This document shows, one piece after another, positions 1-59,609 of a stretch of 59,609 nt of DNA. Position numbers and translations under genes: made by a program. Source of the stretch: a virus (lineage: Duplodnaviria > Caudoviricetes); the IMG/VR virus record IMGVR_UViG_3300046168_000017, positions 1 to 59,609 of that record. One strand, written 5' to 3'. Numbering within the stretch: position 1 is the stretch's first letter; every line of letters starts with the position of its first letter. The notes beneath the pieces were generated by a model, which did no database searches, had not been told where the DNA came from, and saw only the letters and a list, made by a program, of their open reading frames with translations.

Positions 1-8
1 GGTCGAAA

Positions 9-127
9 TGTCATAATGTCATAGTTATGTCATATTGTCATACGACCACAATTACTTAAATACCAGTGACTTAGTGTCATGTCACATTGTCATATCACTA
101 AATGTTATGAATAATGTTGATTGTTAT
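9..127. repeat. Cluster of TGTCAT/TGTCAC/TGTTAT hexamer direct repeats in non-coding DNA (iteron- or pac-like)
   Basis: TGTCAT at 9, 17, 28, 36, 75, 88; TGTCAC at 80; TGTTAT at 103, 122; no ORF in 1-485. Confidence 0.7.
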
Positions 128-485
128 GAAGGTTAGACATGGAATGATGAATCCGAAAGTGACTGTTAATCCTAAGGTTGTTGGTAAGTTTTCTTTTTTA
201 AACATAGATATTATTATTAGTTGTTATTCATATATACTATCTGAAAAGTTCAGATTTTGTCTGTAAAAATATGATAAAAAGCCCCGAGGGTGGCCAAAAA
301 AAGTCAATTTTACTGAGAATTACAGACAGAAACGGGTAGGGGGGACACTATACCTCTCTATTTGTAACGTTTTTGGAAATAAGACATTAGCCTTTTAAGA
401 GATATAAGTAACTAGCTAGTGTCACACTTGTAAAAATTTCACTTTATCTGTAAGTATATATAGTATAAGAAACTAACAAACTATT

Positions 486-1706
486 ATGGCAAACATATCC
501 ACTTATCCTTTAGCTACGCCAACCACAGCAGATCTTATTCCAGGTACACAAAAGTATACTGACTCTACTGGTAAGCAATATAACTTAACAAAGAACTTTA
601 CTGTACAAAGTATTGTGGCTTTAGCAAATGGAGGAGCAGGATTAGGAACTGTACAGTCTATAACGTTTACTGCACCATTAACCGGTGGAGAAATTACGAC
701 TACAGGAACAGTTGGTATAACCCAAGCTAATGGAACATCAGATGGTTTTTTATCAGCTGCTGACTGGAACATATTTAACAACAAGCAAGACGCAATAACT
801 GTAACAACAACAGGAACATCGGGTCCAGCTACTTTAATTGCAGGTACATTAAACATACCTCAATATGCTGGTGGTGGCGGTGGTGGTAGTGTTGTAAGCG
901 TAGGTCTTTCTATGCCTTCAGCATTTAGCGTGGCAAACTCTCCAGTAACAGGATCAAATGTATTAACTGTAACAGGAGCCGGATCAACTGCTCAATATGT
1001 AGACGGAACTGGAGGATTACAAACTTTCCCTACAATACCATCAACCTATAACTGGGTTTCAAAAGCCGACGGAGGTACAGCTCCAACAGCAACTATTACA
1101 AGTGGAACTAATTTAACATTTGCCGGAGGTTCTGGGATCATAACATCTCAATCAGGTTCTGCAACCACTCCACCAACGGCTTCAATATTGTTTAACGTAG
1201 ATTATGCCGGTACTGATAACATAGTAGCATCCGCGCCTGCGTTCGCAGCCGGTCAAGCTGTTGAGTTAGCCGATGAAGTAATAATTGGTAATACTAATTC
1301 TGGTGCTGAAGCTGCAAACAGAACTACAGTTAAAGAAGTTCTTGAATTAGTAACCTCTAATAGTGCTGTGCCAGAAGTTTATTTCTCTATAAATGGAGAT
1401 GTTTCAACTAGCAACTTTACTAACGCTGGTAACACTAATAACACTGAGTTTAATTCTTTTGGAACAATGAGTGTAAATGTTTCATCAGCAGGAACATACA
1501 GAGTAACATGGGTTAATAGTGTAAGTACAAGTTATATAATCAACTGGACAATAGAAAGTCCAACCATAGGTTCACCAAGTACTGGTGTAGCTTTTGGAGA
1601 TGTCAGTGCTAAAGGCACTAATGGCTTTACGTTTACGTTATACAAACCTAACGGAACTAGCGTTTTAGGAGCAAACAAATTAGTTAACTTTATACTATAC
1701 AAATAA
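486..1706 (+). CDS. Tail fibre/spike-like virion protein
   Basis: 406 aa, G/T/S-rich, GTVQSI and YVDGTG fibre motifs; shares a ~50-aa module with 2437..4791 and its N-terminus with 1710..2417. Confidence 0.7.
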   Translation: MANISTYPLATPTTADLIPGTQKYTDSTGKQYNLTKNFTVQSIVALANGGAGLGTVQSITFTAPLTGGEITTTGTVGITQANGTSDGFLSAADWNIFNNKQDAITVTTTGTSGPATLIAGTLNIPQYAGGGGGGSVVSVGLSMPSAFSVANSPVTGSNVLTVTGAGSTAQYVDGTGGLQTFPTIPSTYNWVSKADGGTAPTATITSGTNLTFAGGSGIITSQSGSATTPPTASILFNVDYAGTDNIVASAPAFAAGQAVELADEVIIGNTNSGAEAANRTTVKEVLELVTSNSAVPEVYFSINGDVSTSNFTNAGNTNNTEFNSFGTMSVNVSSAGTYRVTWVNSVSTSYIINWTIESPTIGSPSTGVAFGDVSAKGTNGFTFTLYKPNGTSVLGANKLVNFILYK

Positions 1707-1709
1707 CAC

Positions 1710-2417
1710 ATGGCAAGAATAAGTTCGTATCCATTTGATACAACTGTCACAGATAATGACGCGTGGATAGGAACACAGTCGTCAAACAGACAGACAAAGC
1801 AATTCACTGCATCAGCAGTAGCTACTTATCTAAATATTAATGCTAAAGTTAATATAGCTGGTCAAATGTCATTTAAATGGTCTGATACGCAAAACGGTGG
1901 AACAGGTACTATATCTAAAACTGGCGGTGGTGGATCTGGAACGCAACTTAGCACTTTAACAGAGTTAAGAATATCTGTAAACGAGATAAATGGCCAGAAC
2001 GTTATTAAGTTTTTAGAGTATATAACAACTAAACCTATATTATTAGGTCAAGGAGATGAAATAAGTCAATTTGGTAATTATACTTTAGACACTTATACTG
2101 TAGATCCTCAAAACCCAATGTATTATATAGCAGCATTAACATACATTGGTGGTAATGGAATTATTGCTCCACAAGGAACTCAATATACATTAATACACTT
2201 TGACATACAAGGTGGTGATGTAAATTTAAAACAAAATTTTACCTCATCAACACAGTGGGTTATAAACAATACAACAGGTAAGGCAGAACCTTCAGTCACT
2301 TTAACTGACAACTCAAATCCGCCAAACGAAATAAAAGGGTGTGTAACATACACTAACGCAACAACTATAACAGTCGATTTTGATAAAACAGTAGCAGGGT
2401 CGTCAATACTAAATTAA
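1710..2417 (+). CDS. Virion structural protein (tail fibre-associated)
   Basis: 235 aa; N-terminus MARISSYP...TKQFT is paralogous to MANISTYP...TKNFT of the upstream gene; beta-rich C-terminus. Confidence 0.6.
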   Translation: MARISSYPFDTTVTDNDAWIGTQSSNRQTKQFTASAVATYLNINAKVNIAGQMSFKWSDTQNGGTGTISKTGGGGSGTQLSTLTELRISVNEINGQNVIKFLEYITTKPILLGQGDEISQFGNYTLDTYTVDPQNPMYYIAALTYIGGNGIIAPQGTQYTLIHFDIQGGDVNLKQNFTSSTQWVINNTTGKAEPSVTLTDNSNPPNEIKGCVTYTNATTITVDFDKTVAGSSILN

Positions 2418-2436
2418 CAATATAAAAAAATAAACT

Positions 2437-4791
2437 ATGCCTATTAACTATTACTGCGCCATTGCAATGAATGGCTCTGATCTGGAAATGAACAAGAACA
2501 GTATCACATTGCCGGTCATTGATCCAAAGCAAACAGCACCCGCATCACCAGTGGAGGGGCAAATGTACTTTGATACAACAGTTGGAGACAAAACAATGTA
2601 TTTCTATAATGGATCTGCATGGATAGAAATGGATGGTTCTGGCTCAGGTGTAGAATCTTTTACAAATGCTAATGGTACATATATATCTGCAAGTACTGTT
2701 AATACAGCGGCAACAGGTGCTGTAACAGTTGGGACTATAGATCTTAGTGCTGCAGACGGAACAGATTCAAGTGGCAGGTTTTTAAGTAAAGACAATGTTT
2801 GGTCAACTATTCCTGGTGGTTATACTTCATGGACAATAAATGGGGATACTAACACTGGAACAAATACAGTATCAAACAATGAAACTGTAACTGTTGCAGG
2901 TGGTAAAGCAATTGTAACTGAAGTAAGCACAAGAACAGTGAATATTGATTTTACTCCAAGTGAGTTGAGTACAGTAACAGCGTTAAGTACAGATAAAGTA
3001 GTTATTACAGATACTAGTGATTCAAATAATCCTAAGTTAGCTCTTATAAGCGATATAATTAACGCAGGCGTTACAACCGTAGATACAACAGATGGTACAT
3101 ATATTGACTTAACTCCTACCTCGGCTACATCAGGTGCTGTAGTAGTAACTGCAGATTTAAGCGCGGTCGATGGTACGTCTGATACTACAACTAGATTTTT
3201 ATCTAAAGACAATACTTGGGATATTCCTTCTTATACCACAAACACAGACGAAACATATACATTACCAGTCGCTGCAGGTGGTGCTAATTCTGCTGTTCTT
3301 AATTTAACAGCTGGTGGTACTGGTTCAGGTATTAAATCTTCTGTAACAATAAACGGTACTACAAATGAAGTATCTATTGCAGAATCTGCTGGTAACAATG
3401 GTAGTGTAACAATTGGTTTACCAGATGATGTAACAATAGCGACTTCACTAACTATAAGCGGAACTGCAGGTGATGCATTAGATATTCCTTCTGGTAAAGG
3501 AACAAGTGCTTTAACTATAGGAACTGATCCTTCTGATACATTAACAACTAAAAGTTATGTTGATGGTTTAGTTTCAGGTGGTTTAACTTTTAAAGGTACT
3601 TTTAGAGCTGATACAGGTGCTATACTTTCAGGAGGTAATTCTGGTTCTTTCTTGTATAACTGTCCAGGTGGTGCAGGAACTAGAGTAGCCGTAACGCAAG
3701 GTGATTACTACGTAGTTGCAACAGCAGGAGGTTCTTTCTATTGTTCAGGTGTTACATTAGATATTGGTGATGCTATTATAGCTGTAGATAACGCAGCGGC
3801 TGATTCTTCAGATGCAGCTGATTGGTCAACAATATCACAAGGTGTTACTGTGAATAGCTTTACAAATGCCAATGGTACTTATATTTCTGCTGGCACGGTA
3901 AATACTAACGCTACTGGAGCGGTAACAGTAGGTACAATAGATTTATCTGCTGTAGACGGAACTTCTGATACATCTACAAAATTCTTAAGTAAAGATAATA
4001 CTTGGGATGTTCCTTCATATACAACAAATACAGACGCTAAATACGCGTTACAAGCAGATGCTAAAAGTGGATCAAACGTTCCTTTAACATTAAACGGTTC
4101 AAATGGTGGTTCAGATACTACTGTAAATCTAACGCAAGGAACAGGTATAACATTAACTAGAAATAGTGCTACACAAATAACAATAGATGCTGATAATAAT
4201 GGTACTGTTGAAAGTGTTGCGCTTAGTATGCCTTCAGCGTTTAGTGTTGCAGGTTCACCAATAACACAATCAGGTACATTTACTGTCACAGGCTCTGGTA
4301 CAACATCGCAATATGTTGATGGTACAGGTGCACTTCAAACTTTTCCAACGATACCACAAGGTGATATTACAGCTGTAAAACCTTCTATAGTTGATGACGA
4401 GCTTGGTATCACGGTGACAGACGTTAATGGACCAATACCTATTGTTGGTCTTGATATTAAAGGACTTGCTGATCTTGGAGTACCAGCTAGTGGTGATAGA
4501 TTAGCTATATATGACGTAACAGGAGATGTAAACAAATATGTTACAGCAACTAATTTAGCTCCTATTGTAAGAAAAGCAAGTACTTTTGCTGCAACAATAA
4601 CTTCATTTGGAACCGTAACACACAGTTTAGGATCTTATGATGTAATAGTACAACTATACAATGCTACTAATTATGAAACAATATATGCTTGTGTTGATAG
4701 AACCTCTACTAACGCAGTAGCTATTTCTGGAGGTAGTTTCCCAGCAGGAGATATAAGAGTATTAGTTTCTCTTGCTGATCAAGGAGTATAA
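2437..4791 (+). CDS. Tail fibre protein with three internal repeats
   Basis: 784 aa; three copies of GTYI...GAV....DLSA.DGT....FLSKDN.W; C-terminal THSLGSYDVIVQLY domain typical of fibre tips. Confidence 0.75.
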   Translation: MPINYYCAIAMNGSDLEMNKNSITLPVIDPKQTAPASPVEGQMYFDTTVGDKTMYFYNGSAWIEMDGSGSGVESFTNANGTYISASTVNTAATGAVTVGTIDLSAADGTDSSGRFLSKDNVWSTIPGGYTSWTINGDTNTGTNTVSNNETVTVAGGKAIVTEVSTRTVNIDFTPSELSTVTALSTDKVVITDTSDSNNPKLALISDIINAGVTTVDTTDGTYIDLTPTSATSGAVVVTADLSAVDGTSDTTTRFLSKDNTWDIPSYTTNTDETYTLPVAAGGANSAVLNLTAGGTGSGIKSSVTINGTTNEVSIAESAGNNGSVTIGLPDDVTIATSLTISGTAGDALDIPSGKGTSALTIGTDPSDTLTTKSYVDGLVSGGLTFKGTFRADTGAILSGGNSGSFLYNCPGGAGTRVAVTQGDYYVVATAGGSFYCSGVTLDIGDAIIAVDNAAADSSDAADWSTISQGVTVNSFTNANGTYISAGTVNTNATGAVTVGTIDLSAVDGTSDTSTKFLSKDNTWDVPSYTTNTDAKYALQADAKSGSNVPLTLNGSNGGSDTTVNLTQGTGITLTRNSATQITIDADNNGTVESVALSMPSAFSVAGSPITQSGTFTVTGSGTTSQYVDGTGALQTFPTIPQGDITAVKPSIVDDELGITVTDVNGPIPIVGLDIKGLADLGVPASGDRLAIYDVTGDVNKYVTATNLAPIVRKASTFAATITSFGTVTHSLGSYDVIVQLYNATNYETIYACVDRTSTNAVAISGGSFPAGDIRVLVSLADQGV

Positions 4792-4809
4792 TAATAAAAA
4801 TAAAATTAA

Positions 4810-7800
4810 ATGGCAATAGAGTTATATTGTGATCAATCAATAAACGGGACGTTAGATACCACCGGTGTTATAACGGCTCCAGGTGGTACGTCCACTCAGT
4901 GGAATGCAGGATACGCTAATTCTGTAAATAGTTTTAGTGATTCTGGTAGTTCTACTGTAACTCTTTCGATAGGCCTACAAGGCGGAGTAACATTAAGCAC
5001 ATCATTTAGTAATCCACAAGGTACGGTTACAAGTGTAGCTACAGGTAGTGGGTTAACAGGTGGAACATTTACAACTAGTGGAACTGTTAGTGTAGACTAT
5101 GGAACATCAGGTTTAATAGCTGATGCGCCAAGTGGAACAGGGACTCCAGATATAGATGATTTAATATTGGTTGGTACAGATTCTTCATCAGGTGGTGAAA
5201 CAAGATCTTTTGCTATAACTGACTTACCATTTACTAATAATACTGGTGATATAACAGCTGTAAATGCGGGAACTTTATTAGATGGTGGTGGTTCATCAGG
5301 TTCTGTAACTTTAAATGTTGATTTATCAGAGTTAACTGGTACAACAGGGGATATGATATCAACTGATTCGTTTGTGATAACTCGATCAAATGGTAGTCAA
5401 TTTAAAACAGTACCAGGTTTAGTTCCTAATAATTTATTTCCAAATGACGCTGGTTATATAACATCAGCATCACTACCAACTGTAAATAATGGAACACTTA
5501 CAATGACCACAAGTACAGGTCTTGACGGTAGCGCTTCATTTACAGCTAATCAATCTGGCAATTCTACATTTGCTGTTACATTAGATTTAACTGAAATAAG
5601 TTTAGGTGCTGGTTTAGATGCTGGCGCTACTTCACTTAGCTTAGATTTATCTGAATTTACAGACATGACAGCGGGTATGACTGCTACCGATGAGTTTATA
5701 GTATTAGATTCAGGCGCCGAGCGTAGAAAAGCCGCAGGTGAAATAGGTCTTAGTATATTTAATAATGATTCTGGATTTATAACATCATCATCTTTACCTA
5801 CAGTAAACAACGCAACTATAACTATAGCTGCAGGTACAAACTTAACAACTGGTGGTAATTTTACAACTAACCAAGGTAGTAATGAAACAATTACTATCAA
5901 CATGGCAACTGGTGGTGTTGGATCTGGAACATACGGATCTACATCAAACAGTACAAAAATAGATACAATTTCGGTAGACGCATATGGTAGAGTAACTGCC
6001 GTAGCAACAGGATCAACTGGTCAAGTAAATACAATAAACTCTGGTAATAGTAACACATTAACTAAGAGTGGTAGTACAACTGTAACATTAACACCAAACA
6101 CAGGTGCGGTAAGTTCTTCTTCTTCTAACTTAGCAACAGGAGCACAAATACAAACAGCGATTAATACAGCTGTAACAGGAGTATTAAAATATGATGGAAC
6201 TTGGAACGCAAGTACAAACTCACCAACATTATCAAGTGGATCAGGAACAGTAGGAGAATACTACATAGTTTCAGTAGCAGGATCTACTAATTTAGATGGA
6301 ATCACAGATTGGGCAGTAGGAGATTGGGCTGTATTCTCTGATCAAGCTACAGATGCTTGGCAAAAGATAGATAATACACAAGTTGGTAACGTAACAGGTT
6401 CTGGTAGTAATACTAGGCTTGCAGTATGGAATAGTGCATCAAACATTACAAGTGACAGTGGTTTAACGTTTAATACCTCAACAAACCTTTTAACAATAGG
6501 TGGTCAGGTAAATTGGTCAGGTGGTAGTTCAGCAGAATCTAACTCCGCATATGATAACATGATCACTGGCTTTAGTGACTCAGGTTCTTCTACAATAACA
6601 TTAACACTTACACAAAATGATGGTGGTACTTTAACTACATCATTTAGTAACCCTCAAGGAACTGTAACATCTGTAGGAACTGGAACTGGATTAGACGGTT
6701 CATTTACAACGTCAGGTACAATTACTTTAGACTTATCAGAACTTACTGATATGACAGCTGCTATGACTGGAACTGATGAGTTTATAGTGTTAGACTCTGG
6801 TGCAGAACGTAGAAAGGCAGCTAACGAAATAGGATTAAGTATATTTAGCAATGACGCTGGATTTATAACTTCATCTTCAGTGCCATCAGTTGGTAATGGT
6901 CAAATTAATGGTGCTACAAGTGGTTTAGGTTTAAGTGGTTCAATGAGTGCAACTGCAAATCAAAGTGGTAACACTACATTTACAGTAACTTCAAACGCCT
7001 CAACCAGCGATGCGGCAAATACTATTGCTTATAGAAATGGTTCGGCTGATATAGCTGCAAGATTGTTTAGAGCTACTTATGCTAATCAAAGCACTATATC
7101 TGGAGCAATTGCTTTTAGAGTTAATAATAGTACAGATAATTATACACGCTATTGTAGCAGTCCTTCTGCTATTAGAACTTTTATAGGAGCAGCTTCAAGC
7201 TCGGTTGTTTCAGGTGTTACAAGTGTAGCCACGTCAGGATCAGTAAACGGTTTAACATTAACCGGAGGTGTAATAACATCAACTGGTACAGTAACTTTGG
7301 GTGGTACACTTTCTATTAGTAATTCAGATTGGTCAGGCACAGATCTATCAGTTGCTAACGGTGGTACTGGTTCAAGCACAGCATCTGGCGCAAGAACTAA
7401 CTTAGGAGTTGTCAATGATACTGGTACTCCAGCTATATTAAGTGATGGTTCTACGCCAAGTTTAAATAGCGGTATTACAGCTGCAGAAGTAAGAAATCTT
7501 ATTGGTGCTGGTACAAGTTCAAGTGCAGGTGTAACATCTGTAGCAACTGGTGGTGGACTTACGGGTGGAACAATAACTTCAACTGGAACTCTATCACACG
7601 CGGATACGTCAAGTCAAGGTGATGTAAATAATTCAGGTAATACATATATACAAGACGTAACACTAGATACATATGGACATGTTACAAGTTTAACATCTGC
7701 CACAACCACACTAGCTACGCTTGGATATACAGGTGCTACAAATGCAAATTATATTACTAACAATAACCAGTTAACTAATGGTGCTGGGTATACTACCGCT

Positions 7801-8814
7801 ACAGGAACAATGAGCAATTGGAATTTAACTGCTGATTTTGGTGGTTCAATGTCTATTGGTAACGGAACTACTGTAGATATAGCAGGTGGTACTAACATCT
7901 CAACAACACGTACTGGCGCTACTATTCAAATTAATAATAGTATTACAAATAATAACCAACTTACAAATGGCGCGGGTTATACAACAAACACAGGAACTGT
8001 CACAGGTTCAGGTGCTACTAATAGAGTACCTTTTTGGAGTAGTTCTTCAGCGCTATCATCTACCTCTGCTCTTACTTTTACAAGTAACCAATTATATTCT
8101 GAAAATGGATTTTTAGTTAAAGGAATCAACGTCGCTGAATATACAGTTACTGGAGATACTGATACAGGTTTAGGTTCATTTGATGGTAATAATGGAGTAA
8201 GTCTTGTAAGTAAAGGTAAAAAAGAAATTACTGTAAAAGAAGGAGACATTACTTTTGATAATTATACAGCTACAGCAGTAGCAACAACCGGAAGCTTGAA
8301 TGCTAATCAAAGCAACCAGGCACCATCTCAAGATACTTTAGCAACTTTAGCTGTTGATCCAGATGGCAATGTAGTAAGAGGTGAACAAGAAGGAACATGG
8401 ACATTTACAAGAGCTCAATTAAACGCAACTTTAGGAAATACTTTAATAGCAGCGCCAGGAACAAACAAAGCAATTATAGTTACGGAATCTGATTGGATGG
8501 TGAAGTATAGTGCAACAGGATCTATGAGTGGTACTCAAACTTATGATGTAAGACAAGCAAGTAATACAAATGCCTCCGCTATAATATCTACACTACCTGG
8601 AACAAGAATAAATGAAATATTAAGTGCCTCACAAGGAACACCTGTAAATCCAAGTTATGGGTTTTGTGCAAGAGATGTTCCATTACAGACAAGAACTTAT
8701 AAAACCAATACAGCAACTACATTACACAAGGCATCAAATGGTGCTTTGCCAACTGGTGTAATAAGTATATCTATAAAATTAAAATATAGAATATTTGATG
8801 CAACTACATTTTAA
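4810..8814 (+). CDS. Long tail fibre protein
   Basis: 1334 aa, G/S/T-rich; duplicated modules FSDSGSS...FSNPQGTVTSV, LDLSE.TDM...SGAERRKAA.EIGLSIF.ND and ITNNNQLTNGAGYTT; VDAYGRVT and LDTYGHVT fibre motifs. Confidence 0.8.
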   Translation: MAIELYCDQSINGTLDTTGVITAPGGTSTQWNAGYANSVNSFSDSGSSTVTLSIGLQGGVTLSTSFSNPQGTVTSVATGSGLTGGTFTTSGTVSVDYGTSGLIADAPSGTGTPDIDDLILVGTDSSSGGETRSFAITDLPFTNNTGDITAVNAGTLLDGGGSSGSVTLNVDLSELTGTTGDMISTDSFVITRSNGSQFKTVPGLVPNNLFPNDAGYITSASLPTVNNGTLTMTTSTGLDGSASFTANQSGNSTFAVTLDLTEISLGAGLDAGATSLSLDLSEFTDMTAGMTATDEFIVLDSGAERRKAAGEIGLSIFNNDSGFITSSSLPTVNNATITIAAGTNLTTGGNFTTNQGSNETITINMATGGVGSGTYGSTSNSTKIDTISVDAYGRVTAVATGSTGQVNTINSGNSNTLTKSGSTTVTLTPNTGAVSSSSSNLATGAQIQTAINTAVTGVLKYDGTWNASTNSPTLSSGSGTVGEYYIVSVAGSTNLDGITDWAVGDWAVFSDQATDAWQKIDNTQVGNVTGSGSNTRLAVWNSASNITSDSGLTFNTSTNLLTIGGQVNWSGGSSAESNSAYDNMITGFSDSGSSTITLTLTQNDGGTLTTSFSNPQGTVTSVGTGTGLDGSFTTSGTITLDLSELTDMTAAMTGTDEFIVLDSGAERRKAANEIGLSIFSNDAGFITSSSVPSVGNGQINGATSGLGLSGSMSATANQSGNTTFTVTSNASTSDAANTIAYRNGSADIAARLFRATYANQSTISGAIAFRVNNSTDNYTRYCSSPSAIRTFIGAASSSVVSGVTSVATSGSVNGLTLTGGVITSTGTVTLGGTLSISNSDWSGTDLSVANGGTGSSTASGARTNLGVVNDTGTPAILSDGSTPSLNSGITAAEVRNLIGAGTSSSAGVTSVATGGGLTGGTITSTGTLSHADTSSQGDVNNSGNTYIQDVTLDTYGHVTSLTSATTTLATLGYTGATNANYITNNNQLTNGAGYTTATGTMSNWNLTADFGGSMSIGNGTTVDIAGGTNISTTRTGATIQINNSITNNNQLTNGAGYTTNTGTVTGSGATNRVPFWSSSSALSSTSALTFTSNQLYSENGFLVKGINVAEYTVTGDTDTGLGSFDGNNGVSLVSKGKKEITVKEGDITFDNYTATAVATTGSLNANQSNQAPSQDTLATLAVDPDGNVVRGEQEGTWTFTRAQLNATLGNTLIAAPGTNKAIIVTESDWMVKYSATGSMSGTQTYDVRQASNTNASAIISTLPGTRINEILSASQGTPVNPSYGFCARDVPLQTRTYKTNTATTLHKASNGALPTGVISISIKLKYRIFDATTF

Positions 8815-8834
8815 GTAAAAATGGTGTAAAACCA

Positions 8835-8851
8835 GTGATAATACAAATATA
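8835..8851 (+). promoter_or_regulatory. Putative phage promoter motif GTRA-N-AT-rich-TATA
   Basis: GTGATAATACAAATATA; similar intergenic copies at 450, 16898, 26416, 33950 (+) and 58146 (-). Confidence 0.4.
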
Positions 8852-8853
8852 CC

Positions 8854-8883
8854 TGCTCGGTGAGAGCAATAACCAATGTCAAA
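8854..8883 (+). promoter_or_regulatory. Putative mini H-type pseudoknot in a 5' leader (copy 1)
   Basis: TGCTC-GGTGA-GAGCA-ATA-ACC-AATGTCAAA; loop GGT can pair with downstream ACC; same layout as 14604..14633. Confidence 0.45.
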
Positions 8884-8898
8884 TTAAAACCAAAACCA

Positions 8899-9189
8899 AT
8901 GACACTATTTTACCAGACTAACACGTGGACTAGTCAACCACAAATTACGGAAGAAACCAAGAAAATTTGGGAACATATAGTTCAAAAGAAAAACTGGAGA
9001 ATTGTACAACTACCAAATGGATTTTACCAAACTGAATACCTTGATCCAAAAAAAGAAGATTCATGGATCGATGTAACGAGACGCGAAACAATGGAAGGTG
9101 CTGAATCAGCAATAGATGCTTCTATTAACCATTATGAGAAAAAATTAGCTCATGTTCGTGGACCACAAGTCGTTAAGACTTTTAAATAA
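8899..9189 (+). CDS. Hypothetical protein immediately upstream of groEL
   Basis: The ORF track starts at GTG 8860, inside the hairpin; ATG 8899 after an A/C-rich leader is the more plausible start (96 aa). Confidence 0.7.
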   Translation: MTLFYQTNTWTSQPQITEETKKIWEHIVQKKNWRIVQLPNGFYQTEYLDPKKEDSWIDVTRRETMEGAESAIDASINHYEKKLAHVRGPQVVKTFK

Positions 9190-9217
9190 AATAAATCAAA
9201 TTAAATTAAATTAAATT

Positions 9218-10774
9218 ATGTCAGACTTAATAGTCAAGAACCTTAACTTTGGTGACAAAGCTAGGGAAGAAGTATTTAAAGGTATAACAAAACTCACAAC
9301 TGCTGTTAGCTCCACACTTGGAGCTAGCGGTAAATGTGTGATGTTAGAAGATAATACTGGAAGACCAGTAATTACAAAAGATGGTGTAACAGTTGCAGAC
9401 TCAGTAATACTAAGAGATCCTGTTGAAAACATGGGTGCTACCTTATTAAAAGAAGCTGCTCGCAAAACAGTTAGAGAAGCAGGTGACGGTACAACTACAG
9501 CCACTGTTTTAGCTCATGCTATATTAAAGGAAGCTTATAAAGTATCAGATAAAACAAACTCTAGAGAGTTAAAAGACGGTATAAGTAAAGCTGTAGATAA
9601 AGTTGTAGAGTTTTTAAAAGCAAACTCAATAGATGTACAGGGAGATATGCTTAATCAAGTTGCTTCTATATCTACTAACAATGATAAATTTTTAGGCTCT
9701 ATTATTGCAGATGCTTTTAAAGCAGTAGATAACACTGGTGTAGTAATGATGGAAACCTCTGCAGATGGAAAAACAGAGTTTGAGGTAGTTGAAGGAGTAC
9801 AATATGATAAAGGTATTACAAATTCTCATTTTATAACTAACAAACAAAGCAATTCAGCTGAACTAGAAAATCCACTAGTATTGCTAATTGAATCTCCTGT
9901 AGAAACAATTAGGCAAATTCAATCAGTGCTAGAGTACGTAATAAAAAACAACAAACCTTTGCTTATTATAGGCGATTTAGAACAAGGTGTTTTATCAGCT
10001 CTAGCAATGAATAAAATGAAAGGTAATATAAAGGTTAATGTTATTAACGCTCCTACTTACGGAATAAACAAAAAGCAAATGCTTGATGATTTGTGCTTAT
10101 TAACAGGAGCTACTATAATAAACGAAGATCTTGGTGATGATATGGATTTAATCCAAGTTGAACACTTAGGTACATGTTTAAAAAGTATTACAACTCACGA
10201 TAGCACAATAATTCAAGTGGCTCAAGCTTCGCAAGAAATAAAAGCCATAATAGAAGATATAAAAGAAAAACTATTAAAAGAGAAAAACTCTAACAAAGTA
10301 ATTAGGTTAGAAAAAAGATTAGCTATGTTAGCTGCTAGAATTGCTATAGTAAAAGTAGGCGCTAACTCTGAAATTGAATTAAAAGAAAAAATGGATAGGG
10401 TTGAAGACGCTATTTGTGCTACAAAAGCTGCGGTTAAAGAAGGTATAGTATCGGGTGGAGGTATTGCTCTGCTTAATGCCTCTAATAATATCAAATCAAA
10501 TAATATTGGTGAAGATGTGCTGCTAAAAGCAATACAAGCTCCTTTTAAAACAATATTAGAAAACGCAGGTATAGAAACATTTGACCAAAACGCTAAAAAT
10601 GGTTTTGGTTTAGATGTAGTTACAGGAAATATGGTAAACATGATTGATTCAGGTATTATAGATCCTCTACTTGTTACTAAAAGCGCTTTAACAAATGCAG
10701 CTTCTGTGGCTACTACTATATTGTCAACTGATTGTGTAATAAATAATCTTAGAATTGATGAAGGCAATAGGTAG
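9218..10774 (+). CDS. groEL: Phage-encoded chaperonin GroEL
   Basis: TKDGVTVA, GDGTTTATVLA, GGGIAL and GIIDP motifs; 518 aa; no C-terminal GGM tail. Confidence 0.97.
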   Translation: MSDLIVKNLNFGDKAREEVFKGITKLTTAVSSTLGASGKCVMLEDNTGRPVITKDGVTVADSVILRDPVENMGATLLKEAARKTVREAGDGTTTATVLAHAILKEAYKVSDKTNSRELKDGISKAVDKVVEFLKANSIDVQGDMLNQVASISTNNDKFLGSIIADAFKAVDNTGVVMMETSADGKTEFEVVEGVQYDKGITNSHFITNKQSNSAELENPLVLLIESPVETIRQIQSVLEYVIKNNKPLLIIGDLEQGVLSALAMNKMKGNIKVNVINAPTYGINKKQMLDDLCLLTGATIINEDLGDDMDLIQVEHLGTCLKSITTHDSTIIQVAQASQEIKAIIEDIKEKLLKEKNSNKVIRLEKRLAMLAARIAIVKVGANSEIELKEKMDRVEDAICATKAAVKEGIVSGGGIALLNASNNIKSNNIGEDVLLKAIQAPFKTILENAGIETFDQNAKNGFGLDVVTGNMVNMIDSGIIDPLLVTKSALTNAASVATTILSTDCVINNLRIDEGNR

Positions 10775-11018
10775 GAATTTAATAATAAAGAAAACAAAAG
10801 AAGGTACCACTAAAACTAAAGGTGGTTTGCTTCTTGCTGAAAATCAAAGGGAAGATATAAGATACGTAGAGGCAACTGTTATATCAGTTGGAACAGAAGT
10901 GTTAGGTGTTAATGAAAAAGACATTATATTTTACGATAGACACGCTGGTCATAAAATAGAGATAGATAAACAGTCTTATAATGTTATAAAAGCTCAAGAT
11001 GTAGTAGTTGTGACATGA
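10755..11018 (+). CDS. groES: Co-chaperonin GroES
   Basis: TKGGLLL mobile loop, ATVISVG, final DVVVV strand; overlaps the groEL 3' end; the start may be 10758. Confidence 0.92.
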   Translation: MMKAIGRNLIIKKTKEGTTKTKGGLLLAENQREDIRYVEATVISVGTEVLGVNEKDIIFYDRHAGHKIEIDKQSYNVIKAQDVVVVT

Positions 11019-11461
11019 GATCGTTAACAGCTAGTGACATTAAAGAGTTAAACTTACTTAAGCATTATAGAATAATTAGAAAATGGGCTTGTAAGAATAA
11101 TAATTTAAACGACGCTGATTTAGAGTTATTAATTTATTTAGATTCTATTGGTTTATTTAACATTAAAGATTTTAAGCAAGGTACGTATTCTTATAGTTGG
11201 GATACTCGAAGATGGAGTAGACTTGTTGACGAAGACTGGATAGTTATTTGGAGAAAAAGAAACAGAACAACACAGAAACATAACATGTATCAAGTCTCTT
11301 TTAAATGCAAACAACTTATACATAGAATATATAGAATAATGCTAGGCGAAGAAGATTTGCCTATAAGCAAAAGAAGAAATAAATTAATAGCTGGAAAAAG
11401 TTACACTGATAAGGTTTTAACTAAAGCCATTTACAGTGTAAATAAAGATAAAAAAAGATGA
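11015..11461 (+). CDS. Hypothetical protein, possible winged-helix DNA-binding protein
   Basis: 148 aa, basic; LNDADLELLIYL...WSRLVDEDWI...YQVSFK pattern is MarR/wHTH-like; ATGA-coupled to groES. Confidence 0.5.
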   Translation: MRSLTASDIKELNLLKHYRIIRKWACKNNNLNDADLELLIYLDSIGLFNIKDFKQGTYSYSWDTRRWSRLVDEDWIVIWRKRNRTTQKHNMYQVSFKCKQLIHRIYRIMLGEEDLPISKRRNKLIAGKSYTDKVLTKAIYSVNKDKKR

Positions 11462-11916
11462 GTATAGAACAAGTATTAGGTGGAGCTTTAGGTCCTGAGG
11501 TTATAGAAAGATTAAGGCTTAGAAAAGCGGGTAAAAGCCAAAGAAATGCTTTAGTCAAACGAAATCGTGAAAATAACGCTGGCACTTTTGGTTATGCACA
11601 GGTAGCGAGACCTGGTCAAATTAAAAAATTACCAGGAGATATGACTATTAATCAAAACATGCAACAGCAGCCAACAAATACTGTAGATAATACTATTCAA
11701 CCAGAAACTGCTTATGATCCACTTACTCAATATAATCCAGCTGATTTAGATCCAACTGGTGGAGCGGCTTTAGTTCCACCATCAAATGAAGCGGCTAATT
11801 TAGCAGATCCTGCTACAAGAAGCTTTGGTGTAGCTGGCGCTGCAAATGATATGTTTGGAACACCTTTTCAAAGACAAAGATCTGTAAGTAAGAAATATTG
11901 CAAAAAAAATAAATAA
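11458..11916 (+). CDS. Hypothetical low-complexity protein
   Basis: 152 aa, coupled to the upstream gene; Q/P/N-rich; GTPFQR near the C-terminus. Confidence 0.65.
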   Translation: MSIEQVLGGALGPEVIERLRLRKAGKSQRNALVKRNRENNAGTFGYAQVARPGQIKKLPGDMTINQNMQQQPTNTVDNTIQPETAYDPLTQYNPADLDPTGGAALVPPSNEAANLADPATRSFGVAGAANDMFGTPFQRQRSVSKKYCKKNK

Positions 11917-11923
11917 ATAAACT

Positions 11924-12136
11924 ATGAATCACGATATTGATAAAATTAAAAAAAATCCTAAACTAGAAGGACAAATAGGTGAAAACGCTATATGGGACGG
12001 ACCATTAGATAAGGCTGGTTTTCCTATGGGCGAAGGATCTAGCTCTGGAATTACAGGTATGCAAGTATCTAAATATCCCACAGCTTATTCAGCTGGACCT
12101 ATAACATCTAAGAGTTCTTTATATTCTAAAAAATAA
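11924..12136 (+). CDS. Small hypothetical protein
   Basis: 70 aa in a tightly packed operon; GPL and GPI motifs. Confidence 0.7.
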   Translation: MNHDIDKIKKNPKLEGQIGENAIWDGPLDKAGFPMGEGSSSGITGMQVSKYPTAYSAGPITSKSSLYSKK

Positions 12137-12336
12137 TGTACACATCTCCACTATTTAAAGATTTCCCTGAAATAAAGGAAAAGAACAAAGGAAAGTTTAC
12201 AGCTTGGGCTAAGAAAAACGGGTTTAAAGACGCGTGCTCTGCGGCTACAGCTGTTATGGCGAAAAAAGATAAATACAGCGATGAAGTAGTCAAGATGGCT
12301 AACTACGCAAATAACTTCGGTTGTAAAAAAAAATAA
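12136..12336 (+). CDS. Small basic SP-motif protein (2 Cys)
   Basis: MYTSPLFK..., 66 aa, Lys-rich; TAATG overlap with the upstream stop. Confidence 0.75.
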   Translation: MYTSPLFKDFPEIKEKNKGKFTAWAKKNGFKDACSAATAVMAKKDKYSDEVVKMANYANNFGCKKK

Positions 12337-12585
12337 ATGAAAAGTAATTCACCATTTAAACAAGATAAATGCGCAGCTGCTTGGGCAAAGAAAAAAGAAA
12401 GCTATATGTCAAGAAAGTCTAAAACTAGTTTAGACACGTCTAAGAAAAACAAAGCTGGAGGTTATGATAAAAAAGAAATTCCAATAAGCGAAAAAGAAAA
12501 TCTAGCTGAATACAATAGAGAAAAAGGAGAATTTGAATGTGTTAACGGAAAAATTGTTCTTAAAAAAACTGGTGACGATCAATAA
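12337..12585 (+). CDS. Small basic SP-motif protein (2 Cys)
   Basis: MKSNSPFKQ..., 82 aa; abuts the upstream stop. Confidence 0.75.
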   Translation: MKSNSPFKQDKCAAAWAKKKESYMSRKSKTSLDTSKKNKAGGYDKKEIPISEKENLAEYNREKGEFECVNGKIVLKKTGDDQ

Positions 12586-12600
12586 TAAATATAATACAAT

Positions 12601-12801
12601 ATGGCATTTTATATAAATAGTCCTTTTCACATGGAAGATAAACAATGTGAGTCATGGAGAAAACAAGCAGCTAAACTTGACAAGGAAGTAAAAGCCTTAA
12701 GAGCTGAAAGCAAAAAAACAGGCAAAGTAACAAACTGGGATGCTAAAGCAGATGAATTGTCTAGAGTAAGAGAAAGAATAGCAGAAAAATGTAAAAAATA
12801 A
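12601..12801 (+). CDS. Small SP-motif helical-hairpin protein (2 Cys)
   Basis: MAFYINSPFHM..., 66 aa; Cys at both ends of a predicted coiled hairpin. Confidence 0.75.
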   Translation: MAFYINSPFHMEDKQCESWRKQAAKLDKEVKALRAESKKTGKVTNWDAKADELSRVRERIAEKCKK

Positions 12802-12806
12802 TATAT

Positions 12807-13061
12807 ATGAAATTTTCATCACCATTTATGGCAAAAAGTCCACTTAATCAAGAGTTTGGAGAAAAAGAACCTTCTGTTGTTGAGACAGATGCTAGCAAAG
12901 AAAAAAGAGAATTATCTCAAAAAACAAAAGACTCTTTACAGCAAAAAGCTTGTAAAAGAGATAAACCTTTTTATAGTAAAAAACACGGAAAATACGTTGA
13001 ATGCGAAGATGGCGTATTAACAAATACACCAAAAAACACATCAACATACGAAAAAATATAA
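12807..13061 (+). CDS. Small SP-motif protein (2 Cys)
   Basis: MKFSSPFMAKSPLNQ..., 84 aa. Confidence 0.75.
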   Translation: MKFSSPFMAKSPLNQEFGEKEPSVVETDASKEKRELSQKTKDSLQQKACKRDKPFYSKKHGKYVECEDGVLTNTPKNTSTYEKI

Positions 13062-13063
13062 CT

Positions 13064-13897
13064 ATGAGTTCACCATTTCAAAGAGCCTTTGCGGCTAAAT
13101 CACCACTACCAAATCATGGTAAGATACAAAAAAAACTAGACAAGCTTAATAAAAAATATGGTGACACTGATTTTTATGAAAGAGAAGATGTTCAAAATTT
13201 AATTAAGAAAAAAACAGCTGCTAAAGAAGCTCACAAGTCTGATAAAAAAACTTTACCTATTGATGATAAAAATAGTTACGACTATGACTATGATCAAAAT
13301 GAAGATATAACTACTGCTAAAAAAGCGCCATTAAAAAAAAACTATAGCCCTTTAGATCAAGGTGGTTATGTAGGAGGTGGTATGAGTAGAAGTGATTACG
13401 CACCAACTGCTGATCTTTATCAAAACATGTTTAATAAAGTAGAGTCTGCAACTAAAGACTTTATGGACGGTCAAGCTGATGTTGAAGCAAGAGCTGAGTC
13501 TGGAGAGGCTAGAGCAATGAGGAGAGATAGGAAATTTAAAAAAAAAGGCGCGTCAATGAGTAAAAAAAGGCAAGCTAGTTTCAATGAAAAAACTGATGAA
13601 GTTATTGAAAGAGCTGCTGATTTTAGAGAATTAGCTAACGCTAAACAACAGAGAGCTACAGACGCGGCTAATGCTACAAATTCAACAAAGACTACAACAA
13701 CACCGGCAACACCAACAACACCACCATCCTCAAATCCACCAAACTCACCGCAAAAACCTGCTACAAATAACGCATGGGCTAATCTTTTTAATATTGTTCA
13801 AGGATATGCGGATGAAACACAACAAGCGGCAATTAAAAATTTCAATAAAGCAATAAACCCAAATATAAACAATCAAATACAGGAAAAAAATAGCTAA
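13064..13897 (+). CDS. SP-motif protein with several motif copies
   Basis: Start reassigned to ATG 13064 (MSSPFQRAFAAKSPLPNH); internal KAPLKK and YSPLDQ; P/T-rich linker. Confidence 0.75.
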   Translation: MSSPFQRAFAAKSPLPNHGKIQKKLDKLNKKYGDTDFYEREDVQNLIKKKTAAKEAHKSDKKTLPIDDKNSYDYDYDQNEDITTAKKAPLKKNYSPLDQGGYVGGGMSRSDYAPTADLYQNMFNKVESATKDFMDGQADVEARAESGEARAMRRDRKFKKKGASMSKKRQASFNEKTDEVIERAADFRELANAKQQRATDAANATNSTKTTTTPATPTTPPSSNPPNSPQKPATNNAWANLFNIVQGYADETQQAAIKNFNKAINPNINNQIQEKNS

Positions 13898-14334
13898 TGG
13901 GACACAAAGGACATTACGGAGAATACACTGGTAACGCTAAATGGTCAAAAGATCATGCACACACAAAGGTTACCAAAGGAAATTATAAAGCATCTGAAAG
14001 AGATGATGCTGCTCATATCGACTATTTAAAACGTGATGTTCTTTACGATGATCATCATGGGCATAGCGATGAGAAAATGACTGCTGATGAAAAGCATATA
14101 TCTAAATTAGCGGGTGATATGAAATATGATAAAAAACATCATGGTTCGCCAGCTCATATAAAAGGAAGTCAAAAAGATCACGAGTATAGTAATAAAGAAT
14201 TTGAAGAACACGAGGCTAGAGTTGGTACCGATGATCACTCGCCAGTTAAGCATAGTACCTTCGATGATCCTCACAAGCACGTAGCTGGTGGTACGTATAG
14301 AAAAGTAAATGATAAAAAACCAAAAAAAAAATAA
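13897..14334 (+). CDS. His-rich protein with internal repeat and SP motifs
   Basis: 145 aa, 18 His; D..HI..L..D..YD..H(H)G twice; GSPAH and HSPVKH. Confidence 0.75.
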   Translation: MGHKGHYGEYTGNAKWSKDHAHTKVTKGNYKASERDDAAHIDYLKRDVLYDDHHGHSDEKMTADEKHISKLAGDMKYDKKHHGSPAHIKGSQKDHEYSNKEFEEHEARVGTDDHSPVKHSTFDDPHKHVAGGTYRKVNDKKPKKK

Positions 14335-14355
14335 AAAACTTATAAATAACTAATC

Positions 14356-14604
14356 ATGGAATATAAATCAATGGCAAAAATGGGACACAGTCCTAACGAA
14401 ATGGAATCAGTTAAACAAGAGAAAAAAGATCTAATGAACGATAATCCAGTAGCTAGAGACGCTAGCGGAGGAAGACCAATGATATTGAAACACATGGGTG
14501 GATCAAAAATTGGTGGATCACCTTTAAAAAAGCATGATGGCAAAAAATTTGAAGATGAAGGATTTATGGATTCTCATTTTAAATCAGGAAAGCCAAGAAA
14601 ATAA
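14356..14604 (+). CDS. Small SP-motif protein
   Basis: 82 aa; GHSPNEM and GGSPLKKH. Confidence 0.7.
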   Translation: MEYKSMAKMGHSPNEMESVKQEKKDLMNDNPVARDASGGRPMILKHMGGSKIGGSPLKKHDGKKFEDEGFMDSHFKSGKPRK

Positions 14605-14667
14605 CAGTAGGGAACTGTAAAACCCAAGTCAAACAATAACAACAACAAAAACAAACACAACAACAAA
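14604..14667 (+). promoter_or_regulatory. Putative mini pseudoknot (copy 2) followed by a G-free CAA-rich leader
   Basis: ACAGT-AGGGA-ACTGT-AAAA-CCC-AAGTCAAA, then AACAATAACAACAACAAAAACAAACACAACAACAAA before ATG 14668. Confidence 0.5.
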
Positions 14668-15126
14668 ATGGCAAAATTTGTAAAATTTAAAATTAACAAT
14701 GCTACCGCTCCTGGAGCTGGTGGTAATTGGGGTGGAAGAGACGTTTTAATAGGCGTTGATGACATTGAAAACGTATCTGATGTAGTATCAGGAGCAGGAG
14801 CTTACTCTGTAGTCGTTACATTAAAAAACTTTGTAGGATTAACTGCTGCCGCTGCTCAGGTTAGTGATGTAGGTCAAACAGCAGGAACAATAGGAGGAAG
14901 AATACTTACTTTAACTGTATCTACCTCTGTAAGCGCTGCTGTTAACCCAACTGCGGTTACTGTAGATGGTAACATGCCTTCTCAGTCTATTGTTAGAGCT
15001 ATGACAGCTAACCCAGGTGGGATTGCTGCTTCTGCTCAACTAGGATTAGATGGTGGTGGAGTAAGAGCTACTGACGATCAAATGTTTTGGTCAGGCGCTG
15101 TATTCAGCTCTGTTGACGATATATAA
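14668..15126 (+). CDS. Probable virion protein (capsid decoration/fibre-like)
   Basis: 152 aa, A/G/V/T-rich and beta-like; codon usage resembles the MCP gene; strong-looking leader. Confidence 0.55.
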   Translation: MAKFVKFKINNATAPGAGGNWGGRDVLIGVDDIENVSDVVSGAGAYSVVVTLKNFVGLTAAAAQVSDVGQTAGTIGGRILTLTVSTSVSAAVNPTAVTVDGNMPSQSIVRAMTANPGGIAASAQLGLDGGGVRATDDQMFWSGAVFSSVDDI

Positions 15127-15134
15127 ACTAACTT

Positions 15135-15293
15135 ATGAAATCTAGAGGTTTAGGTGACGACATAGAGAAGTTTACAAAAGCTTCTGGTATCAAAAAATTA
15201 GTTGATAATGTATCAAAAGGTTTAAACATTCCCTGCGGCTGCTCAAGTCGTAGGGATGCTTTAAACAAAATGCTTCCATACAAAAATAGATAA
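15135..15293 (+). CDS. Small GLGD...CGC protein (not in the ORF track)
   Basis: Read by hand: MKSRGLGDDIEKFTKASGIKKLVDNVSKGLNIPCGCSSRRDALNKMLPYKNR (52 aa); fills the gap exactly. Confidence 0.75.
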   Translation: MKSRGLGDDIEKFTKASGIKKLVDNVSKGLNIPCGCSSRRDALNKMLPYKNR

Positions 15294-15294
15294 T

Positions 15295-15603
15295 ATGGCT
15301 TTTAAATTAACAAACCCTCCTTACAAAACACATCAAACTCCAGTTTATCACGTTGATATGGAAGATGATGTAATGGGTAAAGCTAATAATAATGGAACAA
15401 TAATTATAAATAAAAACGTTGATCCTAAGGATATACCTTCTGTTATTGCTCATGAGGAAGTTCATATAGATCAAATGAAACGTGGTGATTTAGATTACGA
15501 CGATGAAAACGTTTATTGGAAAGGTAAGAAATATTCACGAGCTGCTATGGAAGAAGGTGCTAAAAACCTACCATGGGAAGCTGAAGCGTATAAAAACGCA
15601 TAA
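15295..15603 (+). CDS. Minimal zincin-type metallopeptidase
   Basis: IAHEEVHIDQ (HExxH), upstream GTIIIN strand, downstream LPWEAEAY (third ligand Glu). Confidence 0.75.
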   Translation: MAFKLTNPPYKTHQTPVYHVDMEDDVMGKANNNGTIIINKNVDPKDIPSVIAHEEVHIDQMKRGDLDYDDENVYWKGKKYSRAAMEEGAKNLPWEAEAYKNA

Positions 15604-15806
15604 TGAATTTTTCAGAAAAAGGTTATCTAAGTGATAGTCCTGATGTAGATAAACATCAAAATATAATACAAGGTAATAAAATAACAATGAAAGGTGTTGA
15701 ATTTAAAGTTCTAGGAACAGACGATAGAGGATATACTAAGATAATGTATCCAGGATATGACTACACGTTTCCAGGGGCTAAATACGTAATAGAAACAAAA
15801 ATTTAA
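15603..15806 (+). CDS. Small conserved-looking phage protein
   Basis: 67 aa; ITMKGV..KVLG.D..G....MYPG.DY.FPG; TAATG coupling. Confidence 0.7.
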   Translation: MNFSEKGYLSDSPDVDKHQNIIQGNKITMKGVEFKVLGTDDRGYTKIMYPGYDYTFPGAKYVIETKI

Positions 15807-15816
15807 AATAAAAAAA

Positions 15817-16176
15817 ATGAGTTCAGCATTTTATCAAAAGCATTCAGCAAAAAATCCAATAAAGCAATTACAACAAGCGTATGAAAATGCAGAAACTGGA
15901 GATCTTATAGACGAAAGTGTACATGAAAATACTACATACAAGTCTAATAACTTGAAAGATAAAATATCAGGGATGAAGTATAACGTTGAAAATATTAGTG
16001 AAATACAAGAAGATGACAAAGGTCAATTCATGACAACTCTAGATCAAGACGAGTCCTACGGTGGTCCAAGACCTACAAGTTCTACTGTTACAAATTACGA
16101 TCAAGGCAAAGATCAACCTAGAGATACGTTAAGACCTTACGCTGGAAAGTATTTTAAAAAACCAAGAAAAAGCTAG
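15817..16176 (+). CDS. Hypothetical protein with a degenerate SP-type leader
   Basis: MSSAFYQKHSAKNPIKQ parallels MSSPFQRAFAAKSPLPN of 13064. Confidence 0.7.
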   Translation: MSSAFYQKHSAKNPIKQLQQAYENAETGDLIDESVHENTTYKSNNLKDKISGMKYNVENISEIQEDDKGQFMTTLDQDESYGGPRPTSSTVTNYDQGKDQPRDTLRPYAGKYFKKPRKS

Positions 16177-16574
16177 TGAAAAAAATTTGGGAATGGTTAA
16201 GCGGTAACGTTATCAAAGATGTTGGTGAGGTTATTGACAATTTAACAACCACTGAAGAGGAAAAACTTCAAATCAAAAAAGACATACAAGTTATAGTTGA
16301 GAAAGCAGCTGCTACAGCTGAAGATCAAATAACAAAACGATGGGAAGCAGATATGACGTCTGACTCTTGGCTTAGTAAGAACACGCGTCCTATGGCACTT
16401 ATTTTCTTATCGTTTATGGCTATAGCTTTTATATGGGTGGATAGTCATCATGAAATATCTTTCACTGTAGAACAAGAGTGGATAGAATTATTAAAGCAAT
16501 TATTAACAACCGTATACGTAGCATACTTTGGCTCACGTGGTTTCGAAAAATATAAATCAATAAGTAATAAATAA
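16176..16574 (+). CDS. Holin-like membrane protein (GTA 3-TM holin type)
   Basis: RW..D..SDSWLSKN.RP motif followed by two hydrophobic helices and YFGSRG.EK; GTG start. Confidence 0.7.
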   Translation: MKKIWEWLSGNVIKDVGEVIDNLTTTEEEKLQIKKDIQVIVEKAAATAEDQITKRWEADMTSDSWLSKNTRPMALIFLSFMAIAFIWVDSHHEISFTVEQEWIELLKQLLTTVYVAYFGSRGFEKYKSISNK

Positions 16575-16577
16575 AAA

Positions 16578-16886
16578 ATGGGACAATACGCAAATCAACC
16601 TGACTTTATAACACATGACATAAAAGCTGTAACACCTATAGCTGTAGGCGCTTTAAAAGCTACAGATTCTTTAAATGGATCTGTATTATACATAGGAGGA
16701 AGTACAACGGGTCAAACCTTAGAAGTTATACCCGTAGGCGCTACTGGAAGTAATGGAAAAGGATTACCTGGTCAAGCTCAAGCTATCACATTTACAAATC
16801 CTCCTCAAGGAGAATGGTTTTCTGTAGTAGTTGATTATGTTTTATCAGGTAACACTAATGTCACTAACATTATAGCAGGTAAATAA
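16578..16886 (+). CDS. Small virion-type beta protein
   Basis: 102 aa; VLYIGG...F.N...G....V.VDYV...T..T.IIA pattern. Confidence 0.6.
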   Translation: MGQYANQPDFITHDIKAVTPIAVGALKATDSLNGSVLYIGGSTTGQTLEVIPVGATGSNGKGLPGQAQAITFTNPPQGEWFSVVVDYVLSGNTNVTNIIAGK

Positions 16887-16940
16887 CTAATATATAGGTG
16901 ACTATATAAATATATAATAACAATTAAATTAAATTAAATT

Positions 16941-17189
16941 ATGGCAAAAGCTAAGAAAATTAAAGAAGAACAATTAAAATTAGTTACAGCTCAGCAATCT
17001 AAATTGAGTGAACTACTAAGAAATCTTGGGGTTTTAGATTCTCAAAAAATGAACATACACACAAGCATTAAAGAACTTAGTGCTGAAATAGATTCTACTA
17101 AAAAAGAACTAGAAGAAGAGTATGGTTCAGTTAATATAAATCTAGAAGACGGATCTTATACTGATATAGAAAAAGAAGATGCCGAGTAA
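16941..17189 (+). CDS. Coiled-coil hypothetical protein
   Basis: 82 aa; heptad pattern ending LEEEYGSVNINLEDG; (AAATT)n leader. Confidence 0.75.
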   Translation: MAKAKKIKEEQLKLVTAQQSKLSELLRNLGVLDSQKMNIHTSIKELSAEIDSTKKELEEEYGSVNINLEDGSYTDIEKEDAE

Positions 17190-17406
17190 TATTAGAAAAA
17201 TTAGTATTGGATCTGACTACAAAAATGATGCTATGCATTATTCAGTAGGTCAACAGGTTTATGGTGGTCATGAAATATCTCATATACTTTTTGAAGATTC
17301 AGACAATTCTTATAATATACATATAAAGAAAAGCAACGAAGTATTGCCGTGGAAGAAATTTAACTCTAACATGGCAATATCAGTTGAGTATGATTTAGAG
17401 TATTAA
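17179..17406 (+). CDS. Hypothetical protein
   Basis: 75 aa; IRKISIG.DYK.DAMHY.VGQ; overlaps both neighbours. Confidence 0.75.
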   Translation: MPSNIRKISIGSDYKNDAMHYSVGQQVYGGHEISHILFEDSDNSYNIHIKKSNEVLPWKKFNSNMAISVEYDLEY

Positions 17407-18011
17407 TGAATAGTTTATATGACTTTATTGTAGAACCTGTAGGTGAAAAATACAGCAATACAATAAAAGTGGGTAACAAAGAATTAGTAGTTAACACTAA
17501 AATAGAAAACTGGAAATTCGTAAATAGAATAGCTAAGGTTATTAAGACACCTTTAGCATTTAAAACTTTAATAAAAAAAGGAGACCTAGTAGTTGTTCAT
17601 CAAAATGTTTTCAGAACATTTTATGACATGAAAGGTGTTAAGAAAAAAAGTAGATCTTATTTTAAAGATAATTTATATTTTTGTGCTATAGATCAAGTTT
17701 ATTTATATAAAAATAATAAAGGTTATCACTCGTTTGGTGATAGGTGTTTTATACAACCTATAAAAGATAATCAAGATCTAACACTAGATAAAGAGCGTAG
17801 TCTTATTGGTATACTGAAATATGGCAATAGCTCGTTAAACAAGCTAGAAATAACTCCTGGTGACCTAGTTGGTTATACACCAAATGGTGAATGGGAGTTT
17901 TTAGTTGATAACGAAAGACTTTATTGTATGAAATCAAATGATATTGTAATTAAGTATGAAAACCAAGGAGACGAAGAAAAATATAATCCAAGCTGGGCAA
18001 GTAGCAGTTGA
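17406..18011 (+). CDS. Tandem GroES-like protein
   Basis: Two halves, each with the GroES pattern (D.FIVEP...KKGDLV; GDRCFIQP...GILKYG...ITPGDLV...FLVDNERLYCMKSNDIV). Confidence 0.6.
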   Translation: MNSLYDFIVEPVGEKYSNTIKVGNKELVVNTKIENWKFVNRIAKVIKTPLAFKTLIKKGDLVVVHQNVFRTFYDMKGVKKKSRSYFKDNLYFCAIDQVYLYKNNKGYHSFGDRCFIQPIKDNQDLTLDKERSLIGILKYGNSSLNKLEITPGDLVGYTPNGEWEFLVDNERLYCMKSNDIVIKYENQGDEEKYNPSWASSS

Positions 18012-18231
18012 AGAATTAATAAAGGTAGCTAAAGAACCTATTGTAGATTCAGATGATGATATATCTGCTGATCGTTTAAAAAATGCAGCAGCAACAAAAA
18101 AATTAGCAATATTTGATGCTTTTGAAATATTAAATAGAATACAAGAAGAGCAAGATATGTTAGATGAAAAACCAAAAGAAATAAAACAAAGTAATTTTAA
18201 AGGCTTTGCGGAGGGTAGATCTAAAAAATAA
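17956..18231 (+). CDS. Probable terminase small subunit
   Basis: 91 aa, helical; directly upstream of terL and TAATG-coupled to it. Confidence 0.55.
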   Translation: MKTKETKKNIIQAGQVAVEELIKVAKEPIVDSDDDISADRLKNAAATKKLAIFDAFEILNRIQEEQDMLDEKPKEIKQSNFKGFAEGRSKK

Positions 18232-20453
18232 TGTATCAACAAAGTCTATATAAAGTATTACCCAACCACATAAAACCTAAGATTCTTAAAAAGATGAATA
18301 GGTACAAAAAGTGGGAATACGGTTACAACGAGGATCATGATGTAGTTGTGATAAGTAAAACCGGTAAAATTGGAGAGGTTTATGAAATACAAAACCTAAA
18401 AATAGCTTTGCCTGAAAAAAAAGATATTCATACGTTTGATAATAACAAATGGAACAAAACTGAATATCCTAAGGTTCTAAGCAAGATAAAAACAACGTTT
18501 GACTGGAAGCAATATCCACAAGATTTTAAAGAAAAATGGTATGATTACATTGATAAAGAGTTTACCCGTAGGGAGGAAGGTTTTTGGTTTTATAACAAAA
18601 ACGTTGCTACTTACCTTACTGGTACTCATTACATGTACTTGCAGTGGAGTAAAATTGACGTTGGGGCACCAGACTTTCGGGAATCAAATAGATTATTCTT
18701 CATTTTCTGGGAAGCTTGTAAGGCCGATATACGATCCTACGGACTGTGCTACCTTAAGAATCGTCGATCAGGCTTTTCCTTTATGGCATCAGGAGAGGTG
18801 GTCAACTTGGCTACAATATCCTCCGACTCTAGATATGGAGTATTATCTAAGACTGGACCTGATGCGAAGAAGATGTTTACAGACAAGGTGGTACCGATAT
18901 CCGTTAATTATCCATTCTTTTTCAAGCCGACCCAGGACGGTATGGACAGGCCCAAGACCGAGCTTGCCTATCGTGTCCCAGCCACAAAATACACCCGTCG
19001 TAAGCTTACCTCGTCCACCACGGAAGAAATTGCCCAAGAAGAATTACAAGGCTTGGACACCACAATCGACTGGAAGAATACGGGTGACAACTCCTACGAT
19101 GGTGAGAAACTCAAACTCCTCGTCCACGATGAGAGCGGTAAATGGGAAAGGCCGAACAACATCCTCAACAACTGGCGTGTTACGAAAACAACCTTAAGAC
19201 TAGGTAGTAGAATTATAGGTAAGTGTATGATGGGATCAACATCAAACGCTTTAGATAAAGGTGGTAGAAACTTTAAGAAATTATATGACGACTCTGACGT
19301 TACAAAAAGAAACAGCAATGGACAGACTCGCTCAGGACTCTATTCTTTGTTCATACCTATGGAATGGAACTACGAAGGATACATTGATTCTTATGGCTTA
19401 CCTGTATTCGACACACCAAAAAAACCTATTGAAGGACCACAAGGTGATAAAATAAAAATAGGTGTAATAGAGTATTGGAACAACGAGGTAGAAGGACTTA
19501 AAGACGATCAAGACGGTTTAAATGAATTTTATAGACAGTTTCCACGTACAACTAAGCACGCTTTTAGAGACGAATCAAAAGAGTCTTTATTTAATCTAAC
19601 TAAAATATATCAACAAATAGATTTTAATGAAGATTTAAAAAACTCTATAAATGTAACAAAAGGTAGTTTTCAATGGGAAAACGGAGACAAAGACACTAGA
19701 GTTATATTTGTGCCAAACAAAAACGGTAGATTTTTTATAAGTTGGGTACCTCCTGTTAGTTTACAAAACAAAAGGTTTTTAAAAAATGGAGTTAATTATC
19801 CAGGTAACGAACACTGTGGTGCTTTTGGTTGTGATCCATATGATATATCAGGGACAGTAGATAAAAGAGGTTCTAATGGATCTTTACACGGTTTAACTAA
19901 GTTTAGCATGGAAGAGGTTCCAGCAAATCATTTTTTCTTAGAATACATAGCTAGACCACAAACTGCTGAGATATTTTTTGAAGATGTATTAATGGCTTGC
20001 GTGTTTTACGGCATGCCAATATTAGCTGAAAACAATAAGCCAAGATTACTTTATTATTTTAAACGTAGAGGTTATAGAGGTTTTGCTATGAATAGACCAG
20101 ATAAAAAAAGAAACAAACTATCTGTAACAGAAAGAGAAATAGGTGGTATACCTAACTCAAGCGAAGATATTAAACAAGCACACGCTTCTGCTATAGAAAC
20201 TTACATAGAGCATTTTGTTGGATTAAAAGAAACTGGATATGGTGATATGTATTTTCAACGAACCTTAGAAGATTGGTCTAAATTTAATATAAACAACAGA
20301 ACGTCTCATGATGCTTCTATTAGTTCTGGCTTAGCTTTAATGGCTTGTAACAAACATAGGTATTCACCGACAAATAGAAAAGAATTAAAACCAGTTGATT
20401 TAGGTATTAAAAAATACGACAACAAAGGAGCTATATCAAAAATTTTAAATTAA
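18231..20453 (+). CDS. terL: Terminase large subunit
   Basis: Walker A LKNRRSGFS, Walker B LLVHDESGK, coupling motif MMGST, nuclease GCDPYD; precedes the portal. Confidence 0.93.
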   Translation: MYQQSLYKVLPNHIKPKILKKMNRYKKWEYGYNEDHDVVVISKTGKIGEVYEIQNLKIALPEKKDIHTFDNNKWNKTEYPKVLSKIKTTFDWKQYPQDFKEKWYDYIDKEFTRREEGFWFYNKNVATYLTGTHYMYLQWSKIDVGAPDFRESNRLFFIFWEACKADIRSYGLCYLKNRRSGFSFMASGEVVNLATISSDSRYGVLSKTGPDAKKMFTDKVVPISVNYPFFFKPTQDGMDRPKTELAYRVPATKYTRRKLTSSTTEEIAQEELQGLDTTIDWKNTGDNSYDGEKLKLLVHDESGKWERPNNILNNWRVTKTTLRLGSRIIGKCMMGSTSNALDKGGRNFKKLYDDSDVTKRNSNGQTRSGLYSLFIPMEWNYEGYIDSYGLPVFDTPKKPIEGPQGDKIKIGVIEYWNNEVEGLKDDQDGLNEFYRQFPRTTKHAFRDESKESLFNLTKIYQQIDFNEDLKNSINVTKGSFQWENGDKDTRVIFVPNKNGRFFISWVPPVSLQNKRFLKNGVNYPGNEHCGAFGCDPYDISGTVDKRGSNGSLHGLTKFSMEEVPANHFFLEYIARPQTAEIFFEDVLMACVFYGMPILAENNKPRLLYYFKRRGYRGFAMNRPDKKRNKLSVTEREIGGIPNSSEDIKQAHASAIETYIEHFVGLKETGYGDMYFQRTLEDWSKFNINNRTSHDASISSGLALMACNKHRYSPTNRKELKPVDLGIKKYDNKGAISKILN
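18541..19197 (+). CDS. Candidate overprinted gene in the +1 frame of terL; lipoprotein-like signal and Pro/Arg-rich tail
   Basis: Open from 18499 (232 codons; ATG at 18541); KTLLLTLLVLITCTC; coincides with a local GC rise. Confidence 0.45.
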   Translation: MITLIKSLPVGRKVFGFITKTLLLTLLVLITCTCSGVKLTLGHQTFGNQIDYSSFSGKLVRPIYDPTDCATLRIVDQAFPLWHQERWSTWLQYPPTLDMEYYLRLDLMRRRCLQTRWYRYPLIIHSFSSRPRTVWTGPRPSLPIVSQPQNTPVVSLPRPPRKKLPKKNYKAWTPQSTGRIRVTTPTMVRNSNSSSTMRAVNGKGRTTSSTTGVLRKQP

Positions 20454-22858
20454 TGAATATATATACTAACACGAGAACTTCATTTCCTAGCCAAGTGGTT
20501 AGCGACGCAGAAAAAGCCAGTATTGAGTATGGTAAACAAGTCGCACAAGCAATAGAAGGCGAATGGTTTTCTCAAGGTAGAACAACTGGAAATAGATATT
20601 TAACAGCTTGGAATAATTTTCATAATCTAAGATTATACGCTAGAGGAGAGCAGTCTATACAAAAATATAAAGATGAATTGTCTATTAATGGTGATTTGTC
20701 TTATCTTAATTTAGACTGGCAACCAGTACCTATATTATCAAAATTTGTTGATATAGTTGTAAATGGAATATCTGCTAGAACATACGATATAAAAGCTTAC
20801 GCTCAAGATCCTGACTCTATAAAGAAAAGAACAGCTTATGCTTCTAAGATATATGAAGACATGCTGGCTAAAGATTATCTAGATGGATTAAAAGAAACAT
20901 TAGGTATAGATTTGTATCAAGTTCCTAATCCAGATCAACTACCAGAAAGTGAAGAAGAGTTAGAATTACATATGCAGCTTAGTTATAAGCAGTCTATAGA
21001 AATAGCAGAAGAAGAAGCTATATCTTCTGTAATGGCTCAAAATAAATATGATTTAATAAAACGTAGATTAAACATGGACTTAACAGTTTGTGGTATTTCT
21101 GCAGCTAAAACAAATTTTAACTTAGCTAATGGAATAACTATAGACTATGTTGATCCTGCTTACATGGTTTATTCATATACTGAAGATCCTAATTTTGAAG
21201 ACATATACTACGTTGGCGAAATAAAAGCTATAACAATACCGGAACTTAAAAAAGAGTTTCCAGACTTATCTAATAAAGAGTTAGAACGTATACAAAATAT
21301 GCCAGGTAATAGATCTTATATAACCGGATGGGGAGATTATGATGATAATACGGTTCAAGTTCTTTATTTTGATTATAAGACTTACCATAATCAAGTTTTT
21401 AAAATTAAACAAACAGATCAAGGCTTAATAAAAGCTATTGAAAAAGATGATAGTTTTAATCCACCTGAAAACGAAAGCTTTGAAAGAGTATCAAGATCAA
21501 TCGAAGTTTTATACAGCGGAGCTAAAGTGCTAGGTACTGATACTATGTTAAAGTGGGAATTAGCTGAGAACATGTCAAGACCTTATGCTGATACTACTAA
21601 AGTAAAAATGAACTACTCTATATGTGCGCCTAGAATATACAAAGGTAGAATAGAATCACTAGTTAGCAAGTGTATAGGTTTTGCAGATATGATTCAATTA
21701 ACTCATTTAAAGTTACAGCAGGTTATGTCTAGAATAGTGCCTGATGGTGTTTACTTAGATATGGATGGTTTAGCTGAAGTTGATTTAGGTAACGGTACAA
21801 ACTATAATCCAGCAGAAGCATTAAATATGTATTTCCAAACTGGTAGTATTGTTGGTAGATCACTCACGCAAGACGGTGATATGAATCCTGGAAAAGTACC
21901 AATTCAAGAACTAAACTCTAGTTCTGGTCAAGGCAAAATACAAAGCTTAATACAGACGTATCAATATTATTTACAGATGATACGCGACGTAACCGGACTT
22001 AATGAAGCTAGAGATGGTAGTACTCCAGACAAAAGCACTTTAGTAGGATTACAAAAAATGGCCGCTAACGCGTCCAATGTAGCTACTAGACATATAAAGC
22101 AAGCTGGTTCTTATTTAACGCTTAGAATTGCAGAGAACATAGCGCTGAAAGTGGCAGATGCTTTAGAGTTTCCACTAACAGCTGAATCACTAGTTAATTC
22201 TATAAGTGACTATAATGTAAACACTCTAAAAGAAGTTGTTAATTTAAATCTTCATGATTTTGGAATATTCTTAGAGTTAGAACCAGACGAAGAAGAAAAA
22301 CAACAGTTAGAACAAAACATACAAGTTGCTTTACAACAAGGTGGTATTGACTTAGAAGACGCTATTGATTTAAGGCAAATAAAAAATCTTAAATTAGCTA
22401 ACCAGCTTCTAAAAGTAAAACGTAAACAAAAAGCTGTTAAAGAACAAGAGAACGCTCAAGCTAATATAGTAGCTCAAAGTGAAGCTCAAGCTGCTGCTAA
22501 TGAAAAAATAGCAATGAACGAGGTTCAAAAGCAAGAAGCTATTAGTGGTTCTAAGGTTCAATACGAGCAGTCAAGAACTCAAATGGAAATTCAAAAAATG
22601 CAAACTCAAGCTCAGCTTGATATGCAGAAGATGCAAATGCAGCATCAATTTGACGTTGAATTAGCTAAGATGCAACTTCAACAACAACAAGAAAAACAAA
22701 AACAGCAAGAAGAAGCTAAAGACAAGCGTATACAAATGGAAGGTACGCAACAAAGTAAAATGATAGAACAAAGAAAAAACAATGGACTACCTATAGACTT
22801 TGAAAGCCAAGGTGCATCAAGTGAGCCATCTGTGGCGCAGAGTGAGCAACAAGCTTAA
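20453..22858 (+). CDS. Portal protein
   Basis: 801 aa between terL and scaffold/MCP; PILSKFVDIVVNG and TGLNEARDG; long Q-rich C-terminal coiled coil like a P22-type barrel. Confidence 0.85.
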   Translation: MNIYTNTRTSFPSQVVSDAEKASIEYGKQVAQAIEGEWFSQGRTTGNRYLTAWNNFHNLRLYARGEQSIQKYKDELSINGDLSYLNLDWQPVPILSKFVDIVVNGISARTYDIKAYAQDPDSIKKRTAYASKIYEDMLAKDYLDGLKETLGIDLYQVPNPDQLPESEEELELHMQLSYKQSIEIAEEEAISSVMAQNKYDLIKRRLNMDLTVCGISAAKTNFNLANGITIDYVDPAYMVYSYTEDPNFEDIYYVGEIKAITIPELKKEFPDLSNKELERIQNMPGNRSYITGWGDYDDNTVQVLYFDYKTYHNQVFKIKQTDQGLIKAIEKDDSFNPPENESFERVSRSIEVLYSGAKVLGTDTMLKWELAENMSRPYADTTKVKMNYSICAPRIYKGRIESLVSKCIGFADMIQLTHLKLQQVMSRIVPDGVYLDMDGLAEVDLGNGTNYNPAEALNMYFQTGSIVGRSLTQDGDMNPGKVPIQELNSSSGQGKIQSLIQTYQYYLQMIRDVTGLNEARDGSTPDKSTLVGLQKMAANASNVATRHIKQAGSYLTLRIAENIALKVADALEFPLTAESLVNSISDYNVNTLKEVVNLNLHDFGIFLELEPDEEEKQQLEQNIQVALQQGGIDLEDAIDLRQIKNLKLANQLLKVKRKQKAVKEQENAQANIVAQSEAQAAANEKIAMNEVQKQEAISGSKVQYEQSRTQMEIQKMQTQAQLDMQKMQMQHQFDVELAKMQLQQQQEKQKQQEEAKDKRIQMEGTQQSKMIEQRKNNGLPIDFESQGASSEPSVAQSEQQA

Positions 22859-22887
22859 ATTTATTAATTATTTAATTATATTATATT

Positions 22888-24084
22888 ATGTCAGAAATCA
22901 AAACAAATGAACCTGTTAAGCAGGAAGGTGAATTCAAAATAAAAAAGAAAACGCCTAAAAACCTAGTAGAAAAAGATCAAATTAAACCTATAAAAGTAGA
23001 TCTAAATAAAGATCCAAACGTTAATATAGAAAAGCCAATAAAGGTAGAAATAAAAAAAGAAGACGATGCCATTCAAATCGGAGAAACAAAGAAGGTATCT
23101 GTGGAAGAACCATCCGGAGATAGCGCAAAGGTGGGAGAACCTGTACAAGAGTCCGACGAGACTACTGAAGGGTTTTCTCCGATCAAAGAAGTAACTGATG
23201 AAGTTAAAGAAATTGAACAAGAAGTAAAAGAAGCTGTAAGAGATGAAAAGGTAATAGGTAAACCTTTACCAGAAAACATTGAAAAGCTAGTTTCTTTTAT
23301 GGAAGACACTGGTGGAACTATAGAAGATTACACTAGATTAAACGCTGATTACACAAGCGTAGATGACAATACTTTATTAAAAGAGTATTATAAAAAATCT
23401 AAACCACATTTAGATTTAGAAGAAATTAATTTCATAATGGAAGAAAACTTTGATTATGATATAGATATTGACGAAGAGCGAGAAGTCAAAAAAAAGAAAC
23501 TCGCTAAAAAAGAAGAGGTTGCAAAAGCTAAAAACTTTTTAGAGGAAACGAAAAAGAAATATTACGACGAAATCAAGTTGAGACCCGGCGTAACTCAGGA
23601 CCAACAAAAAGCTATGGATTTTTTCAACCGATATAATAAGGAGCAAGAAATAGCTACACAACAACACGATTTATTTAAACAAAAAACTAAAAATTTATTT
23701 AATGACGATTTCGAAGGTTTCGATATTAAAGTTGGAGATAAAAGATATAAGTATAATGTCGTTAATCGTGATAAAGTAGCCGAAAGCCAATCTAACATAA
23801 CAAACCTTGTCGGGAAGTTCCTAGACAGCGAAGGTAATGTGGAAGATGCTAAAGGTTATCATAAAGCTATTTATGCTGCTGAAAACGTAGATAAGATTGC
23901 CGCTCATTTTTATGAGCAAGGAAAAGCAGATGCTGTAAAGGAAGTTGTAAACAAATCAAAAAATCTAAGTGATACTGAAGGTAGAAAATCACAAGGAGAT
24001 GTATTTGTTGGCGGAATGAAAGTAAAAGCTATTTCTGGTGCAGACTCTACAAAACTTAAAATTAAAACAAAAAGGTTTAACTAA
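22888..24084 (+). CDS. Capsid scaffolding protein (putative)
   Basis: Acidic, disordered N-terminal half and helical C-terminal half; lies between portal and MCP. Confidence 0.65.
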   Translation: MSEIKTNEPVKQEGEFKIKKKTPKNLVEKDQIKPIKVDLNKDPNVNIEKPIKVEIKKEDDAIQIGETKKVSVEEPSGDSAKVGEPVQESDETTEGFSPIKEVTDEVKEIEQEVKEAVRDEKVIGKPLPENIEKLVSFMEDTGGTIEDYTRLNADYTSVDDNTLLKEYYKKSKPHLDLEEINFIMEENFDYDIDIDEEREVKKKKLAKKEEVAKAKNFLEETKKKYYDEIKLRPGVTQDQQKAMDFFNRYNKEQEIATQQHDLFKQKTKNLFNDDFEGFDIKVGDKRYKYNVVNRDKVAESQSNITNLVGKFLDSEGNVEDAKGYHKAIYAAENVDKIAAHFYEQGKADAVKEVVNKSKNLSDTEGRKSQGDVFVGGMKVKAISGADSTKLKIKTKRFN

Positions 24085-24100
24085 TTAAAATTAACAAATT

Positions 24101-25564
24101 ATGAGTTTATCTCCACAATTTGGTAGTATTGTACCTTCGCAAATCCAACAAACTTTAGCTAACAATTATTTAGCTTTTGATGGTGGTGCTAATGATTTTG
24201 CGCAACAATATTTACCAGAAATTTACGAACAAGAAGTAGAGCGTTATGGAAACAGAACGTTATCTGGCTTCTTAAGAATGGTTGGCGCTGAAATGCCAAT
24301 GACATCTGATCAAATAATTTGGTCTGAACAAAATAGATTACATGTATCATACGACGGATGTGCGCAAGCAAACGTTGGTGGTTTAAACAACGGTAGTAAA
24401 ATAACAATCGGCGGTGGCGCTACAGCGTTTAACGTTATGAGTGTAAATGACACAATTGTAGTTCTTGATCCAGCTACTGGATTAGAAGCAAAGTGTATTG
24501 TTATGGTTAGTACTGCTGGTGCTGGTGGTGCTGGAAACGTAGATGTACAATGTTTAAATCCTGCTACTAGTTTAACCACTCAAGGTTTCTCTGCAACTGG
24601 ATTAAAGATATTTGTATACGGTTCTGCTTATACTAAAGGAACAAGCTTAGGTGCTGGAGCTGCTGGAACTAATTCAGCTGCAAGAACTTCTATTACTCCT
24701 TCTTTCACACAATTTTCTAACTCACCTCTTATTTTGAGAGATCAATTCCAAATAAATGGATCTGATATGGCTCAAATTGGATGGGTTGAAGTTGCAACTG
24801 AAGATGGTGCTTCTGGTTTTTTATGGTACTTAAAAGCTGAGTCTGAAACAAGACTACGTTTTGAAGATTACCTAGAAATGGCTATGGTAGAAAGTGAGTT
24901 AAATGCTCATGCTGCAGGAAATGTTGCATATCAAGCTGGACGTTTACCAGGATCTGAAGGTTTATTTGCTGCTATCAGAAACAGAGGAAATGTAGAAGTA
25001 GGATTTACTGCTGCTGCTGGATTAGATGAATTTGATGCAATTCTTAAAAACTTAGATACTCAAGGTGCTATTGAAGAAAACATGCTTTTCTTACAGAGAC
25101 AAACTGCTCTTGATTTTGATGATATGCTAGCAAGCATTTCTGGCGGATTCGCTGGAGGAACTGCTTTTGGTTTATTTGAAAACTCAGAAGAAATGGCTCT
25201 TAACCTTGGATTCTCAGGATTTAGAAGAGGTTCTTATGACTTTTACAAAACTGATTGGAAATACTTAAATGACGCTTCTACTCGTGGAGGTATTGTTGGT
25301 GTTAATTCAATTGAAGGTGTATTAGTACCTGCTGGAACTTCTACTGTTTATGATCAAGTACTTGGTACAAACATCAGACGACCATTTTTACACGTGCGTT
25401 ATAGAGCTTCACAAGCTGATGACAGACGTATGAAATCTTGGTTAACTGGTTCTGCTGGTGGTGCTTTCACTTCAGATTTAGATGCGATGCAAATCAACTT
25501 CTTATCTGAAAGATGTTTAGTAACTCAAGCTGCTAATAACTTTGTATTATTCCAAGGATTGTAA
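24101..25564 (+). CDS. Major capsid protein
   Basis: 487 aa; position after scaffold, highly biased codons, followed by a terminator; QQYLPE.YE.EVERYGNR motif. Confidence 0.88.
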   Translation: MSLSPQFGSIVPSQIQQTLANNYLAFDGGANDFAQQYLPEIYEQEVERYGNRTLSGFLRMVGAEMPMTSDQIIWSEQNRLHVSYDGCAQANVGGLNNGSKITIGGGATAFNVMSVNDTIVVLDPATGLEAKCIVMVSTAGAGGAGNVDVQCLNPATSLTTQGFSATGLKIFVYGSAYTKGTSLGAGAAGTNSAARTSITPSFTQFSNSPLILRDQFQINGSDMAQIGWVEVATEDGASGFLWYLKAESETRLRFEDYLEMAMVESELNAHAAGNVAYQAGRLPGSEGLFAAIRNRGNVEVGFTAAAGLDEFDAILKNLDTQGAIEENMLFLQRQTALDFDDMLASISGGFAGGTAFGLFENSEEMALNLGFSGFRRGSYDFYKTDWKYLNDASTRGGIVGVNSIEGVLVPAGTSTVYDQVLGTNIRRPFLHVRYRASQADDRRMKSWLTGSAGGAFTSDLDAMQINFLSERCLVTQAANNFVLFQGL

Positions 25565-25575
25565 AATCCATTAAT

Positions 25576-25620
25576 GTAATTCTTACCCTCGTTAAATTAA
25601 CGGGGGTAATTATTACTTTT
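25576..25620 (+). terminator. Intrinsic terminator after the MCP gene
   Basis: TTACCCTCGTTA/TAACGGGGGTAA stem with an outer GTAAT/ATTAC pair, then TTTT. Confidence 0.8.
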
Positions 25621-25644
25621 ATAACTATTTAATTATATTATATT

Positions 25645-26412
25645 ATGTCAAAAATAAAAGAAAACCCAGTTAAAGAAACCTGGGAAATCAAAGATAGAGT
25701 TTACTATCTAAAACAAAATAAAAGTCCATTAACATTAACAATACCAGGAAAGCATACAAGAAAACATGCTTTATTGTATTTTGATGAAACAACTGGACAA
25801 CAAAGAGAATTAAGATACGCTACAAATCAAGGATCTCCTTTTGTAGACGAACAAAAAGGTGAAGCTACAATGGGTCACATAATGTTTAGAGATGGCACGT
25901 TAACTGTTAATAAAAACGATGTTGCATTGCAAAAGTTACTTTCTTTATATCACCCTTTAAGGAATAAATTATATGAAGAGTTTAGCGCTGTCACTGAAGC
26001 TGAAGATGATTTAGATGTTATAAATTTAGAAATAGATGCTATGACGGCTGCTAGATCTATAGACATTGATCAAGCAGAGGCAATATTAAGAGTTGAAAAA
26101 GGATCAGTTGTAAACACGATGAGCTCTAAAGAATTAAAAAGAGACTTATTATTATTTGCTAAAAACAATCCTAAAATGTTTATATCGTTAGCTAAAGATG
26201 ATAATGTTCAACTTAGAAACTTTGCAATAAAAGCTCAAGAAGCTGGAATTATAAAACTATCTCAAGATCAAAGAACATTTACATGGGGATCAAATGATAG
26301 AAAATTAATGAACGTACCTTTTGATGAAAATCCATATTCAGCATTTGCTGCTTTCTTAAAAACAGATGAAGGTGTTGAAATCTATAAATCTATAGATAAA
26401 AAACTAAAATAA
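25645..26412 (+). CDS. Conserved head-module hypothetical protein
   Basis: 255 aa after MCP; leader and N-terminus resemble those of the scaffold gene. Confidence 0.75.
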   Translation: MSKIKENPVKETWEIKDRVYYLKQNKSPLTLTIPGKHTRKHALLYFDETTGQQRELRYATNQGSPFVDEQKGEATMGHIMFRDGTLTVNKNDVALQKLLSLYHPLRNKLYEEFSAVTEAEDDLDVINLEIDAMTAARSIDIDQAEAILRVEKGSVVNTMSSKELKRDLLLFAKNNPKMFISLAKDDNVQLRNFAIKAQEAGIIKLSQDQRTFTWGSNDRKLMNVPFDENPYSAFAAFLKTDEGVEIYKSIDKKLK

Positions 26413-26429
26413 CAAGTGATACTATATAT

Positions 26430-26451
26430 AGGCGGATTCGTCCGCCTTTTT
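26430..26451 (+). terminator. Intrinsic terminator
   Basis: AGGCGGA-TTCG-TCCGCCT-TTTT. Confidence 0.85.
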
Positions 26452-26470
26452 AGTATATAAAAAATTAATA

Positions 26471-27271
26471 ATGGTAAACGTAAATACAGTATATACAACA
26501 GTCTTGTCTATTTTGAACAAAGAACAAAGAGGTTATGTTACGCCAGATGAGTTTAATAGGTTAGCTGCTCAGGTTCAATTAGAAATATTTGAATCTTACT
26601 TTCCTGACGGAACACAATTAAACCGTCAAAATCAAAACAATACACAAAACGATACAGAGTTTTTCAATATATTTAAAAACCAAGAAGAAAAACTTTATGA
26701 ATTTCAAAAAGAAATTAACTTTTCTTTAAATGCTCAAACACTATTGTGGTATCAAACCGCGGCAGTTAATTCAACAGATTATGTTGCTTCTATATATTGG
26801 ATGGGTGACATATTATCAACATATAATTCTTCTTTAGTAGGAAACACTGACCCTAGACCTTCTTCTTCAGGCGGTCAATTTGTTACTCAATTAGTAAGCA
26901 AGAGAGATTATAATAAAATTACAAGATCTAGACTTACTGCTCCTACGTATCAATTTCCTATAGCATTTGCTAACACATCAACAGTTGCAAATTTTGACAA
27001 TGTTGGTTTAACAATATTACCAACTCCAAACGCGGTTAATGTAAACTGCGTTGTTATGCCTAGAGTTCCTTCTTGGAGCTTTAACGTTGGACAAGCTGGT
27101 CAATATATTTTTAATCCAGGTAGCGCCGTAAATTTTCAGCTTCACATTTCTGAACAAACTAATATTATAATAGGAATATTGAAATATGCAGGTGTTATTA
27201 TAAACGACCCTACGATAATAGATGTAGCTGCTCAAGAAGCGGCTCAAGTACAAGCTAACGAAAAATCTTAA
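26471..27271 (+). CDS. Head-tail adaptor/tail ring protein
   Basis: 266 aa; VY..VL.ILNKEQRGY.TP.EFN..A..VQ N-terminus; position after the head genes. Confidence 0.6.
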   Translation: MVNVNTVYTTVLSILNKEQRGYVTPDEFNRLAAQVQLEIFESYFPDGTQLNRQNQNNTQNDTEFFNIFKNQEEKLYEFQKEINFSLNAQTLLWYQTAAVNSTDYVASIYWMGDILSTYNSSLVGNTDPRPSSSGGQFVTQLVSKRDYNKITRSRLTAPTYQFPIAFANTSTVANFDNVGLTILPTPNAVNVNCVVMPRVPSWSFNVGQAGQYIFNPGSAVNFQLHISEQTNIIIGILKYAGVIINDPTIIDVAAQEAAQVQANEKS

Positions 27272-27275
27272 ATAA

Positions 27276-28544
27276 ATGAGTTTAGTAACAGAAACAAATC
27301 AACAATACTACCAAGGCGCGCAGGGCTTTAGAGGTACCACACTAGCTGATGGCAGTTTACAAAGTACTTTTATAACTACTTTTGATACAGATTTAGTTTT
27401 TGGAGGCACAGACTCTAGTGGTGTAGAATCTTGGAATCCAGCTAGTATCAACTATGCTTTAAATAATTTTAAGATATACACGAGCACTGACGCTGTTCCA
27501 GGAAATTGGCAAGAATACATATTAGCTTATAGTGTTGTAGGTAATTCTATAACTTTTACAAATCCTCCAGCTGCAAATTTATATATAGTTGTTCAATTAA
27601 AAAGGCTAGATGGTGGTCAATACGCTAGCACTATAGCGGAAGAAGCATTAGGTGATGCAGTTGAAGAAAACTATGGGACTTATCAATATGTTAAATTATC
27701 TGATATTATAGACAATTACATGGTTGGTTACGTTGGTGATGGTAAAATAATACAACAAGCTAAAAAATCAGATGTATTGTTTTTTGCAAAAAGATCTTTG
27801 CAAGAATTTAGTTATGATACTTTAAAGAGTATTAAATCTCAAGAATTAACAATACCTGAAAGCTTACAATTGATAATGCCTCAAGACTATGTTAATTATG
27901 TATCTTTGTCTTGGATAGACAACTTAGGCGTGAAAAGACCTATATATCCAAATAATAATTTAACGACTAATCCTTATTCTAAATTACTACAAGACAATAA
28001 AGGAATACCTACGCAAGATAATTTTGGGGAAGACTTAGAAGGAACTTCATTAACAGTAGAAAGATGGAGAGATGCAAATGACAAACTAATAAACAATCAA
28101 GCTTATAATCAATTTTGGGACGATGCAGCTTACGGTTTGTATGCTGATGGTTTTTATGGATCTGGTCCTTGGAATTGGGGTAGACTATATGGTCTTGACC
28201 CACAAAAATCACAAGTAAACGGTTGGTTTGGAATAAATGAAAGAGATGGTATGTTTACTTTTTCTAGCAACTTAGTAGACAGACTTATAGTTTTAGAATA
28301 CATATCTGATGGCTTAGCTTATGATCTAGATACTAGAGTTCCAAAGCTTGCTGAAGAGGCGATGTACATGAGTATATCATATAATTTACTAGCTAATAGA
28401 GCCAATACATCAGAAGGCATAATAGCTAGATTTAAGAAAGATAGAAGAGCAGCTCTTCGAAACGCTAAGATAAGATTATCTAATATTAAACTTGAAGAAA
28501 TAGTACAAGTTATGAGAGGTAAATCTAAATGGTTAAAACACTAA
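27276..28544 (+). CDS. Tail ring/tubular protein
   Basis: 422 aa; MPQDYVNYV and VLEYISDGL motifs; position. Confidence 0.6.
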   Translation: MSLVTETNQQYYQGAQGFRGTTLADGSLQSTFITTFDTDLVFGGTDSSGVESWNPASINYALNNFKIYTSTDAVPGNWQEYILAYSVVGNSITFTNPPAANLYIVVQLKRLDGGQYASTIAEEALGDAVEENYGTYQYVKLSDIIDNYMVGYVGDGKIIQQAKKSDVLFFAKRSLQEFSYDTLKSIKSQELTIPESLQLIMPQDYVNYVSLSWIDNLGVKRPIYPNNNLTTNPYSKLLQDNKGIPTQDNFGEDLEGTSLTVERWRDANDKLINNQAYNQFWDDAAYGLYADGFYGSGPWNWGRLYGLDPQKSQVNGWFGINERDGMFTFSSNLVDRLIVLEYISDGLAYDLDTRVPKLAEEAMYMSISYNLLANRANTSEGIIARFKKDRRAALRNAKIRLSNIKLEEIVQVMRGKSKWLKH

Positions 28545-28550
28545 AATTTA

Positions 28551-31500
28551 ATGGCTAAAGTTCAAAATACTTTTTTAAAGTCCAAGATGAATAAAGACTT
28601 GGACGCTCGTATATTACCAGAAGGTGAGTACAGAGATGCTAGAAACGCACAAATAAGTAAGTCTGAAAGTTCTCAAGTTGGAAACTTAGAAAACACTTTA
28701 GGTAATCATTCTATACAAAATTATCAAACGTTAACTCAAAGCACAAACATAAAATGTATAGGACATTTTTCAGATGAAATAAACTCTACAGTTTATTTGT
28801 TTTTTACTGATTATATTGATTCTTTTCCAAACAGATTTATATATAATCCTCAAGCTAAAAACTTTATAATATCTACAAATGTTTTAACTAATCAGTCTAA
28901 TATATTAGTTCAAGGTGCTTTTTTAAATTTTTCTCAAACAAATATTATAACTGGAGTTAATATACTAGAAGATCTATTATTTTTTACTGATGATAGAAAT
29001 CAACCTAGAGTAATAAATACTTTATTAGCAAACCCAGATCCTACTAATATATTTCCTACTTATTATTCAACTGAAGATCAAATATCAGTAGCTAAATATA
29101 ACCCATATAGTTGCATGGAAATGTTTCAAAAAAGCACTTTAGATCCAGGCTCTTATGAAACTACTATGAAAGATGTTAGTAGTAAATTTTTACCTAACGG
29201 AGGCCAAGCTACAACTACTAGTAATCAAACAGGCGCTACTATAAATGTAGCTCTTAATATAATAGGTCAAGTTAATACAGCAACGTCTCCTTGGGGATCT
29301 GCAAATGTTTCATTGTTTGATTCATTTGATAACACCTTAATACCTACTGGAGCAACAGTAAACAGCATCACTTTAGATACAAGCACGTCACCAAACAGTT
29401 ATAACATTGCATTAGACACTAGTATAACAACTACTTCAACAAGAAACACATTGGTGTTTGAACCAAATCCGTATTTTAACGGAGCTTTTGGTGGAGATGC
29501 AGATTACTTAGAAAGTATATTTCCAAGGTTTAGCTATAGATTTAAATTTACGGACAATACATATTCTATATTTGCACCTTTTACTCAAATAGCATTCATA
29601 CCTAAGCAAGATGGTTATTTTATGTTTGCTGAAAATCCTGATCAAGAAAAAGACGATCAAAACGAAGCTTATAGAAGTACAATAGTTTATTTTGTAGAAA
29701 ACAAAGTAAACAATATTGGTTTAAGAATACCATTACCTTTTAATAACTATACTTTATCAAATGCTTTAAAAATAGAAGAGATAGATATACTGTATAAAGA
29801 ATCTGATGGCATTGCTGTTAGAGTTGTAGAAACTGTACCAATAGGCAGAGTTCAAAGTCAATCAGGTGTTTGTTTAACTAATGGTGCTCAAACACCAGGA
29901 GCTTCGGGTAATAATATAGCAATAGATAGTCTTCAAGGCGGCATAACAATAGGTGATCCAATAACAGGTCCAGGTATTAATGATGGAACTACAATTTTAA
30001 GTTTTACACCTACAGACCCTAGTAACGCTGTGTCTGGAAACATAACTGTAAGCTCAACTGTTCCTCAATTAGATGACAATGTTTTATTAACAATAGGTAG
30101 TCCAAACTTTTTTGTTTATGATTACACATCTACAAAACCTACAAAAACTTTACCTGAATCTAATTTAGTTAGAGTTTTTGATAAAATACCAGTAAGAGCT
30201 AAGGCTCAAGAAGTTACTGGTAATAGAGTTATATATGGTAATTTTTTAAATAAAATTGATCCACCTGCTTTTTTAAACTATAATGTAGCTTCTACTGTTA
30301 AACCCGAGTTTGCAATAAACGAAATAACAGCGGCTTACGCTGGAGCAGCGGCAACGTATACAGCTTTTGTAGATACTATAGCTATAAATGTATCAAAATC
30401 AGACTCACCATGGTACGTTGGGTATACTATAACTTCTAATACATACGGAGTTATAATTCCTCCAGGCACGCAAATAGCTAGCACAGATAGTAATACTACA
30501 GGTGCAGCTAATATAACTTTAACTGAAACAGTTACTTTTCCAGCAGGCACACCTATAAACGTTGTTTTAATAATGGAACCTGGAGCTGATACAGAAAACT
30601 CAGAATCTATTATAGAATACCCAAATCACTCTGTTAAAACAAATAGAAATTATCAAATTGGTTTTGTATTATCAGATAGATACGGAAGACAATCAAGCGT
30701 TATACTGTCTAATAATGAAACTAAAATAAAAGTTGCTGGAGTAGAATACTCAGGCTCTACTTTATTTTCTCCATATATAGATGAAAGTGTAAATACAACT
30801 TCTTGGCCAGGTAATTCTTTAAAAGTTTTAATGAATGAACCTATTAATGAAAATTTATATAATGGAGATGTAACAAGTGCGGATTATAATCCTTTAGGTT
30901 GGTATTCATATAAAATAGTCGTAAAGCAAACAGAACAGGAATATTACAATGTTTATCTTCCTGGTATTATGGCTTCTTATCCTGAGGATCGAACTCTTGA
31001 AATTGGTCAAACATCTCATATTGTTTTAATAAATGATAATATAAATAAAATTCCAAGAGATTTAACAGAGGTTGGTCCTGATCAAAAACAATTTAGAAGC
31101 TCTGTTCAATTATTTGGTAGAGTTCAAAACATAACAACAGCTACTACGCCTATTTCTGGAAACACTAACACACAGTATTATCCAGGAACTAATTCAGATA
31201 CTGTTTCAATAATTTCTACTGTTAATGATTTATTTGATTACAATCCTATAAACCCAAATCAACCAAATTATTTTCCTCAGTTTTATTCTTTAGATTCAAA
31301 TCCTTTAGTAGCTAGAATATCGACAGAAGCTCAAATAGGACAAATAGCAACAACTGGTCAAACATATAACTACATACCAGCTGCTGGTACTATAGTAAAC
31401 CCTCCTAACACACTGATGATGGTATCCTGGAAATCCTGTTGTTCCACTAGTACCAACAAATCAAATACTTATAACAAACGTAGCTAGCCAAGCACCTATT

Positions 31501-33933
31501 ACGCTAAATAGTCTTGTAAATTATTTAGTAACAGGTCAAGGCGTGCCAGAAGGAACGTATGTAAGTGGCAATAATGCAGCAGCCGCAGATGGTAGTGTAA
31601 ATAATATAACCTTAGTTAACAGCGCTAATGTTTCTGTTTTTGTAAATTTAACAGATGGAATAGAAGTGGTCTTTACACCGGCGTCAGCTACAACAGATTT
31701 ATTAACACCAGGTATTCAGTATTTAGCTGTTTACGAAACAGAAGCTGTAAAGAGTGCTATTGATATATTTTGGGAATCATCTTCAACTGGTTTAATAGGT
31801 GATCTTAACGCAGCTATACTAAACAATCAAGATCAACCTGCTGGGTCAAACATATCTTGGAATCCAAGTGAGTTTAATGAAGGTTTAGCCGCACAAGGCA
31901 GCATATTAAACGGTAACGGATTTAACATAGTAGATAATTTTGGACAAACAATAACTATAGATCCATCAACTGACACTGTAGAATTTGGAGCACCTAACAA
32001 TTTACCTGCAATAACAGATGGCTACGGAAATGACTGTAATGGATCTCCTTCTACAAGCACAACCGAAGTTAGAGATTATTTTAGACTAGTACCGCAATCA
32101 AGCACAGGTCCTTGGCAGGTTAGAACAACATCTCAAACAGATGGTTTAGCAGAAAGTGTAAATTATTTTGATAATATTTTTTACATGTATGATGATAACG
32201 AAGCTCTAAGGCAGTTTAATTTTAATTTTAAAATAACAGTAGGTGGTCAAGTTAATTACATAACAAATGTTCAAGCTAATCTTCAGAATGTAGCGCCTGA
32301 ATACTACAAAATAACAGCTAAAAATACTGTTAATGCTGGTGATGTAACATATGGTCCAGGTGGAACTCTTCCACTTCAAGAATTTATACCTGTAAGAACT
32401 AGAAAAAATGATGGAGATATCGCGATCATAAACTTTAGTAACGGTTCAGCTAACAAAAATGACTCGCTAAGTAGTGGAGCTTTATCTGTTAAAGATCTAC
32501 AAATAATTAATTCTTTTGGTGATAATTTTAGCGTTTATGATCAAAGAATAGGTAGTCCAAATGGACAACCAGCTGAGGTGTTATTTATGGGTGATACAGA
32601 ACCTATATTTGCTATTCAAGAAGAATCTAGTAGTAGTGAAGCAGGGACTCTGCAAGTAAAACTAATAAATCAATTTGCAAATAATGAACAAGCGAACGTG
32701 CCTGCCGCTCTTTATTTTGTAACAGTACTTATACAAGATGGTCAAACTACTGTTGAACAAAAGTTTGAAATTGATATGAGACTAGAGCTCAACAACAATA
32801 ATTTTTTAAATAAATTTCAAAGATCTAAAGACTTTGGTGCAGCCGATGTTCAAGGTCAATTTAACGCAGTACCGACCCCTGATTCGATTACTAAATATGG
32901 GCAATGTGGTACAAACGATTTTTATATTTACGGGGAAAGCAGTAAAGACTGGAAATCTCATAATATGACATTAATAAATATACCTTCAACAACACCGGGT
33001 ATAGGGAATGATGAAATTGGTTATTATATATATGCCGCTGGATTCTTTAAAAACCACAATCCAGTGTTATCACAAGGTTGCACGGAAGAATATTCTCCTA
33101 GCGTAGACTTAGTTACTTACGCTCAAAACGCTAATGAAGTTTTTAACAACACTATAACAATTCCATTTAATACTCCAAATATATGGGGTCACAAGGTTCA
33201 AAAACAAAAATCTTTTGTTACAAGTGAAAATTGGCAGCTACCGCCTTATTGTCATGGTAAAGGAAAAGTAGTTGGAACTAACATTAATGTTGATGGTATT
33301 ACATATAATTATGAAATAGAACCAGTTGGATCAGAAACAACTCAAAATGACATAAGCGCGTGTATGTTGTTTTTTAAAAATTCCTGGAATAATGGAACCG
33401 CTGACGCAGGAGAGCATGTTAGGCAAGGAAGAAAAGCTAATACAATAAATACAGGGGATGCTTCTAATAGAATCGCCGCAGCTGTTAATTTAAACAACGG
33501 AAACGTAGCTATTAAATTTTCACCAAATACTTATGATAATATCTCTTTACAATTAAATGATCACATATATACATATGGCGGTGGTTTTAATGAGACAACA
33601 AGTCCTTGGTTTTTTTCCCCAGGCATAGACTCTGATTCTGTAATGAAAGTGTGGGCGATGTGGATATACAGCGAATGGCTTCCACCGTATTGGGAAAATT
33701 CAGATAGAAATTTTTCAAGATGGTCTCCAGCGTGGGAGCCATATACTGGCCCTAACACAACGGGTGAACCCGTACCTAATTTTCCTTTAGTTATAGCTGC
33801 GTTTTCTCAAGAAGACTGGATGTCTCAGGTTAATTCTAGTTCTACACAAGAACAATGCGCTTCAGCTCCTATATATGTTAATCAAAACTACGAGGTTACA
33901 GAGGCTAACAACTATCTTTATTCAATACAGTAA
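28551..33933 (+). CDS. Large tail (stabilisation/nozzle-type) protein, about 1,790 aa, split by a frameshift near 31405-31425
   Basis: MNKDLD.R..P.GEYRDA.N N-terminus (28551..31487). The frame of 31543..33933 is open back to about 31420 (YPGNPVVPLVPTNQ...) while the upstream frame degenerates (LMMVSWKSCC). Confidence 0.65.
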
Positions 33934-33962
33934 TTTAAATATAAAACAAGTAATAATTAATT

Positions 33963-35909
33963 ATGGCAGGTGCAGTAATAGAAGTAAAATACTTTAATAC
34001 CTTTTTGCTTAAAAAAGTAAACGATTCATCAAATAAAGTTGTTTGGAACGGTTCTAGAGGTATCCCAAAAGATATTGGAGGTTATCCTGCTATAACTGGA
34101 TTAAACAATGACGATACTTGGGCTATTGAAGAATCAAGAATTAGAGGTGGGTATAATAATACTTCTGTTGATTTTGGAGCAAAAGCTTACTTAGTTGAAG
34201 ACGAACCTAACGGCACAAGAAGGTTTAATACTTTAATATACTCTGGAATATTTAATTCAAGAACAGGTATAAACAATACAAATGTTTTTTCTGTAGCAGA
34301 CGATATAACTAAATCAGCTGATCCAGCTAATGGTTCAATACAAAAACTATACGCTGAGGATACTAATTTAACTATATTTCAAGAGTTAAAATGCTCAAGA
34401 GCTTTAATAGATAAAGATGCTATATACTCTGCAGAAGGCGGTGGTGCTGTGACAGCTAGTAATTTAGTTATTGGTGTTATTCAACCAATAGCTGGAAAAT
34501 ATGGAATATCTAAAAATCCAGAAAGTTTTGCTGTTTATGGTAATAGAAAATATTTTTCTGATGAAAACAACAATGTAATACTTAGACTTGCTGGTGGTAT
34601 AGAAGAAATATCTTCTAATGGCATGAAAGACTTTTTTAGAGACGAGATAAATAAAATAAATTCAGCTGGAGCATTAGGCAATATAATTGGAGCCTATGAT
34701 ATATACGGAAGCGAATATGTTATATCTCTACAAACACCTTCTTCTTTAAGAACTGTTTCTTTTGATCCAACTCAGACTAATAATCCTGATTTATACAAGA
34801 CTTTAAACTTTGACGAAAGATCTAGAGGTTGGGTTAGCTTTTTTGACTACAAGCCAGATCAAATGTTTAGTTTAAGAAATAATTTTTATTCTGTTAAATC
34901 TACGCCAGGGCGTGGAACTGTTGCTAGTAGTGGAACCGGTTTTACTTTTGTTTTAAACAATGTAAGTGGATTTATACAACAACACTCTACTGTAACAGGT
35001 ACTGGTATTCCTGCTGGAACCACAGTAACTAGTTTTGTTTCTGCAACAAATACTGTGACCATCAGCATTGGAGCTACGCTGTCAGCTGGAACAATACTTA
35101 GATTTAGTAGCGTGCCACAGTTATGGAGACATTATGATAGTAGTGTTAATAGAAGTAATTTTTATGGTGTAGATTATCCAAGTACTATTACTTTTATTTT
35201 TAATCCAAACGCAACTAATTCTAAAAGTTTTAAAACAATAGGTTACGAAGGAAGTAATGGTTGGCAAGTTAATAGTTTTTCTTCTGATAGCACAGGTGCT
35301 AGACTAACAGCAGCTGGCGCTGGTTATAATTCTTCTGAAGATAGTACTAGTAGAAATGTTTCTGGTATTGGTGAAGTAACAACAGTAAGCTATAACGATG
35401 GAGAATATATTTTAACCGAAGGTCAAGGTTCTGTTGCTTTAAATACTACAACCACAAACGTAGTTTTAGAATTAAGCACTGTTAATGGATATATAAATGT
35501 TGGTGATATTGTTACTGGATCTTCTTTGCAATCGCAGAGAACAGTAGTTTCCTATAATAGCAACACAGGAGCTTTAGTATTAAATCAATTGACTACTTTA
35601 AGCGCTGGAGATATTTTGTATTTTAACGGTGTAGCTTATAGAAATAATTACTTATCTGTATTTGGTACTGTAAACCCTCCATTTCCAAAACATTATTCAG
35701 GTTTTAATTTAAAAGAGAATAAATACGTTGCTAATTTACTTAACTTTTCTAGTCCTAATAATAAAGAAATTTTATATGGTCAATCTATTAGCGGTGTAAA
35801 AGGTTTCTATGCAACAGTAAAAATGTCTACAGATTTAACTACTGATTTTGGAGGTGAAAAAACATTATTTTCTGTTGAGAGTGCATACGACATGAATAAC
35901 GGATATTAA
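33963..35909 (+). CDS. Tail structural protein (C-terminal nozzle-like partner)
   Basis: 648 aa; EESRIRGGYN, YGISKNPESFA and GWVSF motifs; VTGTGIPAGT beta modules. Confidence 0.65.
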   Translation: MAGAVIEVKYFNTFLLKKVNDSSNKVVWNGSRGIPKDIGGYPAITGLNNDDTWAIEESRIRGGYNNTSVDFGAKAYLVEDEPNGTRRFNTLIYSGIFNSRTGINNTNVFSVADDITKSADPANGSIQKLYAEDTNLTIFQELKCSRALIDKDAIYSAEGGGAVTASNLVIGVIQPIAGKYGISKNPESFAVYGNRKYFSDENNNVILRLAGGIEEISSNGMKDFFRDEINKINSAGALGNIIGAYDIYGSEYVISLQTPSSLRTVSFDPTQTNNPDLYKTLNFDERSRGWVSFFDYKPDQMFSLRNNFYSVKSTPGRGTVASSGTGFTFVLNNVSGFIQQHSTVTGTGIPAGTTVTSFVSATNTVTISIGATLSAGTILRFSSVPQLWRHYDSSVNRSNFYGVDYPSTITFIFNPNATNSKSFKTIGYEGSNGWQVNSFSSDSTGARLTAAGAGYNSSEDSTSRNVSGIGEVTTVSYNDGEYILTEGQGSVALNTTTTNVVLELSTVNGYINVGDIVTGSSLQSQRTVVSYNSNTGALVLNQLTTLSAGDILYFNGVAYRNNYLSVFGTVNPPFPKHYSGFNLKENKYVANLLNFSSPNNKEILYGQSISGVKGFYATVKMSTDLTTDFGGEKTLFSVESAYDMNNGY

Positions 35910-35919
35910 ATTAAATTAA

Positions 35920-36441
35920 ATGAGCAATACCTTAATAAAACAAGAGCAAACATTAGAACAGATAAAACATATAGAGCGTTTTAGAGAGTTAATAATGGAC
36001 TTTGAAGATAAACTATTAGATTTACCAGACTCTTATGGTGATCCTGAAAAGCCGGGTCAAGATAAAATGGCTAATACAATAAATCCACTTAAGCATACGT
36101 TTGCAGACGGACTATATATTAGAGAGATATTTATGCCTAAAGGTCAAATAATCTCTACTGGTATACACAAAAAAGAGCACCCGTATTTTGTTTTAAAAGG
36201 CGATATATCTGTATTAACAGATAAAGGTATTAAACGCATAAAAGCACCTTTCAACGGAATAACAAAACCAGGAACAAAAAGATTGATATACATGCATGAA
36301 GACAGTATTTGGATAACTGTACATGCTACAGATAAGTCTACGCCTGAAGATGTATTAAATGAAGTCGTAGCTAAAGACTTTGATGATCCAGACATTAGCA
36401 TTGAAAGCATGATAAAAAAATTAAAATTAAAAAATAAATAA
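35920..36441 (+). CDS. Cupin-fold protein
   Basis: HTFADGLYIRE..MPKG....G.IHKKEH...VLKG...PGTKR.....EDSIWITVH. Confidence 0.7.
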   Translation: MSNTLIKQEQTLEQIKHIERFRELIMDFEDKLLDLPDSYGDPEKPGQDKMANTINPLKHTFADGLYIREIFMPKGQIISTGIHKKEHPYFVLKGDISVLTDKGIKRIKAPFNGITKPGTKRLIYMHEDSIWITVHATDKSTPEDVLNEVVAKDFDDPDISIESMIKKLKLKNK

Positions 36442-36442
36442 T

Positions 36443-37111
36443 ATGACTGTAGTAGCAGCCGGCGTTGGCGCGGCAGTAAGTATCGGAGGCGGTATTTTCG
36501 GCTCAAGTGCGGCTCGAAGAGCAGCTCGTAGAGCTAGAAGAAAAGCTAGAAAATTAGAAAAAAAATTATCTCAGCTAGAAGCAAATCGCCAAGAAATTAT
36601 AAATCCCTATGAAGGAGTTACGAGTTTAAGCGCTATGCTTAGTAATCCATTTGAAAAATTAACTGTAGCCACTAAAGCTACTGAAATGCAAATGGAGCAA
36701 ACTGATATTGCTTTAGCTAATACTTTAGACACTTTAAGAGCCACTGGAGCTTCCGCTGGGGGAGCAACAGCATTAGCACAAGCTGCTCTTCAAAGCAAAA
36801 AAGGTATTGCAGCTGATATAGAAAGACAAGAGTCTAGTAACAACCAGCAGCGATTATCTGGAGAGCAAAGACTTCAAGCTCAAAAAATGGCTGAAGAGCA
36901 AAGAATGCAGCAGGCGGATGTTGCTGGAAAACAGTTTGTGTTTTCAAACACAGAAAGAAGAGAACAACAACAGCTTGACAGGGTTTCTAATCAAATATCT
37001 GCGCTAAGAGGTCAAGCAGCTGCAGCTCAAAGAGATTCAACAGCAGCCATAACAGGAGCAATAGGTTCTGTCGCTGGTATAGCTGGAGGTTTAGGCGGTA
37101 AACTAGGTTAG
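36443..37111 (+). CDS. Internal virion/ejection (pilot-type) protein
   Basis: Gly/Ala-rich hydrophobic N- and C-termini flanking a Q-rich coiled coil. Confidence 0.65.
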   Translation: MTVVAAGVGAAVSIGGGIFGSSAARRAARRARRKARKLEKKLSQLEANRQEIINPYEGVTSLSAMLSNPFEKLTVATKATEMQMEQTDIALANTLDTLRATGASAGGATALAQAALQSKKGIAADIERQESSNNQQRLSGEQRLQAQKMAEEQRMQQADVAGKQFVFSNTERREQQQLDRVSNQISALRGQAAAAQRDSTAAITGAIGSVAGIAGGLGGKLG

Positions 37112-37127
37112 TAAATAAAAACATAAA

Positions 37128-38228
37128 ATGGAAAACAAAAACACGTTATATAATCTTTCTTTAAAACAAACTAATAAAAGTAATGCTTTAGCTTATGATA
37201 AAAACTATGTGGCTTCAAACATTGACACTACGTTTGGTATATTAGACGGAGCTTATGCTAACACAGGTGTTGCATACGCTAAATTTAAAATGGCTGTAGA
37301 TTCAGGTAAATGTGTTAGTGAAAACTGTGATTATGAACATAAGCAACTTAAAATTCTAGAAGCAGCTCCTAAAAAATCTCTACAGTTTATACAAACACTT
37401 GTTGATCAACTAGCTACGACCGACGATACATATTATGATGTTAATAATAACTATGTTTATTTAGTAGCTAATTCTATAATGACAAACAAACCTGGTTTTT
37501 CTAAAACAGAGGGATACAATGTTTATTTAAATCTAATTGACGATGGCTCTCAAAGTATAACTTTTGAAGGTCCTCTTTTTCCAACTCCGCTAGTTATAAA
37601 TAGTAACACTTTATTAGCTTTAATAGGCGCAGGTACAGATCTTGTAGCAACAACTCCAGACATAAATAAAGACATGTTGAAATTGTTAACAGACGTCGGT
37701 GTTATGGCGGAAGGAGCAGCAGATGAAGAAGGTAACTTACTACCTGGAGCTACAATAGATGATGAGTTTGTATTGAAAAATTCTGATGGTTCTTATGATT
37801 ATGAAATAATAGATATAGGAATGGGTAAAGGTAGAAACATACTTAAGTTTGATTTAGATAAAATTAAGAAAAAAGTAAAACCTTTTATAAACGCTGAGGT
37901 TGCTGGTCTATTACAGCAAGAACAAGAAGTTGTAGCTGCATGGAATGTGTTTATATCTAAAGGTTCTAGTGTTGAAGAAGATGATCAGATGGCTCAGAAC
38001 GCTAACGCTGGATCTACTTCTTGGTCTTACGAAAAGCATTTGCCATTAGACCAAAAAAGAAAACAATTATTTGAAGAAAAATACACAGAATATTTTATGA
38101 ATAATTATTTAAAACAATTTATAACTCAAAAATTACCAACAGTAGAGCAAGATGCTGCTGTGTTTGATTTAGAACAAGCAAAACAAGCTAAGTCTGATAA
38201 GTTTCTACAAGATAACAAATTAAATTAA
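37128..38228 (+). CDS. Putative ejection/internal virion protein
   Basis: 366 aa, between the pilot-like gene and the giant gene. Confidence 0.5.
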   Translation: MENKNTLYNLSLKQTNKSNALAYDKNYVASNIDTTFGILDGAYANTGVAYAKFKMAVDSGKCVSENCDYEHKQLKILEAAPKKSLQFIQTLVDQLATTDDTYYDVNNNYVYLVANSIMTNKPGFSKTEGYNVYLNLIDDGSQSITFEGPLFPTPLVINSNTLLALIGAGTDLVATTPDINKDMLKLLTDVGVMAEGAADEEGNLLPGATIDDEFVLKNSDGSYDYEIIDIGMGKGRNILKFDLDKIKKKVKPFINAEVAGLLQQEQEVVAAWNVFISKGSSVEEDDQMAQNANAGSTSWSYEKHLPLDQKRKQLFEEKYTEYFMNNYLKQFITQKLPTVEQDAAVFDLEQAKQAKSDKFLQDNKLN

Positions 38229-38233
38229 TTCAA

Positions 38234-41200
38234 ATGACAGTAGGTGAATATGCTAGATCTTTAGTTGATCAAAATTACTCTCAGACAGAAATGTACGATA
38301 TGGTTTTAGCTTTTAAGGCTAAACAAAAACAAGAGAAGAAAACTGAAGTTGTAGCTGAGCAAGTAAAGAACACCGACTCCACGCCGCAGGATCCGAACGT
38401 AGAGTCAACAAACAATACAGGATCCGAATCGGAAAATGGACAATCACAGCCTCAAGAGCTTGAAATAATTACTGATAAAGAACAAGCTTTAAATGCTAAG
38501 CCTGGTCAAGTTTACAGTGATCATGGTTATGAGTACAAGTATGAAGTAAACGAAGAAGGTAAAGGCGATTATTATACTAAAAAACCAGATGACACTGATT
38601 GGATTAAAGCTAAAGGAATAGCTCAAGCTTCAATAGCTAGTCAATTTGGTCATAGTGATTTTGACAAAGAAAGTTATTTTAAAGCTAAATATGCTAGACA
38701 AGAGCGAGAAGAAGCTCTAAAATTAGCTAATGCCAAACAAATTAAAGAAGCTGAGAGGTTACAAAAAGAAATAGACGAATCAATACCTTTAGTTAATGAA
38801 GTTGAATCAGAAATTGACTACGTAAACACTGTGGATAAGTGGAGTCAATTAGAAAATATAAAAGCAGACAAAAATAAAACAAGGAAAAACACTTCAACTG
38901 ATAGAGAGTTGAAACAGGGCATTGTTAAAGGAGAAGACGTATTAGGTGATGGAACTCTTGATTTAGATGATTTTAATGGAGATGAAAAGCAGTTTGAAGA
39001 TTACAAAAAATACAAAGATATTACAAACAGATTAGCTGTTAATAAAAATTACAAAAATCAATACGGATCAGGCAGGGATAGAATTAAAAGACAAGACGGT
39101 GAATCTATTGAAGAATTAAAAGAAAGACTTAAAAAAGAAGGTAGAAACCCATATGTTAGCAAAGATAGCCTAGGTAAATACATAGTGGCTGATCCAGAAG
39201 GAAAAATATCTAAAGAAGAGTGGACTAAGCTTAATGAAGAAAGAAAAAAATTAGAGGCTTCTTTTGACGAAGGTAAATTTGAATTGAAAGACGAAGGTTG
39301 GCTTATGAGAGGTTGGAATGCTTTTATGGCAAATCCAGAAAGCAGAGTGCAAAAAGTAAAAGCTAAAGAGCTTGTTCCTACTCCAGAAGCTGTTACTGCT
39401 TTTGATAAAAAATACATACAGCCTCAGGAAGACGGAGACAATACTGAAGGTATTAACTTTGCAGAGATAACAGACGAGGCTTTGCTTTCAGAAAAACTAG
39501 ATGAGGCAATTAGAACCGAAGTTCAAAGCTGATCCTTTGGTTAGAAAAATACAATTAGAAGCTGAGGTCAGAGTAAAGCCCTTAATGGCTAAATTCCAAC
39601 AAGACCTTTACAAAAAACATGACACTGATACTCCAGAAGGAGTTGCTGCTTTTAATAAAGAAAGTGAGAAAAAATACTCAGAGCTTATTAATCAAGATTT
39701 ATCTTCTAACGACGATTATTCGGATAGAGTAAAACAAATAGCTGCTGTAGGAAACAAAGCTTTTCAAACAGCTAATAACGCTTTTAATAGAGACAATAGC
39801 TGGTTAGGTTTTTTAGATGATGCTCAAGAAATGGCAGATGGTCTTGGACCAGTCGAATTTTGGGTTGATCTTGCGGCAAATTCAATTGAAGGTTTTGCAA
39901 AAGGTAGTAGAGGCATCGGAACTGGTATTGATAAAATGCAAGCTAGTTACGATGTTCAAAGGGCAAAACAAGCTAAAGATAAATTAAAAGATTTAGATAA
40001 TTTACAAAAAGCAGGTAAATTAAAGGAGACTCTAAAGTAATGTATTACGGTAGAAAAATAACTGTTAACGAAGCCCGTAAAGCATTAGAGTTAGAAGAAA
40101 AAGACTGGACTAAAGCTTTAGAAAATAATTTAGACGAAATAAAATTATCTGATGAAATTTTAAAAAAATACCAATCAGCTGATCTTTCAGACGGTGACAT
40201 AAGCTGGAAAGATATTGTTTTAACAACTTCTGAAGCTTTACCTCAAATAGCTTTAGCAACAGCTGGTGCTGCCGCGGGAGCTGCTACTGGCGGAGCAGCT
40301 ATAGCTCCTTTACTAGGCGCCCTTGGTACAGTTACTATGGGTGTTACAATGTATGGTGACGCATATATGGACGCGGCAGAAACTGGAGCGCAAGAAGATT
40401 ACGATGCAATTAATGGAGCTGGATCATATAATCAACTAGAAGATAAGGATAGAAGAGAGTTTTTAATAAAGGGTCTTAAAAGTGGTAGATATCATAATAT
40501 TGGAGAAGCTGCTTTAACAGCTGCTGTTCAAACTGGCATGGAAAAAATTGGTGCTGGTAAGATTTTATCTAAAACTCAAAAAGCTTTAGGTGTTGGTAAA
40601 AACGGTTTGTCTTCTATAATAGCAGGTGACTTAAGATCAGGTTTAAAAAACATAACAGCTGGAGCTTTAAGTAAGCTAGAAGCTGGAGGTACAGAGTTTA
40701 TAACAGAATGGGGTCAAGAAATAATTGGTGGCATAGGTAAAGGTATGATGGTTGAAGGTTCAGGGAACCAAGGAGCTATGAGATATGTTGACATGGATGC
40801 TGCTTACGACGCCGCTAAAGCTGGTGGAATAGTTGGTATTGCTATACCATTTGCTGGTAGCGTTGCAAAGCAAAGTAGTATAGAGGTTAGAAACATGGCT
40901 AGAAATGTAGCTATAAACTTTGCACCAAGTAGTAATTTCGGTAAATCAGCTGCAGTCAATGCTCAGTTTTTTAAAAATGCTCAAAATCAATTAGACAAAA
41001 GATTAAAATCTGGTAAAAATCCAGACGGAACACCTTACACTAAAGAACAGCATCAAGAGGATTCTATAAATTTAGCTAATGTTAAGAATGCTGGTGATAA
41101 AATACCTTCTTCTGTTACTGATCCTCAGACTAGAGGTAAAATGTTAGATCTTTTAATTAAAAGAGATAATCTTGAAAGAAAAATAGCTGACGTAGATGAC

Positions 41201-44200
41201 AGTGACTTAACCGCTGAAGAAGACGCAGAACTACAAGAGACAAAACAAGAGCTAAGAGAGGTGATGAAGCAAGAGTCTTTGTTTTCTACTAACAACAATG
41301 TAAGAGCCGCTATAGAAAAATCTGGCAAAGGTAATATTGAATTTCAAGACTTTGGAAATGCTCAAGAAATGAATGACTATGCTAAGCAAAAGAAAATTGA
41401 TGGTTGGCAGGAGAAAAACTCAGCTAATCACGGTGTGGTTTTATATGATTCTAAAACAGGTAAAGAACAAATACTCATTAACAATGAACTGTCATTAAAA
41501 GACTCTAATGTAAATGTAGGAGCTCATGAATTTTTACATACCGTATTAAGAAGCACGGTTCAAAACAGTAAAGGAACAGCTATTGCCTTAGGTAAAAGCT
41601 TACAAACTTATATCGAAGGAATAGATAGCACTCAAGTTGATAGTAATTCTGATTATGGTAAAAGACTAGCTGCTTATAAAGACGATCCAGCTAGTATAAG
41701 AGGTGAAGAAGCTATAACACTATTTAGTGATGGTATTGCTAATGGCTCTATAAAGTTCAACGAAGGTGTTTTTACTAAAATAGGTGATGCTATACGTAGA
41801 ACATTGCAAGCAGCAGGTATTAAAAACGTTAAATTTAATACAGGTAAAGATGTTTATAATTTTGTTAAAGACTACAACAAAAGCATTGAAAAAGGTAAAG
41901 GATTAAACAAAGCTCAACAAGCGTTACTAGATGGTAGAGCAGAAGGAGATTTAGTTAAAAGAGAATATAAAAGCAAACCTAAAACAGACAGCTCTGTAGA
42001 TATGGGGTTAGAAACAGAGGTTGATTTAGGTGTTGTTAAATCTTCTAAACCTACAGTTTTAGAATCAATAAACGAAACAGTACCTAAAGATATATCTACA
42101 AAAGCAGATTATGACGCTATGCTTAGAGATCCTAAAAAAGGTTCTACTGTATTAAACTCTGTTATAAACGAAGGTGGAGCTATTAATAACTATATTAGAA
42201 GTAGATCGACAAGTAAGGCTGAAGCAGAAAAAGCTATAGAAGGTGTAACTGATAGAATACTAAACTTTAATCCTGAAGCGTTAAGAGCTGATGGTAAGAA
42301 AGTTGGTATGGAAGGATTTGGTGAGGCTATATTTGCTAACACTAGATTTGCAAAAATGGATGCTAAAAAAGCTTTAGCAAAAGAATCAGAAAAAGCTAAA
42401 CAAGAACAAAGCACAGATAGTGATATTGTTAGAGAAATAGCTAGCACACCTGAAAGCTCTACATCTACAGAGAAACAAACAGCAAAAGCTCAATCACCTA
42501 GAGCAACAAATCAATTTACACCTTCTTTTTCTCAAGGACTACAAGTTGATACAGAAGGTAAAACTACTGCTGAAGTAAATGAAGAAATAAACCAACAGTT
42601 TGATAAAGCTATTGATTCTGATTTACAAGCATTAGGACAGGTTACTAGCTTTGGTCAAACTAAAAACATAGGACCTGCTGTAGCTGCTTTAATGGAGAAA
42701 GCAACAGGTATGCCTGCTAAAGTTTTTACAGATAAAAGCAAAAACATAGCAAAAAAAGATGCTACATCTGGAGCTTTAACAAACGTAAAACAATATCTTA
42801 ATAAAAATGCTCAAAGAGATTTTAAAAATCTTCCTGATGCATTTGCTAAAGATAGCGGTAAAGCTACTTTTATACCTGAAAATGTTAAAAAGGCTTTATA
42901 TAAAAAGAACGATAAAGGTCAATTTGTCTTAGATAAAAGTAAAACTTTAAAAGATTATAAAGAACTACTTGGAGACATGGAAAAACCTGTTTATAGAGCT
43001 GCTGAAGCTCAAACTATAAAAGGTTTAGTTGCGCTTTCTCTTAGAAACATGATGTTTGAAAAAGCTGTTCCAAGTACACAAGCAAGAGCAACAACAGGTG
43101 TTAAGTTTAGTAAGCAAATACCTGCAGATACCGACAAAGGTAAATCTCAGCTTAAAGACATAGGTGTTGCTAGAGACATGAATAAAGTTGCTGAAATTTC
43201 TGGTGTAGGTAAAATCGGTATTACTCCTGAAAACATAGCAGAAAAAAGAGCTCAAATGACTAGCTCTATAGTAGATCAAAACATATCAAGCATAGCTTTT
43301 AATAATGGAAAATTTGCTAACTTTGGTAGATCATACAAAACTATAGATGGTGTAAAATATTTCAAGCTAACAAACGGTAAGACAGTTAAAAATGGCAGCA
43401 AAGAGTATAAAAAAGCTGTAAAAGACGAAACATTTATGCCGGCAAAAGGTAGCTTATATTATTCAACAAAGCAAAAAGCATATATAGCAGATCAAGAACT
43501 AGCTGCGGCTAATGATGCTATGTATCCTAATCTACCAAAAGCAAAAAGAGTTAATGTAAAAGACGCTGGAACTAAAAAAGCAAATGCCCAGTCTAAAGCT
43601 AATTTAGATATATTAGAAGCCGTTGCCACTCAATTAGAAACAGCAGTTGCTAATGGTATGCCTATGGAAATAGCTGCTTTGTTTATAACTTCTAGTTATC
43701 AAGCCACTACAGGTTTAATAAAAATATCAGCTCCTTTTTCTGCAGAGTCAGATAAAATGGAATATGCTGAGATTGGTAAATCAAATCAAGTTGGAGGTAA
43801 AGAAGCTTTTAGAGAAGAACATAGTCCACCTGCTTCTGTTGTAGGTGGTAGTTTAATTTGGGCTATTAAAAATGGTCAAGTTAAACAAATAATGCAAGGA
43901 ATAAGAGATAATTATATACAAGTAAAGTTATCTAAAAAAGACGATGTAAAACTAGACAATGCTAAATTAGATTCTACCTTACCAGAAGGCGTTAGCATAA
44001 TTACACCAAATGCTGGTATAATAAGAATGGCGGAAGCTGGAATAGATTTAAATAGTATAACAGATTATAAATCAGGAAAAAGCTTTGCTGATATAATGGG
44101 TGTTGGTGTTGACTTAAAATCTAGTAAAAGAAATCCTAATATAATATATGCTCAAAATGCTTTAATATCTGAGCAAATAAATAATGACTTAGATCCAAAA

Positions 44201-47053
44201 ATAACTCAAGCGAGAATAAAAGCTTATGAACCTATTGCAGCGTTAGAAGTTAAAGCTAGTAAATCAAACAATAAAACTTTTAGTGGTAAGGTTAATACTG
44301 AAATGACAATAGCTGATCAACTTACAACCTTAGGAGCTTACGACCAAGCTGCTAGAAAAGCTAGAGCTTTAGATACACCTAAAAAAGGTATAAGTGTATT
44401 TGACTTTGATGATACGCTTGCTAGAACTAAAGAAAAAGTTATAGTAAACAAACCAGGTGAAGTTTCAGTAGAGATATCTGCAGCTAAATTTGCAGAAACA
44501 GCTAGTCAACTAGAATCAGAAGGAGCTACATTTGACTTTAGCAACTTTGAAGGAGTTGCAGATGGAACTAAAAAAGGTCCTTTAGCAGATTTAGCTTTGC
44601 GTAGACAAGAAAAATTTGGTAACAAAGATATATTTGTTTTAACTGCTAGACCTCAAGTGTCAGACAAAGCTATTAAAACTTTTCTAGATGGTATTGGTTT
44701 AAACTTACCTATAGGAAACATAACAGGATTAGGAAACGGAACACCTGGCGCTAAAGGTAATTGGGTTGCTCAAAAAGCCGCCGAAGGATATAATGATTTT
44801 TATTTTGCTGATGATGCTTATAAAAACGTAGAAGCTGTGCAAGAAGTTTTAAGTCAAGTAGATGTTGATTCAGAAGTGCAAATAGCTAAGTTTAGTAAAG
44901 TTAAAACTTTTGATAAAATATTTAATGATATAATAGAAAGTTCTACTGGTATTGAGACTTTTAAAGAGTATTCTAAAGCAAGAGGTCAAATGACAGGTAA
45001 GAAAAAAGGTAGATTTAGTTTTCTTACAAGTCCTTCTGCTGAAGATTTTTTAGGTTTATTATACAAAACACTAGGCAAAGGAAAAATAGGAGATGCTCAA
45101 CTAGATTTTTACAAGAAAAATTTAATCGATACATACGATAGAGCGGAATTAGCAGTAACAAAAGCTAAGATACAGGCTGCTAATGATTTTAAAGCTTTAA
45201 AAAAGAATTTAAAAACACTACCTAAAAGTTTATCAAAAGAAATGGGTTATGGTGGTTTTACTTTTTCTCAAGCAGCTAGAGTTGCAGCTTGGACAAGACA
45301 AGGTTTAAACGTACCTGGTTTATCTAAAACTGACTTAAAAGCTCTTAATGATTTTATAGACAATAATCCTGAAATGAATACCTTTGTTGATGAGCTTATT
45401 AAAATCCAAAAAGGTAAACCATATCCTGCTCCAAGTAAAGACTGGCTAGGTGGAACTATTACTAGTGATATATTAAATGACATAAACAAAGTAAATAGAA
45501 AACAGTACTTACAAGAGTGGCAAGAAAATGTAGACATTATATTTTCTGAAAAGAACATGAACAAGCTAGAGGCTGCGTATGGTCCTAAATACGTAGAAGC
45601 GTTGCGAGATCAACTTCGTAGAATGAAGAGTGGTTCTAATAGACCTATTGGCGGATCTAGAGTTGTTAATCAATTACTAGACTGGCTTAATAATTCAGTT
45701 GGTGCTATTATGTTTCTTAACACTAGATCAGCGGTTTTACAGACGCTTTCAGCGGTTAACTTTATAGGTGTAGGAAATAACGGTATCATAAACTCAGCTA
45801 AAGCTTTTGCTAATCAAAAACAATATTGGTCAGATTTTAAAACATTAATGAATTCTCCTTATTTAACGGAAAGACGTAATGGTTTAAAAATAAATGTAAG
45901 TGAATCTGAAATAGCAGATGCTGTTGCTGAAAGTTCAAACAAACCTAAAGCAGCTTTAAGTTTTCTTCTTAATAAAGGATTTATACTTACTAGATTTGCA
46001 GATAGTTTTGCTATAGCAACTGGAGGCGCTGCTTTTTATAGAAACCAATTAAACATGTATGTTGAGCAGGGTATGCCGATGGAGATGGCTCAAAAGAAAG
46101 CTTTTCAAGATTTTTATACTATAGCAGAGAAAAATCAGCAATCAAGTAATCCAAGTAAAATATCACAACAACAAGCTTCAGGTGCTGGACGTGTTGTACT
46201 AGCGTTTGCTAACACACCTATGCAGTATGCTCGTATAATAAAAAGATCTTCTCAAGATTTATTAAACGGCAGAGGTGATTGGAAGAAGCATGTTGGTACT
46301 ATAGCTTTTTATGGTGTTGCACAAAACCTTATATTTAGTGCTTTACAGAACGCTTTATTTTCTGAGGCGTTTGGAGAAGATGAAGAAGATGAACAAAAAG
46401 AAGATAAAGCTGGTAGAATAGCAAATGGCATGGCTGATTCATTATTGTCAGGTTTAGGTATACAAGGTAAAGCTGTTTTATCTTTGAAAAACGCTTTAAT
46501 AACTTTAGCCAAAGAAAACGATAAAAGATCACCTAAGTTTGTAAAAGCTGTTTATGATTTATTTGATTTTTCACCTCCGCTAGATTCTAAATTTAGAAAA
46601 CTAAGATCAGCAGCTAACACTTTTACTTGGGAAAGAAAAACTATGGACGAAAAAGGTTTTAGTCTTGATAATCCAGCTTATTTAGCAGGAGCTCAAGTTA
46701 TATCTGGTTTAACTAATCTACCTCTTGACAGAGCTATATCTAAGTTAAACAATATTAGAGGTATAATGAGTGAGCAGTCTGAAAAATGGCAAAAAGTTGC
46801 ATTAGCTTTAGGCTGGTCAACATGGGATGTTGGATTAGGTTACTATGGTGGATTTGATCCAGTTAAACCGTTGACTGAAAAAGAGCAGTATGAAGTTGAT
46901 GTAAAAACAATGAAATTAGACACAAATACTAAGCAGCAGAAACAAATGCTATTAGATTTAGGTTTAACAAAAGCTGAAATTAAAAAACTTCGCTATGAAG
47001 AAGATAGAGTTAAAAAAATAATTGCATTACAAAAAAAGAAAAAAGATAAATAA
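38234..47053 (+). CDS. Giant internal/ejected polyvalent protein (about 2,940 aa), split into three ORFs by two homopolymer indels
   Basis: 38234..39532, 39501..40040 and 40040..47053 join by removing one A at about 39527 and adding one A at about 40024; contains a hydrophobic G/A segment, HEFLH, EEHSPP and VFDFDDTL...LTAR...FADD. Confidence 0.7.
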
Positions 47054-47054
47054 A

Positions 47055-47366
47055 ATGAAGTCACCTATAAAACATTGTTTTAGTACACTAATGCACACGG
47101 AACCTTGGAATAAAATGAGAGGAACTACCGCTAAAGTATCAGGACGTGGAACTGGTAACAAAGTTGCTTTAAAACAAGCTAAAGAAAAAAGAAATACACC
47201 TATGGAACAATCTTCACCACTATATGGAAAAATAAGCGGCGCATGTAAAGCTGCGGCAAAAAAGAAATTTAAGGTTTGGCCTAGCGCTTACGCTTCTGGT
47301 TGGGGAGTAAGATGCACGAAGGCGGGTGGACCTGGTAACTTTGGTGGAGGTAAAAAGAAAAAATAA
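47055..47366 (+). CDS. Small basic SP-motif protein with a KVWPSAYASGW module
   Basis: Start reassigned to ATG 47055 (MKSPIKH); internal QSSPLYG. Confidence 0.75.
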   Translation: MKSPIKHCFSTLMHTEPWNKMRGTTAKVSGRGTGNKVALKQAKEKRNTPMEQSSPLYGKISGACKAAAKKKFKVWPSAYASGWGVRCTKAGGPGNFGGGKKKK

Positions 47367-47719
47367 TGGCTTATATACAAAAAGGTTCTCCATTTGCTTG
47401 TTGGACAGGTTATAAAAGAAAACCTGGTACTAAAGAGTTTAGCAAAGGTAGTTGCGTTAAAGCATCACCTGTAACAAAACAAAAAGGTGGTGGCACTACT
47501 AAAACATGTTTACCTAAATCTAAAATAGATAATTTATCAGATGAAAAGAAAAAAGAATTAGTTAATTCTAAAAAATCCGCTGGAGCTAGCGGTAAATATA
47601 AAAGATCGTCTAAGACTAATGTTAAAGGCGCTCGAAAAAAAGGAGCTACACTTAGAGACTGGTTTGAAAAAGAAGACTGGAGAAGAGTTGATGATCCATC
47701 AAAAAAATGCGGAGAATAA
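47366..47719 (+). CDS. Small basic SP-motif protein (CWxGY...C and LRDWFEKEDW modules)
   Basis: MAYIQKGSPFACWTGY...SCVKASPVTKQ...; 4 Cys. Confidence 0.75.
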   Translation: MAYIQKGSPFACWTGYKRKPGTKEFSKGSCVKASPVTKQKGGGTTKTCLPKSKIDNLSDEKKKELVNSKKSAGASGKYKRSSKTNVKGARKKGATLRDWFEKEDWRRVDDPSKKCGE

Positions 47720-47732
47720 TAAAACAAAAACT

Positions 47733-47873
47733 ATGGGAAAATTATTAGTAAAATTAGGATTAAAAATACAAGCATGGTGGTGTTTGTTTGAGTGTTGGTG
47801 GAATAGCATAGTAGCTAAACTTATGTTTAATGTTGAGACATGTCCTCACAAGTTATGCAAATGTAAGAAATAA
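47733..47873 (+). CDS. Small Cys/Trp-rich protein
   Basis: MGKLLVKLGLKIQAWWCLFECWWNSIVAKLMFNVETCPHKLCKCKK (46 aa); the track start 47619 overlaps the upstream gene. Confidence 0.6.
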   Translation: MGKLLVKLGLKIQAWWCLFECWWNSIVAKLMFNVETCPHKLCKCKK

Positions 47874-48037
47874 TGACTGAGCAAATAAAACTATACATAA
47901 TAAATGCCTCAACGCTAGGTGTTACAACTTTTACTACCTTAGAAATGGGTATGAAAATATTGCTTTTAGCAGTAACAATAGGTTATACCGTTACTAAATG
48001 GATAAATTTAAATAAAAAAGATGAGGACAATAAATAA
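47873..48037 (+). CDS. Putative small holin (not in the ORF track)
   Basis: Read by hand: MTEQIKLYIINASTLGVTTFTTLEMGMKILLLAVTIGYTVTKWINLNKKDEDNK; hydrophobic helix plus charged tail; overlaps the endolysin start. Confidence 0.65.
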   Translation: MTEQIKLYIINASTLGVTTFTTLEMGMKILLLAVTIGYTVTKWINLNKKDEDNK

Positions 48038-48446
48038 AATTATTGTTCACTGTTCAGCTACACAAGAAGGTAGAGATTTAGATGCCGCTGAAATAAATAA
48101 ATGGCATTTAAAAAGAGGTTGGAACGGCATTGGTTACCACTATGTAGTTTTATTAGATGGTACTATAGAATACGGCCGTAGTATATACAAACAAGGCGCT
48201 CATGTTAAAGGTGAAAATGAAGGTTCTATAGGAATTTGTTACATTGGAGGCGTCGAATCAGAACGTGGATCTAACGGCAAATGGATTGCTAAAGATACTA
48301 GAACACCTGAACAAAAAGAAAGCTTGTTATTGTTGCTTAAAACATTAAAAAAAATGCATTCGAAGGCTACAATACATGGTCACAACGAGTTTGCAGCAAA
48401 GAGCTGCCCGTGCTTTGATGCTAATAAAGAATATTGTAATATATGA
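48021..48446 (+). CDS. Endolysin, N-acetylmuramoyl-L-alanine amidase (T7 lysozyme-like)
   Basis: IIVHCSAT, IGYHY, GAH, SIGICYIGG, GHNEF..KSCP zinc-amidase motifs. Confidence 0.93.
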   Translation: MRTINKIIVHCSATQEGRDLDAAEINKWHLKRGWNGIGYHYVVLLDGTIEYGRSIYKQGAHVKGENEGSIGICYIGGVESERGSNGKWIAKDTRTPEQKESLLLLLKTLKKMHSKATIHGHNEFAAKSCPCFDANKEYCNI

Positions 48447-48727
48447 AATCACCATTAAACATAAAAGAAAAAGCTTACGAAAAGCAAAATAGAAAAATGC
48501 GTAAAGATTATACCAAAGAAACTGGTAAAACTTTAGGTTCAAGACAGACGTCTGGAACTGGAAAGAGAAGAGTTTCATTTGCTTGTAGATTTGCTGGTAT
48601 GGCTGGAGCAATGAAAGACGCTAAAGGAGAGCCAACTAAAAAGGCGATGGCTTTAAAGAAATGGGGTTTTGGTAGTGTTGAAGCTGCTAGAAATTTTTGT
48701 CAAAAAAATAAAGAGAAAAAATCATAA
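48443..48727 (+). CDS. Small basic SP-motif protein (RRVSFACRF.G module)
   Basis: MKSPLNIK..., 94 aa, 2 Cys. Confidence 0.75.
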   Translation: MKSPLNIKEKAYEKQNRKMRKDYTKETGKTLGSRQTSGTGKRRVSFACRFAGMAGAMKDAKGEPTKKAMALKKWGFGSVEAARNFCQKNKEKKS

Positions 48728-48776
48728 TAAGGAACAAAGATAAATGGGCGTACCATACCCAAAAGTTCCTGTAACC

Positions 48777-48810
48777 AAGAAAGGGGATCACTAACGTGGT
48801 CCCCTTTTTT
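48777..48810. terminator. Bidirectional intrinsic terminator between the converging arms
   Basis: AAGAAA-GGGGATCAC-TAAC-GTGGTCCCC-TTTTTT. Confidence 0.88.
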
Positions 48811-48821
48811 GATTTAACTAA

Positions 48822-50540
48822 CTAACCATCACAAGCTAAACAATCTTCATTCATTGCTTGCTGTGCAATATCTCCACGCAAGACAGATTCTGTCCTCGTG
48901 TAATATAAGGTTTTAACACCTTTTTTCCATGCTTCAAAATGAACCTTGTTAATCCACTTTGGTGTTGCTACGCTAGGAAAAGCTAAGTTTAAACTAACCG
49001 ACTGATCTACATATTGCTGTCTTAGTCCAGCTTGATTAACTAATTCTAATTGATTAATCTCCTTAAAAGTTTTAAATACCTCCTTTGCGGGTGTTTCGTG
49101 TGCCAACACAACATCATCAAGCTCAATAATATTTTGCACACTACCACCATCAGCCATGATTTTATCCCACGTTTCATTATTATTTATTTTAAGTTTTCTT
49201 AATAGTTTCAATAAAGTAGGATTCTTACGTATAAAGGTTCCTTTGGCCGTCTGCTCTGTAAAAACATTTGCTGCCCAAGGTTCTATACCCGGCGAAACAT
49301 TGCCACTAAGCTTGCTATTAGAAACAGTGGGAGCCACAGCGCGTAAATGAGTATTACGCATACCAGTTCCAGAACACCATAAAGGTTCTCCATAAGTTTC
49401 TGCAAGTGCCATACTAGCCCTTTCACTTTCAATTTTAATTTGACTAAATATTTTCCTAGTTTCAAACTGAGCAAGTAAACCTTCGAACGATATACCTTTT
49501 TCTTGTAAGTACGTGTGCCAGCCCAAAACTCCCAAGCCAAGCGCTCTTCCTTTCGTAGCTGACCTAACCGCGTTTTCAAAGCCTCGTAAGCCTTTAGCTC
49601 GTTGTATAAACTCTTCCATGACTCCATCAAGGAACCATATACTGTCGTAAATAAGGTTTGTACCTTTCCACTCTTCATATTTTGCTAGATTTAATGATGA
49701 TAAACAACATACAAAACTGTGGTTTTCATCAGTGTGTAACGTGATCTCTGAGCATATGTTTGTCATGTGTACTTTGAGACCATTGTCTTTGTACGCTTTG
49801 GGGTTATTTTTATTTGTGTTCCCTTTAAATAGGATATAAGGTTCTCCAGTAGCTTTACGTTTTTGAAGAAGTTTTCCCCAACGTTTTCTTGCTTGTTTAT
49901 CTCCAGCTTCAAGTCTTCGCATGAATTTATCGCCGACAATAGCACACTGGTGCAAGTTGAGCGATTGACGATTGACGTCTCCTTTGGGTTCACGTATTTC
50001 AAGCCACTCTTCGAAATCGGCGTGATCAATATTAATATTAACCGATGCTGCTCCTCGTCGGACAGATCCTTGATTAGTGGCAAGTATAGTTGAGTCGTAT
50101 ATTTTACAAAACGGCACAACTCCATCACTTGTTCCATTACCTGTTATTTTAGCGCCGGCGGGTCTTATTTGATTTATACCGATACCTACTCCACCGCCGT
50201 GCTTAGCGAGTAGCATCATCTCTAAGTTTTTTTGCCCAATGTCTTGTATAGAATCAGCCACATCGATACCAAAACAGCTAATAGGTAAACCGCGATCAGT
50301 ACCTGTATTGGACAACACAGGACTAGCCAAACAAAGCCAACCATTCCAAATGTAATCAAAAAACCTTTCTGCCATTTCGGGTTTATATAATCGTCTAGCA
50401 ACAGTTTTAGCCACACGCATATAAGCATCACGTGGAGTTTCATCTTGTAGTAAATACCCACCAGATATTGTTTTTTTATACACTTCAGTATCTCCCCACT
50501 TTGGGTAGTCTTCTCCTTTAATCCACTCATTGTTCCACAT
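48822..50540 (-). CDS. nrdA: Ribonucleotide reductase alpha subunit, short with no ATP cone (NrdAi type)
   Basis: SPVLSN, PISCF, TNICSEI, VCCLSS, APTVSNS, TLYY and C-terminal CLAC; start reassigned to ATG 50540 (572 aa). Confidence 0.95.
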   Translation of the reverse strand: MWNNEWIKGEDYPKWGDTEVYKKTISGGYLLQDETPRDAYMRVAKTVARRLYKPEMAERFFDYIWNGWLCLASPVLSNTGTDRGLPISCFGIDVADSIQDIGQKNLEMMLLAKHGGGVGIGINQIRPAGAKITGNGTSDGVVPFCKIYDSTILATNQGSVRRGAASVNINIDHADFEEWLEIREPKGDVNRQSLNLHQCAIVGDKFMRRLEAGDKQARKRWGKLLQKRKATGEPYILFKGNTNKNNPKAYKDNGLKVHMTNICSEITLHTDENHSFVCCLSSLNLAKYEEWKGTNLIYDSIWFLDGVMEEFIQRAKGLRGFENAVRSATKGRALGLGVLGWHTYLQEKGISFEGLLAQFETRKIFSQIKIESERASMALAETYGEPLWCSGTGMRNTHLRAVAPTVSNSKLSGNVSPGIEPWAANVFTEQTAKGTFIRKNPTLLKLLRKLKINNNETWDKIMADGGSVQNIIELDDVVLAHETPAKEVFKTFKEINQLELVNQAGLRQQYVDQSVSLNLAFPSVATPKWINKVHFEAWKKGVKTLYYTRTESVLRGDIAQQAMNEDCLACDG

Positions 50541-50542
50541 AT

Positions 50543-50761
50543 TTAAATTATAAAATGTTTGATCCAAGCTATTAAACCATTTAAATTTAAAGCTACTAAA
50601 TTCCATTGTTTTCTTGATGACACTTGTATTATTACACATATAAAGCCTATAATAAATAATATAGGCTCTAATGTCCATTGGCCTGCCATCACAAAGCCAG
50701 CACCCATATAACCTACTCTAGTTGCTATCCGTTTCCACGGACTCAACCTTTTCTGTCTCAC
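50543..50761 (-). CDS. Small membrane protein
   Basis: 2-3 hydrophobic segments (GYMGAGFVMAG, ILFIIGFICVIIQV, WNLVALNLNGLIAWI); start uncertain (GTG 50761 or upstream). Confidence 0.6.
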   Translation of the reverse strand: MRQKRLSPWKRIATRVGYMGAGFVMAGQWTLEPILFIIGFICVIIQVSSRKQWNLVALNLNGLIAWIKHFII

Positions 50762-50948
50762 TAGGTTTTTCAGTAACTTCATTTTTAAGTTGCTCCAACG
50801 CTTCGTCATATCCTGGCATTTTTTTAATTGTTTCTAAAGAACCTACAGCTACTTCTCTAGTAAATTGTATTTCAGTTATAAGCTGTTGCATAACTCTAGC
50901 CATTGCATCAACTTTATTTTTCATTTCTATTAATTTGTTTTCTTTCAT
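50718..50948 (-). CDS. Hypothetical coiled-coil protein
   Basis: 76 aa; ATGA-coupled to the upstream ORF. Confidence 0.7.
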   Translation of the reverse strand: MKENKLIEMKNKVDAMARVMQQLITEIQFTREVAVGSLETIKKMPGYDEALEQLKNEVTEKPSETEKVESVETDSN

Positions 50949-51166
50949 TTTAAGTTTTCTTTTTTTACAAAGTCTCTTACACCTGTCCAGTTTAGATCGT
51001 TGTATATATCTTGTTCAGTTATATTTATCTTACCAGATATCTTCGAAGTCTTCCCCTTCGTTAGCTTTACTATAGTCCGTTGGACGAATAGCAAAAAAAT
51101 CAGTATGGGTAATGCCCCCGGTAAGATGATAAAACCAATCAAGATTAGCTGCTGCTTTAGTGTCAT
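50945..51166 (-). CDS. Single-TM protein whose 5' part overlaps the nrdB 3' end in the +1 frame
   Basis: Its stop overlaps the next ATG (ATGA); the only ATG starts lie inside nrdB (e.g. 51166 or 51217). Confidence 0.5.
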   Translation of the reverse strand: MTLKQQLILIGFIILPGALPILIFLLFVQRTIVKLTKGKTSKISGKINITEQDIYNDLNWTGVRDFVKKENLK

Positions 51167-51998
51167 ACGCGAAATACGATCCAAGGTCAACATAACCAAG
51201 TTCCACAAGTTTTTCATTTGCTCTCTTTTTTATAAATTGTTTTAAATCATTAGCTGATATACCCTCAATGTCTCCAGCTTCAAACATTTTGTCAATATAG
51301 CTACTTTCAAGATTAACCATTGTTTCAGCAGCTTTAATTATATCTTCTCTACATAAATGCAGTAATTGATCGTTTTCACTGCACATATCGCGATATAGCT
51401 TGCAACCCATTTTACTATGTAGTGATTCATCTCTTACTGACCATTTCATTTGTTGCCCGATACCCTTAAGTAAATTTCGAAGCTGAAAACTATACAACAC
51501 TGCAAAAGCACTATACAGACTAACTCCTTCAGCGAAGGCTGAAAATACAGCCAAGCTTTTCGCAATACCCACAGGATTATTACCGTCGTAAGCAACCAAA
51601 TTATCAAATCTAGCAGACGTTGCTGGTTCATGTAAAAATGCTTCATAGTCTTCTAGCTTTAAAGTTTCATTTAAGTAACTATATGCTACGGCATGCACAG
51701 TTTCCTGTGAGCCAAACATCATAGCCATTTGTCTTATTTCGTGTTTAGGAAACCACGATACGACGTTCTGGGTCCAATAGTCTGATACCGCGCATTCTGT
51801 CTGCGCGAAGCCAAGAAGTATGTTCCCGACAAGGTGTTTTTCTTTTTCGTTAAGTCTTTCATTCCAATCTTTTATATCGCTTTGCATTGAGATCTCAGTG
51901 TGTAACCAAAATGCTTGTGCTTGTTTTAACCAACCTTCATTGTAGTATTCAGGATATTCAAATGGTTTGTACGCTATGCGCTCATCAAATAATCCCAT
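51030..51998 (-). CDS. nrdB: Ribonucleotide reductase beta subunit (NrdBi/class Id-like)
   Basis: E68, E99xxH102, Y106, AEGVSLYSAF, RDESLH, C-terminal TDFF. Confidence 0.95.
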   Translation of the reverse strand: MGLFDERIAYKPFEYPEYYNEGWLKQAQAFWLHTEISMQSDIKDWNERLNEKEKHLVGNILLGFAQTECAVSDYWTQNVVSWFPKHEIRQMAMMFGSQETVHAVAYSYLNETLKLEDYEAFLHEPATSARFDNLVAYDGNNPVGIAKSLAVFSAFAEGVSLYSAFAVLYSFQLRNLLKGIGQQMKWSVRDESLHSKMGCKLYRDMCSENDQLLHLCREDIIKAAETMVNLESSYIDKMFEAGDIEGISANDLKQFIKKRANEKLVELGYVDLGSYFAYDTKAAANLDWFYHLTGGITHTDFFAIRPTDYSKANEGEDFEDIW

Positions 51999-52148
51999 TT
52001 ATTTAAAAATTTCTAATGCTATGTCAATAAAAGGTATATATAATACATGTGTTATTTGATCTTTTTCATCATAAGTTCTTGCTCCTAATAATACACCTGG
52101 ATATGTACCTACTGATAAACTCCAGTTTTTATTCTGCTTTGATTCCAT
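51999..52148 (-). CDS. Small hypothetical protein (not in the ORF track)
   Basis: MESKQNKNWSLSVGTYPGVLLGARTYDEKDQITHVLYIPFIDIALEIFK (49 aa); stop abuts the nrdB ATG. Confidence 0.65.
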   Translation of the reverse strand: MESKQNKNWSLSVGTYPGVLLGARTYDEKDQITHVLYIPFIDIALEIFK

Positions 52149-52299
52149 ATTTATCTTGTATTTCTACTAATTCTTTAAATTTAACTTTGTTTCTAACTTC
52201 CCAGCTCCATTTCCACCATTTATCTATTTGCCGTTCAGCATACTTTTTTCTAGCTAATCTTTTAGCTTCGAAAGGATTAACCTTACTGTCTCGTCGCAT
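52129..52299 (-). CDS. Small basic hypothetical protein (not in the ORF track)
   Basis: MRRDSKVNPFEAKRLARKKYAERQIDKWWKWSWEVRNKVKFKELVEIQDKYGIKAE (56 aa). Confidence 0.55.
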   Translation of the reverse strand: MRRDSKVNPFEAKRLARKKYAERQIDKWWKWSWEVRNKVKFKELVEIQDKYGIKAE

Positions 52300-52709
52300 T
52301 CCTTATGATTTTGTGGTTTATATAATGTAAGTGGTCCTAATCGTCTTTCAGTAATAAGTTTTTTAAATAATTTCCAACGTAACGGAAACGATTCATTAGC
52401 TCTACCTTTAGTTTCAATTATAAAACCCTTACCTACAAAGTCTGGTGTATATTTTATATTAAGTATTTTTTTGTTACCTCTGTTTTTGTAATCTCCTTTA
52501 CCATTACCACATCTTTCATATGACTCAAATGGAAAATCAAAAGACTCTGACAACTCAAATGTTTGACCCTCATATAAAGCAGTTATTTTAGCTTTGCGTA
52601 AAGCCATATACATATAACGCTCAAGACCAGACGCGAAGTTGATCCCATCATATGAGATCTTCTTCGACTGAACTGGGCCTTTTTTTCTTTTATAAGATTT
52701 CTTCTTCAT
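52254..52709 (-). CDS. T7 endonuclease I-like Holliday junction resolvase
   Basis: FASGLE, YTPDF and IIETKG PD-(D/E)XK motifs. Confidence 0.8.
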   Translation of the reverse strand: MKKKSYKRKKGPVQSKKISYDGINFASGLERYMYMALRKAKITALYEGQTFELSESFDFPFESYERCGNGKGDYKNRGNKKILNIKYTPDFVGKGFIIETKGRANESFPLRWKLFKKLITERRLGPLTLYKPQNHKECDETVRLILSKLKD

Positions 52710-53004
52710 TTATTTCTATGTCGTGATAGTGTAAACCATCGTTACCGTTTTGGCCTACAATATTCATTCTATTAAGCATAGCTTCTTCTATTTCATCTTG
52801 TAAACAATGTCTAGCTGATTCTAAGTATAGTATTGCGTCCATTAATTCTTCTTGTACATCAACAATAAATCTGCTAAGATCTTTTTTTTGACCTTCGATC
52901 TCTTGCATCATTGTAGCTCCATATTTCTTTTGACCTATTAAGCTACGTTCGTCCATCTTCCTTAGTACGTTTTGTACTATCTTATCTTGTGTTTTAATCT
53001 GCAT
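52690..53004 (-). CDS. MazG-fold (all-alpha) NTP pyrophosphatase-like protein
   Basis: R...G.KKYG.T...QEELMDAILYLE acidic helix motif. Confidence 0.6.
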   Translation of the reverse strand: MQIKTQDKIVQNVLRKMDERSLIGQKKYGATMMQEIEGQKKDLSRFIVDVQEELMDAILYLESARHCLQDEIEEAMLNRMNIVGQNGNDGLHYHDIEINEEEIL

Positions 53005-53752
53005 CTTTTACAAAAGTTCCGTTAATCATTTTACCTGTTCTTGCTGCTATCTCTGTGTAAGCAGCGTCAATACAGTCTTCAATTTCAAAGCCTTCTTGAT
53101 AAGCTAGGTTAGTTAATACAACAACCATATCACCTATAGCGTCTTGTATTTCTGGTTTATCTTTTTTAAGCAATGCTTGAGCAAGTTCACCAGCTTCTTC
53201 CATAAGCTTAACATACTGCGTGTGTGAGTTACCTGTTTGATATATGCCTCTTTCCGCAGCCCAACTACGTATTAAATCAAATCTTTCAATTGTAGTGTCA
53301 GGTGTATGTGTTGGATTAAAAAATGCTTCGTAGAAAGCTTTATTATAAATATAAGATCTATTGTTGTTGTACATAGATTCTTTCGCGTTAGCCATTATCC
53401 ACGGTATGTTTTCTTTTGTTATTTCAAACTGGCCAAAACTTGTTTTCCAATTTAAACCTATATTATCGCTTAATCTACCTTTTAATTTATTAAGAGGTAC
53501 AGGGAATGTTGAGGTTTGTTCTGTTGCGTTTATTTTCATTTTATTAAATAAGTTTTTATATAATTTTCTGTCGACTTTATAGCCGTAAGACTTTTGAAGT
53601 TCTATTTCACGGTCTGATATATACTCTATATCGTCTGACTGTTCAAGAACTTCATACTCATTCTCCTTATAACCTTGCATAAGGGTAACCCGTGTATTAA
53701 GATTACGTGTAACACCGATCTTTTTACCTGGTATGTGGTATAAATAATACAT
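52994..53752 (-). CDS. MazG-like NTP pyrophosphohydrolase with an N-terminal GIY-YIG-like domain
   Basis: C-terminal KLMEEAGEL...DAIGD...R.GKMINGTFVK; N-terminal YYLYHI...KIGVT.NL..R. Confidence 0.75.
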   Translation of the reverse strand: MYYLYHIPGKKIGVTRNLNTRVTLMQGYKENEYEVLEQSDDIEYISDREIELQKSYGYKVDRKLYKNLFNKMKINATEQTSTFPVPLNKLKGRLSDNIGLNWKTSFGQFEITKENIPWIMANAKESMYNNNRSYIYNKAFYEAFFNPTHTPDTTIERFDLIRSWAAERGIYQTGNSHTQYVKLMEEAGELAQALLKKDKPEIQDAIGDMVVVLTNLAYQEGFEIEDCIDAAYTEIAARTGKMINGTFVKDAD

Positions 53753-53757
53753 ATTTT

Positions 53758-54402
53758 TTATAGTTTATTGTTATACAAATGCATGTTATGTGCGTGATGG
53801 TAATACCAGCCTATTTCTAAATTAAGACGTCTAGCTATTAGTTTTTGTAATGATGAAAATTGATACTGATCATTACAGAAACCGTACCAGATGTCATTAG
53901 AACGCATGTAGACAGACATACAAAGCTTATCGTTTATAATTGTAAACTGAACTGCGTACGTACATGGCGTGTCTTTCTTATATTTATCATATTCTTTACC
54001 ATCGTATATACTTATCGCTGCATGTCTAGTATTTTTATTTGTTTTTAATTTAGCGCAAACATAATCTATTTGACAACTTCGTTTCCATTGATAACCATAG
54101 TTAGAGTTTACTTTTCTATCGCCGTCAGCCATTCGCTCCCATATTGGTGGTATTTTACCGTACAGTTCGCCTAGCTTGTCAATACTAGGATCACCTGATA
54201 AATACCATTGCCATTCAGCTTCAGCATATTCTAAGCTCCAATTACGTTCTTTGTTAGTAATATGATTTTGTGTAGGGTTTTCTATATAAAAACCACAATT
54301 AAACAAAGCTTTAGTATCATCAAAATCTTCACCATATCTAATAGCTTGATCTAACAAAAACTCATATGCTTCATTTGCGTTTTTAAATCTTGTGTTTATC
54401 AT
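53758..54402 (-). CDS. Thymidylate synthase-family enzyme, dCMP hydroxymethylase-like (T4 gp42 type)
   Basis: NSNYG, PC147T, MRSNDIWYGFCND178 (Asp at the ThyA Asn177 position), H.Y. Confidence 0.8.
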   Translation of the reverse strand: MINTRFKNANEAYEFLLDQAIRYGEDFDDTKALFNCGFYIENPTQNHITNKERNWSLEYAEAEWQWYLSGDPSIDKLGELYGKIPPIWERMADGDRKVNSNYGYQWKRSCQIDYVCAKLKTNKNTRHAAISIYDGKEYDKYKKDTPCTYAVQFTIINDKLCMSVYMRSNDIWYGFCNDQYQFSSLQKLIARRLNLEIGWYYHHAHNMHLYNNKL

Positions 54403-54625
54403 AATAATATTTATAGTATTTAAATATTGTCTCCCACAACTCTCTTGGGTTGAAAGCCTGAGGTGATCTATTTATTTTTTTGTTTATCTCTATATCTATA
54501 TACCACCAAGCAAAGTTTTCTTTACAAAATGGCGATATATATATTCCATTGTTAATACACCAATGATAAGCTTTAAATTCATCAGGTGAATATTGATATT
54601 CTACTGATTTCTTTTTTACTCCCAT
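54383..54625 (-). CDS. Hypothetical protein
   Basis: 80 aa, aromatic-rich; overlaps both neighbours. Confidence 0.7.
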   Translation of the reverse strand: MGVKKKSVEYQYSPDEFKAYHWCINNGIYISPFCKENFAWWYIDIEINKKINRSPQAFNPRELWETIFKYYKYYYDKHKI

Positions 54626-56331
54626 GGCATTGGCTCGTCATTAGATATAGGTTCATGAGGTATAAAACAACCAGACTTTGGTTCCCATTTAAAATGTGCT
54701 TCAGCTCCATTTTCACCTAAGTTTTGAAACTTAACTTTAAGAACTTTAGCTTTAACTGTTCTAGCTTCATAATCTCTATGAACTAATATACCATGATAAC
54801 TAGCATCGTACCATTCACCACCACCTTTAATATTATACATTGTAGGCTCTTCCATTTTACCGTCTTTGTCTTTATACATTTTAGTTGGGTGAGCAACAAC
54901 AAATACTAATACATCAAACTTCTTAGCAAAGACTTCTATCTTTGTTAAGTATTCCATAGTGTATCTATTAACGTCTTCTGTTTTACAGTCTATGTCTCTT
55001 ACTTTATTAAACGGATCAATAACTAAACATTTAATACCTTTACGCTTAACAAGTTCTGCGCCTTTTCTAAGTACAGACTCTAACGTATAGCGCTCCATGT
55101 CAATATGAAAGTAATTAGTATTACAGTGATCTGCTATTTGATTCCATTTTTCGCTATGTATATCAGCTGACGTTGGCATGCCTTCCCAAGTCTTACGCAT
55201 TAACTTATGCGCATGTAAATACGTAGGAGCATTTTCTGGTGATGCAAAAGCTGTTTTCCAACCATAGTTACGATTGTAACCTACAACCATCTGATCAACA
55301 AAATCAGACTTACCGCTACTAGGTATACCAGTAACAGTAATAAACTGACCGGTGTACGTGCTAAATATGTCATCAAAGTTTTCCAAGCCGACTTGATATC
55401 CTTTCTTAAAACCGTTGCGTACAAAGTCTGTAACTTCGTCTTCGATGTCTTTAAAGGTTGTAACGTTTTCAAGCGGTACTGGTCGTGATTGAGAAATACG
55501 CTCTGCCAGTTTTTGTTTTCCATATTTTAAAAGGTATTCATTAGCATCTTTACAATCATCAAACGACGCTAGATAACAAACTTCAGCTCCAAGTCTACGG
55601 ACTAATTCTGATTGTAGTGCTTGACCTGCTTCATCTGAGTCAACAGCTAATATTACTTTTTCTTTATCTTCAAAATAATCTATACAATTATCAAGATAAT
55701 CAAGATTATTTGAATTTAATGTTGCACCATTAGGGACTGATATACTATTAGGTATACCAGCCTCATGTAGTGCTAACACATCCATTTCACCTTCGGTTAT
55801 AATACAATATTCATAACCTACTATGCTATTTATATTATAGAATACTTTTTCAGCACCCTTATATAATTTAAAGTTTTTTCTACCATCGCGATACTTAATA
55901 TTAATAAGTTGATCACCCATGAAATAGTTGAACTTTATAGCGTTCTCGGTTTTACCGGTCTGAGGCATATACTCAGAGCCTTGAGTAACTTTACAGTCAA
56001 GCAAGGTCTCTGGTGATATTCCTCTAGTTTCAAACCATTTCAATACTTTGTCATCTGCTAGTTCCGGATATTCAGGATCTGGTTGTACAGGTCTAGCGTA
56101 TTCTTTTTCACTAGCTCCTTTACGTTGATAACTATGTAACTGAAATGAAGTGTTACAATTATGACAAGTTCCGAGACCACGTTCCCAATCATAAGACGCA
56201 CATTTTGCCTTTTGATTTTTAGGTTTTCTATCATGAGAACATAAAGGGCATATACCCTGTTTCTTACCCTCTTCAAGCTTATATTGATTGAAATCATCAA
56301 TCAAGAATCCATTGATCTCTGTTGTCTGCAT
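54616..56331 (-). CDS. Primase-helicase (T7 gp4/Twinkle-like)
   Basis: Zn finger CPLC...CHNC, TOPRIM EGEMD...DSD, Walker A GIPSSGKS, LVIDP, VAHP. Confidence 0.93.
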   Translation of the reverse strand: MQTTEINGFLIDDFNQYKLEEGKKQGICPLCSHDRKPKNQKAKCASYDWERGLGTCHNCNTSFQLHSYQRKGASEKEYARPVQPDPEYPELADDKVLKWFETRGISPETLLDCKVTQGSEYMPQTGKTENAIKFNYFMGDQLINIKYRDGRKNFKLYKGAEKVFYNINSIVGYEYCIITEGEMDVLALHEAGIPNSISVPNGATLNSNNLDYLDNCIDYFEDKEKVILAVDSDEAGQALQSELVRRLGAEVCYLASFDDCKDANEYLLKYGKQKLAERISQSRPVPLENVTTFKDIEDEVTDFVRNGFKKGYQVGLENFDDIFSTYTGQFITVTGIPSSGKSDFVDQMVVGYNRNYGWKTAFASPENAPTYLHAHKLMRKTWEGMPTSADIHSEKWNQIADHCNTNYFHIDMERYTLESVLRKGAELVKRKGIKCLVIDPFNKVRDIDCKTEDVNRYTMEYLTKIEVFAKKFDVLVFVVAHPTKMYKDKDGKMEEPTMYNIKGGGEWYDASYHGILVHRDYEARTVKAKVLKVKFQNLGENGAEAHFKWEPKSGCFIPHEPISNDEPMPWE

Positions 56332-56340
56332 TTAATTTAA

Positions 56341-56646
56341 TTAAAATGGTAAATCATCTGCCGGTGCTGCAGCCGGCGCTGCTTTTGGTTGGTCTTGTCT
56401 TGGAGCTGCGGCAACATTATCACCGTTCGTCCATACAACTTGAACATTACCTAAGTACGTTTTAGCTACTTTAGCTTCACGTTCTTCTTTTGTCTGTGCA
56501 ATTACCACAGGTCCTTGATTACCGAATTGATCCGGCTCGTCATTTAAGGTTATAGTAATTGGCAAGTACTTACCTTTCTTACCATCGATAACTTTTGATT
56601 TATCTATGTTAGTAAGGTTTATACTACATTTAATTATACTAGCCAT
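56341..56646 (-). CDS. Single-stranded DNA-binding protein (putative)
   Basis: 101 aa, beta-rich with a flexible tail ending DDLPF. Confidence 0.7.
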   Translation of the reverse strand: MASIIKCSINLTNIDKSKVIDGKKGKYLPITITLNDEPDQFGNQGPVVIAQTKEEREAKVAKTYLGNVQVVWTNGDNVAAAPRQDQPKAAPAAAPADDLPF

Positions 56647-56647
56647 A

Positions 56648-56827
56648 TTATACGTAATTATTTATTTGATTAAACATTCTTTGCATTTGGTCTTTAGTAG
56701 CGTTTGTATTTCTACGCATGTTATCTACTGCTTTAACGTGGTTTTGTCCTGTGTAAAAATTATTTACATTAGTTTCAATTCCTGTTACTGTACAAATTTT
56801 TGTTTGGTTTTTTCTGGTTCTTGCCAT
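56648..56827 (-). CDS. Small hypothetical protein (not in the ORF track)
   Basis: MARTRKNQTKICTVTGIETNVNNFYTGQNHVKAVDNMRRNTNATKDQMQRMFNQINNYV (59 aa); fills the gap exactly. Confidence 0.7.
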   Translation of the reverse strand: MARTRKNQTKICTVTGIETNVNNFYTGQNHVKAVDNMRRNTNATKDQMQRMFNQINNYV

Positions 56828-56829
56828 AA

Positions 56830-57561
56830 TTAAAGGGTTTTGTTAATAAAATATTGTGTAGGATCAAAGCCTTCAGACTTATAAAATAACTCATAAGCCT
56901 GTACTGCTCTTTCGACTTTGTCCTTACCACGTTCGTAAAATTCTGGTGAGCAGTCAAATATACCTATTTGATGTGTATTTTTATCTATAACAATAAAAAT
57001 CATTTCATAACCAAATAGTTTACTATAAATATAAGCTTGACTATCGTAATTGTACTTGGATGCTGAATATCTAAATTTATTAAGATCTGCTGTCGTCTTT
57101 AAATCAATGATCAGCTTTTCATTGTGGTTTATTATATCTGCCTTACCTTTCCATAGTTGACCTTCAAGCTCTGTTATACCTGGTGTTTCATATTCTGTGT
57201 TTGTATCACGTATCAAGCCTTTACATATATCATTAGCTAACATTTTTTCTGTCATTAACTCTATTGTATCAACTTCGTGTTGCAATAAACATAGTTCGCC
57301 ACCTGATATCTCTTTGTATGCTTTAGTATTTCTAGTTGTTGCTTCTATTATCTTAAACTTATTAAGCTTTTCTGGCTCTAATATAGCTGTGTGAAAATAT
57401 CCGCCAACTAGAAAAGCAGGTCGCGGTGCTTGCTGCTTTCCTAAAGCCAAAGGATTTGTAAGCAAAGTACTGATGTCAGAATTACTTAGATATTTCTTAC
57501 CGAAAGATCCATAATAATGCTCGTCATCACGTAGCTTTTCAATTGCTTTTTCTTTGTTCAT
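56830..57561 (-). CDS. PD-(D/E)XK exonuclease (RecE/ExoVIII C-terminal-like)
   Basis: LSNS, G..FHTAILEP, KGKAD...IIDLKTT, Y..QAYIY. Confidence 0.82.
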   Translation of the reverse strand: MNKEKAIEKLRDDEHYYGSFGKKYLSNSDISTLLTNPLALGKQQAPRPAFLVGGYFHTAILEPEKLNKFKIIEATTRNTKAYKEISGGELCLLQHEVDTIELMTEKMLANDICKGLIRDTNTEYETPGITELEGQLWKGKADIINHNEKLIIDLKTTADLNKFRYSASKYNYDSQAYIYSKLFGYEMIFIVIDKNTHQIGIFDCSPEFYERGKDKVERAVQAYELFYKSEGFDPTQYFINKTL

Positions 57562-57562
57562 A

Positions 57563-58111
57563 TTATAGTGTATTTAGTGCGCCTTCTACTTCTTGAGAAA
57601 GAGCATACTTGGCTTTAATAGCCGATACTTTACCACCTGCTTTTATGTAGTCCTGGGCTTTACTAAAAGCTGGATCTTTTGTTGAGGTTAAAGTTGGTTT
57701 TTTTGGCGTAAATTTCTTTTTGCCATGATCATTTGTAGCGTCACTATCTGCAGTATCATCAATTAAGAATAAATTACCTAATGCGTATTTTTTAGCATAC
57801 GAAGATGCTGAACCAAATTGCTGAGGTGTTTGCATGCCTTTTTGATTTAAGTCTACACCAACTATAGCTGTAGCTTGTATAGCATTTTCGCCATCGGATA
57901 CAGTTGCAGTTGTTTGCATTATAGGCATATTGTGGTTATCGATTAGTTCTTCATTAATCGTTACCGATACTCCTAATTCTAATAAAAAGGGTTTTGTTGC
58001 TTCTAGGATGTCTTCGGCTGATCTGAAGTTGTACTTGCCGAAGGAGTTAAATCTACTTTTTTTCGATTTGAACTTTGTTTGAATTGTCGCTAATTTTTCG
58101 TTTATAGTCAT
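57563..58111 (-). CDS. ERF-family single-strand annealing protein
   Basis: FNSFGKYNFRSAEDI and Q..GSASSYAKKYAL..LF.IDD..DSD. Confidence 0.88.
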   Translation of the reverse strand: MTINEKLATIQTKFKSKKSRFNSFGKYNFRSAEDILEATKPFLLELGVSVTINEELIDNHNMPIMQTTATVSDGENAIQATAIVGVDLNQKGMQTPQQFGSASSYAKKYALGNLFLIDDTADSDATNDHGKKKFTPKKPTLTSTKDPAFSKAQDYIKAGGKVSAIKAKYALSQEVEGALNTL

Positions 58112-58185
58112 TCGTTTGTGTTTAAATTGCTTATTATTATAATTACATGTTTAATTGTTTGTTTACATTTTTCACTCTACTTAAC

Positions 58186-58947
58186 TTACACTATATCAAG
58201 TACTTGCGAGTGATCTACATTGTCTATTAGTTTTTGTACAGCTTGTTTTTTTAGTTCAGAAACACGTACATAAGCGCTGACACCATTTATTTTTAAATGA
58301 TCAGCTATTTCTCTTGCAGAGTGCTTATTACAATCTAAACCGTAGCTTAGTCTCAATGCTTCATACTCATTATAGTTTAAATATTTTTGCATTAAACCTT
58401 TTAGATATACGTTAAGTAACTGTATATTGTAAGGTTCTGATTTGTCGGCTATTTGATACATCATATTCTCTTCGTCATCGTTTGTAACTTGAGCGTCAAT
58501 ACTTAAAAATACAGAGTTAAAAAACAGTTCAACCATTTTTTTATCTTTAGGGTTTTTACGTATTTCATTTAGCTTATGCTCTGGTATACGCATATCGCCG
58601 CGAGCCATATCAATTCTACGTCTAATATTACCTTTAATTCTTTTACTAAAAAATGATTTTAATGTTTTCTCTATATCTTCTGATTCATTTAACATTTCCC
58701 AGTCAAGCTTATCTACAGCTTTAATTAAGCCTTCGTTACCTATTTGAAGTAAGTCATTAATACTTAAAACACCTGACGCTTGTTGTGTAGTTGAAAACTT
58801 ACGCGCTAGGTTTTCTACAAGAGGCATAAACTTAACGATGAGTTGATCTCTACTGTATTCATTCCATGTTAAACCTTCCATGTTTGCTATAGAAGTCTTT
58901 ACATCGTTTTTATATCTTATGTAGTTTTGTATGTTATATTTTTTCAT
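58186..58947 (-). CDS. Sigma70-family RNA polymerase sigma factor
   Basis: Region 2 LVENLARKF...DLLQIGNEGLIKAVDK; region 4 LRLSYGL....SAREIA..L...RVSELKKQAV.KL. Confidence 0.85.
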   Translation of the reverse strand: MKKYNIQNYIRYKNDVKTSIANMEGLTWNEYSRDQLIVKFMPLVENLARKFSTTQQASGVLSINDLLQIGNEGLIKAVDKLDWEMLNESEDIEKTLKSFFSKRIKGNIRRRIDMARGDMRIPEHKLNEIRKNPKDKKMVELFFNSVFLSIDAQVTNDDEENMMYQIADKSEPYNIQLLNVYLKGLMQKYLNYNEYEALRLSYGLDCNKHSAREIADHLKINGVSAYVRVSELKKQAVQKLIDNVDHSQVLDIV

Positions 58948-59044
58948 ATTTTTCTAGCTTTTCAAATGCTTGTGACATTAGTTCGTTATCAGCGTAGTAT
59001 ATATTACCTATACTTGCCATCCATTCGTTAAAATCTTTAATCAT
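58934..59044 (-). CDS. Very small hypothetical protein (not in the ORF track)
   Basis: MIKDFNEWMASIGNIYYADNELMSQAFEKLEKYEKI (36 aa); ATGA-coupled to the upstream stop; overlaps the sigma start. Confidence 0.5.
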   Translation of the reverse strand: MIKDFNEWMASIGNIYYADNELMSQAFEKLEKYEKI

Positions 59045-59609
59045 ATTTCTTGATTTAATATTGCTTTTTCTTTTCTTAAACAATCGTTTAAATTACGTTG
59101 TATAGTTCTAGTAGAACAGTTTAATAAACCAGCTATTCTACCCCATGTTATTGTTTTACCCATATCGTTTAGATCTAGCATGCATTGATAAATTGCTTCA
59201 CCATCTACACGACTAGATCTACCGATAAGCTTGCCAACGATACTCATCTTTTCGTTAGCAGTTAATCCGCTATAGTCTTTAAATATTATCTTACGTATTT
59301 TGTTTACAGGTGGTTCGCCACCATTTTTAAACACATCATCTATCATAGCTTGTAGCTTTTTATCACTTATAAAAAATGTTACAAAACCATTTTCTTTGTT
59401 AGCTATAAATTCATATACATGCGTAGGTAATAAACCTCTATCTTGATTAAGATAATATAAAACATAAAAATGCCACTTCAAAGATTTATATGTTGTAATC
59501 TTTGCTTTACTACGAAACAAATGATAACATTCATATGTACCATCTTCATAGTAACTATACAATGAGGTTTCGATCGTAGGTTTATCATTAACAGGATCTT
59601 TCCTGTAAT
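59041..59609 (-). CDS. HTH-containing protein, 5'-truncated by the window edge
   Basis: The frame is open to the window end (YRKDPVNDKPTIETSLYSYY...); C-terminal ITWGRIAGLLNCSTRTIQRNL helix-turn-helix. Confidence 0.75.
   Translation of the reverse strand, partial: YRKDPVNDKPTIETSLYSYYEDGTYECYHLFRSKAKITTYKSLKWHFYVLYYLNQDRGLLPTHVYEFIANKENGFVTFFISDKKLQAMIDDVFKNGGEPPVNKIRKIIFKDYSGLTANEKMSIVGKLIGRSSRVDGEAIYQCMLDLNDMGKTITWGRIAGLLNCSTRTIQRNLNDCLRKEKAILNQEI

Follow-up and report, generated by a model that had tools for sequence, protein, structure and literature searches.

Lambda Rz1 and other embedded o-spanins are lipoprotein-type products encoded wholly inside another late gene, in its +1 frame, and their Pro-containing mature part lacks a confidently predicted fold. 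Protein E of phiX174 is also overprinted in a +1 frame and combines a constrained N-terminal hydrophobic helix with a basic tail, the layout of a lysis factor that works from one gene, or of an inhibitor with a membrane target. The exclusion lipoproteins T5 Llp, Cor and Ltp are accessory phage envelope lipoproteins of patchy distribution, and are small, folded and receptor-binding. In de novo overlapping viral genes, most of them documented in small RNA or ssDNA viruses, a younger frame is nested in an old conserved gene; for these a review (PMC8227390) gives a restricted distribution, an accessory role and a disorder-promoting composition.

Here we describe a putative gene overprinted on terL, the terminase large subunit gene, in a 59,609-nucleotide stretch of a tailed dsDNA phage genome (the whole of which is called the window below). 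Apart from the small, receptor-binding fold of Llp, Cor and Ltp, the locus shares the traits just listed with each of these systems, and it departs from each of them. Compared with the embedded o-spanins, its host is terL and not an i-spanin gene, a search for a partner i-spanin found none, the mature part is strongly basic with a length of about 185 aa, Thr precedes the lipobox Cys, and many close relatives do without the gene. Unlike phiX174, the phage is a 60-kb dsDNA phage with holin and amidase, and the helix sequence is unlike between the two types of the product (A and B, see below) while its terminal Cys is kept. The product has no sequence similarity to Llp, Cor or Ltp (no significant Pfam or PHROG match), its variable tail is without confident fold, and its gene sits in a late packaging gene. 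From most documented de novo overlapping genes it differs in belonging to a tailed dsDNA phage, in being laid over a terminase ATPase domain with a visible GC3 footprint, and in a presence/absence polymorphism spread by recombination.

The open +1 frame of terL

terL occupies positions 18231..20453 on the + strand (740 aa, frame 0) and matches phrog_6681, 'terminase large subunit', over residues 21-737 with an E of 6e-164 in a PHROGs profile search. As a preliminary description of the window had stated, its +1 frame (offset 268 = 3x89+1) holds a 232-aa ORF with a TTG start at 18499-19197 (+); from stop to stop the open stretch runs from 18490 to 19197, or 235 codons. For comparison we took 80 of the at least 600 terL relatives in IMG/VR, at 75-90% amino acid identity, which together with the window make 81 sequences. 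In the alignment of terL genes that the preliminary description had proposed, 59 of the 80 relatives have an uninterrupted +1 frame of 150 or more codons (60/81 with the window); the classes used below comprise 50 full-class (ORF-bearing) and 19 ORF-less sequences. The Met at ATG 18541 has an equivalent in 48 of the 50 full-class sequences, and in 13 of the 50 an upstream start is excluded because a +1 stop lies at terL codon 97, six codons before that Met. Database gene callers mostly begin the nested gene at this same Met, with lengths of 209-220 aa. On the conserved ATG and the depletion of +1 stops we place the overprinted gene at 18541..19197 (+, 218 aa and a stop), corresponding to the +1 frame of terL codons 104-322; initiation at TTG 18499, the start picked in the preliminary description, is possible but less likely.

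In terL codons 104-321 no +1 stop is observed, against a mean of 6.57 (sd 1.55) in synonymous shuffles that preserve the TerL protein and local codon usage, and none of 20,000 shuffles was stop-free. The open frame is not a by-product of chance or of GC content. All 60 long-ORF sequences have 0 +1 stops versus 2.4-7.8 expected, a test that is partly circular, its shuffle bounds being taken from the open stretch itself, and whose sequences, as in the other stop-depletion tests, are related and not independent trials; stops in the other four frames of these sequences are at or above expectation. Over codons 104-293 of the 50 full-class sequences, NTA codons are followed by a pyrimidine 354 times and by a purine never, and NTG codons by a base other than A 423 times and by A never. 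In codons 330-740 of the same 50 genes a purine follows NTA 1427 times (64%) and a pyrimidine 813 times, with an observed to expected ratio for +1 stops of 0.98. In 13 other large + strand genes of the window the +1 frame stays open for at most 77 codons, and for at most 47 in the 7-kb giant ORF, in agreement with the earlier remark that it holds no +1 ORF of 60 aa or more. +1 stops match expectation in 11 other + strand genes (giant ORF: 226 versus 232.5 expected). The early minus-strand genes show milder +1 stop depletion (nrdA-like gene: 23 versus 37.8 expected), so that some context bias exists in this genome, nowhere near zero stops.

Wobble composition and synonymous constraint

At about 18650-19250 a GC island forms the highest GC peak across the whole window, with 0.49 G+C in 300-nt windows versus a mean of 0.342 (sd 0.038) over the 59,609 nt. 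Wobble positions account for nearly all of it: inside terL codons 104-321 GC3 stands at 0.51 and in the rest of the gene at 0.23, compared with 0.42 and 0.37 for GC at codon positions 1+2, and as a wobble-position feature the island spans 18600..19200. The hand counts of the preliminary description (32/60 G+C at 18961-19020 and 13/60 at 19621-19680) are exact, and the GC3 values bear out the switch to C/G-ending codons that it reported. Its statement that composition reverts right after the alternative stop extends to the relatives, with the GC3 step located at each lineage's own +1 stop. Lineages with the stop at codon 294 (n = 18) have a GC3 of 0.64 in codons 260-293 and 0.28 in codons 296-320, and those with the stop at 317-324 (n = 32) show 0.65, then 0.71, then 0.23 beyond codon 326. 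With the two frames in this register, the third position of a terL codon doubles as the second position of a +1 codon, where T gives a hydrophobic +1 residue and where A or G, if preceded by T, gives +1 stops; selection for an open, hydrophilic +1 frame would therefore push terL wobble bases toward C and G. That the island is the footprint of the nested gene is thus a supported reading.

The wobble sites of relatives that keep the frame open are nearly saturated. Median pairwise 4-fold-site identity in codons 161-293 is 0.38 versus 0.26 from composition alone, and single-linkage clustering at a 0.6 threshold of 4-fold-site identity divides the 50 full-class sequences into 22 clusters, none of which contains a stop. 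The suppression of synonymous variation that the preliminary description had suggested as a test is found over the signal segment and not over the tail: 4-fold differences in codons 121-140 amount to 0.156 in ORF-bearing versus 0.509 in ORF-less sequences, whereas terL 4-fold sites under the tail differ in 0.5-0.68 of pairs, close to saturation. The constraint over the hydrophobic segment is seen in ORF-bearing sequences alone. Here a wobble T at codons 126, 127, 129, 130 and 132 occurs in 48-50 of the 50 full-class versus 6-15 of the 19 ORF-less sequences, and every full-class sequence has TAC for terL Tyr136 and a G-ending codon for Leu137 (50/50 each), with CAG for Gln138 in 46/50; each of these three is found in 4/19 of the ORF-less class. 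Read in the +1 frame, the fixed terL codons encode Leu-Leu-x-Leu-Leu and C-T-C-S-G. Stop depletion, the open frame in relatives and synonymous constraint together support the hidden gene that the preliminary description had proposed to be nested in terL, and 18541-19197 is, on these sequence features, very probably a genuine coding gene overprinted in the terL +1 frame.

Outside the nested gene, terL codons 364-388 (19320..19394, +) make up a second conserved nucleotide block, in which the choice of synonymous codons is close to fixation across the 81 sequences, irrespective of class. An RNA structure at this block (19281-19430) was rejected, the consensus fold of -6.2 kcal/mol having no compensatory pairs among 36 sequences.

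Nature of the product

Translation from ATG 18541 returns the basic N-region, the hydrophobic core running to Cys and the Pro/Arg/Ser tail of the preliminary description. A signal n-region (residues 1-20, with K6, R12, K13 and K20; 18541..18600, +) is followed by a hydrophobic h-region (residues 21-31; 18601..18633, +), which is supported by Kyte-Doolittle analysis (19-residue mean 2.17), AlphaFold and the terL wobble bases, then by the invariant C-T-C-S-G (residues 32-36; 18634..18648, +), a candidate lipobox or cleavage region, and by a basic Ser/Thr/Pro/Arg-rich tail, variable in sequence and length (18649..19194, +). The 185 residues from Cys34 onward (18640-19194) have a net charge of +21, a pI of 11.0, 10% Pro and 21% Ser+Thr. 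AlphaFold, run with 45 sequences, predicts a helix at residues 11-34 and gives a pLDDT below 50 for residues 39-218 (mean pLDDT 40.6). The tail is without sequence constraint, whereas a protein that binds a specific partner would usually show some; in the signal it is the sequence that is under selection, in the tail openness and composition only. The nested product matches 0 Pfam families at E up to 1, only phrog_30734 (E 0.038) in PHROGs, and gives no usable match in the protein Atlas.

A sister lineage, whose terL is 67% identical, carries a homologous nested ORF (type B, the window being type A) with 0 stops versus 4.1-6.9 expected in 10/10 sequences tested. Its h-region has a different sequence and lies about 8-12 codons further upstream, the type-A helix is missing, and its signal ends in I-G-S-C with the Cys at residue 32; in type A as in type B the h-region is followed by a Cys at residue 32-34. 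The terL Phe codon at this site in type B is TTC in 14/14, which places Ser and not Leu before the Cys, and the two types alike have, just ahead of the Cys, the smallest residue that terL allows, set by a fixed terL-synonymous codon. Of the features of lipoprotein signals, the positive n-region and hydrophobic h-region are present, as is a Cys 15-35 residues from the N-terminus (Cys32 and Cys34; Cys32 in 14/14 of type B). For the lipobox itself the PROSITE-style pattern was used as a second criterion. Against that pattern and the strict consensus [LVI][ASTVI][GAS]C, as given in PMC6139136, 69/69 distinct proteins of the window and type A fail both, owing to a Thr, Ile or Met ahead of the Cys (Thr or Ile before the two Cys of the window), whereas the type-B proteins pass the PROSITE-style pattern (14/14 distinct proteins) and fail the strict one (14/14), owing to Gly at the second residue before the Cys. 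The lipoprotein of the preliminary description draws support from the type-B homologue and not from the type-A motif of the window itself. From the signal layout we consider the product likely to be exported or membrane-targeted; that it is a lipoprotein is plausible, with the case evenly balanced.

Presumably the late mRNA for TerL serves the nested gene as well, with ribosomes initiating internally at ATG 18541 and yielding a Lys/Arg n-region, a Leu-rich h-region, C-T-C-S-G and then a basic chain of about 185 residues. In its most likely form this product would carry lipid at Cys34, tethering it to the membrane on the periplasmic side; alternatively, it may be an uncleaved signal-anchor protein. 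Bacteroidetes promoters combine the motif TAnnTTTG with a TTTG that lies 17-23 nt further upstream. Before the ATG the simple motif was found in 24/50 ORF-bearing and 15/19 ORF-less sequences and the composite motif in 2/50 and 0/19 (the window has a composite at 18407); an internal promoter of this type was rejected because the distribution of the motif is unlinked to the presence of the ORF.

The gene may be real and its product an uncleaved single-pass membrane protein, in which the helix does the work and the basic tail is merely present, as in the layout of phiX174 E. The single hydrophobic helix at residues 11-34 suits this alternative, as do the restriction of constraint to the helix and its end, next to a basic and unconstrained tail, the failure of the type-A motif in the lipobox patterns, and a Pro directly after C-T-C-S-G in 21 of the 50 sequences; Pro right after such a site disfavours cleavage there by signal peptidase I. 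Set against it, the type-B h-region differs, is shifted upstream and comes without the type-A helix, which argues for a generic signal and not a sequence-specific transmembrane effector, both types retain the Cys behind the h-region and, ahead of that Cys, the smallest residue permitted, and the phage already encodes its own holin and amidase. We consider this alternative unlikely, though it deserves attention. An Rz1-like outer-membrane o-spanin, the reading offered in the preliminary description, did not hold up and is improbable. The embedding in a +1 frame, the lipoprotein-like signal and the Pro content of a mature part without confident fold do recall Rz1, no other coding-frame ORF of the window has a lipobox, and o-spanins tolerate deviant lipoboxes (AWAC, LNGC and FVGC among the examples given in PMC6139136). 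However, the host gene is terL, and the nested gene lies neither in nor beside an i-spanin gene; no i-spanin, with N-terminal transmembrane segment and coiled-coil periplasmic domain, was found by hydrophobicity scan or among 20 ORFs with PHROGs; about 17-19 of the 80 relatives, roughly one fifth of this close set, have lost the gene, with no replacement copy in 5 records; and the tail has no conserved interaction motif. A unimolecular spanin was rejected, there being one hydrophobic segment only, at the N-terminus, and no C-terminal transmembrane domain.

Strongly disfavoured is the view that there is no second gene and that the island represents a patch of compositional or recombinant origin, or else a nucleic-acid element, its frame left open by fewer A/T wobble bases. 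In its favour, stops are scarcer in GC-rich sequence, recombination does exchange the patch, the tail is free of sequence constraint and minus-strand genes are mildly +1 stop-depleted. Yet the codon usage of the island itself still predicts 6.6 stops where no shuffle was stop-free, a purine follows NTA in 0/354 cases versus 64% elsewhere in the same genes, depletion is limited to the +1 frame, high GC3 outside the island occurs in no relative, and the constraint in ORF-bearing sequences yields a segment resembling a signal peptide. Programmed ribosomal frameshifting from terL, which would fuse an N-terminal TerL fragment to the +1 sequence, is very remote: many sequences do keep the +1 frame open upstream as far as codon 87, and a few as far as codon 59, and database gene callers give terL/+1 chimeras, but 13/50 full-class sequences have the stop at codon 97, no conserved slippery site was seen on reading the sequence, the layout of n-region, h-region and Cys fits a free N-terminus only, and such chimeras are typical of error-tolerant gene callers.

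Gain, loss and possible role of the nested gene

The preliminary description had named two observations that would speak against a hidden gene, stops scattered through the frame in homologues and a recombinant patch from a higher-GC relative. Such stops do occur in the 19-21 of 80 close relatives without the long ORF, but these are exactly the ones without a GC island. The block is indeed exchanged by recombination, but a higher-GC donor was rejected because GC3 above 0.33 outside the island was found in none of the relatives examined. The distantly related phages MW202828, elemoC, phi19:3 and Calle_1 have 16-24 +1 stops in terL codons 60-360 and no island. In 5 ORF-less records (one 100% complete) no stand-alone second copy was found, the sole match being to terL itself, whose +1 frame is there broken by 8-14 stops. 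Presence and absence classes are scattered on a tree of the terL C-domain, in which well-supported branches force at least 10 changes, and the pairs L045/L051, L052/L055 and L020/L026 of relatives, each alike in the C-domain, differ in having the gene; the resolution of the tree of the terL island region is too low to tell single from multiple origin of the ORF-less alleles. The window and one relative (L001) share 94-99% nucleotide identity in codons 81-320 and 72-93% elsewhere. Judged from these sequences, the gene is accessory and moves by recombination. It is older than the divergence of the two terL lineages with 67% identity, shows repeated truncation or loss, and passes between lineages by homologous recombination within terL.

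The explanation that combines a nested accessory gene with a probably exported product is one that we hold with good confidence. The function may lie at the cell envelope late in infection, either as an aid in breaching the outer membrane or in masking the cell surface, and we lean slightly toward a non-essential envelope or exclusion role. The phage was found in marine metagenomes of 13 studies, and the stretch is present in RNA-library contigs from 4 runs in 2 studies, which shows presence and not a transcript, its start, its strand or its frame. More speculatively, marine flavobacterial podophages might carry a mobile accessory gene nested in terL for a lipid-anchored, polycationic, unfolded chain, a new envelope effector; it is equally doubtful, though conceivable, that this effector acts on Bacteroidota hosts as a spanin-independent breaker of the outer membrane or as a non-specific, surface-masking exclusion factor. 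On this speculative reading the gene would spread between lineages by homologous recombination because it sits inside an essential, conserved gene, and, if true, the conserved terL flanks would be ready-made homology arms.

Literature searches found no published description of this nested gene. A conserved gene of about 218 aa would be invisible in standard annotation because annotation pipelines forbid fully nested genes; its database entries are unnamed calls only, several of them chimeras switching between the frame of terL and the +1 frame. A wobble GC island whose edge shifts with the alternative-frame stop may serve as a screen for hidden genes in AT-rich phage genomes. Trees built from terL, a standard phylogenetic marker, can be distorted by dual coding and by exchange of segments within the gene. 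The locus would also be one of the rare ones where close relatives of a tailed dsDNA phage show how an overprinted gene is born, truncated, lost and spread by recombination. How Bacteroidota phages handle the outer membrane and superinfection is poorly known, and an exported late accessory protein would be a candidate for either.

The open +1 frame of terL and its wobble-position footprint

The terminase large subunit gene terL (18231–20453, + strand; phrog_6681, E 6e-164) belongs to a virus record of 59,609 bases with 34% G+C, whose distant cultured relatives are the Flavobacterium 'elemo' podophages and Cellulophaga phages (TerL identity 36–44%). Genes for a holin (16176–16574; phrog_3427, E 5e-24) and a GroES-like co-chaperonin (17406–18011; phrog_13932, E 6e-22) lie just upstream in the same orientation, with the amidase endolysin (48021–48446; phrog_822, E 2e-54) some 30 kb away from them. 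Near-identical DNA carrying part of 17900–19900 was found in 20 public runs belonging to 13 studies of marine or seawater samples; in 16 runs, half or more of the words sampled from this interval were present, and the phage population appears widespread. RNA-library contigs from two studies include the nested-ORF stretch, which indicates its presence only and not its translation.

Coordinates confirm the nested ORF at 18499–19197 in the +1 frame of terL, and the hand-counted G+C values of the preliminary description (32/60 inside the ORF, 13/60 downstream) were exact on recount. The GC island (~18600–19200) is real and forms the highest peak in the window (0.49, the window mean being 0.342 with an sd of 0.038). 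Third-position G+C (GC3) of terL is 0.51 in codons 104–321 and 0.23 elsewhere, compared to 0.42 inside and 0.37 outside for codon positions 1 and 2 together: the peak is a wobble-position effect. The third position of a terL codon is the second position of a +1 codon, where T yields hydrophobic residues, C yields Ser, Pro, Thr or Ala, and either purine yields Tyr, Cys, Trp or a stop if the base before it is T; by the genetic code, terL wobble bases must therefore be C or G for the +1 frame to be both open and hydrophilic.

The +1 frame is open here for 235 codons, the longest such stretch in 13 other large + strand genes being 77. Shuffling synonymous codons inside the island, in a way that preserves both the TerL sequence and the codon usage of the island itself, gives 6.57 ± 1.55 expected +1 stops and no stop-free outcome in 20,000 shuffles, so the open frame is not a mere effect of G+C content. 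Depletion is limited to the +1 frame, the +2 and three antisense frames being at or above expectation. In codons 104–293 of the 50 ORF-bearing sequences among the matches listed, NTA is followed by a pyrimidine 354 times and never by a purine, and NTG by non-A 423 times and never by A; in codons 330–740 of the same 50 listed genes, NTA precedes a purine 1427 times and a pyrimidine 813 times, and observed over expected stops is 0.98. The signature of the nested ORF thus resides in codon context. The null model is well-behaved in 11 other + strand genes, as in the giant 7-kb ORF (226 stops observed, 232.5 expected). Some codon-context bias is present in this genome, since four − strand early genes show milder +1 stop depletion. 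These comprise the ribonucleotide reductase large-subunit gene (48822–50678, − strand; phrog_84, E 6e-153), with three +1-frame ORFs of 102–131 aa and 23 stops against 37.8 expected, and three others (14 vs 20.5, 28 vs 36.9 and 17 vs 20.5); + strand genes are not so depleted.

Persistence and constraint in related phages

An IMG/VR search returned at least 80 terL loci at 75–90% amino-acid identity, and in the resulting alignment the +1 frame is open for at least 150 codons in 60 of 81 sequences (the window and the matches listed), ending at terL codons 317–324 in 32, at 294 in 18 and at 245–279 in 10. A second classification of the listed matches, by ORF length, ORF end and GC3, assigned 50 sequences to the full class, 12 to a partial class and 19 to the ORF-less class. 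Among the matches listed, the GC3 island occurs in those with the ORF and in no others, and its end coincides with the +1 stop codon of the lineage concerned: in the class ending at 294 GC3 falls from 0.64 (codons 260–293) to 0.28 (codons 296–320), in the 317–324 class it is still 0.71 and then 0.23 past codon 326, and ORF-less sequences remain at 0.15–0.21 throughout. Scattered +1 stops in homologues had been named as evidence against the ORF, and 21 of these 81 sequences indeed lack a long one, but the island is absent there too.

In the tail region, wobble bases are almost wholly turned over among the listed ORF-bearing sequences (median 4-fold identity 0.38, against 0.26 by composition), and clustering of the 50 listed full-class sequences at a 0.6 threshold leaves 22 groups, none with stops, which argues against a recent recombinant patch. 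Judged by these comparisons, long-term purifying selection is keeping the frame open. Synonymous suppression, proposed as a check of the ORF, was found for codons 121–160: 4-fold differences among listed ORF-bearing sequences are 0.156 in codons 121–140, 0.325 in codons 141–160 and about 0.5 elsewhere, compared to 0.509 and 0.486 for the same two blocks in listed ORF-less sequences. In the +1 frame, the fixed wobble bases specify a hydrophobic stretch rich in Leu and then C-T-C-S-G, which is invariant; among the matches listed, Tyr136 is TAC in 50/50, Leu137 G-ending in 50/50 and Gln138 CAG in 46/50 full-class sequences, and each in only 4/19 ORF-less ones. From codon 161 onward no sequence constraint was detected in the listed ORF-bearing sequences (0.5–0.68), with several wobble positions kept at C, which gives +1 Ser or Thr where Leu, Ile or Met would otherwise stand. 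Because suppression is confined to codons 121–160 and the tail holds C at such positions, the N-terminal segment is selected for its sequence and the tail only for openness and hydrophilic composition.

ORF and island are absent from more distant relatives (MW202828, 61% identical, and the elemoC, phi19:3 and Calle_1 phages). Within the close clade, a tree built from the C-terminal domain of TerL interleaves listed ORF-bearing and ORF-less sequences, its well-supported branches requiring at least 10 changes. Among the 19 listed ORF-less sequences 17 have stops in the signal-peptide region and lack C-T-C-S-G, and no second copy of the gene was found in five ORF-less records searched, one a 100% complete genome. 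The other two of the 19, L032 and L047, retain the signal and C-T-C-S-G, stop at terL codon 191 (products of ~85 aa) and have GC3 modestly raised across the short ORF only, so the minimal functional unit may be the signal plus ~50 residues.

Separately, about 75 nt at 19320–19394 (terL codons 364–388) have near-fixed synonymous codons in the 81 sequences, matches listed, of any ORF class (TAT 81/81, CCT 80/81, TAC 79/81). Around 19255–19455 the +1 frame is open in 79 of these 81, and codons 343–398 contain 3 +1 stops against 59.6 expected. No RNA fold was supported in the block, which may represent either a further short nested ORF or a site acting at the level of DNA.

The predicted product and its signal

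Translation from the conserved ATG at 18541 gives 218 aa; this Met is kept in 48 of the 50 listed full-class sequences, 13 of which have a +1 stop just seven codons upstream. An n-region with four Lys/Arg (residues 1–20) precedes a hydrophobic segment (21–31) and C-T-C-S-G (32–36), and the remaining 185 residues have net charge +21, pI 11.0, 10% Pro and 21% Ser+Thr. AlphaFold, given a 45-sequence alignment, predicts one helix (residues 11–34); pLDDT is under 50 for all residues from 39 onward, and pTM is 0.15. Pfam, PHROGs and the ESM Atlas yielded no usable match. A protein collection holds 82 relatives, mostly of 209–235 aa, unnamed and from automatic gene calls, which reflect coding potential sensed by gene callers and are not proof of protein production. 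Several entries are chimeric, joining +1-frame with terL-frame sequence (P0022, P0036, P0057, P0058, P0072, P0074–P0079, P0081–P0083), probably the output of frameshift-tolerant callers.

One divergent database match led to 61 further loci. In this sister lineage (type B), with TerL 66–68% identical to that of the window, the same nested ORF and GC3 island occur, with no +1 stops against 4.1–6.9 expected in 10/10 sequences tested. The type B signal differs from that in the window (type A) and sits upstream; it begins with a Lys-rich part, continues with a core rich in Ile and Leu and ends in I-G-S-C, whose Cys is residue 32 in 14/14 distinct proteins. It passes a PROSITE-style lipoprotein pattern and fails the strict lipobox consensus [LVI][ASTVI][GAS]C, as worded in PMC6139136, by a Gly two residues before the Cys. 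Type A fails both patterns in 69/69; the n-region, hydrophobic core and Cys first described stand. In both types the residue before Cys is the smallest that terL permits: Ser instead of Leu via Phe TTC (14/14) in type B, and Thr instead of Ile via Tyr TAC (50/50 among the matches listed) in type A. Types A and B thus share a predicted generic export signal ending in Cys after a small residue, for which reason we favour a lipoprotein, with the balance about even.

A possible envelope role, and exchange of the ORF-bearing segment

As the preliminary description held, no separate spanin is recognisable in the window: no coding-frame ORF contains a lipobox, and no i-spanin-like candidate (N-terminal transmembrane segment plus coiled coil) was found by hydrophobicity or among 20 ORFs compared with PHROGs. 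With holin and amidase present, there is therefore room for an outer-membrane role. Nesting inside terL, the missing partner and frequent loss of the gene speak against the proposed classical o-spanin, a reading that is not supported. Llp and Cor bind their receptor specifically, whereas the tail of the nested-ORF product is free to vary, which argues against such binding. We instead predict an exported, probably lipid-anchored, polycationic, late and accessory envelope protein lacking a stable fold, which would act via composition or charge and not via fold. The full-text literature searched, with most subscription journals outside its scope, yielded no description of a gene with these features nested in a terminase gene; the general profile fits de novo overlapping genes as reviewed in PMC8227390.

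Nucleotide identity between the terL of the window and that of relative L001 is 94–99% in codons 81–320 and 72–93% outside, and the C-terminal half is closest, among the matches listed, to ORF-less L002 and L004. By this pattern terL of the window is a mosaic, and the ORF-bearing segment is swapped as a unit via homologous recombination. Since terL is recombinant, terL trees of this phage group will mislead.
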